Source of the DNA: Vitrella brassicaformis CCMP3155
Taxonomy: Eukaryota > Protista > Chromerida
DNA: 64,000 nucleotides
Direction: 5' to 3'
Assembly (NCBI GenBank): GCA_001179505.1
Contig: CDMY01000887.1
Coordinates: 179,293-243,292, forward strand
Shown here piece by piece: positions 1-64,000 of this stretch (its first letter is position 1; each line of letters begins with the position of its first letter). Under the pieces are notes generated by a model. That model was not told the origin of the DNA. It was given only the letters and a program-made list of their open reading frames with translations, and searched no databases. A program made the translations under genes and the position numbers.

Positions 1-1675
1 ATGCGGTTGCAGCGTCCACGTCCAGATCGAAATCGATAAAGGCAAAGAGGTGTTTGATATGCCTGATACACATGTCGACACCACAGGACACAACGCACAC
101 ACACACACACACACCGACACGAGCATGTACATCCATCGCGCTTCTCCCCCTTCTTTCTTAACCCCACCTTATGTACATGACATCCGCGCTGCTTCGTTTT
201 CTTGCATTGTTGTCTTCGTCTGAGCCCACATCCTTCCAAGCCCTTACTCCTTCGTACTCGACGTCAAAAACGAATCCCTCATCTTGGGCTAATCGATATG
301 ATGCGGTCGCCTTTGTGTCGATTAAAGTGCCAGACACCACAGTATGGGAAACGCCAGATATCACAAAATTCGTTTCTGCGTCTTTGACGATAAGCCAATC
401 CTCCTTTGCGGTCATGTCCTCGACTGCCCCCCATTCAAGGAGAAAGATCGGCAGGTGAGGGTCGGGAAGCCGATGATATCGGCCAAGAAACGCGATGGTC
501 ATGCGATCCGCGCTCCTGAAGCTCTTGACCGCTTCTAAAAGCGGGAAGGCTACCCGTTTCTCGAGATTGGGAATGACGCGTGTTGATTCTCGATCAGCCT
601 TGTCGATTAATGCGAACAGCCAACCCAGCGAGATAGCTTCACTGCGGTCCGTAGTATTCCACAGCTGTGGATCACTAGAGCCGCCGGGTATCATGAGCTG
701 GTTCTCGCGCGCCACGGTCCCATTTACAAGTATTGTGATGGAAAAGCTGCTGTCGTTGGACGGATGATTGGTGTCGTTTGTGTCCATCTTCTTGTCTTCC
801 CGCATTTCCTCCGCTTCGGCTTGGCAAGCAAGGTGTGTCCAGGGGAAGGAAACTTCAAGAGAAGGATGATCACTGGACGAATTCCACGCAGCTCGTGTGG
901 GGATGAAAGGTACGCACGCCGCAAAATGTTCCATCTTCTCGTACGTGCCGTTTTCCAAGGGAGGCTTTTGAGTCAGGGAAAACATACAGCATAGCTGCCA
1001 AGAAGATTGAGAGACAGATTGGTTGCTTCGTAGACTGCCCCGCAGCACCAGTGAGAGCCCTACAGACGGGAAAGGTAGCTCTTGACTCCTCGTAGACTGC
1101 ATCTCCTCTGAATGCGTGCCGTCGATAGAGAGCAGGCCGAATAGAAACGATTCACAACCATCAGGCTTTTCCGGTTTGATGTAAAGCCGGTGCAATCGCA
1201 CCCAGCTTCGAATTTTCATTCCAGCTGAAATCACCACACATACGGAACACACAGCAAAACCGATCCATTTTATCAGCCTTACCCTTGCTGGCATCCCGCT
1301 CTTCAGGAAGGATTGGAAGCGCAGGGAACGTCAGTTTGAGGTCCTTTGCTTTGGCTGACGATCTTCTCCCGCTGTTGCTTCTGTTGCTGCTATTCGTCGT
1401 CCGCTCCTCTGGACCTCTGTTTTTGTTGCTCACGCGCATGGAACTGAGCAACAGGGGATAAGCTGTGAGTGAATGTATGTGTCCTCTTTCGCTTACAGGC
1501 CTCTGTCGCCCGCCAAAAGAGCATATTTTTGATGGGGCTGAGCGGCTTGCTTACTGCGGGCGGCTGATCTCGAGAAGCGGGGAGCCCGAACCACCTTCGT
1601 GAAGAGCTGCCTGCTTGAAGCTGCAGCGGCCGGCGCAACAGATGCAAGGGCGGCAAACCAAAGCAAAACATCCAT
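1..1675 (-). CDS. Multi-exon hypothetical protein with signal peptide plus basic S/R/A/K-rich extension; 3' end lies outside the window
   Basis: ATG at 1675 gives MDVLLWFAALASVAPAAAA-SSRQLFTKVVRAPRFSRSAARSK. A GT-AG intron joins in frame to SMRVSNKNRG... The long coding block 158-1294 is followed by a last visible exon reading RHIKHLFAFIDFDLDVDAATA to base 1. No family recognised. Confidence 0.7.
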
Positions 1676-1765
1676 CGTTTCAATCTGTTGAACTTCGTTC
1701 TTCCCAGGGGGCCGCTGCGTGGCCCCAAACACAGAGGGACTCGCTACGCTCGCCGCTCCCCGAAA

Positions 1766-1796
1766 TGCATGCAAAGCCCCCCCAAGCTCGCATGCA
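1766..1796. promoter_or_regulatory. Duplicated GCATGCA elements (TGCATGCA at 1766-1773, CGCATGCA at 1789-1796) in a divergent promoter
   Basis: They lie between ATG 1675 (-) and ATG 2047 (+), inside a ~23-bp imperfect tandem duplication. TGCATGCA is a known ApiAP2 binding motif in apicomplexans. Confidence 0.3.
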
Positions 1797-2046
1797 AGCC
1801 CCCACAAGCAACCGAAGGAAGTGCTAGCTTGGCCCCAATTACGGACAAACACTTTGTTTCGTAAGAGCGTGCCACGCTCAGCAAGCTTCGCGAGTCCTGA
1901 ATGATTGCTGGCCTGCCAGCAGGGGAATCGAGATCCGGAGTTCGCACCCCTCCTCACGATCGTCCAGATCCTTCACCTGCGTTCGTCCATCACCGCAGTC
2001 ATCTCGACGCAGGAGGGAAAGGTCTCCTTTCTTGCTGGCTGTGTCA

Positions 2047-5000
2047 ATGAGGCTTTTGGTTACGGCTCTTGCCGTAGCTTTTCAATTTGTGATCTTATCT
2101 GCATCGACTGCAAGCCTCCTCACTGATATCTGTCCTGGCGACCCCACCGTAAGCAACCAATCAGCAGGCTGCCAGCAGTGGCGAACAATCTATCGGTATG
2201 GCCTGTCGTCGTCACCTTTGTGCATGAATTCTCTCGTTCAGGTCACGGTCGAGACATGCAGAGGCTTGGATTCAGTGTCAGATCCAGTCAGATTTGATGC
2301 GTCTTGCATGTTGGAGCAGACAGGATGCGGGGCAGGAGGTCAGGACACACGACTGGACGCCCGTACATTCAAAGGCCATGTCTGTGTTGCGCGCCAACAG
2401 GACATCTCTGTTGCCGGTATTGCGGGACCAACGGCATTTCATGCACAGATCCGCCCGACTGCAACACAGGTACGAAACAAGCGCATGTAGCAAGCGAGGA
2501 TTGATGTATTGGGGCGGGGATCAGCTTGCATCGAGCTTGGGGTCGAATATGACTTGCCCATCCAACCGTCTCCTCCGCGCAAGCTCGGCACACCTGAAGG
2601 CACCGGGTTCACCACGAATGACAACAATGAGACGCACCTGGTCCTCCAGGTAAAGATACTCGACAAGACAACCAGCACACGTCAAAGCAGCACTACAGGC
2701 AACGACTAGCCACAATTCGACTGAACTGCGGAGGGCATGATTGTGTGCCATTAAAGGGGCTTCAATGGCTTTGTTCTTGTGTTGCTTTCAGTGTCAGAAA
2801 CTGTGTGCTGAGGATGAGGAGTGCACTCATTTTAGCGTCATGGATATTGGACATATATGGCATAATGAAGAGGAAGAGGAAGAAGAAGGGAGCATTTATG
2901 AGCCGTCGTGCCATTTATTTGAGATACCGCCGGGCAGTGCAATCCTCAGGCTAGCGGATCAGGATTCTATCAGCGGGCCGCAAGATTGCTTTGGTAAGTG
3001 ATTTGCCAGCGCAACTAATTGCCACTTGGGACTATTTTGTTGCTGCAGCGATAGAATCGGTGGTAACGAGCCCCGGCTGTGTACCTGCTTGCATGAATGG
3101 AAGCATCTCGGATTATGGTTACGTAAATGTCTCGTCGACAACTCGCGACAGCATGGCCCTGCCCGCAACGTCTGCCCGGGCGTGCTATGCCTGGTGCCGT
3201 CAACGCAGCGATTGCGACTATACCAACTATGACATCGTTCACCAGTCGTGCTTCTTACTCAAGGAGACTGCAGACACCGGTCTGGTCAGAATGGATGGCT
3301 TTGAGGCCGGTTGTCTCAACGAGAACTGCCGAAGTGAGAGAAAGCAAGTGTCTTGACAAAGAACAGCGCCTACTAGCTTCGAGCTTACTGTTGTAGGAGG
3401 GGTGGATCTGTATAAGGAGGGAAATCCGTCAACTTGGCCGCCACTGCTGAATCTATTCCACCAGAACACACACGAGATTCCGGAAAGGTCCCATCTTTCT
3501 GATGCGAACTTTGGAACGTCCTCGCAGCCGAGTGCCCTTGAGACGGTTAGTCTTTCACGAGGATGTCGTGCTTGTGCAGTCATGAATTTCTGCTTTGCTC
3601 TGCAGCTTTGGGATGCCCAGAGTGACGAGTTCTGGGAAGGCAATAAGACTGGGAGCGAAGTCGACCACTTCACAATCCAATTTTCGAGCAAGGTCAGCAT
3701 TGTTTGATGAGGATGCAGTATGTTTGACTGAGGCTTAGATGAACATTTCAGACATACGTTGGCGGCATCGCGCTCTTCTTCGGCCAGAAAGCGCTTGTAG
3801 AGCGCAACATCCCCCCGCTGCTCTCGGGCAATTGGACGCCGCAACACATCACCGTGAAATACAAGAACGACGAAAACGACTGGGAAGAGATCCTGTCTGC
3901 CGATGGCAACACACAGGTACGTGTGTATGAAGATAAACACCTTTGTGACGCAGAAAGGTCTGTGTCTCTTTGTTTGTAGATGATGTTTGAGCGACACTTC
4001 GCCCTTGTGCATTCCGACGAGTTCACGGTGCTCCTCGCCGTCTCTGGGTATTCTCACATATACTCTCTGCTTCTGATATGCTCCGGCAGGTCGAGATGGC
4101 CTCGACTCCAACTGAAGAACCATCACGGGTGTATGGGGTCCATTTGTATGGGGTTCCAGAAGGTCAGTCAACTGGCGGCAGGAATCTGTACTTTTTGCCT
4201 TGTTCGGTTGCGCTGTGCAGCCTGCTTCCACACTATGGGAGCCTTCAAGTGCGCAGAGCCTTTCACTCATGGGCCCTTTTCAGGTGGCCTGTCAGTCTGC
4301 AAAGACGCGTAAGGCTTACTCACAAAGGAAGATGCAACCTGCAAACCATGTGTGCACCGCTTTACAATTATCAGATGTGCGAGTGACAGCAGCTGTCTAT
4401 GTGCGACATTCACGATGACGTCCCAGTGCAATGTTGGAGGAGGCCCCTACGGCATGACGGCCGACATCATGTCTACAAGCTTCGTCAAGGGCCCCCCCTG
4501 TAACGTCCCAGAGACATCATTTGCCTTGCGTCCGTCCATTTCCTTTCTGTATGTGATTGATCAGTTTCTGAGGCGAGCTCCGTCGACATGATGTTGATTG
4601 CCAACCAGTCGGCACGCATTGGAGATACAGCGATATTCCAAGCGGCCTTTCTAGACGATCACCAGTGTCGTACAGTTGGCCCCGTGAACGAAACTGTCCG
4701 TTCTGCAGTCACAGAGGTGACCGTCGAGACGGCTCAGGCGTGGGGTGCCAAGACAGGTATGTCAGCAATGCCATCTCACTTTTCTGTGATTCTTTGCGTT
4801 TATGGCTTGTCAGACTACGTCGAATGCCCGAACTCTCAGATGCGATTCGCCCGCTGTGCCCTCCAGACTAGCAGCCAGTCAGCCTGTGAAGCTCTTGGGT
4901 GCTGCTGGGACGCCTCAGCCGACGATTGCTACTCTGTTGACCCATGTGCGGCTTCGCACTAGCCTGGATAGAGAAGCTCGTCTTAATTGTGTGCCTCAAT

Positions 5001-8000
5001 GTTTTGCAGTGTGGGACCTCACGGGCACCTATCGCTTGACCAGCGAGGCCGGCAACGTGGAAATCGAAATAACTCACGATCGTGAAAACAACCTCATCAT
5101 GTAGGATGGAAACAGAGTGATAATCGTTTGGATTTCATGTGAGTGTGTGTGCATTCAGAGGGCCTTCTGTCGAGCTAGGCGGGCTCTTCAATGCCATCCC
5201 GCTCAGTTATGTCTCCTCAGATGTCTCGACCCCTTTGACCATGCGTGGTCTTGAGACGCCCGACACAGAGCTCCATCTCGTCCTGGATGCTGGCGGTGGG
5301 TACGTCAAGGCATCTAGAGCGGAGATGGAAGTCGAATACATGGGCCAAACGTATACTCTCACGAGGATGCTTAATGTCTCTGCGTGTAAGCATGAAGGAA
5401 TACTATTTTGGGACGAGCATGTGTCGATTTTGTGTCCCAGCCGGCAGCCATGTCATCGGTGAGCTCGGGGACTTCTCCAGCCTAAAAGATGCGGCACAAC
5501 AAGTATCAGTAGACACCAGCCTGTCCGACCCAGGTCCGTAAATGGCTCGTAGTGATGTGATACATGAGACAAAGGCCGATGGATAAGAATGACTCTCTCT
5601 CTCCTGGTGTCCTGTTCAGTTGTCTTCTACGGAGTGAGAGCACCCACACACACACACAGCACAGGAAGAACGACGTCATGCAAGCGTTGTGTGTATATTG
5701 GTAGGTGCACAGACCAGCCAACTCAAAGGCTAATACTGGCTCGACTCGTCCCAGGACATTGGCTGTCCTGGGGCCGCACGCTGCAAAGAGTGCGCCGCCC
5801 CAGCAGAACTGGCACTTCTTTGCAGCGGCGGAAGAACCCTCCTGTGCCACTCCGGATTGTGAGTGAGAAGAAAGGCTGTATATTTAGTCCATCTTTCTCT
5901 GTCTCTGCCTCTCGCTCTACGTGTGTGTGTGTGTGTGTGTCTGACGCCAGATGTGGGCACTAGGGTGCCTTGGATGATACTCGAAAAAGGAAGTTACCTA
6001 CTGCCGAATCCCGGCAGACACAAGATGGATATGATGCATGTAGGTGGCTGAACTACTGCTCTACCCTCATTCTCTTGTCTCACCTTGCCTCCCTGATTTT
6101 CCTTTCGCAGGTGGGAACATTCACCATTCCAGCGGACTATGTGATTGGTCAGACCGAGCACAAATACCAACATCCCGGCTGGCATCGTGTCGTCTTTCCT
6201 AAATCCTTCCCACTCACAAGCGAAGTAAATAGTGAAGAAAAATGTAGTCCCTGAGACGGCTGCCGTTTCTTTCTCAGGTCATCGTGATTGTGACTGTTCT
6301 GGCATACACCCACAGCAACAACTATGTCGCAGCGCGGGTCAAAGACGTGTCTCCGTATGGCTTCTTGGCTTCCCTCGAGGATGACAGTAATACAATAGTT
6401 CTATGAGCGTACATAAATGTCTTCATCTACACACTCACAGGCCATGGGATAATGGACGACTTGAGAAGAAAAGGCGATATCACGATTGGCTATCTCGCCA
6501 TTGAGTGGCCTGGAGACGTGTAAGCTGCCTTTGCGAGAAGATTGCTGCAATGGGACACCCATGCGAAATTTCTGGATCCAGAAAGGTTCCAGTGTCGATC
6601 GGCCGGCTGGTCGGGATGAAGCGAATGTATCCAGCAGATGGAGACGATGAAATGAGATTCGACTTCCCACGGCGCTTCGACAAGGACAAATGGTTTGGCT
6701 TCGCTTCCTACGGCACATACATGGAGGCGGTCTCGAAGACCATGAAAGGCCTTTCGACCACCGGGACACGCCTTTACCTTGAAAGTGCGCGAAAAGACGA
6801 AAGGCGCATCCATTCACTATCAACTGCCTTTTGTGACCCCCTTTTGTCTCGGCAGCGAATGACAATCATGAGTGTTACAAGGTAATCTAAAACACGTGAT
6901 TTGTCAAAATGCACATGTACGCGACCGTGTGTCGCTTTGTACCTTTCAGGACCCGACGCCAATGGAGGACCCACAGGAATGGGGTAGACAGCATGTTGCG
7001 CACCAGTAGACAGCCCATCGAAAGGAAAGCAGACAAACGTCCCACCGGCACATTTCCCCCTTTGCCTGTTGACAGTGCACTACGCCATTTGGCAGGACCC
7101 GACAGCCTACAACCCCTCTGACCGCTCTTTCCATGCCAAACCGTTTCATAGGTACGCACCCATCTGACCAGAATGAGGTCAAAAAGGGCTGCGTATTGAT
7201 AGCCGAGACGGACTCGAATTGACCGCTGATGCATTGCCCTGATGGATTTCTATGCTCATTCAGCATTCTGCGGCCTGTTACTGTGCCGGTGACCAATGGC
7301 ACGGCCACGGCGTCTGCACAGCTCTTCCAGGCCGGGCGCACAATGGCACGCGTCGCCAAGCCTGAGACACTGAGAGGAGACAGCATTCAATATGCAGACT
7401 GGTATCCAGGTCAGGTTTAGTCCAGGAGACACAGACATCAACTCTCTCAGAGTCTCGGTCTTGTGTTGTGTGCAGCAACACAAAGGGCGACCCAGATAGT
7501 GGTATGCGGAAAAAATGTCATGTCTGACGTGTTCCTGGCTGTCCTCCTGCCGTGTCCACAGATAAATACCATGTCTGTGCTCCCCGCTGACGGCTCGAAC
7601 TTCACCGTGTACGTGATGTTCACGGACGCGTATGGCAATCTGGTTGATCGAGGGCCAGACGGCTGCACCGACTCGTGCGAAGCCGATATTACGGTTTCGA
7701 ACCCTTCTTGTGTCCAATACTACAACGCGGAGGGGCTTCTCGATGGAAAGCTGAATCTTGAGATGGGCATCGGCATTGCTACCGTGCAGGGGATGAATAC
7801 ATGTGCCAACAGCTTTACGGCGACCTTCTCTGTCCTTGGACCCGACGGTCTCGCTGCGGATCGCCAGCTCACCTTTGCAGGTGAGAGACATGATGGCTAT
7901 CGCAGCTGCTGTGTTTGTCTGCATTCTCATTTGTCCTCCGCCAGAAACAGCCATGCAAATACACATTGACACCGACGTCTTCTTCGCCGGAAGTGTGAAT

Positions 8001-11000
8001 GAGGGCAGAATCAAGGCCAAAAGCTACGGGGCAGACGGCCTTACGGATGAGTCTCCCAGTTCCGCTTTCTGTGAGACTCATCCACAAACACGCCCACGGA
8101 GAGGCACAAAGTTCTGTGTGTGTATGTGTGCATCAGCGGGGACTTTGCGGCTGCATGTGACTGGAGGGGCGAGCTTCAGTGAAAGTGACGAAGCTCTCAA
8201 TTGGATGGACATCTCGTTGGAGAGCGCCGTGGGGAGCTTCATCATTCACGCCCACCGACCCGGTGTGTGCCAGCTGACGATCGAGGACATCGGCTTATCC
8301 AATTACTACATGATTCCGAAAGCCTTCCAAGTCATCCCCGGTTCTCCGATCCGGTTAAAAGTAAACGCGCCATCTAGTGCTGCAGTCGGAGAGGTGGTCA
8401 ACATAGCGCTCTGTCTTCGCGATTCGAAGAACAACGATTATCACGGTGCGACGGGCAAGGTCATCATGAATCTCAAGTATGCAAGCGGCGCCCGATTTGT
8501 GGGAGGCGTGGACGCATCAAACTCGACAACGCTTTCCTTGGGTTGCGGCTCGTTCTCGATTCAAGGCGATGTCGACGGACAGAGAGTCACTGTGGAGCCT
8601 AAGTTTGGCTTGACAAACCTGGCCAGCACGGGCTACAATCTCGATGATATCACGATCGACACCGCAGACATATGGATCGGCACGCCGCCTTTGTATACGC
8701 AGGCCGCCTTGGTCGTATCGCCCGCTTCGATCACTGTTGGATCCAGTGCTGTGATCGGGGTCGAGCTGAGGGACGGCTCGGACACGCTGGTGACAACGCA
8801 TACTCCCGCCACCATCCAAGTGACCACTCATACAGCGCTGCCGAGCCTGTCGTTTGAGGTGGATGTAACGAATGGGGTAGGGAGTTTTTCGTTCATCTCG
8901 TTCCATGCCGGAAGCTGCAATGTGTCTCTCGAGGACAGCCATCACATATACGTGCCCCCCACATCACTCGTTCTGGAGTGGCTGCCAGGTAAGACTACTC
9001 ATACGAAGAGAAAGTACGAAAATGTGACTGTTGTCTTGACTTCCTCTGCAGACGTGGCCGCGCAGCTTATCTTTGAAATCGACGGGACATCGATTGATGC
9101 AGGAGAATCAGTGTCTGTCAATGTCTCAATGCTGGACACTCACGGCAACCCAACTACCTTCTCGGGGGACGTGAGTATTACCTTCACACAGCCCGGCGAG
9201 CCGACAGATCATGAAATCCTGACCTTCGCCAGCGAGCACTCGAAGACATTCTCTCACGTGCTGATGCATAAAGGAGTTGTGACTATTTCCCCTTCAAGCC
9301 CGGGTCTGTCCTGCAGTCCGCATTCTCTTGATGTCTCTGTCGTGTTCTACCCCGAACCACCTTTCGGTGTTGGAGGCTGCCGATGCGGCTCTTGTTCAAA
9401 CAACCAGGGAGTATACAATTCGCAATACCTGGACAATGACCTTTCGGATATGGGGAGGAGGACAGAGTGCTCGGCCCTGTGTGACGCAGACGATCGATGC
9501 GTCGGCTTTGAGGTGGAGAAGCGCCCGCAAGACGCAAGATGCGAAGTTCATCGCGAACCACTGACTCACATTTACCCAGGTTATACTAGTCTTGAATGCT
9601 TCCCACGTCCAGGTAAGGGCTGTCAAACAGTAAGCTCCGAGCTACTCATTCATCTTAACTTTGACGTTTCCGAGTAGGGATTCCGACGTGGATTCATCTA
9701 TCTGCCAATTCGACGTCGATGCTTGTCGGTGAAAGCCTGGCAGTCAATGCATCGATCACAGACATCTACAACAGCTCGACGGGCTTCAGCGGGCAGCTCA
9801 GTGTGACACTGACTGTTGACGGGCAGGTCGTTGACTCGGCTGACATTGTCTTTGACAATCAAAGCCATGCTCTGAGCACTCACACAGTCACAACACCTGG
9901 TGCGGTGAGCATCAGTGCGACCGGGCCATCCCTTGCTTCGCACGACATTCAAGTCGATTGCTTTCGAGGTACCTAGGAATTCCATGACCAACCTTTTACG
10001 TTCCTACTCTGTGTTAATGTGCAGAGACAAGGGTGCAGTTGCTGCTAAATGGGCCGTCTTTGACGAGGTAGGACTTACAAGCAGGCTCTGTCAAAGACGG
10101 CCCACAAGTTCCTTCGCTATGTCAGGGAACCGAACGCTACGGTAACTGCCTCGTTTTCGGTGGCTTTGACCGCCCCAATCGAGGCAAACGACATCGCGAT
10201 CTCGCACGGGACTGTTATGCTGATAGAGGACCTCAGCAAAAACCTCACGATTTTCTCTATCCACATCGTCCTGGACCCCAACACGGTGTGCGAGTTGTAC
10301 CTTCCGGCCGGTGTTGCGAGTGGGTCCTTGTCTGGCAGACCCAACTTAGCTTCAAGCGTAGTCAACATCACAAATGGTGAGCTGGAGACTTCAGCGGAGA
10401 CACGCGTGCACCACCATGTCAATTTTGTCTCCTGTGTCAGACATGGTGCCGCCCACGCCTATCATCTCGCTCGACACCACAAGCCCAACCATTCGGTCGA
10501 CGGACCGGTCCTCGACCTCAGCCAATGTGACCTTTCTGCTATCATTCGACGAGTCGGTGGTTGTCGACTCAGCCATCTTGGCAACACAGCTGACCCTTCA
10601 AGGCTTCGTCGACCTATCTTTGGAGGAGGCCACACCCGGGCGAGAGTATCGCCTGGAGGTTCGGTTTGCCAGCTCGGGTAGCTTCAGCATCCAGATCCTG
10701 ACCGAGGCGGCAATCGACCTGGCGGGAAACGAGAACTTGGCGTCGAACATGATCAACGTCACATACCGTATCGAGCCTGCATGTCATGAAAACATGAGAA
10801 GACGGAATCATTTGTGTTGCTTCGTTCTTAGGTCCGGGGTGCTTTGAGGACTGCAGCCATGGCTATGATTGTGTGCTGCTGCCTACAGAACCACCTACAT
10901 ACAACTGTGTCAGTGCTATGCACACAGCGGCGGAAAAGTGATGGCACTGCAGCTTGCCTTGTGCGTTTTGTCGACAGACTACTGTATGCGGCAACGGCAT

Positions 11001-14000
11001 CAGGACCACAGAAGATGAGCAGTGTGACGACGGTGAGAGGAGAAAGAGCGTGTGTCATATTCAAGCAAGCAATTTGTCTGTGTGCAGGCAATGAGGAGAC
11101 GGGGGATGGATGCGACGCCGAGTGTTTAGTAGAGGGTGGCTGGGTCTGCGAAGAAAACGATGAAGGGCGATCCATCTGCAAAGAGGGCTCGCTTTGTGAC
11201 CTTCTGGCCTACCTCGAGGAGCACTTTACGTTGGACACTTGGCACCTCTGCAAGCAGGGTGTCCATGTCCCGCCAAGCGAGCTGCTCGTCAAGTGCGATA
11301 CCCCAGTGTCATGCGAAAGCGACACGGTCGAGCTTGCTGGCGAACCAGTCATCGGTTGTCAGCTTGGTACACACACCTCACATCAAATGGATCGGTTTCG
11401 GTTTCTCTGGTTCACGATGAGTATGTTTCCTTGCAGGGCTGCAGCCTTCTGTTTGCCGAGAGCTTGACCCACCCAAACTACTGTCGGCTGAGTATCAGGA
11501 CGGCTTCTCATCCATCCTGGCAGTCTTCGCAGCAGATGTGGCTGTCTTTGACCAACAGGCAATGTCTCTCGCCGCCCTTGAAGAGACGACGCTGGACCTG
11601 TGCGACGTCTTCACACCAGAGAGTCGAATGCTGTTTGGCACCTCGCCAACTTGCACTGCCGACTCCGCGCGCGTCATCAGGATCTCCCTCGGCCACAACC
11701 CAAGTGCCGGCCTCGCAGACCCCATTGAGATCCGGAACAAGACGCTGTTCCGAGCTGAGGCCTTGCAGCTGTCTCCATCAACAATCCCGGATGGCTGGCT
11801 CCTGGCGGGTGCCAGCGAGCCGATCGGGGTCAGCAATGACATTGGAGAGATTCCCAGTCCGAGTGCCGTGGTGGTCCAGCAGCCTGTCCATTCCATCTGC
11901 CATCCTCTTGTGGTCAACGCGAATCTGGAGGGAGGCCTCGGAAGGCCTATTGAAGCGACGTGGAGCTGCATCAGTCCTGAGCAGGCATGCAACTATCTCA
12001 ACCGGCACATCAATGGCACCACAGAAGGTCAGACTACTCACGAAAAGCCACGAGATCTTTTGCATCTTCTGTATTGACTCTTTTATGTGACTGCCGACCA
12101 GGCCCCGTTAAAGGACCACTCAAGGTCACGTCCTCAACATTGACGCTCATCGTCGAGCCTGCGTATATTTGGGAGGCCTTGGACACGGATCAGACCCATT
12201 CGAGTGACGTACAGGAAGCGACCTTTACATTCAAGCTAAGGCTTCGGAATTTCCTACTAAGCGAAGTTTCAAGGACAATCGAGAGCAGGCTTAATCTGGC
12301 AACAAACATCTCTTTCCCAGTTGTGTCCCCTGCACCCGAAACGCCAGCTGTCATGACTCAGAGGGTATCTCGGAAAGACACAGCATGACTCCTGCGTGCG
12401 GAGAATGCTGGAGTTCTTTTCTTTATGCAGGTTGATGCTCCTCTCCGGCTGAGGATCGTTGTGCAAGAGGCAGAGGTGGATGCAAGGTGCAGGGAGGCCC
12501 GCGGGGCTACGTCTACGGATGCGGCACAAAACATTGTGGTCGAGTGGTCCTCTGAAGAGTTTATCGTTAGTCCATCAAGCTCCCAGTCGAGCAGCGATTC
12601 GAGTGGCTCTCAACTAATGCTATATCGCCCACCAAACTCCTTCCCGCCGCTGTCATCTTACGCGTTCATCGCTCGCGTCTCATACAGCAACCAGCCAGAC
12701 TATGCGGTGCAGATGCGCTTCGACGTCCAGATCGACAAATACCGAGCCCCGGGGCTGACCATTTCTGTGCCGCCGATAAGCTCAAGCGCGTGCTCTTTCC
12801 AACTCAATGCTGTGGGGCTCGTCACCTGGCTCCCGACGTCGGCTGATGCGGTCATTGTCTTCGACTGGAGCTGCTTCCGGCTGAAAGAAGGGACGAATGT
12901 GGACGAGGAGGGGCTCGCGTCTCTGCTTGTGAGCGATCCTGAAGAGGCCACAAGGGCCCTGGAAAGCTGTAGCGATGAGGTGATGGGTCAGTCCGCCAGC
13001 TCGATCGCCAACGAGAACATCGACGTGCGGACAATTGAGGGAGACACGCTGTCTCCGGGCGTTTACTTTTTTCGCGTGACCGCCTCACTCGAGGATGGCT
13101 CGACAAAGATCTCTGAACAAGCTACGGCTGCTAAGAAGGTCGCAGTGCTTCCAGTCGATCAAGTGGAATATCCAGTTTTCAGTTTCTCTCACATACCGGC
13201 CAGGCAAGTGTGATTATCGAGATCATCTTCGACTTGAGCAAAACCTTGAGCAATTCCTTGTCCTTGTGTGCTATCAATGTAGGATTTCTCTCACGAGGAC
13301 CGTCGAGGCCGCGATTTTCGACTCGGCTGCATTCTCGGAACAGCACGCGCAGAGCGAGCCCTCAGCGTGTTCAGAGAGCTTCGCTGGCACACTGACAGTC
13401 GAATGGTCAATCGTTTCGGCCGACTCGCACGATCAGAGCGCCCCGGGGGGAGACATTAAGAACCTGACAGCCTTTGAGGTTCAGAGGATTATGAGACATC
13501 AACGAACTCGGGGTGCCGCAGGCAACAAGGCCTTCGCTGGCTTCTCTGTGAGCCCAGTAGATCTCGAGGTGGGGCACCTTTACCAAGTCAAGGGCGTTGT
13601 GACGATTGATCGTGACAATGGCACGTCGACCCGCAGTATCTACTCGGATGGCTTCATCATTGACCGGCCGCCTTTTGGTGGCGAAGTGACGGCGTCGTCT
13701 GCCAAGGTTCTGTCCTCGGAAAGCATCGTCTTCGAGCAAGATGGATGGATGGACGACAGCGACACGAAGGCACTGGTAAGTGAGACAAGGATGGCATGGC
13801 TCCCAATTTGTCCGTCTCGGTCTTACGTTTCTGACACAGCGCTTCGCCTTCTATCGGTCGTCTCACAGCGGCGCGGCAGTCGCTAGACCGCTTTGCCCAT
13901 TCAGGACTTCTCTCGAAGGCGGGCTCAGGTGTGAGGTTGTGCTGCCCGTGGGAGATTGGCGAGTGTATGGTGTTGTGCGAGACACCTACGGCTTCCAGTG

Positions 14001-17000
14001 CCTCACGCATGAGCCGGATGTAGGCACCGCTACGAGCGGACTCGTCTGCCCTTCAGTGACCGTTGGAGTGACCCCCACAGGGTCGGCAGTCAGTGACGGT
14101 CTACAAGCCATCGCACAGGTGACAATACAGTGCACATGCATACCATTCAGGCAACTGTCGTCTCTTCGTGGTGCTATTCGCTGTCCAGATTGCTTCGCGA
14201 AGCGCGGACGTGACTCAAATAATGGGTACAGCGACTGTCGCCGCATATTCCGTCGCCCACACGGCCTACGGAACAAGCCAGGACGAGGTCACCAGCGCCT
14301 TGGATGCCATCGTGAACATATTTGTACGCGACTTAAGGCCAAGACTTGTCTTCCGCAAATGAGATGCTTCCTGTGTTTCTCAGAGCTTGCCAGTACTCAC
14401 AAACACACAGTCTGCCGAGGATCTGAATGCCATCGCGCTGAGTATGCGAGAGCTGTTTGCAGACCTTCCCCTAGCACATACTCTTTCCTCAGACCAAATG
14501 AATAGTGCGTAAGTGTGGAACAACACAACAACGACCGATTGTCCGGCAATCGGGTTGACATCCTTCAGGGCACAAGCCTTGTTGAGTCAGGCGCAGGCGC
14601 ACGTGAAGAGCCTGGTCGACAGCGAGACGGACGGAGACCTCATGCAAAATGCGAGGCGCGACATGTTCGAGACAATGTCATCCCTCCTCAGGACGGACCA
14701 AGCAGCGAGTGAAAATGTCTCTGGCGCGATGCAGGGAGCTGTCAGGAACGTGGCCAATAGCATCATCAAGAGGGCCCTGGAGGAGGATGAAGATGTCGTC
14801 AGCACCAGCAATCTGACCCTGAAAGTTAAGAAGGTGGCCGGCTTTCAGGGACGCGGCATTCACTTTGCAGACGTAAGTGACACAGACGGACAGCAAAATA
14901 TAGGTGACCTTAAATTGTCTTTTTCACTCGTCCGTCTTGCAGGGGAACCTTAACACCTCTCTTGGAACGGCTATGTCGATTAACGGCAGTCGGGTCCGTC
15001 GACTGCAATCGGGCTCCGCGCTGTGTGAGTGTCCCGTATCTATCTACTCCCTCACCTGGCCTGTCAACCCCTTCCTGTACGCCACTGCTGGCGAGGGTAA
15101 CAGCAGCTTCGATGACGAATCTCTGCATGTTACAACAATCGAGCTCATCTGCTGCGACGAGGCTCTGGAGGTGACCAAGACTGGCGACAGCGACGAACCT
15201 CTCATTCAGTTCTTCGTGAGGGTGCCACCACTTCTCGTCAGTGAGACTGACCAGCGAGAGTTGACCCCAGTGCAGGCCGAGGAGTCAACACATGATTCAG
15301 TGATGTCAGGCCCCGACTCGAAATGGCAGCTCCGCCAGCTTACAATCGTCGAGAATCTTGGTTTTGCCGACTCGAAGAAAGTCTTCAAGGTGCACGCGGC
15401 GGTCGGGGTGTCGGGATGCACACGTGACGGTATTACTCCCTCTATCCCTTTCTGTTTCGAATTCAGCTTCACCTGCCCGGCGCCCCTGACCTGAACCTTG
15501 ATGTGCAGGAGCCCGTCTCGTCTTTTGCTGCCCCAGTGCCGGAGGGCTCCGTGCCGTGTGTGGATGACCCGACGAAGCTGTGCTTCAACATCACAGAATC
15601 TTATATCGCACTGGTGCATGAGTGGCTGTGCGAGTACTTTGACACACGCAACAGAAAGTGGTCACCTGAGGGATGCAGAAAACTCGACAGTGAGGGGACA
15701 CAAAAGGGCAACATCGGCTCTCTCTTGTCTTGACCCCTCATCTGCAATGGTCGCTTGCTTTGCAGGCAACGAGACACATGTTCTATGCGGGTGCGATCAC
15801 CTATCTTCGTTCACGGCGGCGGCCACAACAGCAAGCAAGCGATTCGACGACACCAACATCTACACCGTGCGTCAAACCGTGAGCTTGCTGCAAGACGTCG
15901 TCGACAAGCCGGTGAGGGTGGTCGAGTACTTCATCTTCTTCTTGGTCCTCCTCCTCCCCTTCTTGCACTTCGCTAACAGAGACAGGTAGGCCGTGATGCT
16001 GGTTAGGGAGGCAGACAGGACTAGTTTTCGCGTTTCAGGACCGATTGGCGGCCTCCGCACAAGCGCCGAAGACTCTTCTTCCAGGACAGATGTACACCAG
16101 CATCCACCACAATGCACGCTGCATCCGCCTGGCCTCTTCACTCCGGATGCTTTCGTCTGTCTATATCTGGCAGATCCGAGAAAGGACATGGGCTTCATGT
16201 GTATGGTGTGTCCACCCTTCCGGCTGTAAGGACGAAGAGAGAAGGACGGACGCTGCTATCATCGTGTGATGGTCCGTTTGCTCTGTCAGGTTCGGTGGTC
16301 TTGTCCTCGTCGCGCCTCTAATTATCAATGTCTCGGGGATTCTGAGGAGAGTACGTTTCTTCTGCTGCTTCGGTTGGCTGGTCTTCCTCGTCAAACGCTC
16401 CAAGAGGAAACGAGACCGGTATAAGGTGCGTGAAGCTGAAACTGAGGGCGAGGAGAAGGACAAAGACGTAAGATACACGACTTACTCATCGAACAAGCGC
16501 AGCCCACGATGGCTGTGCTTCGTCAGGAGGGCGCAGGGACGGAATTGCGGAGCACGATCACGTCCCGGCGGATCTCCGGCAAAAAGGGCTTTTCTGCCGT
16601 GCTGCAGCAACGTGACGCCGCTGATGACAACGGAGACTTTGTCCCATTCTATCGTCAGATGCGAAAACGTGAATGTCTTAGAAGTGAGCAATTTCGTCTG
16701 CTGTCTTTTCAGGGCTTCAGCAGAAAGAATATCGAGATGTACAGGCGAGGCTTGGAGCGTCCTTGCTCACCTTGCGGCACGTACGTAGTACCTCTGATCC
16801 GGAAAATGAGGCGGACACACAAGTGCTTACCGTTGTTATCCCTGTCCTGCAGGTGGCCCGAAGTGGCGGCAGGGAGACTCGGAAGATTCAGCAGGAGGCA
16901 CAGCATGGAGCTGCGATGGCACACGACATGAACATGTTGGACAGCATGAGCATCTCTGGGCAAGCAGCAGGTGATTACTCATGACTGCCGCAAGCAGAGA

Positions 17001-20000
17001 CAAGCACGCTGTTGACCTGCATATTGTATGTATGTGTCGCAGAGGGGCGTCGTTCCTCGTGGGTGTCAAGCGTCTCCCGCCAGAGCCTGAAAAGCACCAC
17101 CAGGGAGACCGAAGAAGTCTGGTCCATCCCCCTTGTCGCGCGGCCATTCTTTCACCTGTTCGGGTTATCGGTTGACAAAGAGGTAAAGCTTCGGCCGCAG
17201 GCCATGCAGGTCGCACATGCGGTGCAGGCGTTTGAGCAGCAAAAGAACGAAAACATCGCCTCGACTTTGTTGGAGACAGACGGTCAGGGACACGAAGCGG
17301 GCATCATATCGACTTGTCGACTGTTCTTGCTTTTCAGTTCACCGCAGCCGGACACGAAAGCTGAAGCGGATCTATAAGAGACAGCAGAAGTATATGATGC
17401 AGCGCAAGTATATGGTATATACAGAAGAAGCAAGAGGAGAAAGAAGCTTTGGATCTTCTGTAAATTCTTCCCCTCTCTTGCAGTTCGTCGCACTTCTCGA
17501 CGCGCAGGAAAAGAACCAGGCCTTCAAGAAAATGAGGTGGGTGCCAATTCAGAAGAAGCCCCGAATTCCGATAGTCATCTCCTCTTGTGGATCGACTGGA
17601 TCGACTTGTGACAGGGCGGCCCAAGTTGCGCTGGCTGCGCGCTACATTGAGCTGCGTGGTGCTGTGCCATCGCCCAACCAGCCCGCGAACTATTCGCCTC
17701 CACTTGGCTCCATGCCCGTGTACCTCAAGAGGGTCAAGCGAGAGGCCCTGTTTCTACCGCGGTAGGTCTCTGATTGAAGTAAGGACATGGTCACCATCTA
17801 TATCATAGCGTTGAACTGTCGGTGACGCAGATATGATTTGCAATTTGAGGCCACCATCCAGACCGGCACCATCTCAGCCGACTCAAGCAATTTGTTCGAA
17901 GATACGAGACATGTTTTCTGGTTGACGGACAAGGGCCGCGCGCTCTGCATTCATCCCCAGAGTCAATTGTGAGTGACGGCGATGACTTACATTGAGCTGC
18001 ACCTGTATGTGTGTGCTTCAGTGCGGAAAGCCTGCTGCTCCCACTTATCGAATACGAAGGACCGAGGTACATGCTGCCACTGGAGAGCGTCAGAGTGCGA
18101 CCCGTTGACGAGGCCACCAACCAGAAGCTGGTGCAGCTATTGATTGGCCTGAGTGACAATCGCACAAAGGAACCAAGAAGACTGGACAGGGCGCAAAGCA
18201 TATTGTACCGCAGCAGGTCGACGTTCGTTGCCGAGCTGGGCGAGTAAGATGAGCAGCTGAGGGAAAGTGCAATTGGCAGCAGTGTTCTTTTCCCCTCTCT
18301 AGGTACTGGGATCCGAGCGACCCCATGCAAGGAGTGGACGATGCTCCTTCGCCCTTGAACCGAGACGACAGCATTCACCGGGACAATAGAGGGGCAATGG
18401 TTGTCGTCGAGATTGAGCTGGCCGAACTCATGGACGCCAAGACCGTCAAGTCTCTGCTTGCCAGTACACCGACCTGGGCGCGGCGTGACATTCAGTGGAG
18501 CACTAGTGGGGATGAGAAAAGTGACGCTGCGGCTGCAAGGCGTGCTGCACTGGGGAAGTGGGCTTCGGCGACATACGACCTGCGCCATCAAGCTGAGACG
18601 AGCCCACTGTCGATCCCATCCACAGCCCTGGACGCTTACATGCCACACCTGGGCATGTGCTCATTGTGGATGAGCCATCAGGGTCTCGCCCTAAATATCC
18701 TACCCCGAGAGGTTTCCAGCTTCAGGTCGATTGAGACCAAAATGCTGCCATCATCGGACAGTATCGTCTCCAAGCAACTGCGGCCCATCCAGAACCTGTT
18801 CGGCCGGCTCAAGCTTGGCAGCGAGCAGACCAGAAATGAGCAGGAGGCCGTCTACAAGGTGTACGTGGTCTTCCTCTCGGATATCACTGAGATCAGGACC
18901 GTCGATGGCACTGAACCAGACGGCGACGAGGATGGCGGCCTGGACGTGTCGAACCTGCCATCAGTCAAGCTCGTGCTTTCAAATGGATCTTACGTACGCT
19001 TCCACTTCGCCCATGACATGATCGGCAAAGCCTTCAGCAACAACATCCAGGCGGTCTCGCGCGCGTCTCTGTCCGTGAAGCGGCGCAAAAAGAGGAGAGC
19101 ATTGCTGGGCGAAGGCGGTGCCCTCGACAAAAAGGTCAACGTCAACGTGGAGGCGCTTTTCACAGACGACATTCCCGATCGGCATGCGGCGCCGCTGAAA
19201 CGTTCTTCGTCCTTCTCAGGACGACGCGCCGATGAGACATCGCCGGTCATCATGATAGACGTCTTCGACGACAACCAACCCAAACATCGGATCGCGCTGC
19301 GACCGTCTACGTGCTTCTCTGACAGCCTCGCAAGCAGACAGCCAGAAGTTGCAAATGAAGAGGAAGATGCGGCTGCAGGAGGCCTGGGAGTAGCGGGCTT
19401 CGATGACTTTTTCAGTGCCGACAAGACCCCAGCACCGAGACGGGCTGGCAGCGCCAACGCGACTGAGTCCCTTGCTGTGTCATCCCCCTCGAGCCCGCTC
19501 CGGAGGCGCAAGGACGGCTCGTCATTCGACAGATCGGCTGGCGAGCACCACGACTCTGCTATTGCGACATCCTTCCAGACAGCCCAGCAAGCGATCCAGG
19601 TCGCTGAGCACGAGGCGCTGCAGCACCAGAGCACTCTGGAGAACATTGCTGAGGCGGAGACACAGTTCGAAGAGGCCCCCGTGTCCATTCTATGTGACGA
19701 CGTCTTCCATGAGTCGACATTGTCGGCCGTCGTGGCGGACATTCCTGAAGAGGTCCGGGAGAAAGTCGACACGAAGGAGCCAGAGAAGCCCTCTTCGCGC
19801 GGGTGCTGTGCTAAGCTGCAAGATGGGCTGATGCGGTTTGAGGATTACCAGAATCAGACGATCGTCTACACATGGGAGGCCACCAACCTCCGCGCACTCG
19901 TCAGCAAACAGAACAAGCGCACTCAGGTATGCAGCTCTGCATCTGAGCACGACCCCTCTCGATCCTCGGTGTTTGTCGACACAATCACAGAATTTGGTAC

Positions 20001-21542
20001 TCGCGAAGAGGCTGCAGTATCACGAGTGGCCCAGCAGTCGCCTTATATGGACGGTCGCCATCAGGGAGCATCCATGTAAGCACAAGGCGGATTACACGAT
20101 GCACAACATTTTCATTCCGCTTGGCTCTACAATCGTGTAATCCAAAATTGAGCAGTTCCAAAAGTATTCCCATACAATCCATTGATCTCGAGGTCAGCTA
20201 TGGGCTGTGAGTGGCTCGTGTCACGCTTTTCCTGTGCGCTGCAGGTGCCAGCGATACCTGATCGAGTTCAGCTCGATTGTTACCGAACTCTTCTTCACTT
20301 CGCTCTTCTTCAACGCAGAGTGCGTATCGAGGCCTTCACGTGAGCTATTGAGCACTCACAGAGAACATTCATTTAATATGCGTCCATTGCTGACGTGTCT
20401 CGATCAGCTGAGGTGTGTTTCCCCTTGATCAATCCCTTCGTGCCGTCGTGGCACGTGCTCTTCAGCTCGTTGTGGGGCGTCGTGCTGGCCGTACCTATCC
20501 CCCTCTTCCTAAGGGTAGACTCGAGCACTACACAGATGTGTGGCAGATTGCGCCTTCTCTCCGTGTATGAAATTATCAGTTTTGTTTCGCCAAGAGGATT
20601 GTCGAGGAGCTGTCGACGCCAGCAGAGAAGACCTTCATTGTAAATACCAACACGGACACAGCTGCAACACACCTGATTGTCTCATGTCTCGCCTGTTCAC
20701 CCCCCCTCTTTTTCTGAAGCTGCACTACTGGCGCATCAAGGACCTTCTGGGGTACACGGTCGTTTCCCTGTGGGATGCCTTCTGCATATACTTCATCCTG
20801 CTCTTCATACTGGTAGGGGCAATCTTGATTGATCGAGACAGGCTACCAACATGCGTCCTGTCCTTTTGTAGAAGTACGACGATACCCTGGTTTTCAAGTG
20901 GACCCAGACGGCGATTCTCGCTCTCTTCAACAGGTGAACCAGCCGAGTCGGTAGCCCATCTTTACTCTTGAGCGTCATATCTGCGTGTGTCGTATTACTC
21001 CGGCAGGATAGTGACGGCTCCCACGGCGCGCACCCTGTGGGTGTCCGCAGTGCTTTTGATCAGCAAGAAAACCTGGATATGCGACTTCCTGCTCATGGCA
21101 TGGCCGGCACTCATCGCCTTCACACACCCAGACATCACAAAACTCAAAAAACGAGCACCCGACAACAAAACGGTAAGACAAGGAGAGGACATGCAGGGAC
21201 ACTCTTGCTGATAAGGACACTCTTGCACGTCTCATTCAGCAGGACATGGCTGAGAGCGAGGCGTGGCCATTGGAAGCGCACAAGGAGGAGCGGACTCGCC
21301 TGAGGCTCCCTGCCGCGGCCGGCGCAGCCGACCCATTTGTGAGTCGGGTTGTCCGCAGCAAGGAGGCCGGTGTGCCACACGATGAGGACAGCGAGCTGAG
21401 CGACGAGAGTCCCATGATCATACCAACAGTGGATAGGAACGCCAGTAGGACAATAGGAAAGCAGCAGAAGCCGTCGGCTAAGAAGGCCGTAGAGTATGAT
21501 GAGTACTACATCAAGCAACGATCGGGCATGCCCTACTTCTGA
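2047..21542 (+). CDS. Giant polycystin-1/PKD1-like REJ-GPS multi-pass receptor (roughly 5,000 aa by estimate, dozens of exons)
   Basis: Signal peptide MRLLVTALAVAFQFVILSAS. Most GT-AG junctions traced in frame to the stop after ...SGMPYF. Domains: PAN/apple (CQKLCAEDEECTHFS), F5/8C-like, trefoil-like (ACEALGCCWD), H-lectin-like repeats, bacterial Ig-like repeats (DLAGN), Myxococcus Cys repeat, REJ (GGLGRPIEATWSC; RPPFGG..GWMD), GPS (WLCEYF..WSPEGC..CGCDHLSSF), then PKD-type TM segments (REHP, RCQRYL). Confidence 0.88.
4814..4945 (+). other. Trefoil (P-type)-like domain exon of the giant receptor
   Basis: CPNSQMRFARCALQTSSQSACEALGCCWDASADDCY has trefoil cysteine spacing and the CCWD..CY signature. 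Confidence 0.7.
5441..7163 (+). other. H-type-lectin-like beta repeats of the giant receptor
   Basis: Recurrent motifs WHRVVFPKSF, VIVIVTV, ARVKDVSPYGF, VPWMILEKG, IGYLAIE. Confidence 0.55.
7265..10768 (+). other. Bacterial Ig-like (invasin/Big-type) repeat array of the giant receptor
   Basis: Repeats such as VMFTDAYGN, LRDSKNN, VELRDGS, MLDTHGNP, SITDIYN, NGVGSF, and DLAGNENLAS. Confidence 0.7.
10978..11180 (+). other. Myxococcus-type cysteine-rich repeat
   Basis: Spliced sequence TVCGNGIRTTEDEQCDD/GNEETGDGCDAECLVEGGWVC. Confidence 0.85.
15623..15812 (+). other. GPS (GPCR proteolysis site) motif with intact HL/S cleavage consensus
   Basis: WLCEYFDTRNRKWSPEGCRKLD/SNETHVLCGCDHLSSF, followed by a TM helix (YFIFFLVLLLPFLHF). 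Confidence 0.9.
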
Positions 21543-21748
21543 CCTAGCTAAGTGTATGTATGCTGCGGTATTCTGTGCTGCGCCATGCTGTTGTTATTGT
21601 GCCTATGGTATTTTGGTCTTTTGACTTTCTTGATGCCTTGCAAGAGAAGTATTAGGGTGCACTTTCTTGGTTTGTGTTAGCTCACTATTGGGACATTCAC
21701 TCATAGGGAAACAGAGAGTTTCTGGCGCACAATGGGTGTAGTGCGTGT

Positions 21749-21796
21749 AAGCAAGGCGGGTAAGCAAGGCGTGCAAGCAAGGCGTGCAAGCAAGGC
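21749..21796. repeat. 13-bp-period tandem repeat, 4 copies of the AAGCAAGGC core
   Basis: Core at 21749, 21762, 21775 and 21788, in the convergent intergenic region. Confidence 0.9.
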
Positions 21797-21883
21797 ACAC
21801 AGTGTTCTATTCTGTGCGCTGGAACGAATAGACGCTCTTACATGTATCCATCGAAAGATCAGCTCTGTTTCCATCGATATCCA

Positions 21884-24800
21884 CTATTCAAATGGCCCGC
21901 CGCCACCGAGCTCAACGTCTGAAAACAACCCACAAACAGAATGGTAAGTACGAGCCGATTGTGCCCCTTGTCCCAGCATGTCTCCTTGATTTTTCCCCGG
22001 TGGCAGATGTGCGGATCGTTTCTCGCTTACCGACTGTCTGGGCACGATGCACGGTGGCCTTCTGCCGCGAGATCTCCTTCCCGATGGGCGCCTCATGTGA
22101 CGACAGCGATCGCCGTGGACGCCGAGGAGGATCGAACAGCTGGTCGAAGGTCGGGGCGACAACTGTGCAAACACATACACAGGGCAGCGTAGACAAGGGG
22201 CGGTGCATGCATTTTTTGTGTTGCCTTTCTTGCTGCTCTTCAGGACGCTCTTCGGGGGCGTCACTGAGACTCCCGTCGTCTTGCTGCGGGACGGCGCTGT
22301 GTTGGTGCCTCTGGTCGATCGCCGGCGAGGTCCGGTCTCCTCGTCCTCGAAAAGACGGCCGGACTTGTCTGCGGACTTGCCGATAACCGTGCTGATGAAG
22401 AGGCATGTGTGCACACAGGAGACATTTGCTGACTTGCTTTCTGTCTGTCTCTGCTCGACTCTACCTGTTGTCTGCGCCACTCTCCTTTTTGTAGGCCGAG
22501 CGGCGGGCCTCTTCCTGCGCCACTCGCTGTCTGTTGCGGTAGCAAAGACCCAGCCAGAGGGCGACCGCTCCGGCGATCATCACCAGCACGAAGGTCAGCG
22601 GCGTGGCCCACATCCAGGGCTCAGCGACGCCTGACTCCTTCTGTGAGCCGCTGAGGAGCATGGCAGAGAGGATGCACGGGGCGGAGCTGCTGGACGTGCA
22701 CTTGGTGCCGAAGTGGCGGATGCTTTTGGGGCAGCACGCATACACACGGGTGTCGTGTGCTGAGTCATAGGCGGCCGGGCAGGACTCATCCGAGCAGCTG
22801 GGGCAGACGGCGTCGCAGCAGATATGGTAGGCTGGCGAATACGTGCCGCCTCTCTGGGAGCACATGTCCTGGAAGGCGCTGATTTGGTCCTGCTGCGGGT
22901 CGATGGGAGTCAGGTCAGGTGTGGACACAGGCACCGTTGTGCCCTCCTCGGGAGGCGGCTGCGTCGTGCCCATTGGCGGCACAGTGGGTGCCTGTGTCTC
23001 AACCGGCTGTGTCGGTCCAGCGGTGGTCTCAGAAGATGGGGCAGTGCTGCCGGAAATCGGTGCTTCGGTGGTGGGCAAGACAGGTGGAAGGCCGCTTGCG
23101 GGCTGAGGAGTGATTGTGTCGGTGGTGTCAGAGAGGTCTGCAGTTGTCACGGGGACGTCTGTGGTCTTTGGGGTGTCTGGCGAGGCCGTGGTGGGGACGA
23201 CAGGAGGCTGAGTGGGCAGCGCTGAGACACATAGGCACATCGACAGACAACCAAGCAAATGTGTGTGCTCGCCAAGCTTGTGGGATGGCTGTTGACTGAC
23301 TGACGTCTGTAGGAAGCAATCCAGTAGAGGCCGTACGCACGGGTGATGCCGTCGTTGAGCGCCATCGACGGAGCCGCGTACTGGTCGTACGCACTATCCC
23401 TGCATGCTCACACACACATCCACGCAATCATGAATGAGACCATTCTGCTTCATGTCTCAGAGACACAAGGGGTGCACTGATTGGCTGGCTGACTGGTCAA
23501 CGAGGGCAAGATTGCCGGTGAGGAGGAGGCTCTTCCACGAGTTAGTCTGCGAGAGCGTCTCAGCGGGCGCCATCAGCGGGATGTACTGCAAAACGCTCTC
23601 CCACTCCTGCGGGAGGAAGAAGCATCTTCAAGTGTGGCCGGGCACCTGTTGCAACGTGTCTTGCCCGTACCTCTCTGCAGAATTGCTCAGACCGCGACAG
23701 CAGCAGAGCAGGTGTCACCGGCAGCATCTGGTGCACAAATCATGTTTGCTCATGTGTCTCCCGGGTGTGGTGTGTGTCTCGACAGGTGCTTCGCTCACCT
23801 GTATGCCGTGAATGTACTCAGTGTTGTCACCGAACCAAGTGGCGTAGTCGACTTTGTTCTCGAACAAAATACCGGACACCTGTCGGACAAGAAGCGTTGA
23901 CTGACTGACCAGCCTGTCGTGTGTTGTGTGGCCGGATGTGGACCTTGTTTGGAATGGACTGCTCAGGGTGGTTCTGGTTGCCGTCGCGCAGAAGGAAGTA
24001 GTTCTTGTGCGCACGCCTGTCATGTGTGGGACAGAAACAGAGTGACATACGTGCTAATGAGTGGAGTGGCTGCATGCTCTGTGCAGCTCACGAGATGACG
24101 TTGAGGATGAGCCGTCCCAGCGACTGCATCTCCGTGTTGCCCGTCACCCGCCCCCACACGTGCATGGCAAAGTAGAAATTCACCTCTTCGGAAACGCTCT
24201 CCTACACACACCCATATATACACACAGACATTTGTGTGAGCACGCACCAAGCAACATCCAAGGCAAGAGATTCACCTGGTCCTTGCCGTCGATAGAGTAG
24301 AGTATGCCGCGTGACCACGAGTGCCCGCTGTACCAGTCCAGTGCGCGAAACATGGGGAACCACGTGTCGGCTCTCGAGGGGTTGACCACATCCCGCAACA
24401 TCGTCTGCACGAACACCTTGTTGTTGCCCGCATCCAGCCAAGAGGGATCCAGCGACGCCAGGGCGGCCGCAGCAACAATGTAGTACCCGAAATGGCTGCA
24501 CAGCAAGGGAGACAGAGACACAAACAGCATGGCCTACGTAGGTGTTCGCTGACGTGTGTGGCTGACGCACTAGTGGTGGTCATTGTAGGCAGGGTTGCCG
24601 AAGTCTTGCAGCAGCATTAGGATTGGCTGGTTGGCGTTGTCTGCCGCGGTCGCTCTGCCCGCCTCGCTGACGATGCCGCCCCACGACAGGTCATACACGA
24701 GCCTATGTGTGTATGGGACACGCACACATACACACGCACACACGCACAATGCCACAGAGCCGGGCCCTCCCTTACTGCGGCGGTGTGGGTGAGCTGCAGG

Positions 24801-26456
24801 TCCTGTCAATGATGCATGTGAAGGCCTGCTTCAGCTTGTTCACACACGTCGTCAGCAGCTGAGAACTGAGCACACAAACAAACATACAAACGAAGAAACA
24901 GACAAGCAAGGGGGAAATTCGCGAAGGCGTCATCTCTCCTCTGTCTCACCTGCCCATGAGCTCATTAGCCACCAAGCAGAGGTAACTCAGTTTCTGCATG
25001 CCTTTGCCCGAGAAGTACCAGCTGCCCTTCTGCGTCTCCGTGTCGACGTTGAATGCGTCGATCTCCTGTGTGAGGATGGCGCGGATCTCCTCCATTCGCG
25101 GGGGCAGTATGGTGTCAGAGGGAAACATGAAGGGAAGGTCCTCCAAAGGCCCTTCTCTGAAGGTCCAGGTGTTGCCCACAACCCCTTTCATCAGACCTGA
25201 GGTGGGACACGGAATGCAGCCTTGGCCGTCTGATAGCGTCGTTTTCGGACCTTTGGTCTGGGAGGTTGCTGTTATGGTGGTGGTCTGCACGCTGTTAGTG
25301 AAAGTCTCGAGGTGGTGCGGCAGGCACAGATGCAACAGCTGCATGCCACTCCTGCCTTCGACCTGCCACTCAAATGAGTACTCCTCGCCATTGCTGGCAG
25401 CAGACACCTTTATGTCGCCACCGGTGGGCCACACACCTAGACATGACACCCAAGACTTGCCCGGAAGGCACTCTCGCCTTCCACATGTGTACGCACCTGC
25501 ATGCGCGTCGAATATCTGTCGCTCCTCTGGGCTGGTGATCAGGGCCAGTCGGATGACCCCCGTGAAGGGCTGAGCAGCCCGCAGCCGGCGTCGGCCGTTG
25601 GCGAGCAGATCTTGCTCAAACTGGAATCCGAAATCGGGTGTCCCGTCGTTGGCCAGGATATACGCGCGCCATTCTTGCCCATTGTTCAGCTCAATCTGTG
25701 CGACGTTTCCCGTCTGGTTGACGTTGAGGATGGCGTGCTGTGTGGCAATGCGGGGGATGGTGTTGGTGTACTTGGCTGTGACGTACGCCATGCCCTGCAC
25801 GAGGGGCACCTCCATGTGCGTCCGAAAGCCATCGGTCAGCTGCACTTTGGCGCCCAGCAGCGTTTCGCTGGTCACTGAGTAGTTCACCAGCTGGTCTACT
25901 GTGCCTGCAACAGACAGACAAAGAGCAGTCAATCATTGACACGCAGCGAAAGCTGTCTTGTCGACCCACCCAGAGTCATGTCTCGAGTGGCGAAGTCATT
26001 GAGGTAGTACTGAATGCGATCGTCCATCCCCGGCTGCCCCTCAAATCGCCCCGCGCCCAAAGTCTTCCCCGTCGGCCGCTTCACCTTGACGAGCCAGCTG
26101 TCCGTGTCGGCATCCTCCTCGAGCGTGACTGCGAAGGGCAGGGCGTACACGGGGGCCTGGCTGAAGAGCAGGGGGGTCCAGAACTTGTTGGTCGGGATGG
26201 GGGGCAGCAGAGTGGTGTTGAACGGAGGCTGGTAGAAGCCCTCGCCCTCTGTGACCCGTGTGAAGCGGGGGAAGAGGGATGTGGGAGGCTCATCGACGGA
26301 TATGGGCTGCAGCAGGGAGCCACCTGCGAGAGAAACCATGTGAGGGAGGGACAAAAGGAGTGAGGGAGGGACAAATGACGTGTTTCGTGGGATGCCACCT
26401 TGCAGTTTTCGGCGTTGCCCGTCAGGAAGGGCGCAGTCCTCTGCCGAATCACACAT
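21884..26456 (-). CDS. GH81 endo-1,3-beta-glucanase with Pro/Thr stalk, 8-Cys module, TM helix and cytosolic tail (start uncertain, near 26456)
   Basis: PIPTNKFW, VPLVQGMAYVT, WYFSGKG, YDLSWGG, DFGNPAYNDHHYHFGYY, FPMFRALDWYSGHSWSRG, KDQESVSEEVNFY, FENKVDYATWFG..EYIHGIQMLPVT. Splices on to the PT-rich exon 22461-23220 and TM WATPLTFVLVMIAGAVALWLGLCY; ends DVELGGGGPFE*. Confidence 0.93.
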
Positions 26457-26595
26457 GATCGATGGCCAAGCGTGAGAATGCTGTGTGATACAGCTTTCCC
26501 CTCCAGATCGTCGAGAAAAGACTGCGCGCCAACTGCGAGCTTAGCTGACAGAATTTCCCAGATGCCCCCATATCAAGGCACGGAATACCTCAAAA

Positions 26596-29557
26596 ATGAT
26601 GTCGGCGAGCAAAGATCCCAGTTTGACGTACTGTGACAGTCCCCTTGAGCAGCCCCGCATGAGCAGCAGCTCTCCTTCGCCGTCGCTGCAGTACGATGAC
26701 TATGTGCCGGCTCACGACGTCCTCTGCTGCGTCCTCAAGACCAGCCACGACAAGCTCTCGGCCCTCGTCGAGCCTTTCCTCCGCTGCCTCAGGAGGAAAG
26801 ACGTGCTTGTGGAGGAGCTTGTCGGCGCACCGTGGGGCAGCCGCGCGTTTGTGCTGGACGCTTCGGACGACGTGCTGTTCGAGTACTGTAAGAAATCGAA
26901 TGAGCAGCTCACGGCAGTGCTGATGAAGCGGAGGGGCTTCACACCCGCAGAGCGGCTGAGACTGATTTGGGCTCTGCTGCGGAGTGTGCAGCTGCCGCCA
27001 TCGGCGGAGTGGAAGGCGCTGAACCAGACCAAGAATGCCGGAAACAGTGTGGACGATGTGCATCCGTCGCTGCTGCAGGAGTGTGTGAAGGGGGGCTTCA
27101 TCGAGGAGGTCAGCCGAGGAGGGAGGAGCATTCAAAGCGCCATTTTCATTGTTGTGGTCCTGTGCGGTTTGTCGGTTCTGGCAGTAGATCACGCCTTTGC
27201 ACTGTCCCCGATGGCGCGCAGAGGTCGAAGAGCAGTGGATAGGTCAGAAAGAATCCCGCAAACACCCACACAAGGAAGTCACGTTGAGTGTCCTCTCTCT
27301 TAGCGTCTCTCCTGGTGTTGGGTGGCAGCGATGCGTTGCTGCGGCGGCTGGCCTCCTACTTTGGCGAGAAACTTGGAGTGTATTTTGCCTTCATGCAGTG
27401 CTACACCCGGTGGTTGGCCGTGCCTGCACTGGCGGGCACCGGCATATTCTTGGCGCAGACACTGGGCTACTGCAATCAGGTGAGCGAGTGTGTGTGCGGG
27501 CATCATACGGGAGGCGGCCGCATGTGGCATGTGTGTGTCTCTGAGTGAAGGTCGGTGCAATTGTGATGTGGGTCGTTCTGTCCTTGTGGTCGACGCTGTT
27601 CATCGAAGCGGGATGGTGAGGCGGGCACACACAATGCGCAGGGCTGTCTCGCAATGGTGCGTGCCTGCCTGTGTCTTTTTGTGTGTGTGTGTGTGTGTGT
27701 GTTGTGAAGGCAGCGTCGTCTCGAGAAAATGAAGGTGTCGTGGGATCTGTGGCGGTATGACGATGCACAAAAGTGAGTCAGCGTCACAGAGGGGATAGGG
27801 CTGCGAATTAGTTGGCTGGCTGGCTGCCACGTTGGTCCGCTTGGCTGCTGCATGCAGAAATGCTGGTGACGTCCAAGACATGGCCGACTGCGCCCCTGCC
27901 ACAGACATAAATACTGGTCAAATATGCCGGCCAACAGACAGACAGACAGACAGACACGTCGTCTGTTCTCTCTTATCCCCTTGAATGTAGGCAATGAAGT
28001 GTTGCGACGGCTGCTGTGCCTTGCGCCGCTGGTTCTCTTTCTGGTGTTCAGTGTGGTGGTGCTGTGGGTGCTGCTGACCACACGCGACATGCTGCAGGAG
28101 TGGTTCGAAAGAGACCTGCAGCTGCCACGAGTGGTGGCCGCACAGGTGCCGGGCCTCCTCTTCACCGGATGCAAGATCGTGCTCGATGGAAAGTGAGTCG
28201 AGTCCAGACAAATCCTTGGGGCCTGATTTCTCTCTGGTACCGTGTGTGTGTTTGTGTGTGTAGGGGCAAGCAGGTGGCCGTTGCTCTGAACCGGGCTGAG
28301 ATGCACTATACGCCAAGCGCACGGGAGAACGCTCTGATAATGAAGCTGATGTTGTTCCAGTTCTTTGAGAACTTCCTTCTGTTGCTCTTCATCTGCTTCT
28401 GGCAACAGGCACTGAAATGAGACACGCTTATCATCCATTCATGCATCCCTTGTCTCGTGTCCATCTGCAGGATTTGGTGCAACTGTGTCTCGAGGTCACT
28501 CTTGACTTCAGCATGAGACAGGTGGGCAGATGATGCCTGCCGCGGGTATACATTTGTCGCATTTCCTCTTTTCCACTCTTCCTGAGCAGATGATCCAAAA
28601 CTCAACAGAGGTCGGCATACCCTTGTTCAACGGTCTCTTCAAGATCCTCATCGCTCCCATCCTCTACAGCCTCGTCAAAACACTCTCGGCTCCACTCACG
28701 GCCGTCAATCGTGCCATCACGGCCGTCTCACGCTGCTTTCTGGCCTATGTGCCCTTCGCCGAGAGGCTCTGGGGAATTTTCCTTGCCACGTCGCTGGGGG
28801 AGCAGCTCCAGGGGCTTATTGACAGCATCCCCACCTTGGAAGAGGTGTTCATGCAGGAGAGGCGCGCTGGCCTCATGCGAAAGAGCGTCACTTTCATCAA
28901 GAAAGACCGGCCGTCTGTGCTGCCGGCGATGCTGGACACACCTAAGGGCCAGCTGGGGATGGACGAACACGATCTCTTCGGCGAGTATGCAGGTGCGGTG
29001 CGCGAGAGACATAAGGTGATGCGTACAGGGACGGATGGATGGCATCGTGTGTGCACATTTCATCAGAGATAACGACCCAGTATTTTCTTCTGCTGGCCTT
29101 TGGGCCGTTTCTCCCTTTGACGGCGCTGTTCGCCTTTCTGAACACGGTGGTCGAGTTCCATCTCGACATATTCAAGACATCCAGACTCACAAAGGTGAGA
29201 TGAACGACCAGTGCCAAATGTCTCCTTCCTTCTGTCTCCTCCCCTCAGCGCCCGATGCCGTCAGTGGACACAATGGAGGTGTGGGTGAAGGTCTTCTCGG
29301 CGATATCCTTCGTGGCTGGCTCGATCAACATCTTCCTGCTGCTGGTGTTCCTTCCCGACCACTTCCTGCCTTCATCCCTCGTCATTGTGGGGCGGCGCGA
29401 GCCCATCGGGCCGTGTGGGCGTGTGCTGCTGGCGATAGTCCTTGAGCACTTCATGATATGCATGCAGGTGCTCATAGCCCTGAGCATCCCCCACCGGCCG
29501 GTGGAGGTGCAGATTGCACTGGACCGGGAGAAGAGGAGAAAGCACAAGAGGGCATAG
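26596..29557 (+). CDS. Anoctamin/TMEM16 family protein (ANO8/10-like)
   Basis: ITPLH, SYFGEKLGVYFAF..YTRWL, WSTLFIE, RENALIMKLMLFQF, DLFGEY, PLTALFAFLNTVVE, VWVKVF, VLEH. Confidence 0.92.
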
Positions 29558-30103
29558 GCAGCTGGGCAGGTGTGTGTTCAATGTGTGGCGACCTTGTGGT
29601 TTGTGGTGTGACATTGAAGGAGCGTGAACTGCAATGGACACAGCACAGTGTCACACTGCAATGCATATCACACTGAGGTGGAGCGAGGAGACAGTCTGGC
29701 ATATTAAGTGGCGAGTTTGCTGGCCAGAGAAATAAACTGAGCATCCGATCATCGTACCGTCGATCTTACAGGTTTTTCGATGTCTGCGTGCGTCACCTCG
29801 TGTGTTCTCTGTCGCGGCTGTTTCTCGATTTGATTCTTCCCCTCCATCCCAGGGCCCGTTACCGTAGCCAACCAACCACCATTCGCAGTTTGCGAGCTCC
29901 CGATCTCGGGGGGAAACTGTCATTAACCGTAACACTCGTCTGTGTGTCCGTGATACTCATACAAATACAGTCCCATCAGCACGCAGAGTCAAACAGGCTC
30001 AAGGGGAGGAGGGATCAATCCCCGCCCCATCAGCACACCCCAGTCCCGCAAACCCTCCCCTCCCTCCCCCACGCAGACAGAAGCTAGTCGCTCCCGATCT
30101 CTG

Positions 30104-33100
30104 ATGAGTGGATCTGTCGATGAGATTATACCACAGGGATTTTTCCATGATGACTCGGAGGATCAGCGGAAGCTGTGCGCCAGGTACTCGCTTCAATGAA
30201 ACGAGTACTGAGCAATTTGGCGTACTTGTCGTTTCGCAGGTCGGTGATTGGGCTGCCTCCCCCTCAGCCGCTCACACCAGTGCCATTGGTGCGGCTTTTG
30301 TGGGTCAGCCCGGTATCAGCGTCGGTGTTCCAGTCGCCGAGTCGTTGGATGACTGCACCAATGGCGAGCATCCAGAACAGGTGCACATGATCGGACGAGG
30401 TGCACTCGTTCCTGTCTGGTATCATGTGGGTGGCCGCCTGTGTGTGCGTTCAGTATCCTTACCCCTGCAATGGCTTGCCGCCCTTCCCCCTGCCCTTCTC
30501 CCATATGGAGCCGGCCGAATCGTCACGGCATCGTGCGGAGTCCCTCCCGCCATCCAATCGTGAAGCAAGAGCAAGGACCTCACAGTCCTCTCAGGTGAAA
30601 CACTCTTACGAATACAGATGTTCTGTGAGCATGTGCTGACGCTCTGCATGTTTGCGTTCAGGTGTCCAAGAGGGCAGGGGAGGTCACAATTGGCGAGCGG
30701 CTGCAACTCGTGAATGAATTCGAGAGGCGGAAGAAGGACGGCGACACTATCAGCATGCCGCAGTTTGAGAAGGAAAAGGGAATCACTCACGGGAGGTTCA
30801 AGCAGTGGTACGCTGCTGTCAAAAGGCAGAAGGAGGCCGGCACCCAGGTGATCGACCCGACCAAGAAACGCAGCAGGGAACCGAAGTACCTGCCGATTGA
30901 GGACGAGATGCGCGAATGGATGGCCGGCCATGATGACCACGCCAATGTCCCCCCCAAGGCCATCAGGACCAAGGCCATGGAGGTCGCCGCTCGGCTGGGA
31001 ATCGGTGACTTCTCGGCCAGCGACTCCTGGATCAAGAGGTTCAAGATACGATACCAACAGGTAAGAGCGTACCACCATTTAACGGAATTGCGATGGGAGA
31101 ATGAGGCCTCTCTGTGATGCGCTGCAGGGTCAGGCGCTTGACGAGTCAGCTACGGCGGATGGATTCATCGGGCAAGTCGGCCTCAGCCGACGGGTGAACG
31201 CACTCAATAACCCGAGAAGATTGCCACTGAGCAGTTTCTTTGCTACCTGGTTGGCTGCAGACCACCAGCTCTGCAGCAGACGAAGACGCGGTGGACCAGC
31301 AGTCTGGGCACTCGCGCGTCAACACCGTGAGCGTAAGCCAGGCTACGCTAGCGAGCTCATCTTGTTGGCTAGCATCTTATTTCGCGATCTCGCCACATTT
31401 GTCTTCAGATGGTGCCGTCCACGAGCAGATTGACAAACGAGAGGTCGCCCGCAAAGATCCAGAGGAGCGACGAACGCAGCCATAGAGAGGGTCCGCCGTC
31501 TCTGGTCAGTTGAAGATAGGATGGACAAATAGAAAGATATCGCTCTCTGCAACGGTTCTTCAGGCGGCGTCATCGGAGCACACTCATCTTGACCTCGCTG
31601 ACTCGGTTGTCAGCTCCGTGAAACGAAGGGGCGCTTCTGAAGAGGACGATGCTGACCAGAATGGTGGCCCTGCTGCCGCGTTATCGACTGTCGACTCGCT
31701 TGGCCTGGAACTGCCGAAGACGCGCGTCCATCGTCGTGACGACAGCGCAAGCAGCTCGGCAGCCCGTGCGACAACGAAGATGGTGTGTCGTCGCGTCCGA
31801 GTCAGCCACAGAGAGGTGATGAGTTTGTTGTTTGCAGGAGAAGCTGATGTCCGTCGAGACGGTGACCAAGGAACGAAACCGAAATGATGCTGCCGAACGA
31901 ATGAAGGTCAGGACACACCAAAGCAATGAGTCACCACGTCGACTTCATTCGTACTCCTTTGTGTGGACCGACTATCCGTTTGTTTCATTCAGCGTGTCGT
32001 GGCGGAGGTCGTGGACAAGTCGACTTCGGTGGATCTAGTGACCATGATGGACTGCACGGGGTCAATGAGCGGCTGGATCTCTCAGGCCCAACTCACACTC
32101 AACTCCATCATCACCGACCTGCAGGTGCGCTTCTCGCTACCCGACACCTCACCTGTGCGTCCCCAAGCACCTCTCTGTGTTTGTCCTCAGTTGTCCTATC
32201 CCCATATGCGCTTCCGTGTGGGTTTCGTCGGCTATCGCGACTTCTGCGACGGGGCTGGCCGGCTGGCCATCGCGCCGCTGACCGAGGATGTCCTCGCCGT
32301 CAAGAACATGATCTGCCGCCAGAGTGCCACGGGCGGCGGCGGTGAACCCGAGGATGTGGCGGGCGCTCTCAAGGCTGTGGGTGATATGGCGTGGGAGGCC
32401 ATGACGCGAGTCGTCATCCACGTTGGCGACGCCCCGCCGCACGGGTTGAAATACCATTATGGTCTCAACGACAGGTGAGCAGGCTACACAACGATGCATA
32501 CACGTCCTTCTGGTCCTCTTATGTCTGTCTGCATTAGTCACCCTGGTGGCGATCCATACGGCCTTCGCATCGAGCATCTGATGCGTGGTTTCCGCATGAT
32601 GGGTCTCGACTACTGCTTCATCAAGATCAACAGATCCACCGATAGAATGATCGATATCATGCGCGCTGCCTACGACGACCCGGCCACGTTGCACCAGGTC
32701 CGCGTCGAGAACCTCGGCGGAGACACCAGCGGCTTCAAGAGCTTCATCGTGCGATCGGTGAGTGCATCAGGGGCTGAACAGACTGAATGTCTCCGACTTT
32801 CCATCTGACCCTTCAGGTGTCTGAGAGCGTTTCTTCGTCTGTCAAGCGCATGTCGATGGCCACAAGAACTCGCCGCAATCACAGCTCCATGTTCATGGGC
32901 CCAACCAGCGGTAAGTGCGATCGAGAAGGACGGAGAGGGAGGGGACATCCTCTCCCTGTGGCTGGTAGGCTGGTTGGCTTCCATTGCCGAGGATACGCCT
33001 TTAATCACGCGGACCTTGTCGCTTGACACCAGTGCTCCGGCGTGGGACTCATTTACGTCCAAGGTGATGACAGAGAGAAAATCCGACACGGCTATGTGTG

Positions 33101-34781
33101 TGTATTTGTGTGTGAGCAGGAAGAGGCTCATCGCTATACTTACCACCTGGTGCTCGAGCGCACGAAGAACTGGAACCTCCCTGAGATGATCGTCACAAAG
33201 CAGCAGTCGTATTTGCACATCGAGGAGAGGCCGTTTGCGAAGGGAGAGATGCGGTACGCCTTTTACATGAAGGAGCGCATGCTGGACCTCAAGAGGGTGG
33301 GCAGGGAGAGAGAGGGGATGGATGGGGAAAACGGACGCCGCATTTGTAATGTGTCTCTTTCTAAGGTGGCCAAGTTGCCGATAGAGTCCTGCCGTGGTGG
33401 CGAGGAGCTGCGCAAGGACGTGTTGGCCGACATAGAGACGCAGGCCATCAGCAAGGCACTGGCGAAGGTGTTCAACGAGGCGCTCCTCAAGAAGGGCGTC
33501 AAACGCATGATCGACTTCATCGACGTCTGTAAGTCAATCACCAACACACACGGCACACATGACTGACACGTCTTTCATGTGGTATGTGTCAGCTGTGTAT
33601 GAGTTGCCGTCTCGCGGCGAGAGCGAGCGTTGGGTGACCGTCGAGCCCTTCATGGAGGGGCGCTACCAGAAGTACAATAACAATGACGGGTGGGTCAGCT
33701 TGTCCGAGCTGACTCAGGGACAGCTGGCGCAGAGCCAGCTGGCGCAGGCCTTCTCCCACTGGACCTGGCACTTTACGGGGGGCGAGCTAATGGTGAGCAT
33801 CAAGGGCAAAACGGAGGGAGGGAGGGAGGGAGGCCTGAATGTGTCCCGAATTTTCCTGTGACGTTTAGGTGGTGGACATTCAGGGCGTCAACAACATCTA
33901 CATCGACCCACAGATCCATTCAAAGGTCAGGCCAGAGAGCTGGACGCCTCAATGGCACACCTGTCGCTGTGTGGTGTCTTCAGGACATGAATTGTTATGG
34001 CCTCGGCAACCTGGGCGAGGAGGGCATGGGCAAGTTCTTCGCATCCCACACGTGCAACGAGGTCTGTGTGCGCCTCGGGCTGGACCACCCCAACCCCACG
34101 GCGGTTGAGCAGTTTTTGCGCACATTCAAGACTTTTCTTCGTGCCTCTACCGAAGGACCTCAGCCTCGAGGGGAGCGCCAAGCAGGTCGAGCTGCAGATC
34201 TCGTGTGAGCTGTGCGGGTCGATATTCGACGTGAGCATGGCAAATGAGGGAGAGGGGAGGCGAGTGCGATGCACTCACTGGTCATCCGTGTGTCGGTCTC
34301 TGTGTGTGTCGCAGGTCAACGGATCGCGTTACCTGTCGTTCCGAGAGAAGGGCCGTGACGTCTACTGCCCCAGGTGCGAGGACCGGCTACGCCAGGAGGT
34401 ACCCAAGAAGGTCAAGTGCGACCGCTGCCACAAGCCCTTCACGTACCCGGCCTCGTGGTACCTCTACAAAGGCATGAAGGAGCCAACCACATGCAGCAGG
34501 TGCACCTGCAAGAGGACAGAAGGCCCGGAGATAGGTTGTGGGTATGCCTGTCTGTGCGAATGTGCGTGTCCGTCTGCAGGGGGTCTGAGCAGAGTGTCGG
34601 CGTGTATTTTGGCGAGCAGACCTTCAGGCAGAGGGCTGCAAATTTCATCAGAGCATACTTCAATCTACTTCCACGTGAGTGAGTGTCGTGTTTCCCGTGG
34701 ACGTCTTGTGTTGCTGGGCGGAGGGAGCAGTGAGTGACATTGTGTATCTGCCTACGGTGATGCTGTGTTTGGGGGCAGTAG
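30104..34781 (+). CDS. CENP-B/pogo HTH - vWA - alpha-kinase - zinc-ribbon fusion protein (start within 30104-30147 and last exon are approximate)
   Basis: HTH exon 30662-31060. Five consecutive phase-0 GT-AG introns lead to the vWA domain (DLVTMMDCTGSM, VGFVGYRD, EDVAGAL, HVGDAPPHG), then the alpha-kinase (PFAKGEMRYAF, VEPFMEGRYQKYNNNDG, AFSHWTW, VVDIQGV..IDPQIH, GNLGEEGMGKFFASHTCNEVC) and four CxxC motifs. Confidence 0.88.
30662..31060 (+). mobile_element. Domesticated pogo/Tigger (Tc5/CENP-B) transposase DNA-binding exon; no DDE domain
   Basis: TIGERLQLV..EKEKGITHGRFKQW (first HTH) and KKRSREPKYLPIEDEMREW..VPPKAIRTKAMEVAARLGIGDFSASDSWIKRFKIRY (CENP-B/Tc5 HTH, including the F.AS..W..RFK.R signature). 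Confidence 0.85.
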
Positions 34782-34944
34782 GCACTTTTTGACCAACTGC
34801 CAAGAACTCTCTCTGTGGCCGTCTGATCATGCGACATAGGCATGACGCACATTTGACACGGTAGTTCCTGTGCATGCAGACTGTATGGCTTTACTTCTCA
34901 CATCAGAGAGAGATGAAGGAAGATCACCGAGAGAAATCACGAGC

Positions 34945-35008
34945 GGCCGAAAAATCACGCACGCCTGTCTATCAACCTTCGCACCAGTCAGAATGCAATT
35001 TTGCTGGA
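34945..35008 (+). repeat. Dispersed intergenic repeat, copy 1 (inverted relative to 43197-43280)
   Basis: 34975-35008 matches the reverse complement of 43197-43230 at 32/34 nt; GGCCGAAAAATC at 34945 matches the reverse complement of 43269-43280. Confidence 0.8.
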
Positions 35009-35434
35009 GGACCACACACGTGCAAGGAGAGGCATGCAAACCACTCGCAGTTCTTCCACAAGCACCCATACACGAAATTACATACGAACGAACAGGGAAA
35101 CAACACACGCCCATCCATCCATCCATCCATCCGTCCACTCATCCATGTGCGTCGTGCACAAGGATGGGTGTGTCGTGTCCTTATGTGAGATTCAGTCAGT
35201 GTGTGTGTAGTCCATGTGACACTTCTTCGTATGTATTTGTCAGTGTCAATGCTTGTGTCATTAGGTTATGGTGTACAACACTTGACAGACAGACAGTCGG
35301 TCTTCACTCATATCGACACCGACACCACACACATCCATGGGGGGCATGGATCCGCGCACCCACGACACAAATTTGCCACGCCAATGCGAAAGCCCCTCAC
35401 CCCCCACAGCCTGAGGGCCGACTCAGAAAAAATA

Positions 35435-38400
35435 TCACGAGCCTTCCATCGATTCTTCCTCTTCTTCCTGCTTTTGCTGTGGCCGAGGCTGGTCATCAGT
35501 GTCTCCCTCGTTGCCCTCGTTCTCCTCTTCCTTCAAAAATAGCTCGTGATGTTCCCTTTCAACATGCCCAAGCAGCTCACTCTCGGCGCCGAACTTCAGT
35601 GCACAGGCAGAGGCCGGGCACGGAAAGGTCGGCACCGGCACAGCCTGGCGCAACTGCTGCACAAGCGTCAGCAAAGCCTCCACAGGCGCCAAAGCCGTCT
35701 CCTTGCTCGCCGCATCCACATTGTCCTTCGACGATGACGTCTTCACCAAGGACTCGGCATCATGAACCCATCCGCCATTGTCGTCACCGCCGTCACCGCC
35801 CTCTCTCTTATCCCAGTTCCTCAACGTGGTCTCGAGGCAGCTGAGCTGGGCATGCAGGATTTCCAAGTCGCTGGGATCCCACTGCAGGTGCCGATCGAGG
35901 GCGAGGTTGGTGAGGACTTTGCATGCGAGTCCCACGAGCTCTGCGTCTCGTTCCCTGGCGGCGTCTCGTATGAGCTCGACCAGCCTGGGTATGAGCCCGA
36001 TGCCGTCGGCGTCGGCACAGTCGGTGGACAGCAGCCGCTGCGAGCAGTCATGGTCAGCTGCTAGGTTCACCAGCACACCTGATTGATGATCGACCACCAC
36101 ATGGACGTCTGTCTGTCTGTCTCCCATGTGTGTCGTGTGTCGTGTGTGGTGGGTATCGCCGCACCTGTGATGTAGTAGACCAGGTCTCTGTACGTGTGGT
36201 CGAGCAGCAGCACCAGGGCCTCGTCGATGCGAGACTCCTGTAACATCAGTCGCACGTCCTGGTGACGCGACAGGTTGCCCAGCGCCCTGGCTGTCTCCAT
36301 CAAGGCCTCGGGATTGGTCGTGTCCAATAGCAGAGGACGGAAGAGAGTGCACAGCTGCACACACCCAGACGAAAATGAAATGGCGGTTCTGTGCGAGAGA
36401 AGGGAGTACCAGTCGCTTGTTGTTGCTCTCAAACAGGATGTTCGACGGCGAGTCGTAATAGAGAAGGTTGGTCAGTGCGGCCACGGCATTGAGGATCAGC
36501 TCCTCGTGCTGCTGCACCTTCTTGGACCCCATGACCTCTAGAAGGGGCTCGACCAGTGCTGACGTGGCCGCAGCCATGGTGCCGACAGACGTGTTGATGC
36601 ACACATTCGCCAGCAGCCTGATGACCTTGACCAACACATCCTCCACCTCCCTGTTGTTTGCAGAAAGGAGACGCTGTCATCGAAACGGCTGTCTCCTCGT
36701 GTGCTTAACTCACTCTCTGTCGGCTCCCCTGAGCTTTTCCTTCCCTTCCGGCCCCTCAATCAGACGAATCTTCCGATCCTGCACACATGGTTGGAAGCAG
36801 TCTTGCACGACCCGTTTCCAGTGCCTGCGTGTCAGCCTCCCACAGCCACACATGTACCAGCTGCAGATATCTGTGGAGAAGTGCCCCGAGCAGTGCGGAC
36901 CCCTGGCAGTCGAACATGAGCTGTATGCGCGCCCGATCGCTCTTGGCCGTCAGGTTGCCCAGCACAAAGGACAAGCGAACCACCAGCTGGCCGTGATCCA
37001 TGTGGCTGCCCAGACACCTTTCACACACAGGACACGGAGACACCGACGAAAAGATGTCGCGGTTATTCAGCTGCTCACTCACTTGGCGGTTTGTTTGACG
37101 TGTGCGTCGTTCTGCGAGAGGATCTCGCAGCACGTGTTTGTGAGCGAGAGCTTGCTGAGCAGCCTGGAGATGTTGAGCAGCAGCTCGGGCGAGGTCTGGA
37201 ACAACGGCATGAGGCCCGTCAGCGCCGCAAGCACGTCGTGCATCACAAACTGACACACACACACACGATTTGTGTGTTGTCACTGTGGCAGTTAGTTGCT
37301 CACATACCTGTTTGTGGTGCTTTGACGAGACGGCGAGATTCCTCAGCGTGCCAGTAATTTGGATCAAGAGCTGCGCCTCCCTCGCACTCCCCGCAAAGTG
37401 GGTCTTCTTGAGGAGGTCCGCAAAGGTCTTGATGGCTGCATGCCAGAGGGACAACCAAGCAAAGTGGGGAGATGCATTGCCTCCCTGTGGCAAGAAGTCG
37501 TACCTCCCTGCTGCACCATGGCAGCCTGGTTCGCAGCATCGTGTGAGGTGACATTCTTGAGGACACCCGCCACAAACACACGCAGCTCGTGATCGCCATC
37601 ACTTGACAGAGAAGGAGGAGGCAGCATCGTGCCCTCGTCGTTGCCCGCCTGAACAATGTCATCAATAGGTGCACAATGGCATGTGACTGCTGTGTGTGGC
37701 CTGGTCTACCGACCATGGCGGCAGGAGAATGGCGGGATAGGATGGCCAGCAAAGGAGCAAAGATGTCCTCGTCACGGAAACGGGCGTCATTCTTGTCGTC
37801 TGCAAGACGAGACGTGCCGTTATGCGGCATTGCTCCTCCCTCTTCACTTGTTCCCATCTCTCTCCCTCTCACCTTTACTGAGCTTCAATAGAACTTTGAC
37901 TGTGTTGATCAAGCCGGCCTCGAGACCACGACCGCCGATGGCGTCGCGGGCTCTGAATGAGAAGCCAGATGCAGCAAGCATTGTTTGGCCTCGGTTTGTG
38001 GTGGCCCAGGCACTCACTCTTCCATCAGGAGAAGCTCCAAAGCGCAGCGGCACAACCGAAACATGCCCTGATCGAAGTTTTGCATATGTCCACAGAATCG
38101 ATCATGGGTACATGTGTGTGTCAGTATGTCGACCTTTTCGTGCTTGAGGTCGAGAAGACCCATGACAGCTCTGAGCAGCTGCTCAGCCTGACCGCCGCAC
38201 CTATGGGGGCTGCCGCACCCTGAGACAGACATGTATGTGTCAAACGTTTCCCCTTTGCTGTCTGTCTGTCTGTCTGGCTGCCTACCTGCCTGCCTCCTCC
38301 GGCCTACCTGATTTGAGGTCTTTCACGAGGTCCCAGAGCCTCTCGCTCATCTCGCCTGTCAGCTCCTCACTGCGGGAAGCGTACACAATATAGAGGCGGC

Positions 38401-39587
38401 ATTCTCTTTCACCCCCCGCACTCACCTGCACAGCTGTGGGGGCTCCGACACCACTAGCTGATGCAGCTTCTCTGACAGAACAACAACACAGTGTGCTTCC
38501 CTTCCCAGCATGCTGAAGCTGCCGAGCTCTCTCACCCATGACGACGTCAAACTGCTCGTCCCATTCGTCCGCCACGACCTGTCTCGAGGACCGAGACTGT
38601 CGCCTGCTGTCAGGCCTTGCACCTCTCGGCTCACTCGGGGGCACGGGCGTCACCTGAGGAGGTGAGCTCGCCTCGCTGGCAGGGGGAGCTGCTGATGACC
38701 GCTTGGAGTGTTTCTTTTCTCGCCGCCTTGTGTGGCCCGTGTGTGACTCTGTGGACTCCAGAAATCCCTGCGGAAAGGAAAAACCACCATGCTATGATGC
38801 ACGTGTCATCAAGTCACTGCCCGCAACAGGGAAAGCCTGTCCCACGTGTTCAGTTAGCGAGCCGGTCCGCGACCGTGGTCTTGGGAGGGGCTCTTCCGTG
38901 ACAATGCTCTTGGCCATGCTGTCGCGTCTCGGCCCTCCGACCCCGATCCCTCCCACCGAGTGTCTCCTGTGTGTCTCCGTGATGAACTCGTTCTCGTCGT
39001 CGAGTGTAAGGATGTCGACGCCATCACCGGACGACAAAGCGGGAGGAAACTCAGGTACCGCCTACACGACAACAAAAATGGCCGCGGCAACGAACAAGAA
39101 AGCCGTGTTCTGTGTCGGCTTGCCTCGGGGATGCTTCCGAGGGTGGTTGCGGACCCCGAGCCCCTTCTGGATTCGGCGAAAGTCTCCTTGAGCATGTTGA
39201 GGTGGTGCAACGAGTAGCTGGAGCTGGGCCGGGGCCCATCCCCCAGCCCCATGTCGAGAGACGGCTGGAACAGAGACCTGAACGTACCAACCACAGATAT
39301 ACATGCATTTGGACCTTATTCCGGTCTGTGTGTCTCTCTTACCTGTCCACAAGCGGCGTATAGGGGCGCGAGGGCTGCACAACACAAAAGAACAAAGTGA
39401 ACAAAGTGACACCCATGAGGGCCAATTGTAAGGGTCATATAAGAGCCTGACTCGCCTTGGCGAGTGATGCGTACGCCCTGGCCTCCTTGATTGTGTGTGC
39501 AATGGTGGAGCGCCGTATCTGCTTTATCATCGGATCATCACTGCCGTCTTCATCAAAGGTGCCGAAATCCACGGCCGAACTCCTCAT
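35435..39587 (-). CDS. ARMC2: Armadillo repeat-containing protein 2
   Basis: N-terminal IKEARAY..KPSRPYTP..RSLF..RPSSSYSL; LLIQITGTLRNL; NISRLLSKLS; LVVRLSFVLGNLTAKS; EELILNAVAALTNLLYY; ARALGNLS; LACKVLTNL. All recalled as ARMC2 motifs. Confidence 0.88.
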
Positions 39588-39745
39588 CGCAGCCGATTTC
39601 AGAGAGGAGACAACGAGAAGAAGATCTCGAGGCTCCTATATCACTGTGGCGTGGGGAGAAGAAAAGCTGCCGCCAGTTTTGATGCTCGCAGTCTCGCGAG
39701 CTTAGCTCACAAACAGGGAGAGGCGGTCAGATACACGCGGCGAGG

Positions 39746-40842
39746 ATGTGCGGGATCTTCGCAATATTGATGTCCACCATGGACGAATCGACTCTGCGGG
39801 CCAGGGCACTGGAACTCTCCAAGAGGTGAGTGAGGCAAGACCAGATGAAGCACACATTTCCTCCACGGACAGAGATCTCACCTGCCTGTGTATCCATCTG
39901 CTTTGCTGCGGCAGGATCCGGCACAGAGGGCCTGACTGGTGCAGTCAACGCACAGCAAGCAACACACAGATCAATCAATCACACAGCACCGTCAGTCACA
40001 CTCCGTGTGTGTGTTGTGCAGGAGTGGGATTCACGTGCAGTCTGGGAAGAACGGGACGCTGAATGCCATCTGCCACGAGCGGCTGTCCATCGTGGACCCG
40101 TTCTCGGGCAAACAGCCGCTCTTCGACGTCACCGGCAAAGGTGAGTGAGGAAGAGTCAGTCACCCAGATAGATAAGATCAGACATCAATCACCTCACAGC
40201 CGTAGACGTCCGTCTGGTCCTGATGCGTGTGCTGCTGTGGGTGTGTGTTGGTCCTGCAGTATGTGTGTCTGTGAACGGCGAGATCTACAACCACATGGAG
40301 CTCAGGAAGGAGCTCGACGAAGAGACCGTCAGCCACTTTCGCACCCAGTCGGATTGCGAGCCCATCGCACATCTCTACAAGAGATTCGGGGTACGCTCAG
40401 CTCAACACAATCTTCCCGTTGCTGCTGCCCCTCTGCACAACAGAGACTGTGTGTATGGTCTATTGTGTTGCTGTGCTGCTACTCAGGAGTCGTTCGTGGC
40501 CAAGCTGGATGGCATGTTCGCCTTCATTGTGAGCGACGCGGCCACGGGAGAGTTCATGGCGGCGAGGGACCCGCTGGGCATCTGCCCCCTCTACATCGGC
40601 CATGGACCCGACGGATCTGTCATGTTCGGCTCGGAGATGAAAGGTGGGTGGGTCGGTGGACCGATGGTCGGTCGGTACGTGACAGACAGCTCTGTACGTG
40701 TGGGTGTGGGTGTGCAGTGATGTGGGATGCGTGCAACCATTTCGAGGTCTTCCCCCCCGGGCACATCTACTCGTCAAAGCTGGGGGGGTTCAAACGGTGA
40801 GCGACCGAGTAAGCACCGACCGTCCCACCCGTGATGGCCTGC

Positions 40843-40877
<35 letters not shown>

Positions 40878-42983
40878 TGTTCCCAGGTGGTACCATCCCT
40901 CATGGTTTCCTGAGGACTCGCCCATCCCCACTGCCCCGCTCGACCTCGACAAGCTCAAAGACGCACTCGAAAAGGCAGTCGAGAAGAGACTCATGGTGAC
41001 TTCGCTGCGACAAACAAATGCCCGTGCTGTCTGACCACCTGCCTGCATATGAGTGTGTGTGAGTGTGTCAGTCTGACGTGCCCTTTGGCGTGCTGCTGTC
41101 TGGCGGGCTCGACTCGTCCCTTGTCGCGTCCATCGCCAGCAGGATCCTGGACCGCCAGCGTGCGCAGCAGGCGAGTTCGAAGGAGTACCAGTCCAAGGCA
41201 TGGTTCCCAAGACTGCACTCCTTCTCCATCGGCTTGCCGGACTCGCCTGACCTCGCTGCCGCTCAAAAAGTGGCTGGTGAGTGAATGACGTCAGGTGTCC
41301 GTCAGGGGGGCAGGAGTGAGTCGTGTGTGGTGTAGATTTCCTGGGCACTGTTCATCATGGGTTCACCTTCGAGCTGCAGGAGGGGCTCGACTCACTCAAG
41401 GTGATGCACTTGCCGTGCCAGAATTGAGGCGCAACAAACAGGGCAACTGTCCATCGTGTGTGTGGTGTGAGTGCAGGACGTGATATATCACCTGGAGACC
41501 TATGACGTGACGACCATTCGCGCCTCCACGCCCATGTACTTCCTGGCCAGGAAGATCAAATCAATGGGCGTCAAGATGGTCCTCTCAGGTCAGCTCACTG
41601 AGCTGACAAACACCCTCGCAATCGCAATCGCACCCACCCACACGCACTCCCATCCCACAGATAGATGTGCTTTGTGTGTGCGTCGTGCAGGTGAAGGAGC
41701 TGACGAGGTGTTTGGCGGCTACCTCTACTTCCACAAGGCGCCCAACAGAGAGGAGCTGCACCGAGTGAGTGCATACCCAGATGGATGGTCGGGGGGGGGG
41801 GGCCCGGGGGGCACCTGAGAATGTCGATGTGTGGTTACAGGAGACGCAGAGGAAGCTGAAGTTGTTGCACATGTACGACTTGCTCCGCGCCAACAAGAGC
41901 ACGCAGGCGTGGGGGCTCGAGGCGAGAGTACCCTTCCTCGACAAGGCGAGCACTCACACACACACATCCACACACACACACACACAGACATTCCTGACTG
42001 ACAGGTGGGCGCCCCTCTCTCTCTCCCTCTGTTCGTGTGATTATCGACAGGAGTTTCTGGAGGTGGCGATGCATTTCGATCCGCAGGAGAAAATGTGCGT
42101 GCCGGGCAAGCGTATCGAGAAGTGGCCCATCCGCGCCGCATTCGCGGAGGGCAACTACCTCCCAGACGACATTCTCTGGAGGCAAAAGGAACAGTTCTCA
42201 GGTCGGGATATGCACCAAGCAAATCTATGATAGGTCGACGTGGACTGAGTGCATTGGTCGGCTGTGTGTGTGTGTCTTATTGGTGTGTAGATGGCGTTGG
42301 ATACAGCTGGATTGACGGTTTGAAGGACTATGCGGAGAAGCAGATCAGCGACCACCAGTTCCAGGGGGCCAGGTTCCAGTTCCCGTATAACACACCACAG
42401 ACAAAGGTACCTAGGTACCTACCTTGCCACGGGCCTGCCTGCACACATGGCTTACACATCGATGGATGGATGGATGGATGTGTGTGTGTGTGTGTGTGTG
42501 CCCTCAGGAGGCGTATCTGTTTCGGCAGATATTCCACTCCTTCTTCCCGCAGCACAGCGCCACACAAACGGTAGGCGGAGGACACGTGGTCTTACACACA
42601 CGCACAAGAGCCCATCCATCCATCCATCCACCAGGTGCCCGGGGGCCCCTCTATCGCCTGCTCCACGCCCGCAGCCATCCTGTGGGACCAGTCTTTCAGG
42701 TACGTCATCGGATGCACTGCACTGCACTGCAAGCACCGGCACATCATAGCACACAGGCCATTGGTCCATGTGTGTCGGTGTGTGTCTGTGTCTGTCTGTG
42801 TGTGTGGTCGGCAGTGCCAACGCGGATGCGTCGGGCCGCGCTATGCTGGGTGTGCACCTCCAGTCCAAGGAATTCGACGACGCCAAGAAGGCGTCGGCCA
42901 CATCGGCCGCAGCGGACCAGACACAGAAAGGGCAGCCGATGACCAACGGGACCCCAGCTGCTGCTGCTGCCGTCCACACGTAG
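39746..42983 (+). CDS. ASNS: Asparagine synthetase, glutamine-hydrolysing (AsnB/ASNS type)
   Basis: MCGIFAIL (catalytic Cys2), [90 protein letters not shown]. Confidence 0.98.
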
Positions 42984-43196
42984 TGAGTGAATGCCATCGT
43001 CGACGGATGGATGGATGGCCCAGGATGGGTGTGTTTTATTTCCTTGTTGGTTCTTCGTGTCACTCACGTAATTTCGTGTAGTGGATGGCTGGCTCATGGG
43101 AGCAAGGCCGACTTTTTGCCGGCACGGACATATGCCTGTAGGCGGCCTGCGCGCCTCTGCTTGAGTGTGCGTTGCTTTGTGAGTGAGGGGGATCGT

Positions 43197-43312
43197 TCCA
43201 GCAGAATTGCATTCTGACTGGTGCGATGGTCGACAGACAGACAGACAGACAGACAGGTATGTCTGCAGGATTTTTCGGCCACTGGTGAACTCGCTTTGAC
43301 TATGTGAAGATG
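43197..43312 (-). repeat. Dispersed intergenic repeat, copy 2, with internal (GACA)n expansion
   Basis: Shares blocks with 34945-35008 (inverted); 43287-43312 matches 47344-47369 at 24/26 nt (direct). Confidence 0.8.
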
Positions 43313-43630
43313 TGATCGCGAGAGATCTCCAAGGGAAGGCAAAAGAATGGAGAAATGAACCGACCGAGAATCTCGGCGAGAATTCGGATTCTCGCCGTCT
43401 CGAGACGGTTTTTAATTCTCCGCGCCAGCTCTCCTCATTTCTCACTGTCCGGGAAGAGATACGTCCCCTTGGGAAGAGATACGTCCTTCATTGCAAATGG
43501 TACGTTCTTGGGAACCCGGAAAAGGGAGGGGTAGCACAGTTGGGCCTCTTGCTTTCGCTCTCGTCAGTCTGCCGAGGCTGCTGCAGCACCTGGTCACCGA
43601 GGGACGACAAATAGTCGTACAAGTGGCGGA

Positions 43631-45444
43631 ATGTCCGGCGCTCGAGGGGGGCCGAGAATTGGCCGAGACGGCAGAGAAAAATTGAAACCCCGCAGAGCAG
43701 CTGAAAGGATGAACCTCAACCCCTCTCGTCCCGGCTGCAGCCGAGTCGACGTCCAGGAGCAGGACATCCTAGGCGCAGTCTTTCAAAGGCCGCACAGGCA
43801 TCCGGGAGAGATCCCGCGCCCACCCTGCGTGTGTTGTTTCCTGCCATTCAGGGGTATATGCTGCGGCTGCGGCTTCGGCCAAGGCGACGAAGACGAGGAG
43901 GAAGAGGCGTCGTTCAGGTGGCACACGAAGCGCCGCCGCCTTATCGAAACCATCTCCAACCGTGAGATCTACCGCACAGACCACACAACATGCATTGTCG
44001 TGCCCTTGAACTGCTCCCTGCCTGGATGTCTGACAGAACACCATGTGATAGCGATGATGGACCGGACTCTACGTTGTGTAAGTCGATGAAGAAAAAAGTC
44101 AAGATGTGCGCACACGTGTGTGTGTGTGTGAGCAGTACGGTGCCAAGATTGAGAGGCTGCGTAATGCGTTGGCCAAGTCAGCCGAGGAGCACAGCACCGC
44201 GATGGGCCAGGTGAGCTGGAATGGTGCAGGGAGGGAGGGGTCAGTGAGGGAATGGGCAGTGGGTGCACTGCACTGCACTGATTGGTCTGGAGAGAGAGAG
44301 ATGGATGGATGCACTGATTGTCGACGGCATTTCATGCCTGCGTCTGTGTGTGTGTGTTGGCTAAGGTGCAGTCTACGGTCGAGGAGGTTAGACGGGACAA
44401 GGACCGTCAGCTGGAGCAACGCAAATCGGACATCGACCAAGTGGGTGGATCATGAGACGAGCGAGGCGGGCGCACACACCCATACACTCACAGACATACA
44501 TCCACACACACACAAATCCCTCTGTCCCTCCCTCCCTCCCTCCCTCCCCCCCTCCCTCTCTCTCTCTTTGTGTCTGTCGGTCGGTCGGTCGGTCGGTCTG
44601 TGTGCGTGTCGTCAGGTTGAAGGTCTCTTGACGACGACCCGTGAGCAGCTTCGACAGGCCGAGGACGACAAGAAACGGTCAGTCAGGGAAACGCCAACAC
44701 ACAGACACGCACGCACGCACGCAGCACACCAAGCCACCTGTGTGTGTGTGTGTGTGAGCAGTACTCTGCTGAGATTGAGAGGCTGCGTAGTGAGTTGAGC
44801 AAGTCGACGGAGGAGCACGGTAGCGAAGTCGCCAAGGTGAGTTGGAATGGTGCAGGGAGGGAGGGAGGGAGGGAGGGAGAAAGGTACATAATGAATGAAT
44901 GGGCGGTGTTGTGGGTGCACTGATTGATGACGTCTGTGAGTGTCTGTGTCTGTGTGTGTGTTGGTTCATTCAGCTAAAGTCAAGTCTGGAGCAGTTACGA
45001 AGTCTCAAGGACGGCCAGGTGGACAAGCGCCAAGCCCAGATCGACGAGGTGGGTTTATCTGGACATATCATGAGACGAGCCAGGCGCATTGCACACACCA
45101 ACAAACTGACAGACAGACAGACACCCACGTGCTGCGTGTGTGCCTGTATGTACTGTATATGTGTGTGTGTGAGCAGCTTCAGATCCAGATCGCCATGTGG
45201 CGCGAGAAAAGGCGTCGGAAGTGGCACAGGTGAGTGAGTTGTCCTGGTTGGTCAGCGAGGCCATCACACACACACACACGCACATCTCTCCCTCCCTCTG
45301 TCTTTGTGTCTGTCGGTCGGTCAGGTTGAAGGTGTTCTGCAGACGACCCAGGATCGACTTCGGCAGGCCGAGGCGACCAACGGAGAGGTCAGAGAAACAC
45401 CCCCACACAAACACAGACACGTACGCATGCAGCGCACCAAACCA

Positions 45445-45476
<32 letters not shown>

Positions 45477-46830
45477 AGCAGCACTCTGCTCAGGTGGAGA
45501 GACTGCGGGCCGAGTTGGGCAAGTCGGCCGAGGATCACGGTAGCGAAGTCGCCAAGGTGAGTTGGAATGGTGCAGGGAGGGAGGGAGGGATGTGGTGAAT
45601 GGATGGGCGGTGGGTGCACTGATTGATGACGTCTGTGAGTGTCTCTGTCTGTGTGTGTGTTGGTTCAGCTACAGTCGAGTCTCGAGGATTCCGACGTGAC
45701 AAGGACCGTCAGCAGGACCAACGCCAAGCCAACATTGACCAGGTGAGTGGATCATGAGACGAGCGAGGCGGGCACACACACCCACAAACTAACAGACATA
45801 CATCCACACACACACAAATCCCTCTCTCCCTGCCGCTTTTGTCTCTGTCTGTGCCTCGGTCAGGCTGAGGGCCTTTTGCAGACGACTTGCCAAAAGAGGA
45901 CACTCTCAAAAATCGCTGCTTACATTTTATATGGAACGAGCCGTGTCTCTTACCATCTGTGTGTGTGTGGTTTGTGAGCAGTACTCGGCTGAGAATGGGC
46001 GCCTCCGCAACGAGTTGACGAGGATGAGCCAGGAGTACAGGACGGAGTTGAGCAAGGTGAGTTGGAATGGTGCAGGGAGGGGGTCACTGAGGGAATTGGG
46101 ACGGTGGGTGTGTGGGCCGGTGGGTGGGACGGTGGGTGCACTGCTTGCTCTGGAGAGACATGGATGGCTGGATGGATTCTGTGTGTCTGTGTCTGTGTGT
46201 GTGTTGGTTCAGCTCAAGTCGGGTTTGGAGGCCGTCGAGAGTGACAAAGACCGCCAGCTGGACGAGCGCCAAGCGAACCTCGACCAAGTGGGTGGATCAT
46301 GAGACGAGCGAGGCGGGCGCACACACAAACTAACAGACATACATCCACACACAAATCCGTCCCTCTGTCTCTATCCAACACACACACACGTACACACCAC
46401 GGCAACTCTGTGTCTGTGTGTGCTTCAGAGGCGCCGCCCACAGATTCGCCCTGCTTTCGAGCGCTATAGCCCGCCGCGCCACACAGAGGTCTCCATGCCC
46501 TCCAGACACACACGCCGTGCCCCGCAGACACACACGTCTGCCCCCTCCTCGAGACCAGGAATCCAGGTATGCATTGGGCACACACACAGCTGGCGAAAAA
46601 TGAATTGTGTGTGTCTGCATGGCAGACCATGTTGGGGGAGATACGGCCTGAGTTGCGCTTTAGGGAGAACGGCGGGCGCAATATGCCAATCAGGGTAATT
46701 GAGACCAGAAGCACTCACTGTCTGATAGACGTTTGTTGATTCGTTGGTTGTTCCTCTTATCAGGGGTGATCATGATGGGACGGTGATGACGGTGCGTGTG
46801 TGTGTGCAGCTGCAATTGCTGCAGCTGTGA
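43631..46830 (+). CDS. Coiled-coil protein made of tandemly duplicated exon modules; frameshifted exons mean it may be partly degenerate (start 43631 or 43709)
   Basis: 75-nt phase-0 exons YGAKIERLRNALAKS.., VQSTVEEVRRDKDRQLEQ.., repeated four times. Putative last exon LQLLQL*. Exons of 53 nt and 74 nt break the frame. Confidence 0.55.
44106..46330 (+). repeat. Four tandem copies of an exon-intron module (~500-700 bp)
   Basis: Intron starts GTGAG(C/T)TGGAATGGTGCAGGGAGG (4 copies) and GTG(G/A)GTGGATCATGAGACGAGCGAGGCGGGC (3 copies plus a variant) recur together with homologous exons. Confidence 0.92.
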
Positions 46831-47326
46831 TGACTGACTGCTTTGCTTTTCGGACATACATGTGGGTAGGATGCATGTGTCATGCGCCCAACACACTTGC
46901 AAGTAAGTGTGTGTGTACTGTGTGCTGGGGGGCCGAGAAAGGGAGAGGACTGACCGAGAGAGGAGAGACAGCAAAGAGGCAGACACACAATGCGTGGGCT
47001 TCGCTTTCATCTGTATGTAGAATGGCTGCCTACATTTTACATCTGAATGAGCCGTGTCTCTCTGTTGCGCGTGTTCGTGTTGATGCTGACGGTGTGTGTA
47101 GGTGTGTATGCCCTGTGCAGCTGTGATGACTGACTGACTGACGTGCTTTGCTTCCCGGACATAAATTGTCGGTCTCTAGGATTCAGAAGGTCCGATTATT
47201 CTAGTCACTAGTCAGGTGTCTGAACACAACAACCACTGCGAGCGTTAATGCCACCCAGCCCCGACCGACCGAACCCTTCTCTCTCCCCCAGCCCAACAAT
47301 AAAAGAGAGAAAAGGTGGACAGATGT

Positions 47327-47369
47327 GAACTCGCTTTAAAAGGGAACTCGCTTTAAGTATGTGAAGATG
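47327..47369 (+). repeat. Dispersed motif GAACTCGCTTT..TATGTGAAGATG, locally duplicated
   Basis: GAACTCGCTTTAA at 47327 and 47344; 24/26 identity with 43287-43312. Confidence 0.75.
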
Positions 47370-47575
47370 GGTATTGGAGCCACAGCCCAAGTAACAGAAT
47401 GACAGACACAAGCAGGGCGGCACGCGACATCGGAGATAGGAAGACCCATGATAGCAAGCGTTTCCGGTGTCGGGAGCGGCTGAAAGAACGCCCATTGCAA
47501 GGAAAGGACAGATGGCGGGTGTGGTGGAGTCTCAGATCGGGGGGCGGATGGGGGTCTCGCGATCGTAAAAGGAGG

Positions 47576-50037
47576 ATGGAATCGTTGTTCGGCCGCTTTT
47601 CAGCGTCTCGAGAGGCCGCCGCGCCCTGCTCTGATGCCATGACTGCTGCCCCGCCCGTCCTGCATGAGAGCTTCATGCTCATCGACTCAGCGGAGCACCT
47701 CGCTGTCGACGGAGTGGATGATCTATGCCGCCGGCTGGGGTGCGCGAAGGACCTCAAAGTGAAGGTCGTGAGGTAGGTATGCAGTGCGGCGAGAAACAAG
47801 CACGAGAAAGGCATGAGAAGGATTGATCTGTGGACGTATGTTGCAGCATCTTCGGGAACACGGGCGAGGGCAAGAGCCACACACTCAATGAGATGTTCTA
47901 CAGCGGAGAGGAGGTCTTCGTCACGTCAAGCAACCAAATGGCAGGTACGGTCAAGGACACACACAAGGGTGTGCGCCCGTCTGTATCTCATCATCCGACC
48001 TCTCACTGCTGCAGCAACGACCGGCGTTTGGGCGTCGCTGTGGGATGGGGCACCGGAGGGATGTGAGAGCGTCCTGGTGCTCGATACAGAGGGGATGCTG
48101 GGGGTGACTGACAAGGCTCACGCCCGCACAAGGATGCTGCTGAAAGTGTTGGCCATCAGCGATGTCATCATCTACAGGAAGTGGGGCGAGAGGCTTACAA
48201 CAGGTACGCAGGAGCGGCAGGAAAATTGAGAGAATGTCCATATTCATTTGTGTGAGCGGATCGTTCTGGTACATGCAGATGTGTTTGAGTTTCTGAACGA
48301 GGCTTCCGTCGCCTACAACACCCATTTCGCCGATGAGCTGCGGCGTGTGAGCGAGGCCCAGGGGATGCCCACCCAGTCTCTCGGCGCCGCTGTTATCATC
48401 TTCCACGAAACGCGCTTCACCCAGCCACTGCGGGAAGACACACAGCCAGACAACACCGCAGCCAAGCCGGGATCACCCAAGAGGGGCGACCGACGGCTCA
48501 AGGCCCGCAGCTTCGCTGTCAATGGTGGCTCGGCTGCCAGAGCGACTGACCACAGGAAACGGCCACTCGATTGGCCTCGGACGTCGGAGTTCCTGTTTGT
48601 GGCCACCGAAGCGGCGGACCCCTCGATTCCTGGCGATGCGGCGGGCGCGGCGAGTGCAGGTGTTGAGAAGCAAGGCGAGGAGGGGGACAAGGCGGCGGCT
48701 GCAAAACCTTTATCCAATGTTTCGGTGCTCGATAGCATCGTCTTTTTCGGTATGCGTGACAGCAGCTGTGCGGCTGTTTGTGTGTGCGGGATTGGTGTGT
48801 GCGTTGGTTGGTTGGTTGGTTCAGATGTGTTCAAAGGGCTTTATCGACACGGCATTGAGGGCTGCCAGGACGCCCCTGTCTTCGAGGCATTCAGGTGCAC
48901 ACAACGCAACACACGCATGGGAACACGAACTCTCTCGACCCCCCAAACCACCAAATGTGTGTGCTCTCTCTCTGTGTCAGTGGCGTTGAGTACGTCGGTG
49001 TGTGCAGCAAAGACGGCCCCACCGACTTCGGCCCCATTATCGACAGGACGCGGCTGTACCTCAGGCACGACGCCACCCTCCGCCGCGCCCAGCCGATCTC
49101 CGTGGTGTATGCCATCATCGAATGGCTCACCATCAAGTTCAACGCTCAAGCCGAGGCAGACTGTCGGACCGAAGGCGGCAAAAGGAAACTGGTGAGACGG
49201 GAAATTGTGGCATGGACTCTCCACACTTCCTGTGCTTTCTCCTTAGGTGCGTGCGATCTTCCCGGACGATATATTCCGCTGCGGGGGTGTCTGCAAGGCC
49301 TGCAACGTCCACTGCGCGCTGAGCATGAACCACTTGGGCAAGCCACACGAGCCAGCCGACGCGTCCGCCCCGTGTCGGTACTCCGTTGTACTGGGCAACC
49401 GACAGCTGTACTGCCGCCAGTGCCTTGAGAACAGGGGCGAGGAGATATTGCTCTCACCACAGCAGGGTCCGTTGGTTGAGTGGGCGGGGCGCGGCGCACA
49501 CAGAGAGGTAGAGGAAGGTTTTTGTCTGTAATGTTGTCGTCGTGTTTCTGCGTAGGTCCCAAGTCTCAGTGGGACTCATGGAATGCCCTCACGTACCTGC
49601 TGAGCGGCTATGTGCTCGAGTGCTTCAACTGCGGCGTCCTGTACAGGTGTGCACACGTGCACCACTCACACCCACACACCCACCCCACCCACACGCACAC
49701 GCATTTACCCTGCTGTGTGTCTGTGTGTGTGTGTGTGGAGTTCAGATCTCGTCCCTTGCAGAAGGTGATAATGGGCATGCAGTGCCCCGACCCCGTCAAG
49801 GCAGGAATTGCCACTCCCAGGCTGCACCACGTGTGGTCGCGCGAAGAGGCCACCAAGGCGACCATGCTGGCTTTGGGCCATGGTGGTGGTGGTGTTGGTG
49901 CTGATGGAGGCGGGGAGGGTGTGCGTGGCGGCAAGAAGGCCACAGGGAAGCCGTACAGGTGGTGCAGCGGCGAGCCGTTTGGCTTGTCGCCACCACGGTC
50001 GAGGCGAAGGCGAAGGGACGGGGGGAGGGTGGTGTGA
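47576..50037 (+). CDS. ZFYVE1: ZFYVE1/DFCP1-like P-loop NTPase core with Cys-rich extension, without FYVE or B-box domains
   Basis: SFMLIDSAEHL..KVVSIFGNTGEGKSHTLN, TTGVWA, VLDTEGMLG, RTRMLLKVLAISDVIIYR, LGAAVIIFHET, PTDF, IFPDDIFRCGGVCKACNVHCALSMNH, CRYS, YCRQCLE, SGYVLECFNCGVLYRSR, HVW. Collinear with the DFCP1 N-terminal half as recalled. Confidence 0.88.
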
Positions 50038-51100
50038 TGGTTCGATGCTTCGATGCATGGGTGGGTGTGACTGATGCGACGAGGGACCTTCGTGTCTTGT
50101 TTTGATTACAGTTGTTATGGGTTTTGGGCTCTGTTGATGTCCTTGTGGCCCGTTATTCGTGTGGTGGACGTGTGTGGTGGTAAATGTCTGTCTCGAACGA
50201 AGTCTCAAATGAAAGCGGAAATGGTCAGAAATGGTCTTGTACGATCGTACAAGGCCGACACATCCATCTGTATAAAACGAGACACGCACACACACATACA
50301 CGCACACAAAGAGACCGAGAGAAAGAGAAAGAAAGACGACGCTTATAACATCCGTCATGCATTCGTCCGTCGTGCGATGACAATCGTCACCAGACAGAAA
50401 TACTAACACGTGTGTGCTGCAATCAGGCAACCCACCAGCACACACGTGTCGCTGGCCACCAAGGGACGCAGTTAGTTATTAAACAGAACCACACACGCAC
50501 ACACACACACCTGGATGGGTGTGTGTAAGTGTGTGTGTGTGAGCCTGCCCACGACCTCCATCAAGGAGGGCCAGCAATCAGTCACCGCACCAATGAAATG
50601 AGTGCACTCCGTCTCTCTCTCTCTCTTTGCCTTATCCAAGTCTGTAAGGAGTTATAAATTTCCGCGCCTTTGACGGAAACTGAGACGGGCACTCACACAC
50701 GCACTCACGCAGGACGCACACACACACGCACAAACGGCACACAAATGCCCAAACAGACTGCACGTGACCCACGCCCTCGCTCACACAAAGCAAAAGACGA
50801 AGGCGGCACGACGGCCAGCAGTCGCATCACACCGCTCTGCTCTCATCGCCACGGAAAAACACAAACGAGAAGGAGCTCACTAAAAAGTGGGAAGCCATGA
50901 AGGAGTGAGTGTATGTGTCGTCTGTCTGTGTGTCTCTCTCTCTCTGCTGGACGGATGAATGTCCACCTCATGTAAGTAATCTGTTCGTGTCAGTCAGGTG
51001 TGGGAGCTACTGACGCCTGTCTGCCTCTTTGCCAGAAGGGCGGATGCAGGCCTGCAGGGCGGCCTCCTACTGACACCTGTTCTCTCCCACCCCGCTCTCT

Positions 51101-51135
51101 CACACACACACACACACTTTTGCCCCCTCAAGCAT
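51101..51135 (+). repeat. (CA)n-TTTTGCCCCCTCAAGCAT dispersed repeat, copy 1 (intergenic)
   Basis: The same 18-nt tail follows (CA)n at 58345-58383. Confidence 0.8.
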
Positions 51136-51462
51136 GTCTGCCTATATTATAAATGAGTAAATATCTGCTGGCTGGCTGGCTGGCCCGTTGACCCATCCGC
51201 CTGGCCCACACATGAATGAATGCAGCAAGGAAGGAACATGGAGCACGCAAATGAAGCACTGTATGAGACAGACGACGAGACGAATAAAAAAGGGGAAGGA
51301 AAAGGGAGAGAGATCGTTCGTTGACTGCTGGTGTGGTCTGGTGCTGCCAGGCCTGGACTCGCCCGTCATGGCAACAGATGCACGTGGTCGCGCGGCCTAC
51401 AGCAAATGGGTGGAATGAACGAGGAGTGACTGACAACAAGCCCACGCACCTCCCTCTCCCTC

Positions 51463-53761
51463 TCACTGCAGAAAGCTCATCAGCCGACGCCAGGCGCCAT
51501 TGCCTGGGTAGCGCCCGTTGTCCGGGTGGCGTCGTGGCACGGTGACTGCACACACACACACATTCACCATTCCATCAACACACAACGATGCGATCGCTTC
51601 GTCTGTGACTGGCATACAGGAGAGATAGAGGGGTTCGCCCTTCACTTCCTTCTCTCCCTCCCCGTTGATGGGCGTGGCCTTGAGAGTGTACATGCCGTCC
51701 TTCTGGTGGGTCCCAAGCAGCGGGATGGCGAAGGGCTCGAAGTAGTCGGGGACGTCTTTTCTGCATTCGCCGAAGATCTTGTTGCCGAACGCCGAGAAGG
51801 GCTCCTTGACCTCGATGTCGGCAGGGTGGCGCAGCGAGTCATAAACTATCTGCTCGCCTGTCGCACATACACACACACGTGCACAGAGAGAGGGAGGGAG
51901 AGAGACAGGGAGAGGGAAATTCCCTCTCTAGAAAAGTGGAGACAGGCGTACCTTTCATGTCAAACAGAAGGAATTCGACCTTAAAGACGCATATCTCCGG
52001 TATGACGATGAAGGAGAACGACGTGCCGACCTCGGCAGGCACCGTGGTGGCGGAGTTGTTGCTGAGCAGCTCGGGCGGCTCCTTCCCGAGGTCTTCGAAA
52101 GCCGGCTTGAGGAGGCAGTTGTGTTTATTGGGCTCGTCGACCAGCACCACCAGCTGGAAGGCACTTAGGACCGGCTTGACGCCTACCACGACGGAAGGCA
52201 GGGCACAGCACAGCATAGCACAGGGGATCATGCAGAATCGTTATCCACGTGTGCGGGTGTGTGTGTGCGTGTGGTTGTGCATCCTGTGTACCGTCACAGT
52301 CAGGCACGTCTGTCGGCTTGGGTGTGGCTGTCGGCTTGGGGGTCTCTGTCGGCTTGGGGGTCTCTGTCGGCTTGGGGGTCTCTGTCGGCTTGGGGGTGGC
52401 TGTCGGTTTGGTGTCTGTAGGTGGTTTGGTGGGGTCCTTTGGGACGAGCTTGTCGAGGTCGGTGATGTCGTCGAGGATGTCTTCTGTGATGTTTTTGGCC
52501 ACGTCAATCACATCTGCATGCACAAAGGGCGGCCAGAAAGACATCCATGGGTGTGGGCCGGTCGGGGGTTGGTGGGGCTGACCTGTGGGGCCTTTGCCGT
52601 CGAGATAGTCGTAGACCTTATCGACGATGTCCACCTGACACAGTGATGGTGTACATGTTCACACAAACAAGACAGACAGACAGACAGACAGCAGATGGGC
52701 ATGCAGCAAGTTGTTTGGTGGGGCGGCTGGGTTGGCTGGTGGTTGCGTGCGTACGGTAGTGATGTCCTTGTCGAGGTCGATCAGGTCCTTGATCAGATCA
52801 TACACCTGCAGCACACAGACACACGCCATCCGTGGCGACATTCCTTTCTGTCTGTCTGTCTGTCTGCCTGAGTGCCCACCGTACCTCGTCTACGTCCAAG
52901 TGCACGAGGTCTTTGAGGTCTTCAAGGATGCGGTCGATCTTTGCGAGCACGTCGAGATCATCCACCGCGCCCTTGATGTCCTCCACCAGGTCCGTCATGT
53001 CAGCCACGATCTACACACAGAGAGGGAGAGGAGAAGGGAGAGGGAGGGAGAAACCGAATGCACTCCTCGCCCACACTCCGAGGTCTCTCGCACCTTGTCA
53101 AGGACAGCAATACCCCCACCGCCATTCCCGTCGTCTTTGTCGTCAGGCAGGTCGATGGTGTCCGTCACATTCTTGCCCCCGTCCTTGTAATCCAGAGGAT
53201 CCTCGTCGATTGGCAGCTTGGGCAACACAATGATGTTCCCCGGCAGCTCGAGATTGTCCACAGTCACGGGCTTCTTCTGATCGGCAGGTCGGGTGCCCTC
53301 CCGACACGTTCCCATGGGGAACTCGGGCAGCAGCGGCTTGCAGTAGTAGCCACTGTCGCACTGCTCGTCATCGAGGCAGAGGCTCGCTATGTACCCGAAG
53401 ACGTCTGACGTAGTCTTAGCATGGTCGACCACGACGTCCATAAGGTCCCTGGGCAGCTTGTGAAGGAACGAGGCCATGTGGCCCAAGGCCTCGTGCGCCC
53501 ATCCATCCTCTGGCTGCAGCCGGTGTCCCTCCGACTCGCACAGGCCGAACTGCTCGCCCTGCGCCTCCAGGTAGAACTTGCACGATGCCTGAGGGTCAGC
53601 GCAGTTGCTGCACCACCACACACACACGCGTACACATCATCCCGGCATTCTCAGCTCATCTCAGGGCCGGCCTCAGCTTACTTGTCGACAAAGCAGAGTT
53701 CTGTCGGCCCGGCCCCTGCAAGCGCCAGGGCGCTGGCAAACACGGTCAACACACGCAGCAT
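51463..53761 (-). CDS. Secreted hypothetical protein: signal peptide, two 4-Cys modules, Asp-rich helical repeats, (TPKPTE) repeats, C-terminal beta-rich domain
   Basis: MLRVLTVFASALALAGA; LCFVDNNCADPQASCKF..FGLC; LCLDDEQCDSGYYCKP..MGTC; VYDLIKDLIDLDKD. In-frame GT-AG joins lead to ...RRLMSFLQ*. Confidence 0.8.
52311..52410 (-). repeat. 18-bp coding tandem repeat (about 5 units) encoding T(A/E)TPKP
   Basis: TGTCGGCTTGGGGGTCTC unit on the + strand. Confidence 0.95.
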
Positions 53762-53884
53762 CGAAACACTGATGGGGGACAAGAAAAAAGGGGGAAGGGT
53801 TTTGAAATTCTCGTGTTTACAAAGCGTACGAAACACTTTGAACCGTCCGTTTTCCGGGGAATTCGAAGCACTGAGCCTTGGAGA

Positions 53885-56800
53885 ATGGGTACTCCGCCAA
53901 AACGGTTGCAGACACTTGCCCCGATCATCCCCCTGCTTCCCAGAAATGACCCCCTGGACTTCTCAGGTTCGCCCACACAAGAACACACACACACAGAGAG
54001 CCCTCGCGACATGCGCCCCTCTCCTTCCACGTGTGCAGACAACGGGTACCGGCACCTGCAATATCTCGGTCGGGGCCAGTTCGGCTCCATCCATCTGGTG
54101 CAGGAGCTGTACCCCTCCCAAGAAGAGGACGCCGACAAGCTGTGGATCCTCAAGCAGACCGACCTCTCCGACCTCTCCCCGTCGGCCATTCAGATGACCA
54201 TGTTCGAGGCCGAGGTCATGGGGCGGCTGGCGGCGCACCCCTATATCGCAACCATTCGGGAGAGCTTCTACCACCCGAGCAGCCACAGCTTCGTTATTGT
54301 CATGGAGTACTATGAGGGAGGGGACTTGTTCTCGGTCATCGAGGCGGCTGTGGCACAGGGGGACCGGTTCAGCGAAGAGCAGATACTCAAATGGTGAGTG
54401 CGTCAGTGCGTAGGAGACGACGAGAGAGAGAGGGGGGAGAGAGACGACCGCCGGTCGTGTGTTTGTGTGTGTGTGTGTGCGTGAGCGTAGGTTGGTTCAG
54501 CTGTCTCTGGCGTTGCGTGAGATCCACAGCAAGCACATCATTCATGGCGACCTCAAGCCGTAATACCATACCACATATGACGCCCTCTCCCCTCTCTCTC
54601 TCTCTCTGCCGTCTGCAGGTCCAACATCTTCCTCACGAGCGACGGCAATATCAAGGTCGGCGACTTCGGTATCGCAAGACAAGTCAACGAGGTGGGTGAC
54701 TTCGCTCACTCCCCCGCCCCACACCCCCCACACCCCCTCCNNNNNNNNNNNNNNNNNNNNNNNNNNNNNNNNNNNNNNNNNNNNNNNNNNNNNNNNNNNN
54801 NNNNNNNNNNNNNNNNNNNNNNNNNNNNNNNNNNNNNNNNNNNNNNNNNNNNNNNNNNNNNNNNNNNNNNNNNNNNNNNNNNNNNNNNNNNNNNNNNNNN
54901 NNNNNNNNNNNNNNNNNNNNNNNNNNNNNNNNNNNNNNNNNNNNNNNNNNNNNNNNNNNNNNNNNNNNNNNNNNNNNNNNNNNNNNNNNNNNNNNNNNNN
55001 NNNNNNNNNNNNNNNNNNNNNNNNNNNNNNNNNNNNNNNNCACCCCCTCCCCCCCCACCACACACACAAAAGGTGGCACGTGACCTGCGCGCGTCTCCAT
55101 GCATGCAGTCCTCTCTGAGTCTGACGCCCTACCGGGTGCCCCGCGGCACCCACATGTACATGAGCCCCGAGGTCCTCCACGCGTGCTCATCCGGGGGCGG
55201 AACATCGCCACGCTATTACGAGAACCCACACCCCCACGAGTCGACGCTCTTCTCGCCCAGGGCCATGTCGGTCACGGCAAAGAGCGACTGCTGGTCACTC
55301 GGCTGCATCCTGCACGAGCTGCTGTTCTTCTCCCACATCCGGCTGGCCACGCCCATCTCGTCCCCATCGGCCACATCGACACTCAACCCGCTCTCATCTT
55401 CGTCTGCTGACGTCTCGCCCGACCGAGAGAGTCAGAAGGACCAGAAACACGCGCCTCCACAGACGGTCGTGCGCGAGGAGGCCGCCCTGCTGCAGTCGTT
55501 TTCGGAGCTGCAGGTCCTCAGCTCCTCGTCGGTGCTCACAGGGGGGAGCTCCCGCAAGGGGGGCAGCACCGGGGTCCTCTCGCCATTCGACACGCCCATC
55601 CTGCCGACACGGAAGCGGTCTCCGGGCAGCGAACGGACCTGCGCCCTGGAGGTGCTCCGTGAGTGCTCCAAGGAGGCAAGCCCCACAGCAGCCGCCACGG
55701 GCACTTTCACCCTGGCACAGGAGTTTCGCAAGCAAGAGGATGTGGGTGTGGTTGTGGGTGGGGGCGGCGTGCAGCTGCCTTTGCCCAGCCCGACGTCAGT
55801 CGGTCGGCTGAGCGGGGGCGACAAGACGGCCGCCAACACCAAGAGCACGACGTCGTCCACCCCGTTCCCTGGCCGGTTCCGGTTTCATCACGACGGCTAC
55901 GGCGGCGTGGTTTCTGACTGTGGGGACGGCACCACCACCACCACCAGCGAGCGCACGCCGCTTATCGGCGATGCTGTCGTTCAACAAGAGCCTGTTCCGA
56001 GCACCAAGGTGGCGATGGTGTCGACAGAGGAGGTGCACATGGCCCCGTTCCCAAGCCACAAGTCGGTCCCCAACATGCACCGCCACGTCAGCTTCCCGGA
56101 TGACGAGACGGATACGGCTGCAGGCGAAGAGCGGGAGAGCGTGGGCGCTTCCCCATCCCACCAGTCGGCCTCATCCCCCCGGATGCGCAAGCAAATGAGC
56201 ATCCCGGCCATCATCACAACCCCAGTGCTGCAGGCAAGAACCCACCCCACCCACATAAACCGCCCCATGAGCCCACTGTCCAGCCCCTGGAGCGGCAGTA
56301 GCGTGCAGTCGGGGTCGGGCTCGTCGCTGCGGTGGTCTTCCCAGTCGCCCGTCAACAGCTCGTCTGTCGGCCAGCGGACCGGCTCGTCATCGTCTGCCTC
56401 GGTTGGGGTCAAGGCGATGCTGAAGCGAGTGGCGTCACCTTTGCAGAGGGTGCCGCAGATCGACGCCGTGCCGTCCGAGTATTCGCGTTTCCTCGAGGAC
56501 CTGCTGCACCGACTGCTGCAAATGGTCAGTCAGTCAGTCAGCCCAGCCGAACATACAGATGGGTGGACGGATGGATGGATGCTCATTTCTCTCTCTCTTT
56601 CTCTCTGTGTGTGTGTCACAGGATCCCGTCATGCGCCCGTCGTCATCCGACATCGTCCATGAGATCTGTGCCACGCGGCTGAAGCGTCTCGTGGACGAGT
56701 GCGAGGCCAACCGGCCGCCGGCAACGGACATCCCCCACCACCGGTTCCACCAGACGGCCACCCCCGCCCTCTCGGACCTCTACCGGGCCTTCCGCTCGCA

Positions 56801-57014
56801 CGAGGCGTCGATGATGTCGTGGCTCAAGCAGGGAGGCTGGCAGGGGAAGGGGCCGCTGGGGGGCGAGGGCGTGCTGAGTGAGGGCCACCATGGGGAGGTG
56901 GATATGGAGACGCCTGAGGTGGTGTCCAAGCCGCCACAGCTGCCGTTGCCGCCCGAGGTGGCCAGGGCGGCGCACCGACGGCTGTCTGCACCTGTGGCGT
57001 TGAGGAGGACATAG
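53885..57014 (+). CDS. NIMA/NEK-type Ser/Thr protein kinase with large inserts
   Basis: LGRGQFGSIHLV, WILKQ, HPYIATIRESF, IVMEYYEGGDL, FSEEQILKWLVQLSLAL..IH, HGDLKPSNIFL, KVGDFGIAR, GTHMYMSPE, SDCWSLGC, then YSRFLEDLLHRLLQMDPVMRPS. Confidence 0.9.
54741..55040. other. Assembly gap (300 N), apparently inside a kinase intron
   Basis: Flanking exons (..QVNE and SSLSL..) join in phase 0; both gap flanks are C-rich/CA low complexity. Confidence 0.95.
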
Positions 57015-57492
57015 ACAGGTGGGGGCAGGGAGAGAGGGAGGGGGGAGGGAGGGAGGGATGGAGGGGAGAAGTTGGCTTGTTTTTGAAATCGTCAAACCGA
57101 CCACCTAGCAGAAGCAGTGCGTGTGTGTCTTGGGTTGCCATGTGTGCGGGTGGGTGGAGTCGGGTGGGCGGGTGGGGGCGGGGTGCATGGTATCAGCCAT
57201 TCATCTCTCGGAGACTGTGTGATTTGTGTGGCTGGCTTTTGTGTGTCATAAGACAGCAAACACATTGGTCGGTGTATGTTATGTGCAATAGGTCAGAGGA
57301 TACGTCACATCAATGGGTGGGCGACGTTTGATTTTTCTTGTCAAGGAGGGGAGGGGTGGATTTGGAGTGGGGCGCGGTGGCATTGCGTCTGTGTGTGTCT
57401 CCGTCTCACGGACCACCATGGAATGACAACATGTATGGGACGACAATCGAATGTACTCTCACAGACACAGACATGGAGTCACCTCCTCGGAA

Positions 57493-60383
57493 TCAATCTC
57501 CATCTGCAAGTTGACAATGGGCAGATGCCGGAAGAGAGCCACACATGCCACGATCGCTAAGAAAAGTCTCCCGGAGGCTGGCGGCCTCTAAACAGAACAG
57601 CCGGACCTGTAGTCGGCCATCTCGCCTGAGTCGCTGTCACTGTCCCTGTCCCTGTCATCCTCTCTCTGCTCGGTGCCCTGACACACCTACACACATACAA
57701 TCAATCAAGGTAGGTGTGCCAGCCTCTCCATCAATCGCTGTGCTCGTTGCTTACCTTGTGTGCGACATCCTCCGGCGCAGCAACACCCACAAGGCTGTTG
57801 GTGTGACAGTCGTCGTCCAGGTCGTCAGGGATGGCCTTGGATGTCATGCGTGTCTTGTCAAGGTACAGGTGCGCCTTGCTGTCGATCTCATCGAAGTAGC
57901 TAAAGCGGCACAGCACAGGGAAGCCGACACTCCATGAGACCTGAGTCCATGAGACCTGAGTGTCGTTTGTGCGTGGCTCACCAGGACTTGTGGAACTGTT
58001 GGGTCACCAACCTGCACACACACACACACACAGACGCAACCACATGCACCACACGGCCGTCGTGTGCGTTGATTGGTGTCTTCAAGTTGCGTACTCGTTG
58101 ACGCGCCCCTGGATGGAGCGGAACCCCTCGTCGGCCACATAGTCGAGACGGGCAAGGTCGATCTGACAATCATGAGCCACATCAAGACGCAGGCAATCAT
58201 GAGTGGCCCATCCGTCCGGCTTACGACGTCGGCACGTGTCTTCTTGGGCATGTTGGCATTGATGTTGCCCTTGCTGGCGAGGCGAGCCAGCTCATCCTCG
58301 ATGAAGTTGTCGCACAGCACGTCAGACTCCTGCACGCACACACGCACACACACACACACACACACTTTTGCCCCCTCAAGCATATACGACGGCCTGGGTA
58401 CCTTCATGATGACAGGGTCATTCTTGTTGGTGGAATCGGCGAATGGGAAGAAGGGCACCACAGAGTTTGCCCCGGCATTGAGACGACCTGCAGCAATCGC
58501 CGAGCAATGGGACACGGATGTCCCATACTCCCTTCTGCGTGGCCCACACTTTTCCTCACCACTGAACGGAGTACTGAACCTCTCGGAAATGCGCCTGCGT
58601 GTCTCTCGTCGCGTCGCGTGCAGCACCTGATCCAGCGTCTGAGACACACAACCAACAGTCGGCACAGCACACACCGCCAGCTAAGGAGACGGCCCCGCTC
58701 ACCTCCTTGTCGGCTCGTGCAATGGTGGGATTGTCGTTGCCGATTTTCATGACGATGTCGTCGAGCATGTTAGTCGTGAGGATGAAGACCAGCTTCGAAC
58801 AGTCGACGGCCTCCGTCTAAACACAAGCGCAGAGGGACACTTAGAGAGTCTAAGCCATTGATCGGTACTCATGACCTGGCTTCGTCCGCTCTTAAGTTGC
58901 TTGTCGTGCCATTCGCCGCGATCGAACACTGAATGAGCACACAAACAGGGTCACCAAGCTGAGAGCGAATCAGGTGGATGGATGGATGGATGGATGGGTG
59001 TGAGCACGGACCGTTCAGTAGAGCCTCGTGGGCAGATCGCTCGCCGATCTTCTCGAACTCGTCTAGCAGCACCACACCAAACTGATAAATAAGAGAGAAA
59101 GACAAACATACATACACCCAAGTGGCCCCCCTCTGTTGTAGCCCAGGCCTCCCTGTGTGTACCTTCTTGTGATGCTGTGCGATGAAGTTGTTGAGCTTCG
59201 ATCCCTCCTTGGCGCCCTGGTAGGCACCCGCCGCGCCAAACAGCTCCGTCTTGGTCGAGAACTGCTCGCAGGAGACCTTGAGCAGGTCACTTCCCTCACC
59301 GAACACGGCAGCCAACCGCTGACCCATCTACCAAACAAACAGCACACACACACACCAGACACACCCGCCTCGCACAAATGACGTTGACGGCACCTCATGT
59401 GTGGTGTGCTCACCTCGGTCTTGCCATGTCCGCTCGGCCCGCACAACATCAGCACCAGGGGCCGCTTGGCGCCTCCCTCAGACTGGTCCTTGGCCCAGCA
59501 GGCCATCGCCAGGTGGACGGCGTAGGTGGCAGGCCGCTGCCCGACCAGCCAGTACTCGATTGAGGGCAGGTAGTGGAGCCGAGGGAAGGGCATCTTGTCG
59601 CCGATTTCCTTGAGGCGGTCCTTCTTCATGCGCTTGTGGATTCGAGCGCGTTCCAGCCAGTACGTGACACCGATCGTGGCGTTGGGGGAGTCGTCGAGCT
59701 TGCGACCATCTGCACACACGCAGACACAATTGGATCAAGAGCCCAATTGCAAGAGCGTCCTTGACTGACCTTGGTTCTCTTGGTCTGGGTCAGCTCCGAG
59801 GCCCAGCAGGAAGGCGACGGCCTGACGACGGCGGCTGTTGTCGATGTCGGCATCCCAGATGGTCCACTTCAGCGTGTCGTCCGCGTCAAACAGAAACGTC
59901 TCAACCATCTTTACACACACACACACACACACTCCTAGCTAGACATCACGTGGTGCCATTGCTCTCTCCTTTCTCAGCCAGCGACCTCGCATGATCTCCT
60001 CGAGCCGCCAGGTCCACGGGGAGCACTGGATGAGCTGCTTAAGGTGCGTCCGCTTGGCACCATCCTCCCAGTCAGCGATGAGGCTCTCAGGGTCGTGGTA
60101 GGCCTGGCCCACCCACACAGAAGAGACAGAATCATTGCTGCAGGGGAAAGCTGGGTTTGTCTGTCGACGTTCCTACCCCCTTGCTGCGATATGCATCTCT
60201 GATCTCGTCCAGCTGCGGCAGCACCCTGAGAGAGAGGAGGATCAACAGCAACACATGACATGAGGTGAGCGCCTGGTGCGTCTGTCTGGTGTGCGCCTAC
60301 TCGTCCAGCCTGTCGCCATTGGTGTTGGTGCAGATCTTGGAAAGCTTCTCGTGAAGCCCGCGAAGCTTTCTGGTCCCCGACAT
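57493..60383 (-). CDS. Stand-alone ClpB/Hsp104 D2-like AAA+ ATPase with a short ankyrin-like N-terminal motif
   Basis: Walker A LCGPSGHGKTE, pore loop ELFGAAGAYQG, GSKLNNF, Walker B VLLDEFEK, VFDRGEW, VDCSKLVFILTTN (sensor 1), SGRLN..VVPFFPF, sensor-2 region EGFRSI; N-terminal AVAFLLGLGADPD. Confidence 0.88.
58345..58383 (+). repeat. (CA)n-TTTTGCCCCCTCAAGCAT dispersed repeat, copy 2 (intronic)
   Basis: Identical tail to 51118-51135; lies in an intron of the AAA+ gene. Confidence 0.8.
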
Positions 60384-60556
60384 TGTTTACGTACAAGCAA
60401 GTAAATCGGCGGGATTAAGAGGGGAGAGGAGGCGGGGGAGGAGTGATGAGAATGATGAGAATGATGCAGGAGCTATCCCTATTCCTGTCAGTCAGCCTCG
60501 CTCACCTCAGGCCGCTGTGACGTTGGCTGCAGCCCTGTACGCCTTAACTCCCGACC

Positions 60557-63500
60557 ATGGATCCTTCCGCAAGCCTCGAGCTCATGGACTCTTCCTCCTC
60601 CATGGCATCCTCCTACCGTGAGGACGGAAGCGGCACTCCATCGTTTGGTCAGGAGGGCCACCAGCACCAGTACCAGCACCAGTACCAGCACCAGCAGCAG
60701 CTCTGCCTGCAGCAGCTCGAGCTTGAGCAGGATGACGAAGAGGACACTCTGACCCGACAGCAGTCGATGGTGAGCAATGCTCTCCTCTCTTCTTTCTTTC
60801 TGTGGTCGGTTGGTCGGTTGGGTGGCGTGTGTTTCTATGTTTTTGCGGTCGGTTGGGTGGCGTGTGTCGTACCAGGAACAGGCAACACAGGAGATGCGGA
60901 TGCGTCTTGAGGAATCGGCCAAGAGGGAGTTGGCCCTGCAGACCGCTCAGGCGCAGATGAGGGTCAGCACATCACTCGCACGCAGAGCTTTTTTCCCACG
61001 AACCAAATACCTACCTCTGCATGTCCATGCCATTCAGAGTGTCGTGTCCAAGGTTGTGGACAAAGCCAACTCGGTCGATCTCGTGACCATGATGGACTGC
61101 ACCGGCAGCATGACGCCCTACATGCGAGAGGCGAAGCGCACCCTGACCCATATCATCGACGAACTCAAGGTAGCCGCACGACGCTCCACCACACTAATCA
61201 TCGACAACCGTCACACCTGTTGTGCTGCATTCTCTCAGGACTCGAACCCCAACATGCGCTTCCGCGTCGGATTCGTCGGCTACCGCGACTTCGAGGGCGG
61301 AAGTAAGCGGCTGGCCATCTGGCCGCTCACTGACGACATCGCATCCGTGACGGACTTCATCGCTCGGCAGAAGGCGTTTGGCGGAGGCGGCGATGGGCCT
61401 GAGGATGTGGCGGGGGCCCTAAAGGCGGTGGGCGACATGCAGTGGCAGGCTCTGACCAAGGCAGTCATTCATGTGGGCGACGCCCCGCCCCACGGCCTAC
61501 AGTACCACGACAACACCTGCCCGGGGCACGGCGATGAGTAAGGGGAGAGACCGCAGAGGCCGACGTAAACATCGCGTGTTTGTTTGTTTGTGTGTGTGTG
61601 TACGTCAGTTACCCTGGTGGCGATCCGAATGGCCTTCGCATCGAGCAGCTGATGCAAGGATTCCGCGCCCTCGGTCTGGACTACTGCTTCGTCAGGATCA
61701 CCAAGCACACCGGCAAGATGATCGAGGTCATGCGTGCCGCCTACGACGACCCGGCCACGTTGCGCCAGGTCCAGGTGGAGCACCTCGGGGGCGACATCGC
61801 CGCCTTCAAGCGCATCGTCGTCCGCTCGGTAGGCAGGCAAACAAACAAACAGGCCGCAGCCACCGCGCCGGTGTGTTTGCATGTTTGATGTGTGGTGCTC
61901 CGTCTTTTTGTGCAGGTGTCTAAGTCCATCTCGAACTCGGTCAAGCGAATGTCGCAGCCGACGCCCGTCCGCCGTCGCAGCTCCATCATGGGACCCAACA
62001 GTGGCTGGCTCGCCTCCATTGCTGAGGACAAGCCCTCTCAGCCGCGCAAGCTTCGCGTCGACAAGAGCCCTCCTAACTGGGACGCTCTCAATGGGACGGT
62101 CAGCGCCAGAAGGAGTGGAGTGTGGTGTGTCCATCATCCTTTCTCTCATCTCTGTCTCTCTGTGTGCAGGAAGAGGACGCCTGCCGGTACACGTACCACG
62201 TCGTGCTGGACAGTAAGGGCACCTGGAAGGCCCCCGAGATCACTGAGACCAAGCAGGACTCGCGTGTGCAGCTGCAGAAGGCCCCCTTTGCCGAGGGCGC
62301 CATGCGGTACGCCTTCTACATGAAGGAGCATTTCCTCGACCTGAAGAGGGTGGGCAGGGAGACAGAGAGTGAGGGAGGGAGAAACGGACGGCGCATTTTT
62401 GTTGTGTGTCGCTCTCTCAGGTGGCCAAGTTGCCGATAGAGTCCCACCGTGGTGGCGAGAAGCTGCGCAAAGACGTGTTGGCTGACATGGAGACGCAGGC
62501 CGTCAGCAAGGCACTGGCAAAGGTGTTCAACGAGGCGCTCCTCAAGAAAGGCATCAAACGCATGATCGACTTCATCGACGTCTGTAAGTCAATGAACGGC
62601 AGAGAGGTTGACCTGTACTCACGTGGAGTGCTGTGGAGTGCTGTACTGTCATATGAACCTTTCAGCTGTGTACGAGTTGCCGTCTCGCGGCGAGAGCGAG
62701 CGCTGGGTGGCAGTCGAGCCCTTCGTCGAGGGACGGTACGAGAAGTACACCAACAACAACGGCTGGGTTAGCAACGAGACCGGCAGCCAGCTGGCACAGG
62801 CCTTCTCCCACTGGAGCTGGGAACACACTGGCGGAGAGCTGATGGTATGATGGATAGCAGGCAGGCAGACAGAGAGCCAGTGCAGACAGCATCCTACCCT
62901 GCTTGTTGCTCGCCGCCTCGCCTGTCGTACAGGTGGTTGACATTCAGGGCGTCAACAACATCTACACCGACCCACAGATCCACTCAAAGGTCAGGCGAGA
63001 GAGCTGGGCGCCTCAATGGCACACCTGTCGCTGTGTGGTGTCTTCAGGACATGACTCGTTATGGCCACGGCAACCTGGGCGAGGAGGGCATGGGCAAGTT
63101 CTTCGCCTCCCACACGTGCAACGAGGTCTGCGTGCGCCTCGGGCTGGACCACCCCAACCCCACGGCGGCCGAGCGAATGATGCGCACATTCAAGAGTGAG
63201 ACCACACACGAGCTTTGACCGGCAGCATGATAAGGCCATCTTGCTGCAGATGCGATGACGCGTGTGCCGGAGGATCTGAGCCTCAGGTGCCGTGGCAAGC
63301 GAGTGGAGCTGCAGACGTCTTGCGAACTGTGCGGCGCCATATTCGATGTATGTGAGGAGACAGCCATCACGATGCACACTGCAGTCAGTCGTGTCGGTGT
63401 CTCGTGCTGACAGGTGGATGTATCGCGTTACTTGGACTTCCGCAGGCAGGGCCGCGACGTCTACTGCGCCACTTGTGAGAAACGCATGGCCCAGGAGGTG

Positions 63501-63611
63501 ACCAAGGCCAGGTGCGCCAAGTGCGGCAACCAGTTCACCTTCTCGTCCTTCTGGTACCGCTGCAAGGGCGTCAAGGAGCCAACCACGCACACAAGGTGCC
63601 GGGCCAAGTAG
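60557..63611 (+). CDS. vWA - alpha-kinase - zinc-ribbon protein (VwkA-like architecture), paralog of 30104-34781 without the HTH
   Basis: Low-complexity S/Q/H N-terminus and short coiled coil; DLVTMMDCTGSM, HVGDAPPHG; PFAEGAMRYAF, KYTNNNGW, AFSHWSW, VVDIQGV..TDPQIH, HTCNEVC; CELC, CATC, CAKC, HTRC. Confidence 0.95.
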
Positions 63612-64000
63612 ACGCCGGCCATGGCTTATCGCAATTGGATTTGTCTAGACAACTTTTTGCCCTCTTTGAATTTCTCATGGCTGGTGAATCGAATCGACAG
63701 AAGAGACTGGTTGAACGTGATGTCGATCCGCGCGATCGGTGTGCGCACGTGATCTGTGTGTCTGTGGTATGGATGGTGTGCAGACGAGCATTTATGCGTC
63801 GCGTGGCGGCGATAGGATCATTCATTCATAAGCTATTGCGTTCCGTCACCATGAAGGTCGACTCAAATCGCAGAGAAGAGACTGTTTGTATGTGACCATC
63901 CATGGTGTCTGTACACATCTTGCCTCAACAATGTCCTCTCCACATGCACTGTGTCCATCCACTGCACCGCTCGCCCGCCCATCTCTATACACACCCGTCC

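What the first reader, a model, noticed from the sequence alone, without database searches (positions are those of the whole stretch)
30662..34510. Transposase DNA-binding domain captured by a vWA-alpha-kinase: candidate DNA-binding atypical kinase
Exon 30662-31060 encodes the two-HTH pogo/Tigger/CENP-B DNA-binding region. It is joined to the vWA exon (31993) by five consecutive canonical phase-0 introns with open exons (GQALDE.., TTSSAAD.., MVPSTS.., AASSEH.., EKLMSV..), and the two upstream exons are also phase 0. No DDE domain or TIRs follow. CENP-B-type domestications are well known, but I know of no fusion to an eEF2K/MHCK-family alpha-kinase. A chromatin- or transposon-end-targeted kinase, possibly in genome defence, is the inference.
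Basis: partly seen in the sequence, partly recalled or inferred. Interest (0 to 1): 0.82.

Follow-up and report, generated by a model that had tools for sequence, protein, structure and literature searches.

The report
CENP-B-type HTH cassette joined to vWA-alpha-kinase
In the alga Vitrella brassicaformis, the front half of a gene from a large family with a transposase-derived DNA-binding domain sits directly upstream of, and in the same reading phase as, a vWA/alpha-kinase gene; the sequence would encode a DNA-binding kinase seen nowhere else, but no RNA yet shows that the two halves are spliced together.

Summary
Exon 30662-31060 encodes a complete CENP-B-type two-HTH DNA-binding domain. Five open phase-0 exons and six GT-AG introns link it to a vWA + alpha-kinase gene. 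No DDE domain or TIRs are present. The public Augustus model of Vitrella brassicaformis CCMP3155 (P0001, 1052 aa) is the same fusion.

The interpretation needs correcting. The kinase did not capture the HTH from a transposon. The HTH is one of at least 43 diverged, intact cassette exons of a Vitrella-specific host gene family, usually fused to TLDc and also to SH3, RING, OHA or AP2. This locus carries that family's whole 5' module, placed in front of one of four vWA-alpha-kinase paralogs. The other three have no HTH.

The HTH exon is under purifying selection: dN/dS is 0.13-0.25 and it keeps 22 of 22 family-conserved residues. RNA-like contigs confirm splicing only from 32757 onward. None covers 31173-31960, so the junction is unproven (about 55% fusion, 30% two merged genes).

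The kinase catalytic motifs are intact. A +1 frame break separates the kinase from its C-terminal zinc ribbon, and the one RNA contig there retains the annotated rescue intron.

No other protein in the databases has this architecture. Earlier notes of this scan report the same cassette fused to other partners elsewhere in this genome.

The parts
30120..30594 (+). Annotated N-terminal exons of P0001: 30120-30239, 30309-30380 and 30454-30594. The third carries a family-conserved RxRxxSLPP-type motif just before the HTH. The first exon and start codon are doubtful.
   Evidence: Exon map of P0001. Alignment with paralog N-termini. The codon score of the first exon is negative in all frames.
30662..31060 (+). 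Cassette exon of 133 codons, phase 0-0, encoding a complete CENP-B-type two-HTH DNA-binding domain.
   Evidence: Pfam HTH_Tnp_Tc5. Family profile against 1HLV, E=5.5e-10. Fold match TM 0.63. At least 43 paralogous exons with the same boundaries. dN/dS 0.13-0.25 and 22/22 conserved positions kept.
31128..31504 (+). Three family linker exons: 31128-31193, 31261-31332 and 31409-31504. The last encodes the conserved motif RLTNERSPAKIQRSDERSHREGPPS. DNA homology to HTH-TLDc paralogs ends at 31510-31515, just past its donor.
   Evidence: tblastn and blastn to paralog loci. The motif is found in 11 family proteins, always internal.
31564..31906 (+). Junction exons 5 (31564-31782) and 6 (31838-31906), with introns of 59, 55 and 86 nt around them. 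The sequence matches neither parent family significantly. Exon 6 sits where the paralog's coiled-coil exon lies, before the vWA exon.
   Evidence: No blastn or BLASTP similarity. Positional comparison with P0087. The codon score is best in the predicted frame but inconclusive, p about 0.11. No RNA contig covers this stretch.
31993..32757 (+). vWA domain exons 31993-32124, 32191-32474 and 32538-32757, with the MIDAS-like DCTGS motif.
   Evidence: 38% identity over 213 aa to the vWA region of a vWA-alpha-kinase. Sub-threshold VWA_4/VWA_2. An RNA-like contig lies on 31991-32121.
32817..33063 (+). Two linker exons (32817-32910 and 32969-33063) between the vWA and kinase domains.
   Evidence: Spliced RNA-like contigs give joints at 32757/32817, 32910/32969 and 33063/33120.
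33120..34207 (+). Alpha-kinase domain exons: 33120-33296, 33366-33528, 33593-33792, 33869-33925 and 33984 onward. If read colinearly, as in the RNA contig, the frame stops at TGA 34205-34207.
   Evidence: Pfam Alpha_kinase positions 1-185, 177 bits. Alignment to MHCK-A 3LKM conserves DIQG, DPQIH, GLGNLG and HxCNxxC. Introns confirmed by RNA-like contigs. Stop codon.
34112..34163 (+). A 52-nt intron present only in the annotation. It is needed to bring the zinc ribbon into frame, and the one RNA contig covering it retains it. Relative to the paralog's spliced sequence, this gene has +1 nt here.
   Evidence: Exon map. X1 record 5 is colinear over 34075-34230. DNA alignment with two paralogs. Paralog intron and frames.
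34150..34682 (+). C-terminal zinc-ribbon exons (34150-34230 and 34315-34499, four CxxC pairs) and the last exon (34580-34682), in a different frame from the kinase domain.
   Evidence: Sub-threshold zinc-ribbon Pfam hits. Spliced in RNA at 34230/34315 and about 34499/34580. dN/dS 0.36 against the paralog.

Best explanation
This is a chimeric gene of Vitrella brassicaformis, made by exon shuffling between two host gene families.

**5' half (about 30120-31504).** This is a full copy of the N-terminal module of a Vitrella-specific family. It holds a short N-terminal region with an RxRxxS-L-P-P motif, a CENP-B-type two-HTH DNA-binding exon of pogo/Tc5 ancestry, and three linker exons that end in a conserved RLTNER...HREGPPS motif with a phase-0 donor. 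In the family this module normally precedes TLDc domains.

**3' half.** Here the module is instead followed, through two unique short exons, by the phase-0 acceptor of a VwkA-type vWA + alpha-kinase gene. That gene is one of four paralogs, and the other three have their own N-termini and no HTH.

**Shown.**
- The domain identities.
- The family membership of the 5' module.
- Purifying selection on the HTH exon, the vWA domain and the kinase domain.
- Intact kinase catalytic motifs.
- In-phase canonical mini-introns with no intergenic space.
- Transcription and splicing of the kinase part.

**Inferred.**
- One mRNA joins both halves.
- The protein is then an alpha-kinase tethered to DNA, or carried into the nucleus, by the HTH module. 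The module would act as a targeting cassette that this lineage attaches to different effector domains.
- The protein probably ends at 34207 without the zinc ribbon, unless the 52-nt intron is sometimes spliced.
For: - **Annotation.** The public Augustus model P0001 has exactly this structure. Augustus was run with RNA-seq intron hints (PMC4501334).
- **Exon chain.** All six linking introns are GT..AG, 55-86 nt long, with pyrimidine-rich CAG acceptors and phase 0, like the RNA-confirmed introns of 56-88 nt.
- **No intergenic space.** Only 55-59 nt separate the exons at the junction, so there is no room for a terminator plus promoter.
- **Family module.** The 5' module is homologous to HTH-TLDc paralogs from the upstream exon through exon 4. 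No TLDc or other C-terminal domain exists on this contig. In the other ten family proteins that carry it, the motif exon is always followed by further exons.
- **Selection.** The HTH exon has dN/dS 0.13-0.25 at dS about 1 and keeps 22/22 positions that are at least 90% conserved. Against the paralog, vWA has dN/dS 0.26 and the kinase 0.30.
- **Exon 5.** It has no ATG before its last codon, and its best codon score is in the predicted frame.
- **Leads from earlier scan notes, not tested here.** They report the same cassette spliced to UPF1 with RNA support, and fused to PARG, AP2 and OHA.
Against: - **No RNA at the junction.** No RNA contig covers 31173-31960, and none was shown bridging 31060 to 31128 in the two RNA-like runs. 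Depth falls towards the 5' end (15.9, 7.5, 5.8, 4.3), so this absence is weak evidence either way.
- **Chance compatibility.** Phase compatibility of the two halves has a 1 in 3 chance. Exon 5 being open is unremarkable: 4-9% in Markov models and 20-30% in real sequence. Its codon score is inconclusive.
- **Alternative starts.** ATGs at 31780 and 31847 could start a kinase-only protein of paralog-like size.
- **Predictor behaviour.** Augustus can merge neighbouring genes. The same model contains a 52-nt intron that the RNA contig contradicts and a doubtful first exon.
- **Frame break.** The break before the zinc ribbon may mean that the kinase copy is degenerating.
Confidence: 0.55

Rival explanations
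1. There are two adjacent genes on the same strand that the gene predictor merged. The first is an HTH-only member of the family; if intron 4 is not removed, it ends just after exon 4 as ...PPSLVS followed by a stop at 31511-31513. The second is an ordinary vWA-alpha-kinase that starts at ATG 31780 or 31847. On this reading no DNA-binding kinase exists.
For: - RNA-like contigs cover the kinase exons but none of 31173-31960.
- A stop codon follows two codons after the exon-4 donor.
- In-frame ATGs lie at the end of exon 5 and in exon 6.
- The three other kinase paralogs have no HTH.
- Short HTH-only models are annotated in the family.
- The model has other doubtful features.
Against: - The gap between the last family exon and the first kinase-type exon is 333 nt (31505-31837), and only 55 nt if exon 5 is counted.
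- The exon-4 donor is conserved, and in the other ten family proteins that carry the motif the exon is internal.
- Well-formed mini-introns flank exons 5 and 6.
- The 3' bias of the RNA contigs explains the missing 5' coverage equally well.
Confidence: 0.3
2. A chimeric transcript exists but is an evolutionary by-product. On this reading the HTH cassette, with its promoter and splice donor, has landed in front of a duplicated kinase gene that is now decaying, and the product has no selected function as a DNA-tethered kinase.
For: - A +1 frame break lies between the kinase domain and its conserved zinc ribbon, and the RNA contig retains the only intron that could rescue it.
- Expression of this copy is lower than that of the paralog: depth 3-16 against 17.
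- An earlier scan note reports an analogous HTH-UPF1 chimera with a one-base frame break (not tested here).
Against: - The vWA and kinase domains show dN/dS 0.26-0.30 with all catalytic motifs intact.
- The HTH exon keeps every family-conserved residue.
- The break removes only the C-terminal zinc ribbon.
- The zinc-ribbon frame is still open with all CxxC pairs (dN/dS 0.36), so the break is recent or is bypassed.
Confidence: 0.1
3. This is the first reader's version: an active or recently active pogo/Tigger transposon inserted next to the kinase gene, and its DNA-binding exon was captured directly. The transposon's TIRs would then be the likely binding target.
For: The domain is of pogo/Tc5/CENP-B type.
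Against: - The exon is flanked by host-family exons shared with at least 43 paralogs that are 43-70% identical and carry no DDE.
- The genome has one DDE_1 locus, with no family HTH match on its contig.
- There are no TIRs.
- The nearest relatives outside Vitrella are animal CENPB-type proteins at about 30% identity.
Confidence: 0.03

Closest known systems
Dictyostelium VwkA and the Tetrahymena vWA-alpha-kinases (alpha-kinase family; review PMC2827801)
   Same: - An N-terminal vWA domain is followed by a C-terminal alpha-kinase domain.
- The kinase aligns with MHCK-A and eEF2K structures at E about 1e-26, with the catalytic and zinc-binding motifs conserved.
- It is 28-31% identical over 56-61% of its length to ciliate and other vWA-alpha-kinases.
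   Different: - None of those proteins has a DNA-binding domain. [quoted passage not shown]
- This gene model adds about 420 N-terminal residues with a CENP-B-type HTH.
- A zinc ribbon follows the kinase domain, here out of frame.
CENP-B, S. pombe Abp1/Cbh1/Cbh2, and the Jerky/TIGD/POGK/POGZ proteins (domesticated pogo transposases)
   Same: - The N-terminal two-HTH DNA-binding domain has the same fold and sequence family (1HLV and 1IUF).
- It is host-encoded and under purifying selection.
   Different: - By my own knowledge, most of those proteins keep a (degenerate) DDE_1 region.
- The Vitrella family has lost it entirely and exists as a single 133-codon phase-0 cassette exon in at least 43 loci, combined with unrelated effector domains.
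Host-transposase fusion genes formed by exon shuffling (Cosby et al., bioRxiv 10.1101/2020.05.07.082677), and the F-box-HTH family of nematodes (PMC12062965)
   Same: - A transposase DNA-binding domain is joined by splicing to host domains.
- A multicopy host family reuses a transposase HTH.
   Different: - In the vertebrate cases the transposase domain is usually captured directly from an inserted transposon and joined to KRAB or SCAN-type regulatory domains.
- Here an already domesticated cassette is passed between host genes, and the partner is an atypical protein kinase.
- The one paper I searched for these terms (PMC12062965) mentions neither an alpha-kinase partner nor Vitrella.
Vitrella HTH-TLDc family (for example P0004, P0093, P0002; UniRef name 'Oxidation resistance protein')
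   Same: - The N-terminal module is the same: upstream motif exon, HTH exon (up to 70% identity), linker exons and the RLTNER...HREGPPS motif.
- The exon boundaries and phases are the same.
   Different: The TLDc domains are absent from this locus and contig and are replaced by vWA + alpha-kinase.

Membership tests
CENP-B/pogo-type DNA-binding domain | Second HTH (Pfam HTH_Tnp_Tc5) above the gathering score | tested here: met
   33.5 bits against a cut-off of 22.2, residues 79-131.
CENP-B/pogo-type DNA-binding domain | First HTH (CENP-B_N/psq type), so that the whole two-HTH domain is present | tested here: met
   Pfam gives no hit on this copy. The family profile aligns to residues 7-129 of 1HLV (E=5.5e-10). 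The AF2 model has six helices in two three-helix units, and its only strong fold match is 1HLV (TM 0.63).
CENP-B/pogo-type DNA-binding domain | Sequence-specific DNA binding | not testable with these tools
   Needs DAP-seq, EMSA or ChIP.
pogo/Tigger transposon | DDE_1 catalytic domain following the HTH | tested here: not met
   No DDE_1 in the window and one locus in the whole genome, on another contig.
pogo/Tigger transposon | Terminal inverted repeats flanking the element | tested here: not met
   Only one weak pair (72%, 29 nt) in 28500-32500, and it does not flank the module.
Alpha-kinase family | Full-length match to Pfam Alpha_kinase | tested here: met
   177 bits, profile positions 1-185 of 185.
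Alpha-kinase family | Catalytic and zinc-binding residues: DxQG, DPQ, the Gly-rich GLGNLG loop, and the His/Cys ligands | tested here: met
   The alignment to MHCK-A 3LKM/3PDT conserves afsH, vvDiQGv, DPQIH, GLGNLG and HxCNxxC. The catalytic Lys was seen by eye only, in the motif VAK.
VwkA-type vWA-alpha-kinase | vWA domain N-terminal to the kinase domain | tested here: met
   38% identity over 213 aa to the vWA region of P0089, which carries PF00092/PF25106 + PF02816. The Pfam VWA_4/VWA_2 hits on this copy are below cut-off.
Host-transposase fusion gene | One mRNA joins the transposase-derived exon in frame to the host domains | tested here: inconclusive
   The exon chain is in phase and the annotated model joins them, but no RNA contig lies on 31173-31960.
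Host-transposase fusion gene | Purifying selection on the captured domain | tested here: met
   dN/dS 0.13-0.25 against the nearest paralogs; 22/22 conserved positions kept; no stops.
Vitrella HTH-TLDc family | C-terminal TLDc domain(s) | tested here: not met
   No TLDc match in the window by tblastn, and none among the 130 listed TLD matches in the genome lies on contig C887.

The most novel reading that the evidence does not exclude
The CENP-B-type HTH cassette is a lineage-specific targeting module. Vitrella attaches it by exon shuffling to many different effector domains: TLDc, alpha-kinase, and per annotation or earlier notes SH3/RING, AP2, OHA, PARG and UPF1. All would be brought to the same class of DNA sites. 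This gene would then be the first alpha-kinase tethered directly to DNA, phosphorylating chromatin-bound substrates as part of a modular genome-surveillance or chromatin-regulation toolkit.
Probability: 0.2. Interest if true: 0.8.

Novelty: new variant of a known kind. Interest (0 to 1): 0.5.

Why it matters
If the fusion is real, it is the first alpha-kinase with its own DNA-binding domain. It is also a clear protist example of a domesticated transposase domain being reused as a mobile exon cassette between host genes, rather than captured afresh from a transposon.

The wider pattern is probably more important than this single gene. It consists of at least 43 intact, diverged CENP-B-type cassette exons with no DDE, in a genome with very few transposons, joined to TLDc, kinase and other effector domains. 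That pattern gives a testable system for how new multidomain regulators are assembled in the closest free-living relatives of apicomplexan parasites.

If the two halves are separate genes, the finding reduces to an annotation merge next to an interesting gene family.

Tried and rejected
**Searches and tests that gave no usable answer**
- RNA test of the junction. The single read-laying run gave spliced RNA-like contigs only from 31991 onward. Nothing lay on 31173-31960. The small depth on 30582-30778 probably comes from better-expressed paralogs. The test is inconclusive.
- Search for short protein fragments that bridge the junction. None was found. The database evidently holds no ORFs from these runs, so the blank is uninformative.
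- Origin of exon 5. BLASTP against paralog linkers and against the N-terminus of P0087 gave E of 0.28 or worse. blastn gave no hit beyond 31515. Its origin is undetermined.
- Codon-usage score of exon 5. It falls between the null and coding distributions, with p about 0.11.
- ORF openness as evidence. I rejected it after seeing that 20-30% of 73-codon windows are open in this genome.
- TLDc remnant in the window. None was found.
- The single DDE_1 locus. Pfam finds no HTH in its neighbouring ORFs, but introns could hide one.
- Rfam scan of the 184-bp repeat upstream. Nothing meaningful was found.
- Literature. No paper links Vitrella to CENP-B/pogo or TLDc, or an alpha-kinase to a transposase domain.

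**Readings considered and rejected**
- Dead transposon fragment: rejected by dN/dS and by the conserved exon boundaries.
- Direct capture from a transposon: rejected because the flanking exons are shared with the host family.


Full report
**Source**

The window is G000:C887:179293-243292 of a 72,700,666-bp assembly in 1064 scaffolds. That is exactly the size given for Vitrella brassicaformis CCMP3155 in the genome paper (PMC4501334). The database names the window's proteins as Vitrella brassicaformis CCMP3155. Vitrella is a free-living photosynthetic relative of Apicomplexa.

**Checking the observation**

- Exon 30662-31060 is open, 133 codons long, and bounded by an AG acceptor and a GTAAGA donor.
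- Pfam recognises HTH_Tnp_Tc5 on residues 79-131 (33.5 bits, cut-off 22.2).
- A profile of 21 family members matches the entire CENP-B DNA-binding domain (1HLV residues 7-129, E=5.5e-10) and S. pombe Abp1.
- An AlphaFold model (pLDDT 82, six helices) has 1HLV as its only strong structural match (TM 0.63).
- Five open exons follow: 31128-31193, 31261-31332, 31409-31504, 31564-31782 and 31838-31906. All are multiples of three, separated by six GT..AG introns of 55-86 nt, up to the vWA exon 31993-32124.
- The assembled protein carries a full Alpha_kinase domain (177 bits). Its DIQG, DPQIH, GLGNLG and HxCNxxC motifs align with MHCK-A.
- The vWA region is 38% identical to that of other vWA-alpha-kinases.
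- There is no DDE_1 in the window and one in the whole genome. There are no flanking inverted repeats.

The same model already exists publicly as P0001, 1052 aa, listed in UniRef as an 'Alpha-type protein kinase domain-containing protein' with PF02816 and PF03221 on record.

**What the HTH exon really is**

The genome holds at least 43 matches to this exon.
- The best 30 are 43-70% identical at the protein level and have no stop codon.
- Nearly all of the 29 paralogous ones show the same exon boundaries: a CAG acceptor before the domain, and ...QQ followed by GT after it.
- They are old, diverged, intact paralogs, not transposon copies.

The annotated proteins that contain these exons map exactly onto the loci. 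Their Pfam partners are as follows:

| Partner domain | Proteins |
|---|---|
| TLDc (the usual partner) | P0002, P0003, P0004, P0007, P0009, P0011, P0018, P0020, P0021 |
| SH3 | P0006 |
| SH3 + RING | P0012 |
| OHA | P0013 |
| AP2 | P0023 |

- TLDc itself is hugely expanded, with at least 130 matches.
- The nearest relatives outside Vitrella are animal CENPB-type proteins at about 30% identity.
- The genome paper mentions neither TLD nor CENP, and no paper found links Vitrella to this family.

**The 5' half of this gene is the family's whole N-terminal module**

Alignment with HTH-TLDc paralogs shows homology in four parts:
- the exon before the HTH, which carries an RxRxxSLPP-type motif;
- the HTH exon itself;
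- exon 2 (ADGFIG...LSR);
- exon 3 and exon 4. Exon 4 carries a 25-residue motif, RLTNER...HREGPPS, found in 11 family proteins, where it is always internal.

At the DNA level, similarity to paralog loci runs through exons 2-4 and stops at 31510-31515, a few bases past the exon-4 donor.

Homology to the other vWA-alpha-kinases starts at 31987, the vWA exon. The genome has only four alpha-kinase loci. These are this one, a paralog at window 60557-63608 (P0087, 63% identical), C321 and C525. None of the other three has an HTH.

The 470 nt in between (exons 5 and 6) match neither family significantly. Exon 6 does sit where the paralog has a short coiled-coil exon before its vWA exon.

The event was therefore a junction between the 5' half of an HTH-family gene and the 3' two-thirds of a vWA-alpha-kinase gene. 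It was not capture from a transposon.

**Selection**

| Region | Compared with | dN/dS | dS |
|---|---|---|---|
| HTH exon | five nearest paralogs | 0.13-0.25 | about 1 |
| vWA | P0087 | 0.26 | 0.88 |
| Kinase domain | P0087 | 0.30 | 0.42 |
| Zinc ribbon | P0087 | 0.36 | 0.77 |

The HTH exon also keeps all 22 positions that are at least 90% conserved in the family. These are pairwise averages over both lineages. A branch-specific test could not be run.

**Is it one transcript?**

This is the weak point.
- Two RNA-like runs (spliced contigs) confirm eight of the downstream introns in this gene's own contigs: 32758-32816, 32911-32968, 33064-33119, 33297-33365, 33793-33868, 33926-33983, 34231-34314 and about 34500-34579. 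Intron 33529-33592 appears only in a contig that comes from the 62-kb paralog. A further contig lies on the vWA exon 31991-32121.
- Neither run has any contig on 31173-31960. The small depth on parts of the HTH exon is best explained by paralog transcripts.
- Depth falls steadily towards the 5' end (15.9, 7.5, 5.8, 4.3), so the missing coverage fits either a 3' bias on a weakly expressed long mRNA or a separate upstream gene.
- Database searches for bridging fragments were blank and uninformative.

Arguments from sequence for the fusion:
- well-formed mini-introns of the local size;
- no room for an intergenic region;
- a conserved exon-4 donor that is internal in the other ten family proteins carrying the motif;
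- no alternative C-terminal domain for the HTH module on this contig;
- exon 5 has no ATG before its last codon, yet scores best in the predicted frame.

Arguments from sequence against:
- phase compatibility is a 1 in 3 event;
- an open 73-codon exon is common here;
- ATGs at 31780 and 31847 could start a kinase-only protein;
- the Augustus model contains at least one intron that RNA contradicts.

I put the fusion at about 55% and two merged genes at about 30%.

**Frame break before the zinc ribbon**

- Read colinearly, the kinase frame stops at TGA 34205-34207.
- The conserved four-CxxC zinc ribbon (34150-34230 and 34315-34499) lies in another frame.
- The paralog at 62 kb has a 53-nt GT..AG intron at this point. 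The C321 paralog reads straight through in frame. This gene has one base too many relative to the paralog's spliced sequence.
- The annotation restores the frame with a 52-nt intron (34112-34163). The only RNA contig there (X1 record 5, depth 15.9) is colinear over 34075-34230, while it is spliced at both downstream introns.
- The zinc-ribbon frame is still open and conserved, so the break is recent or is bypassed in part of the transcripts.
- The kinase domain itself is untouched.

**Mechanism proposed**

If the gene is fused, the protein is a VwkA-type kinase carrying an N-terminal CENP-B-type DNA-binding module. The most economical reading is that the module targets the kinase to DNA sites, or at least to the nucleus. 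The recurrence of the same module in front of TLDc, SH3/RING, OHA and AP2 suggests that it serves as a common targeting or regulatory cassette.

The conserved RxRxxS-L-P-P and RLTNER...HREGPPS motifs look like regulatory or docking peptides. That part is inference only. Nothing here identifies the DNA target or the substrates.

**Comparison with known systems**

- vWA-alpha-kinases are known from Dictyostelium (VwkA) and Tetrahymena, without DNA-binding domains (PMC2827801).
- Domesticated pogo DNA-binding domains are known from CENP-B, Abp1, Jerky, the POGK/POGZ class, and host-transposase fusions (10.1101/2020.05.07.082677).
- The combination found here occurs in no other protein of the searched collections.
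- The route by which it arose differs from the usual transposon-capture model, because an already domesticated cassette moved between host genes.

**Earlier notes of this scan**

The scan has noted the same cassette at other loci of this genome, fused to TLDc, AP2, OHA, PARG and UPF1. One follow-up reports RNA support for an HTH-UPF1 chimera whose helicase frame is broken by one base.
- My Pfam scans of paralogs agree for TLDc, AP2 and OHA.
- I did not test the PARG and UPF1 cases.
- The UPF1 case raises the prior that such chimeras are transcribed. It also supports the rival that some of them are decaying.

Noticed in passing
window 29908-30091: A 184-bp element lies 29 nt upstream of the annotated start codon. 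It is 99-100% identical to at least 40 scored copies (213 candidates) across the genome and is very deep in both DNA and RNA-like contigs. It looks like a very young, high-copy SINE/MITE-like repeat. It has no Rfam match.
   Followed up: partly
window 60557-63608: A second vWA-alpha-kinase paralog (P0087, 707 aa, 63% identical, no HTH) lies 26 kb downstream on the same strand and is more highly expressed in one RNA-like run. Its annotated model seems to read the first zinc-ribbon exon in the wrong frame. A 53-nt GT..AG intron after ...RTFK would join the kinase to PEDLSLRC...CELCG in frame.
   Followed up: partly
window 34100-34210: A +1 frame break lies between the alpha-kinase domain and the conserved zinc ribbon. 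The annotated 52-nt rescue intron (34112-34163) is retained in the only RNA contig that covers it.
   Followed up: yes
window 30520-30594 and paralog loci L016, L017, L025, L027, L029: A conserved basic motif of the type R-x-R-x-x-S-L-P-P sits just upstream of the HTH exon in many family members (here RHRAESLPP). It resembles a basophilic-kinase or 14-3-3-type site. This is by eye only.
   Followed up: no
whole genome (G000): The TLDc domain is massively expanded, with at least 130 six-frame matches, many in clusters on C802, C268, C242, C326 and C217. By contrast there is a single DDE_1 locus (C458:4113-4610).
   Followed up: partly
L026/L030 (G000:C238:39217-40380) and L033 (C908): Some family genes carry two CENP-B-type HTH domains in tandem within one open frame or gene model (P0003, P0002).
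   Followed up: no
window 30120-30239: The annotated first exon of P0001 has non-coding-like codon usage in all frames and ends in a sequence that looks like an acceptor (cgtttcgcag). The true 5' end and start codon of the gene are uncertain. An alternative ATG at 30104 opens a short frame resembling the paralog N-termini (MSGS...).
   Followed up: partly
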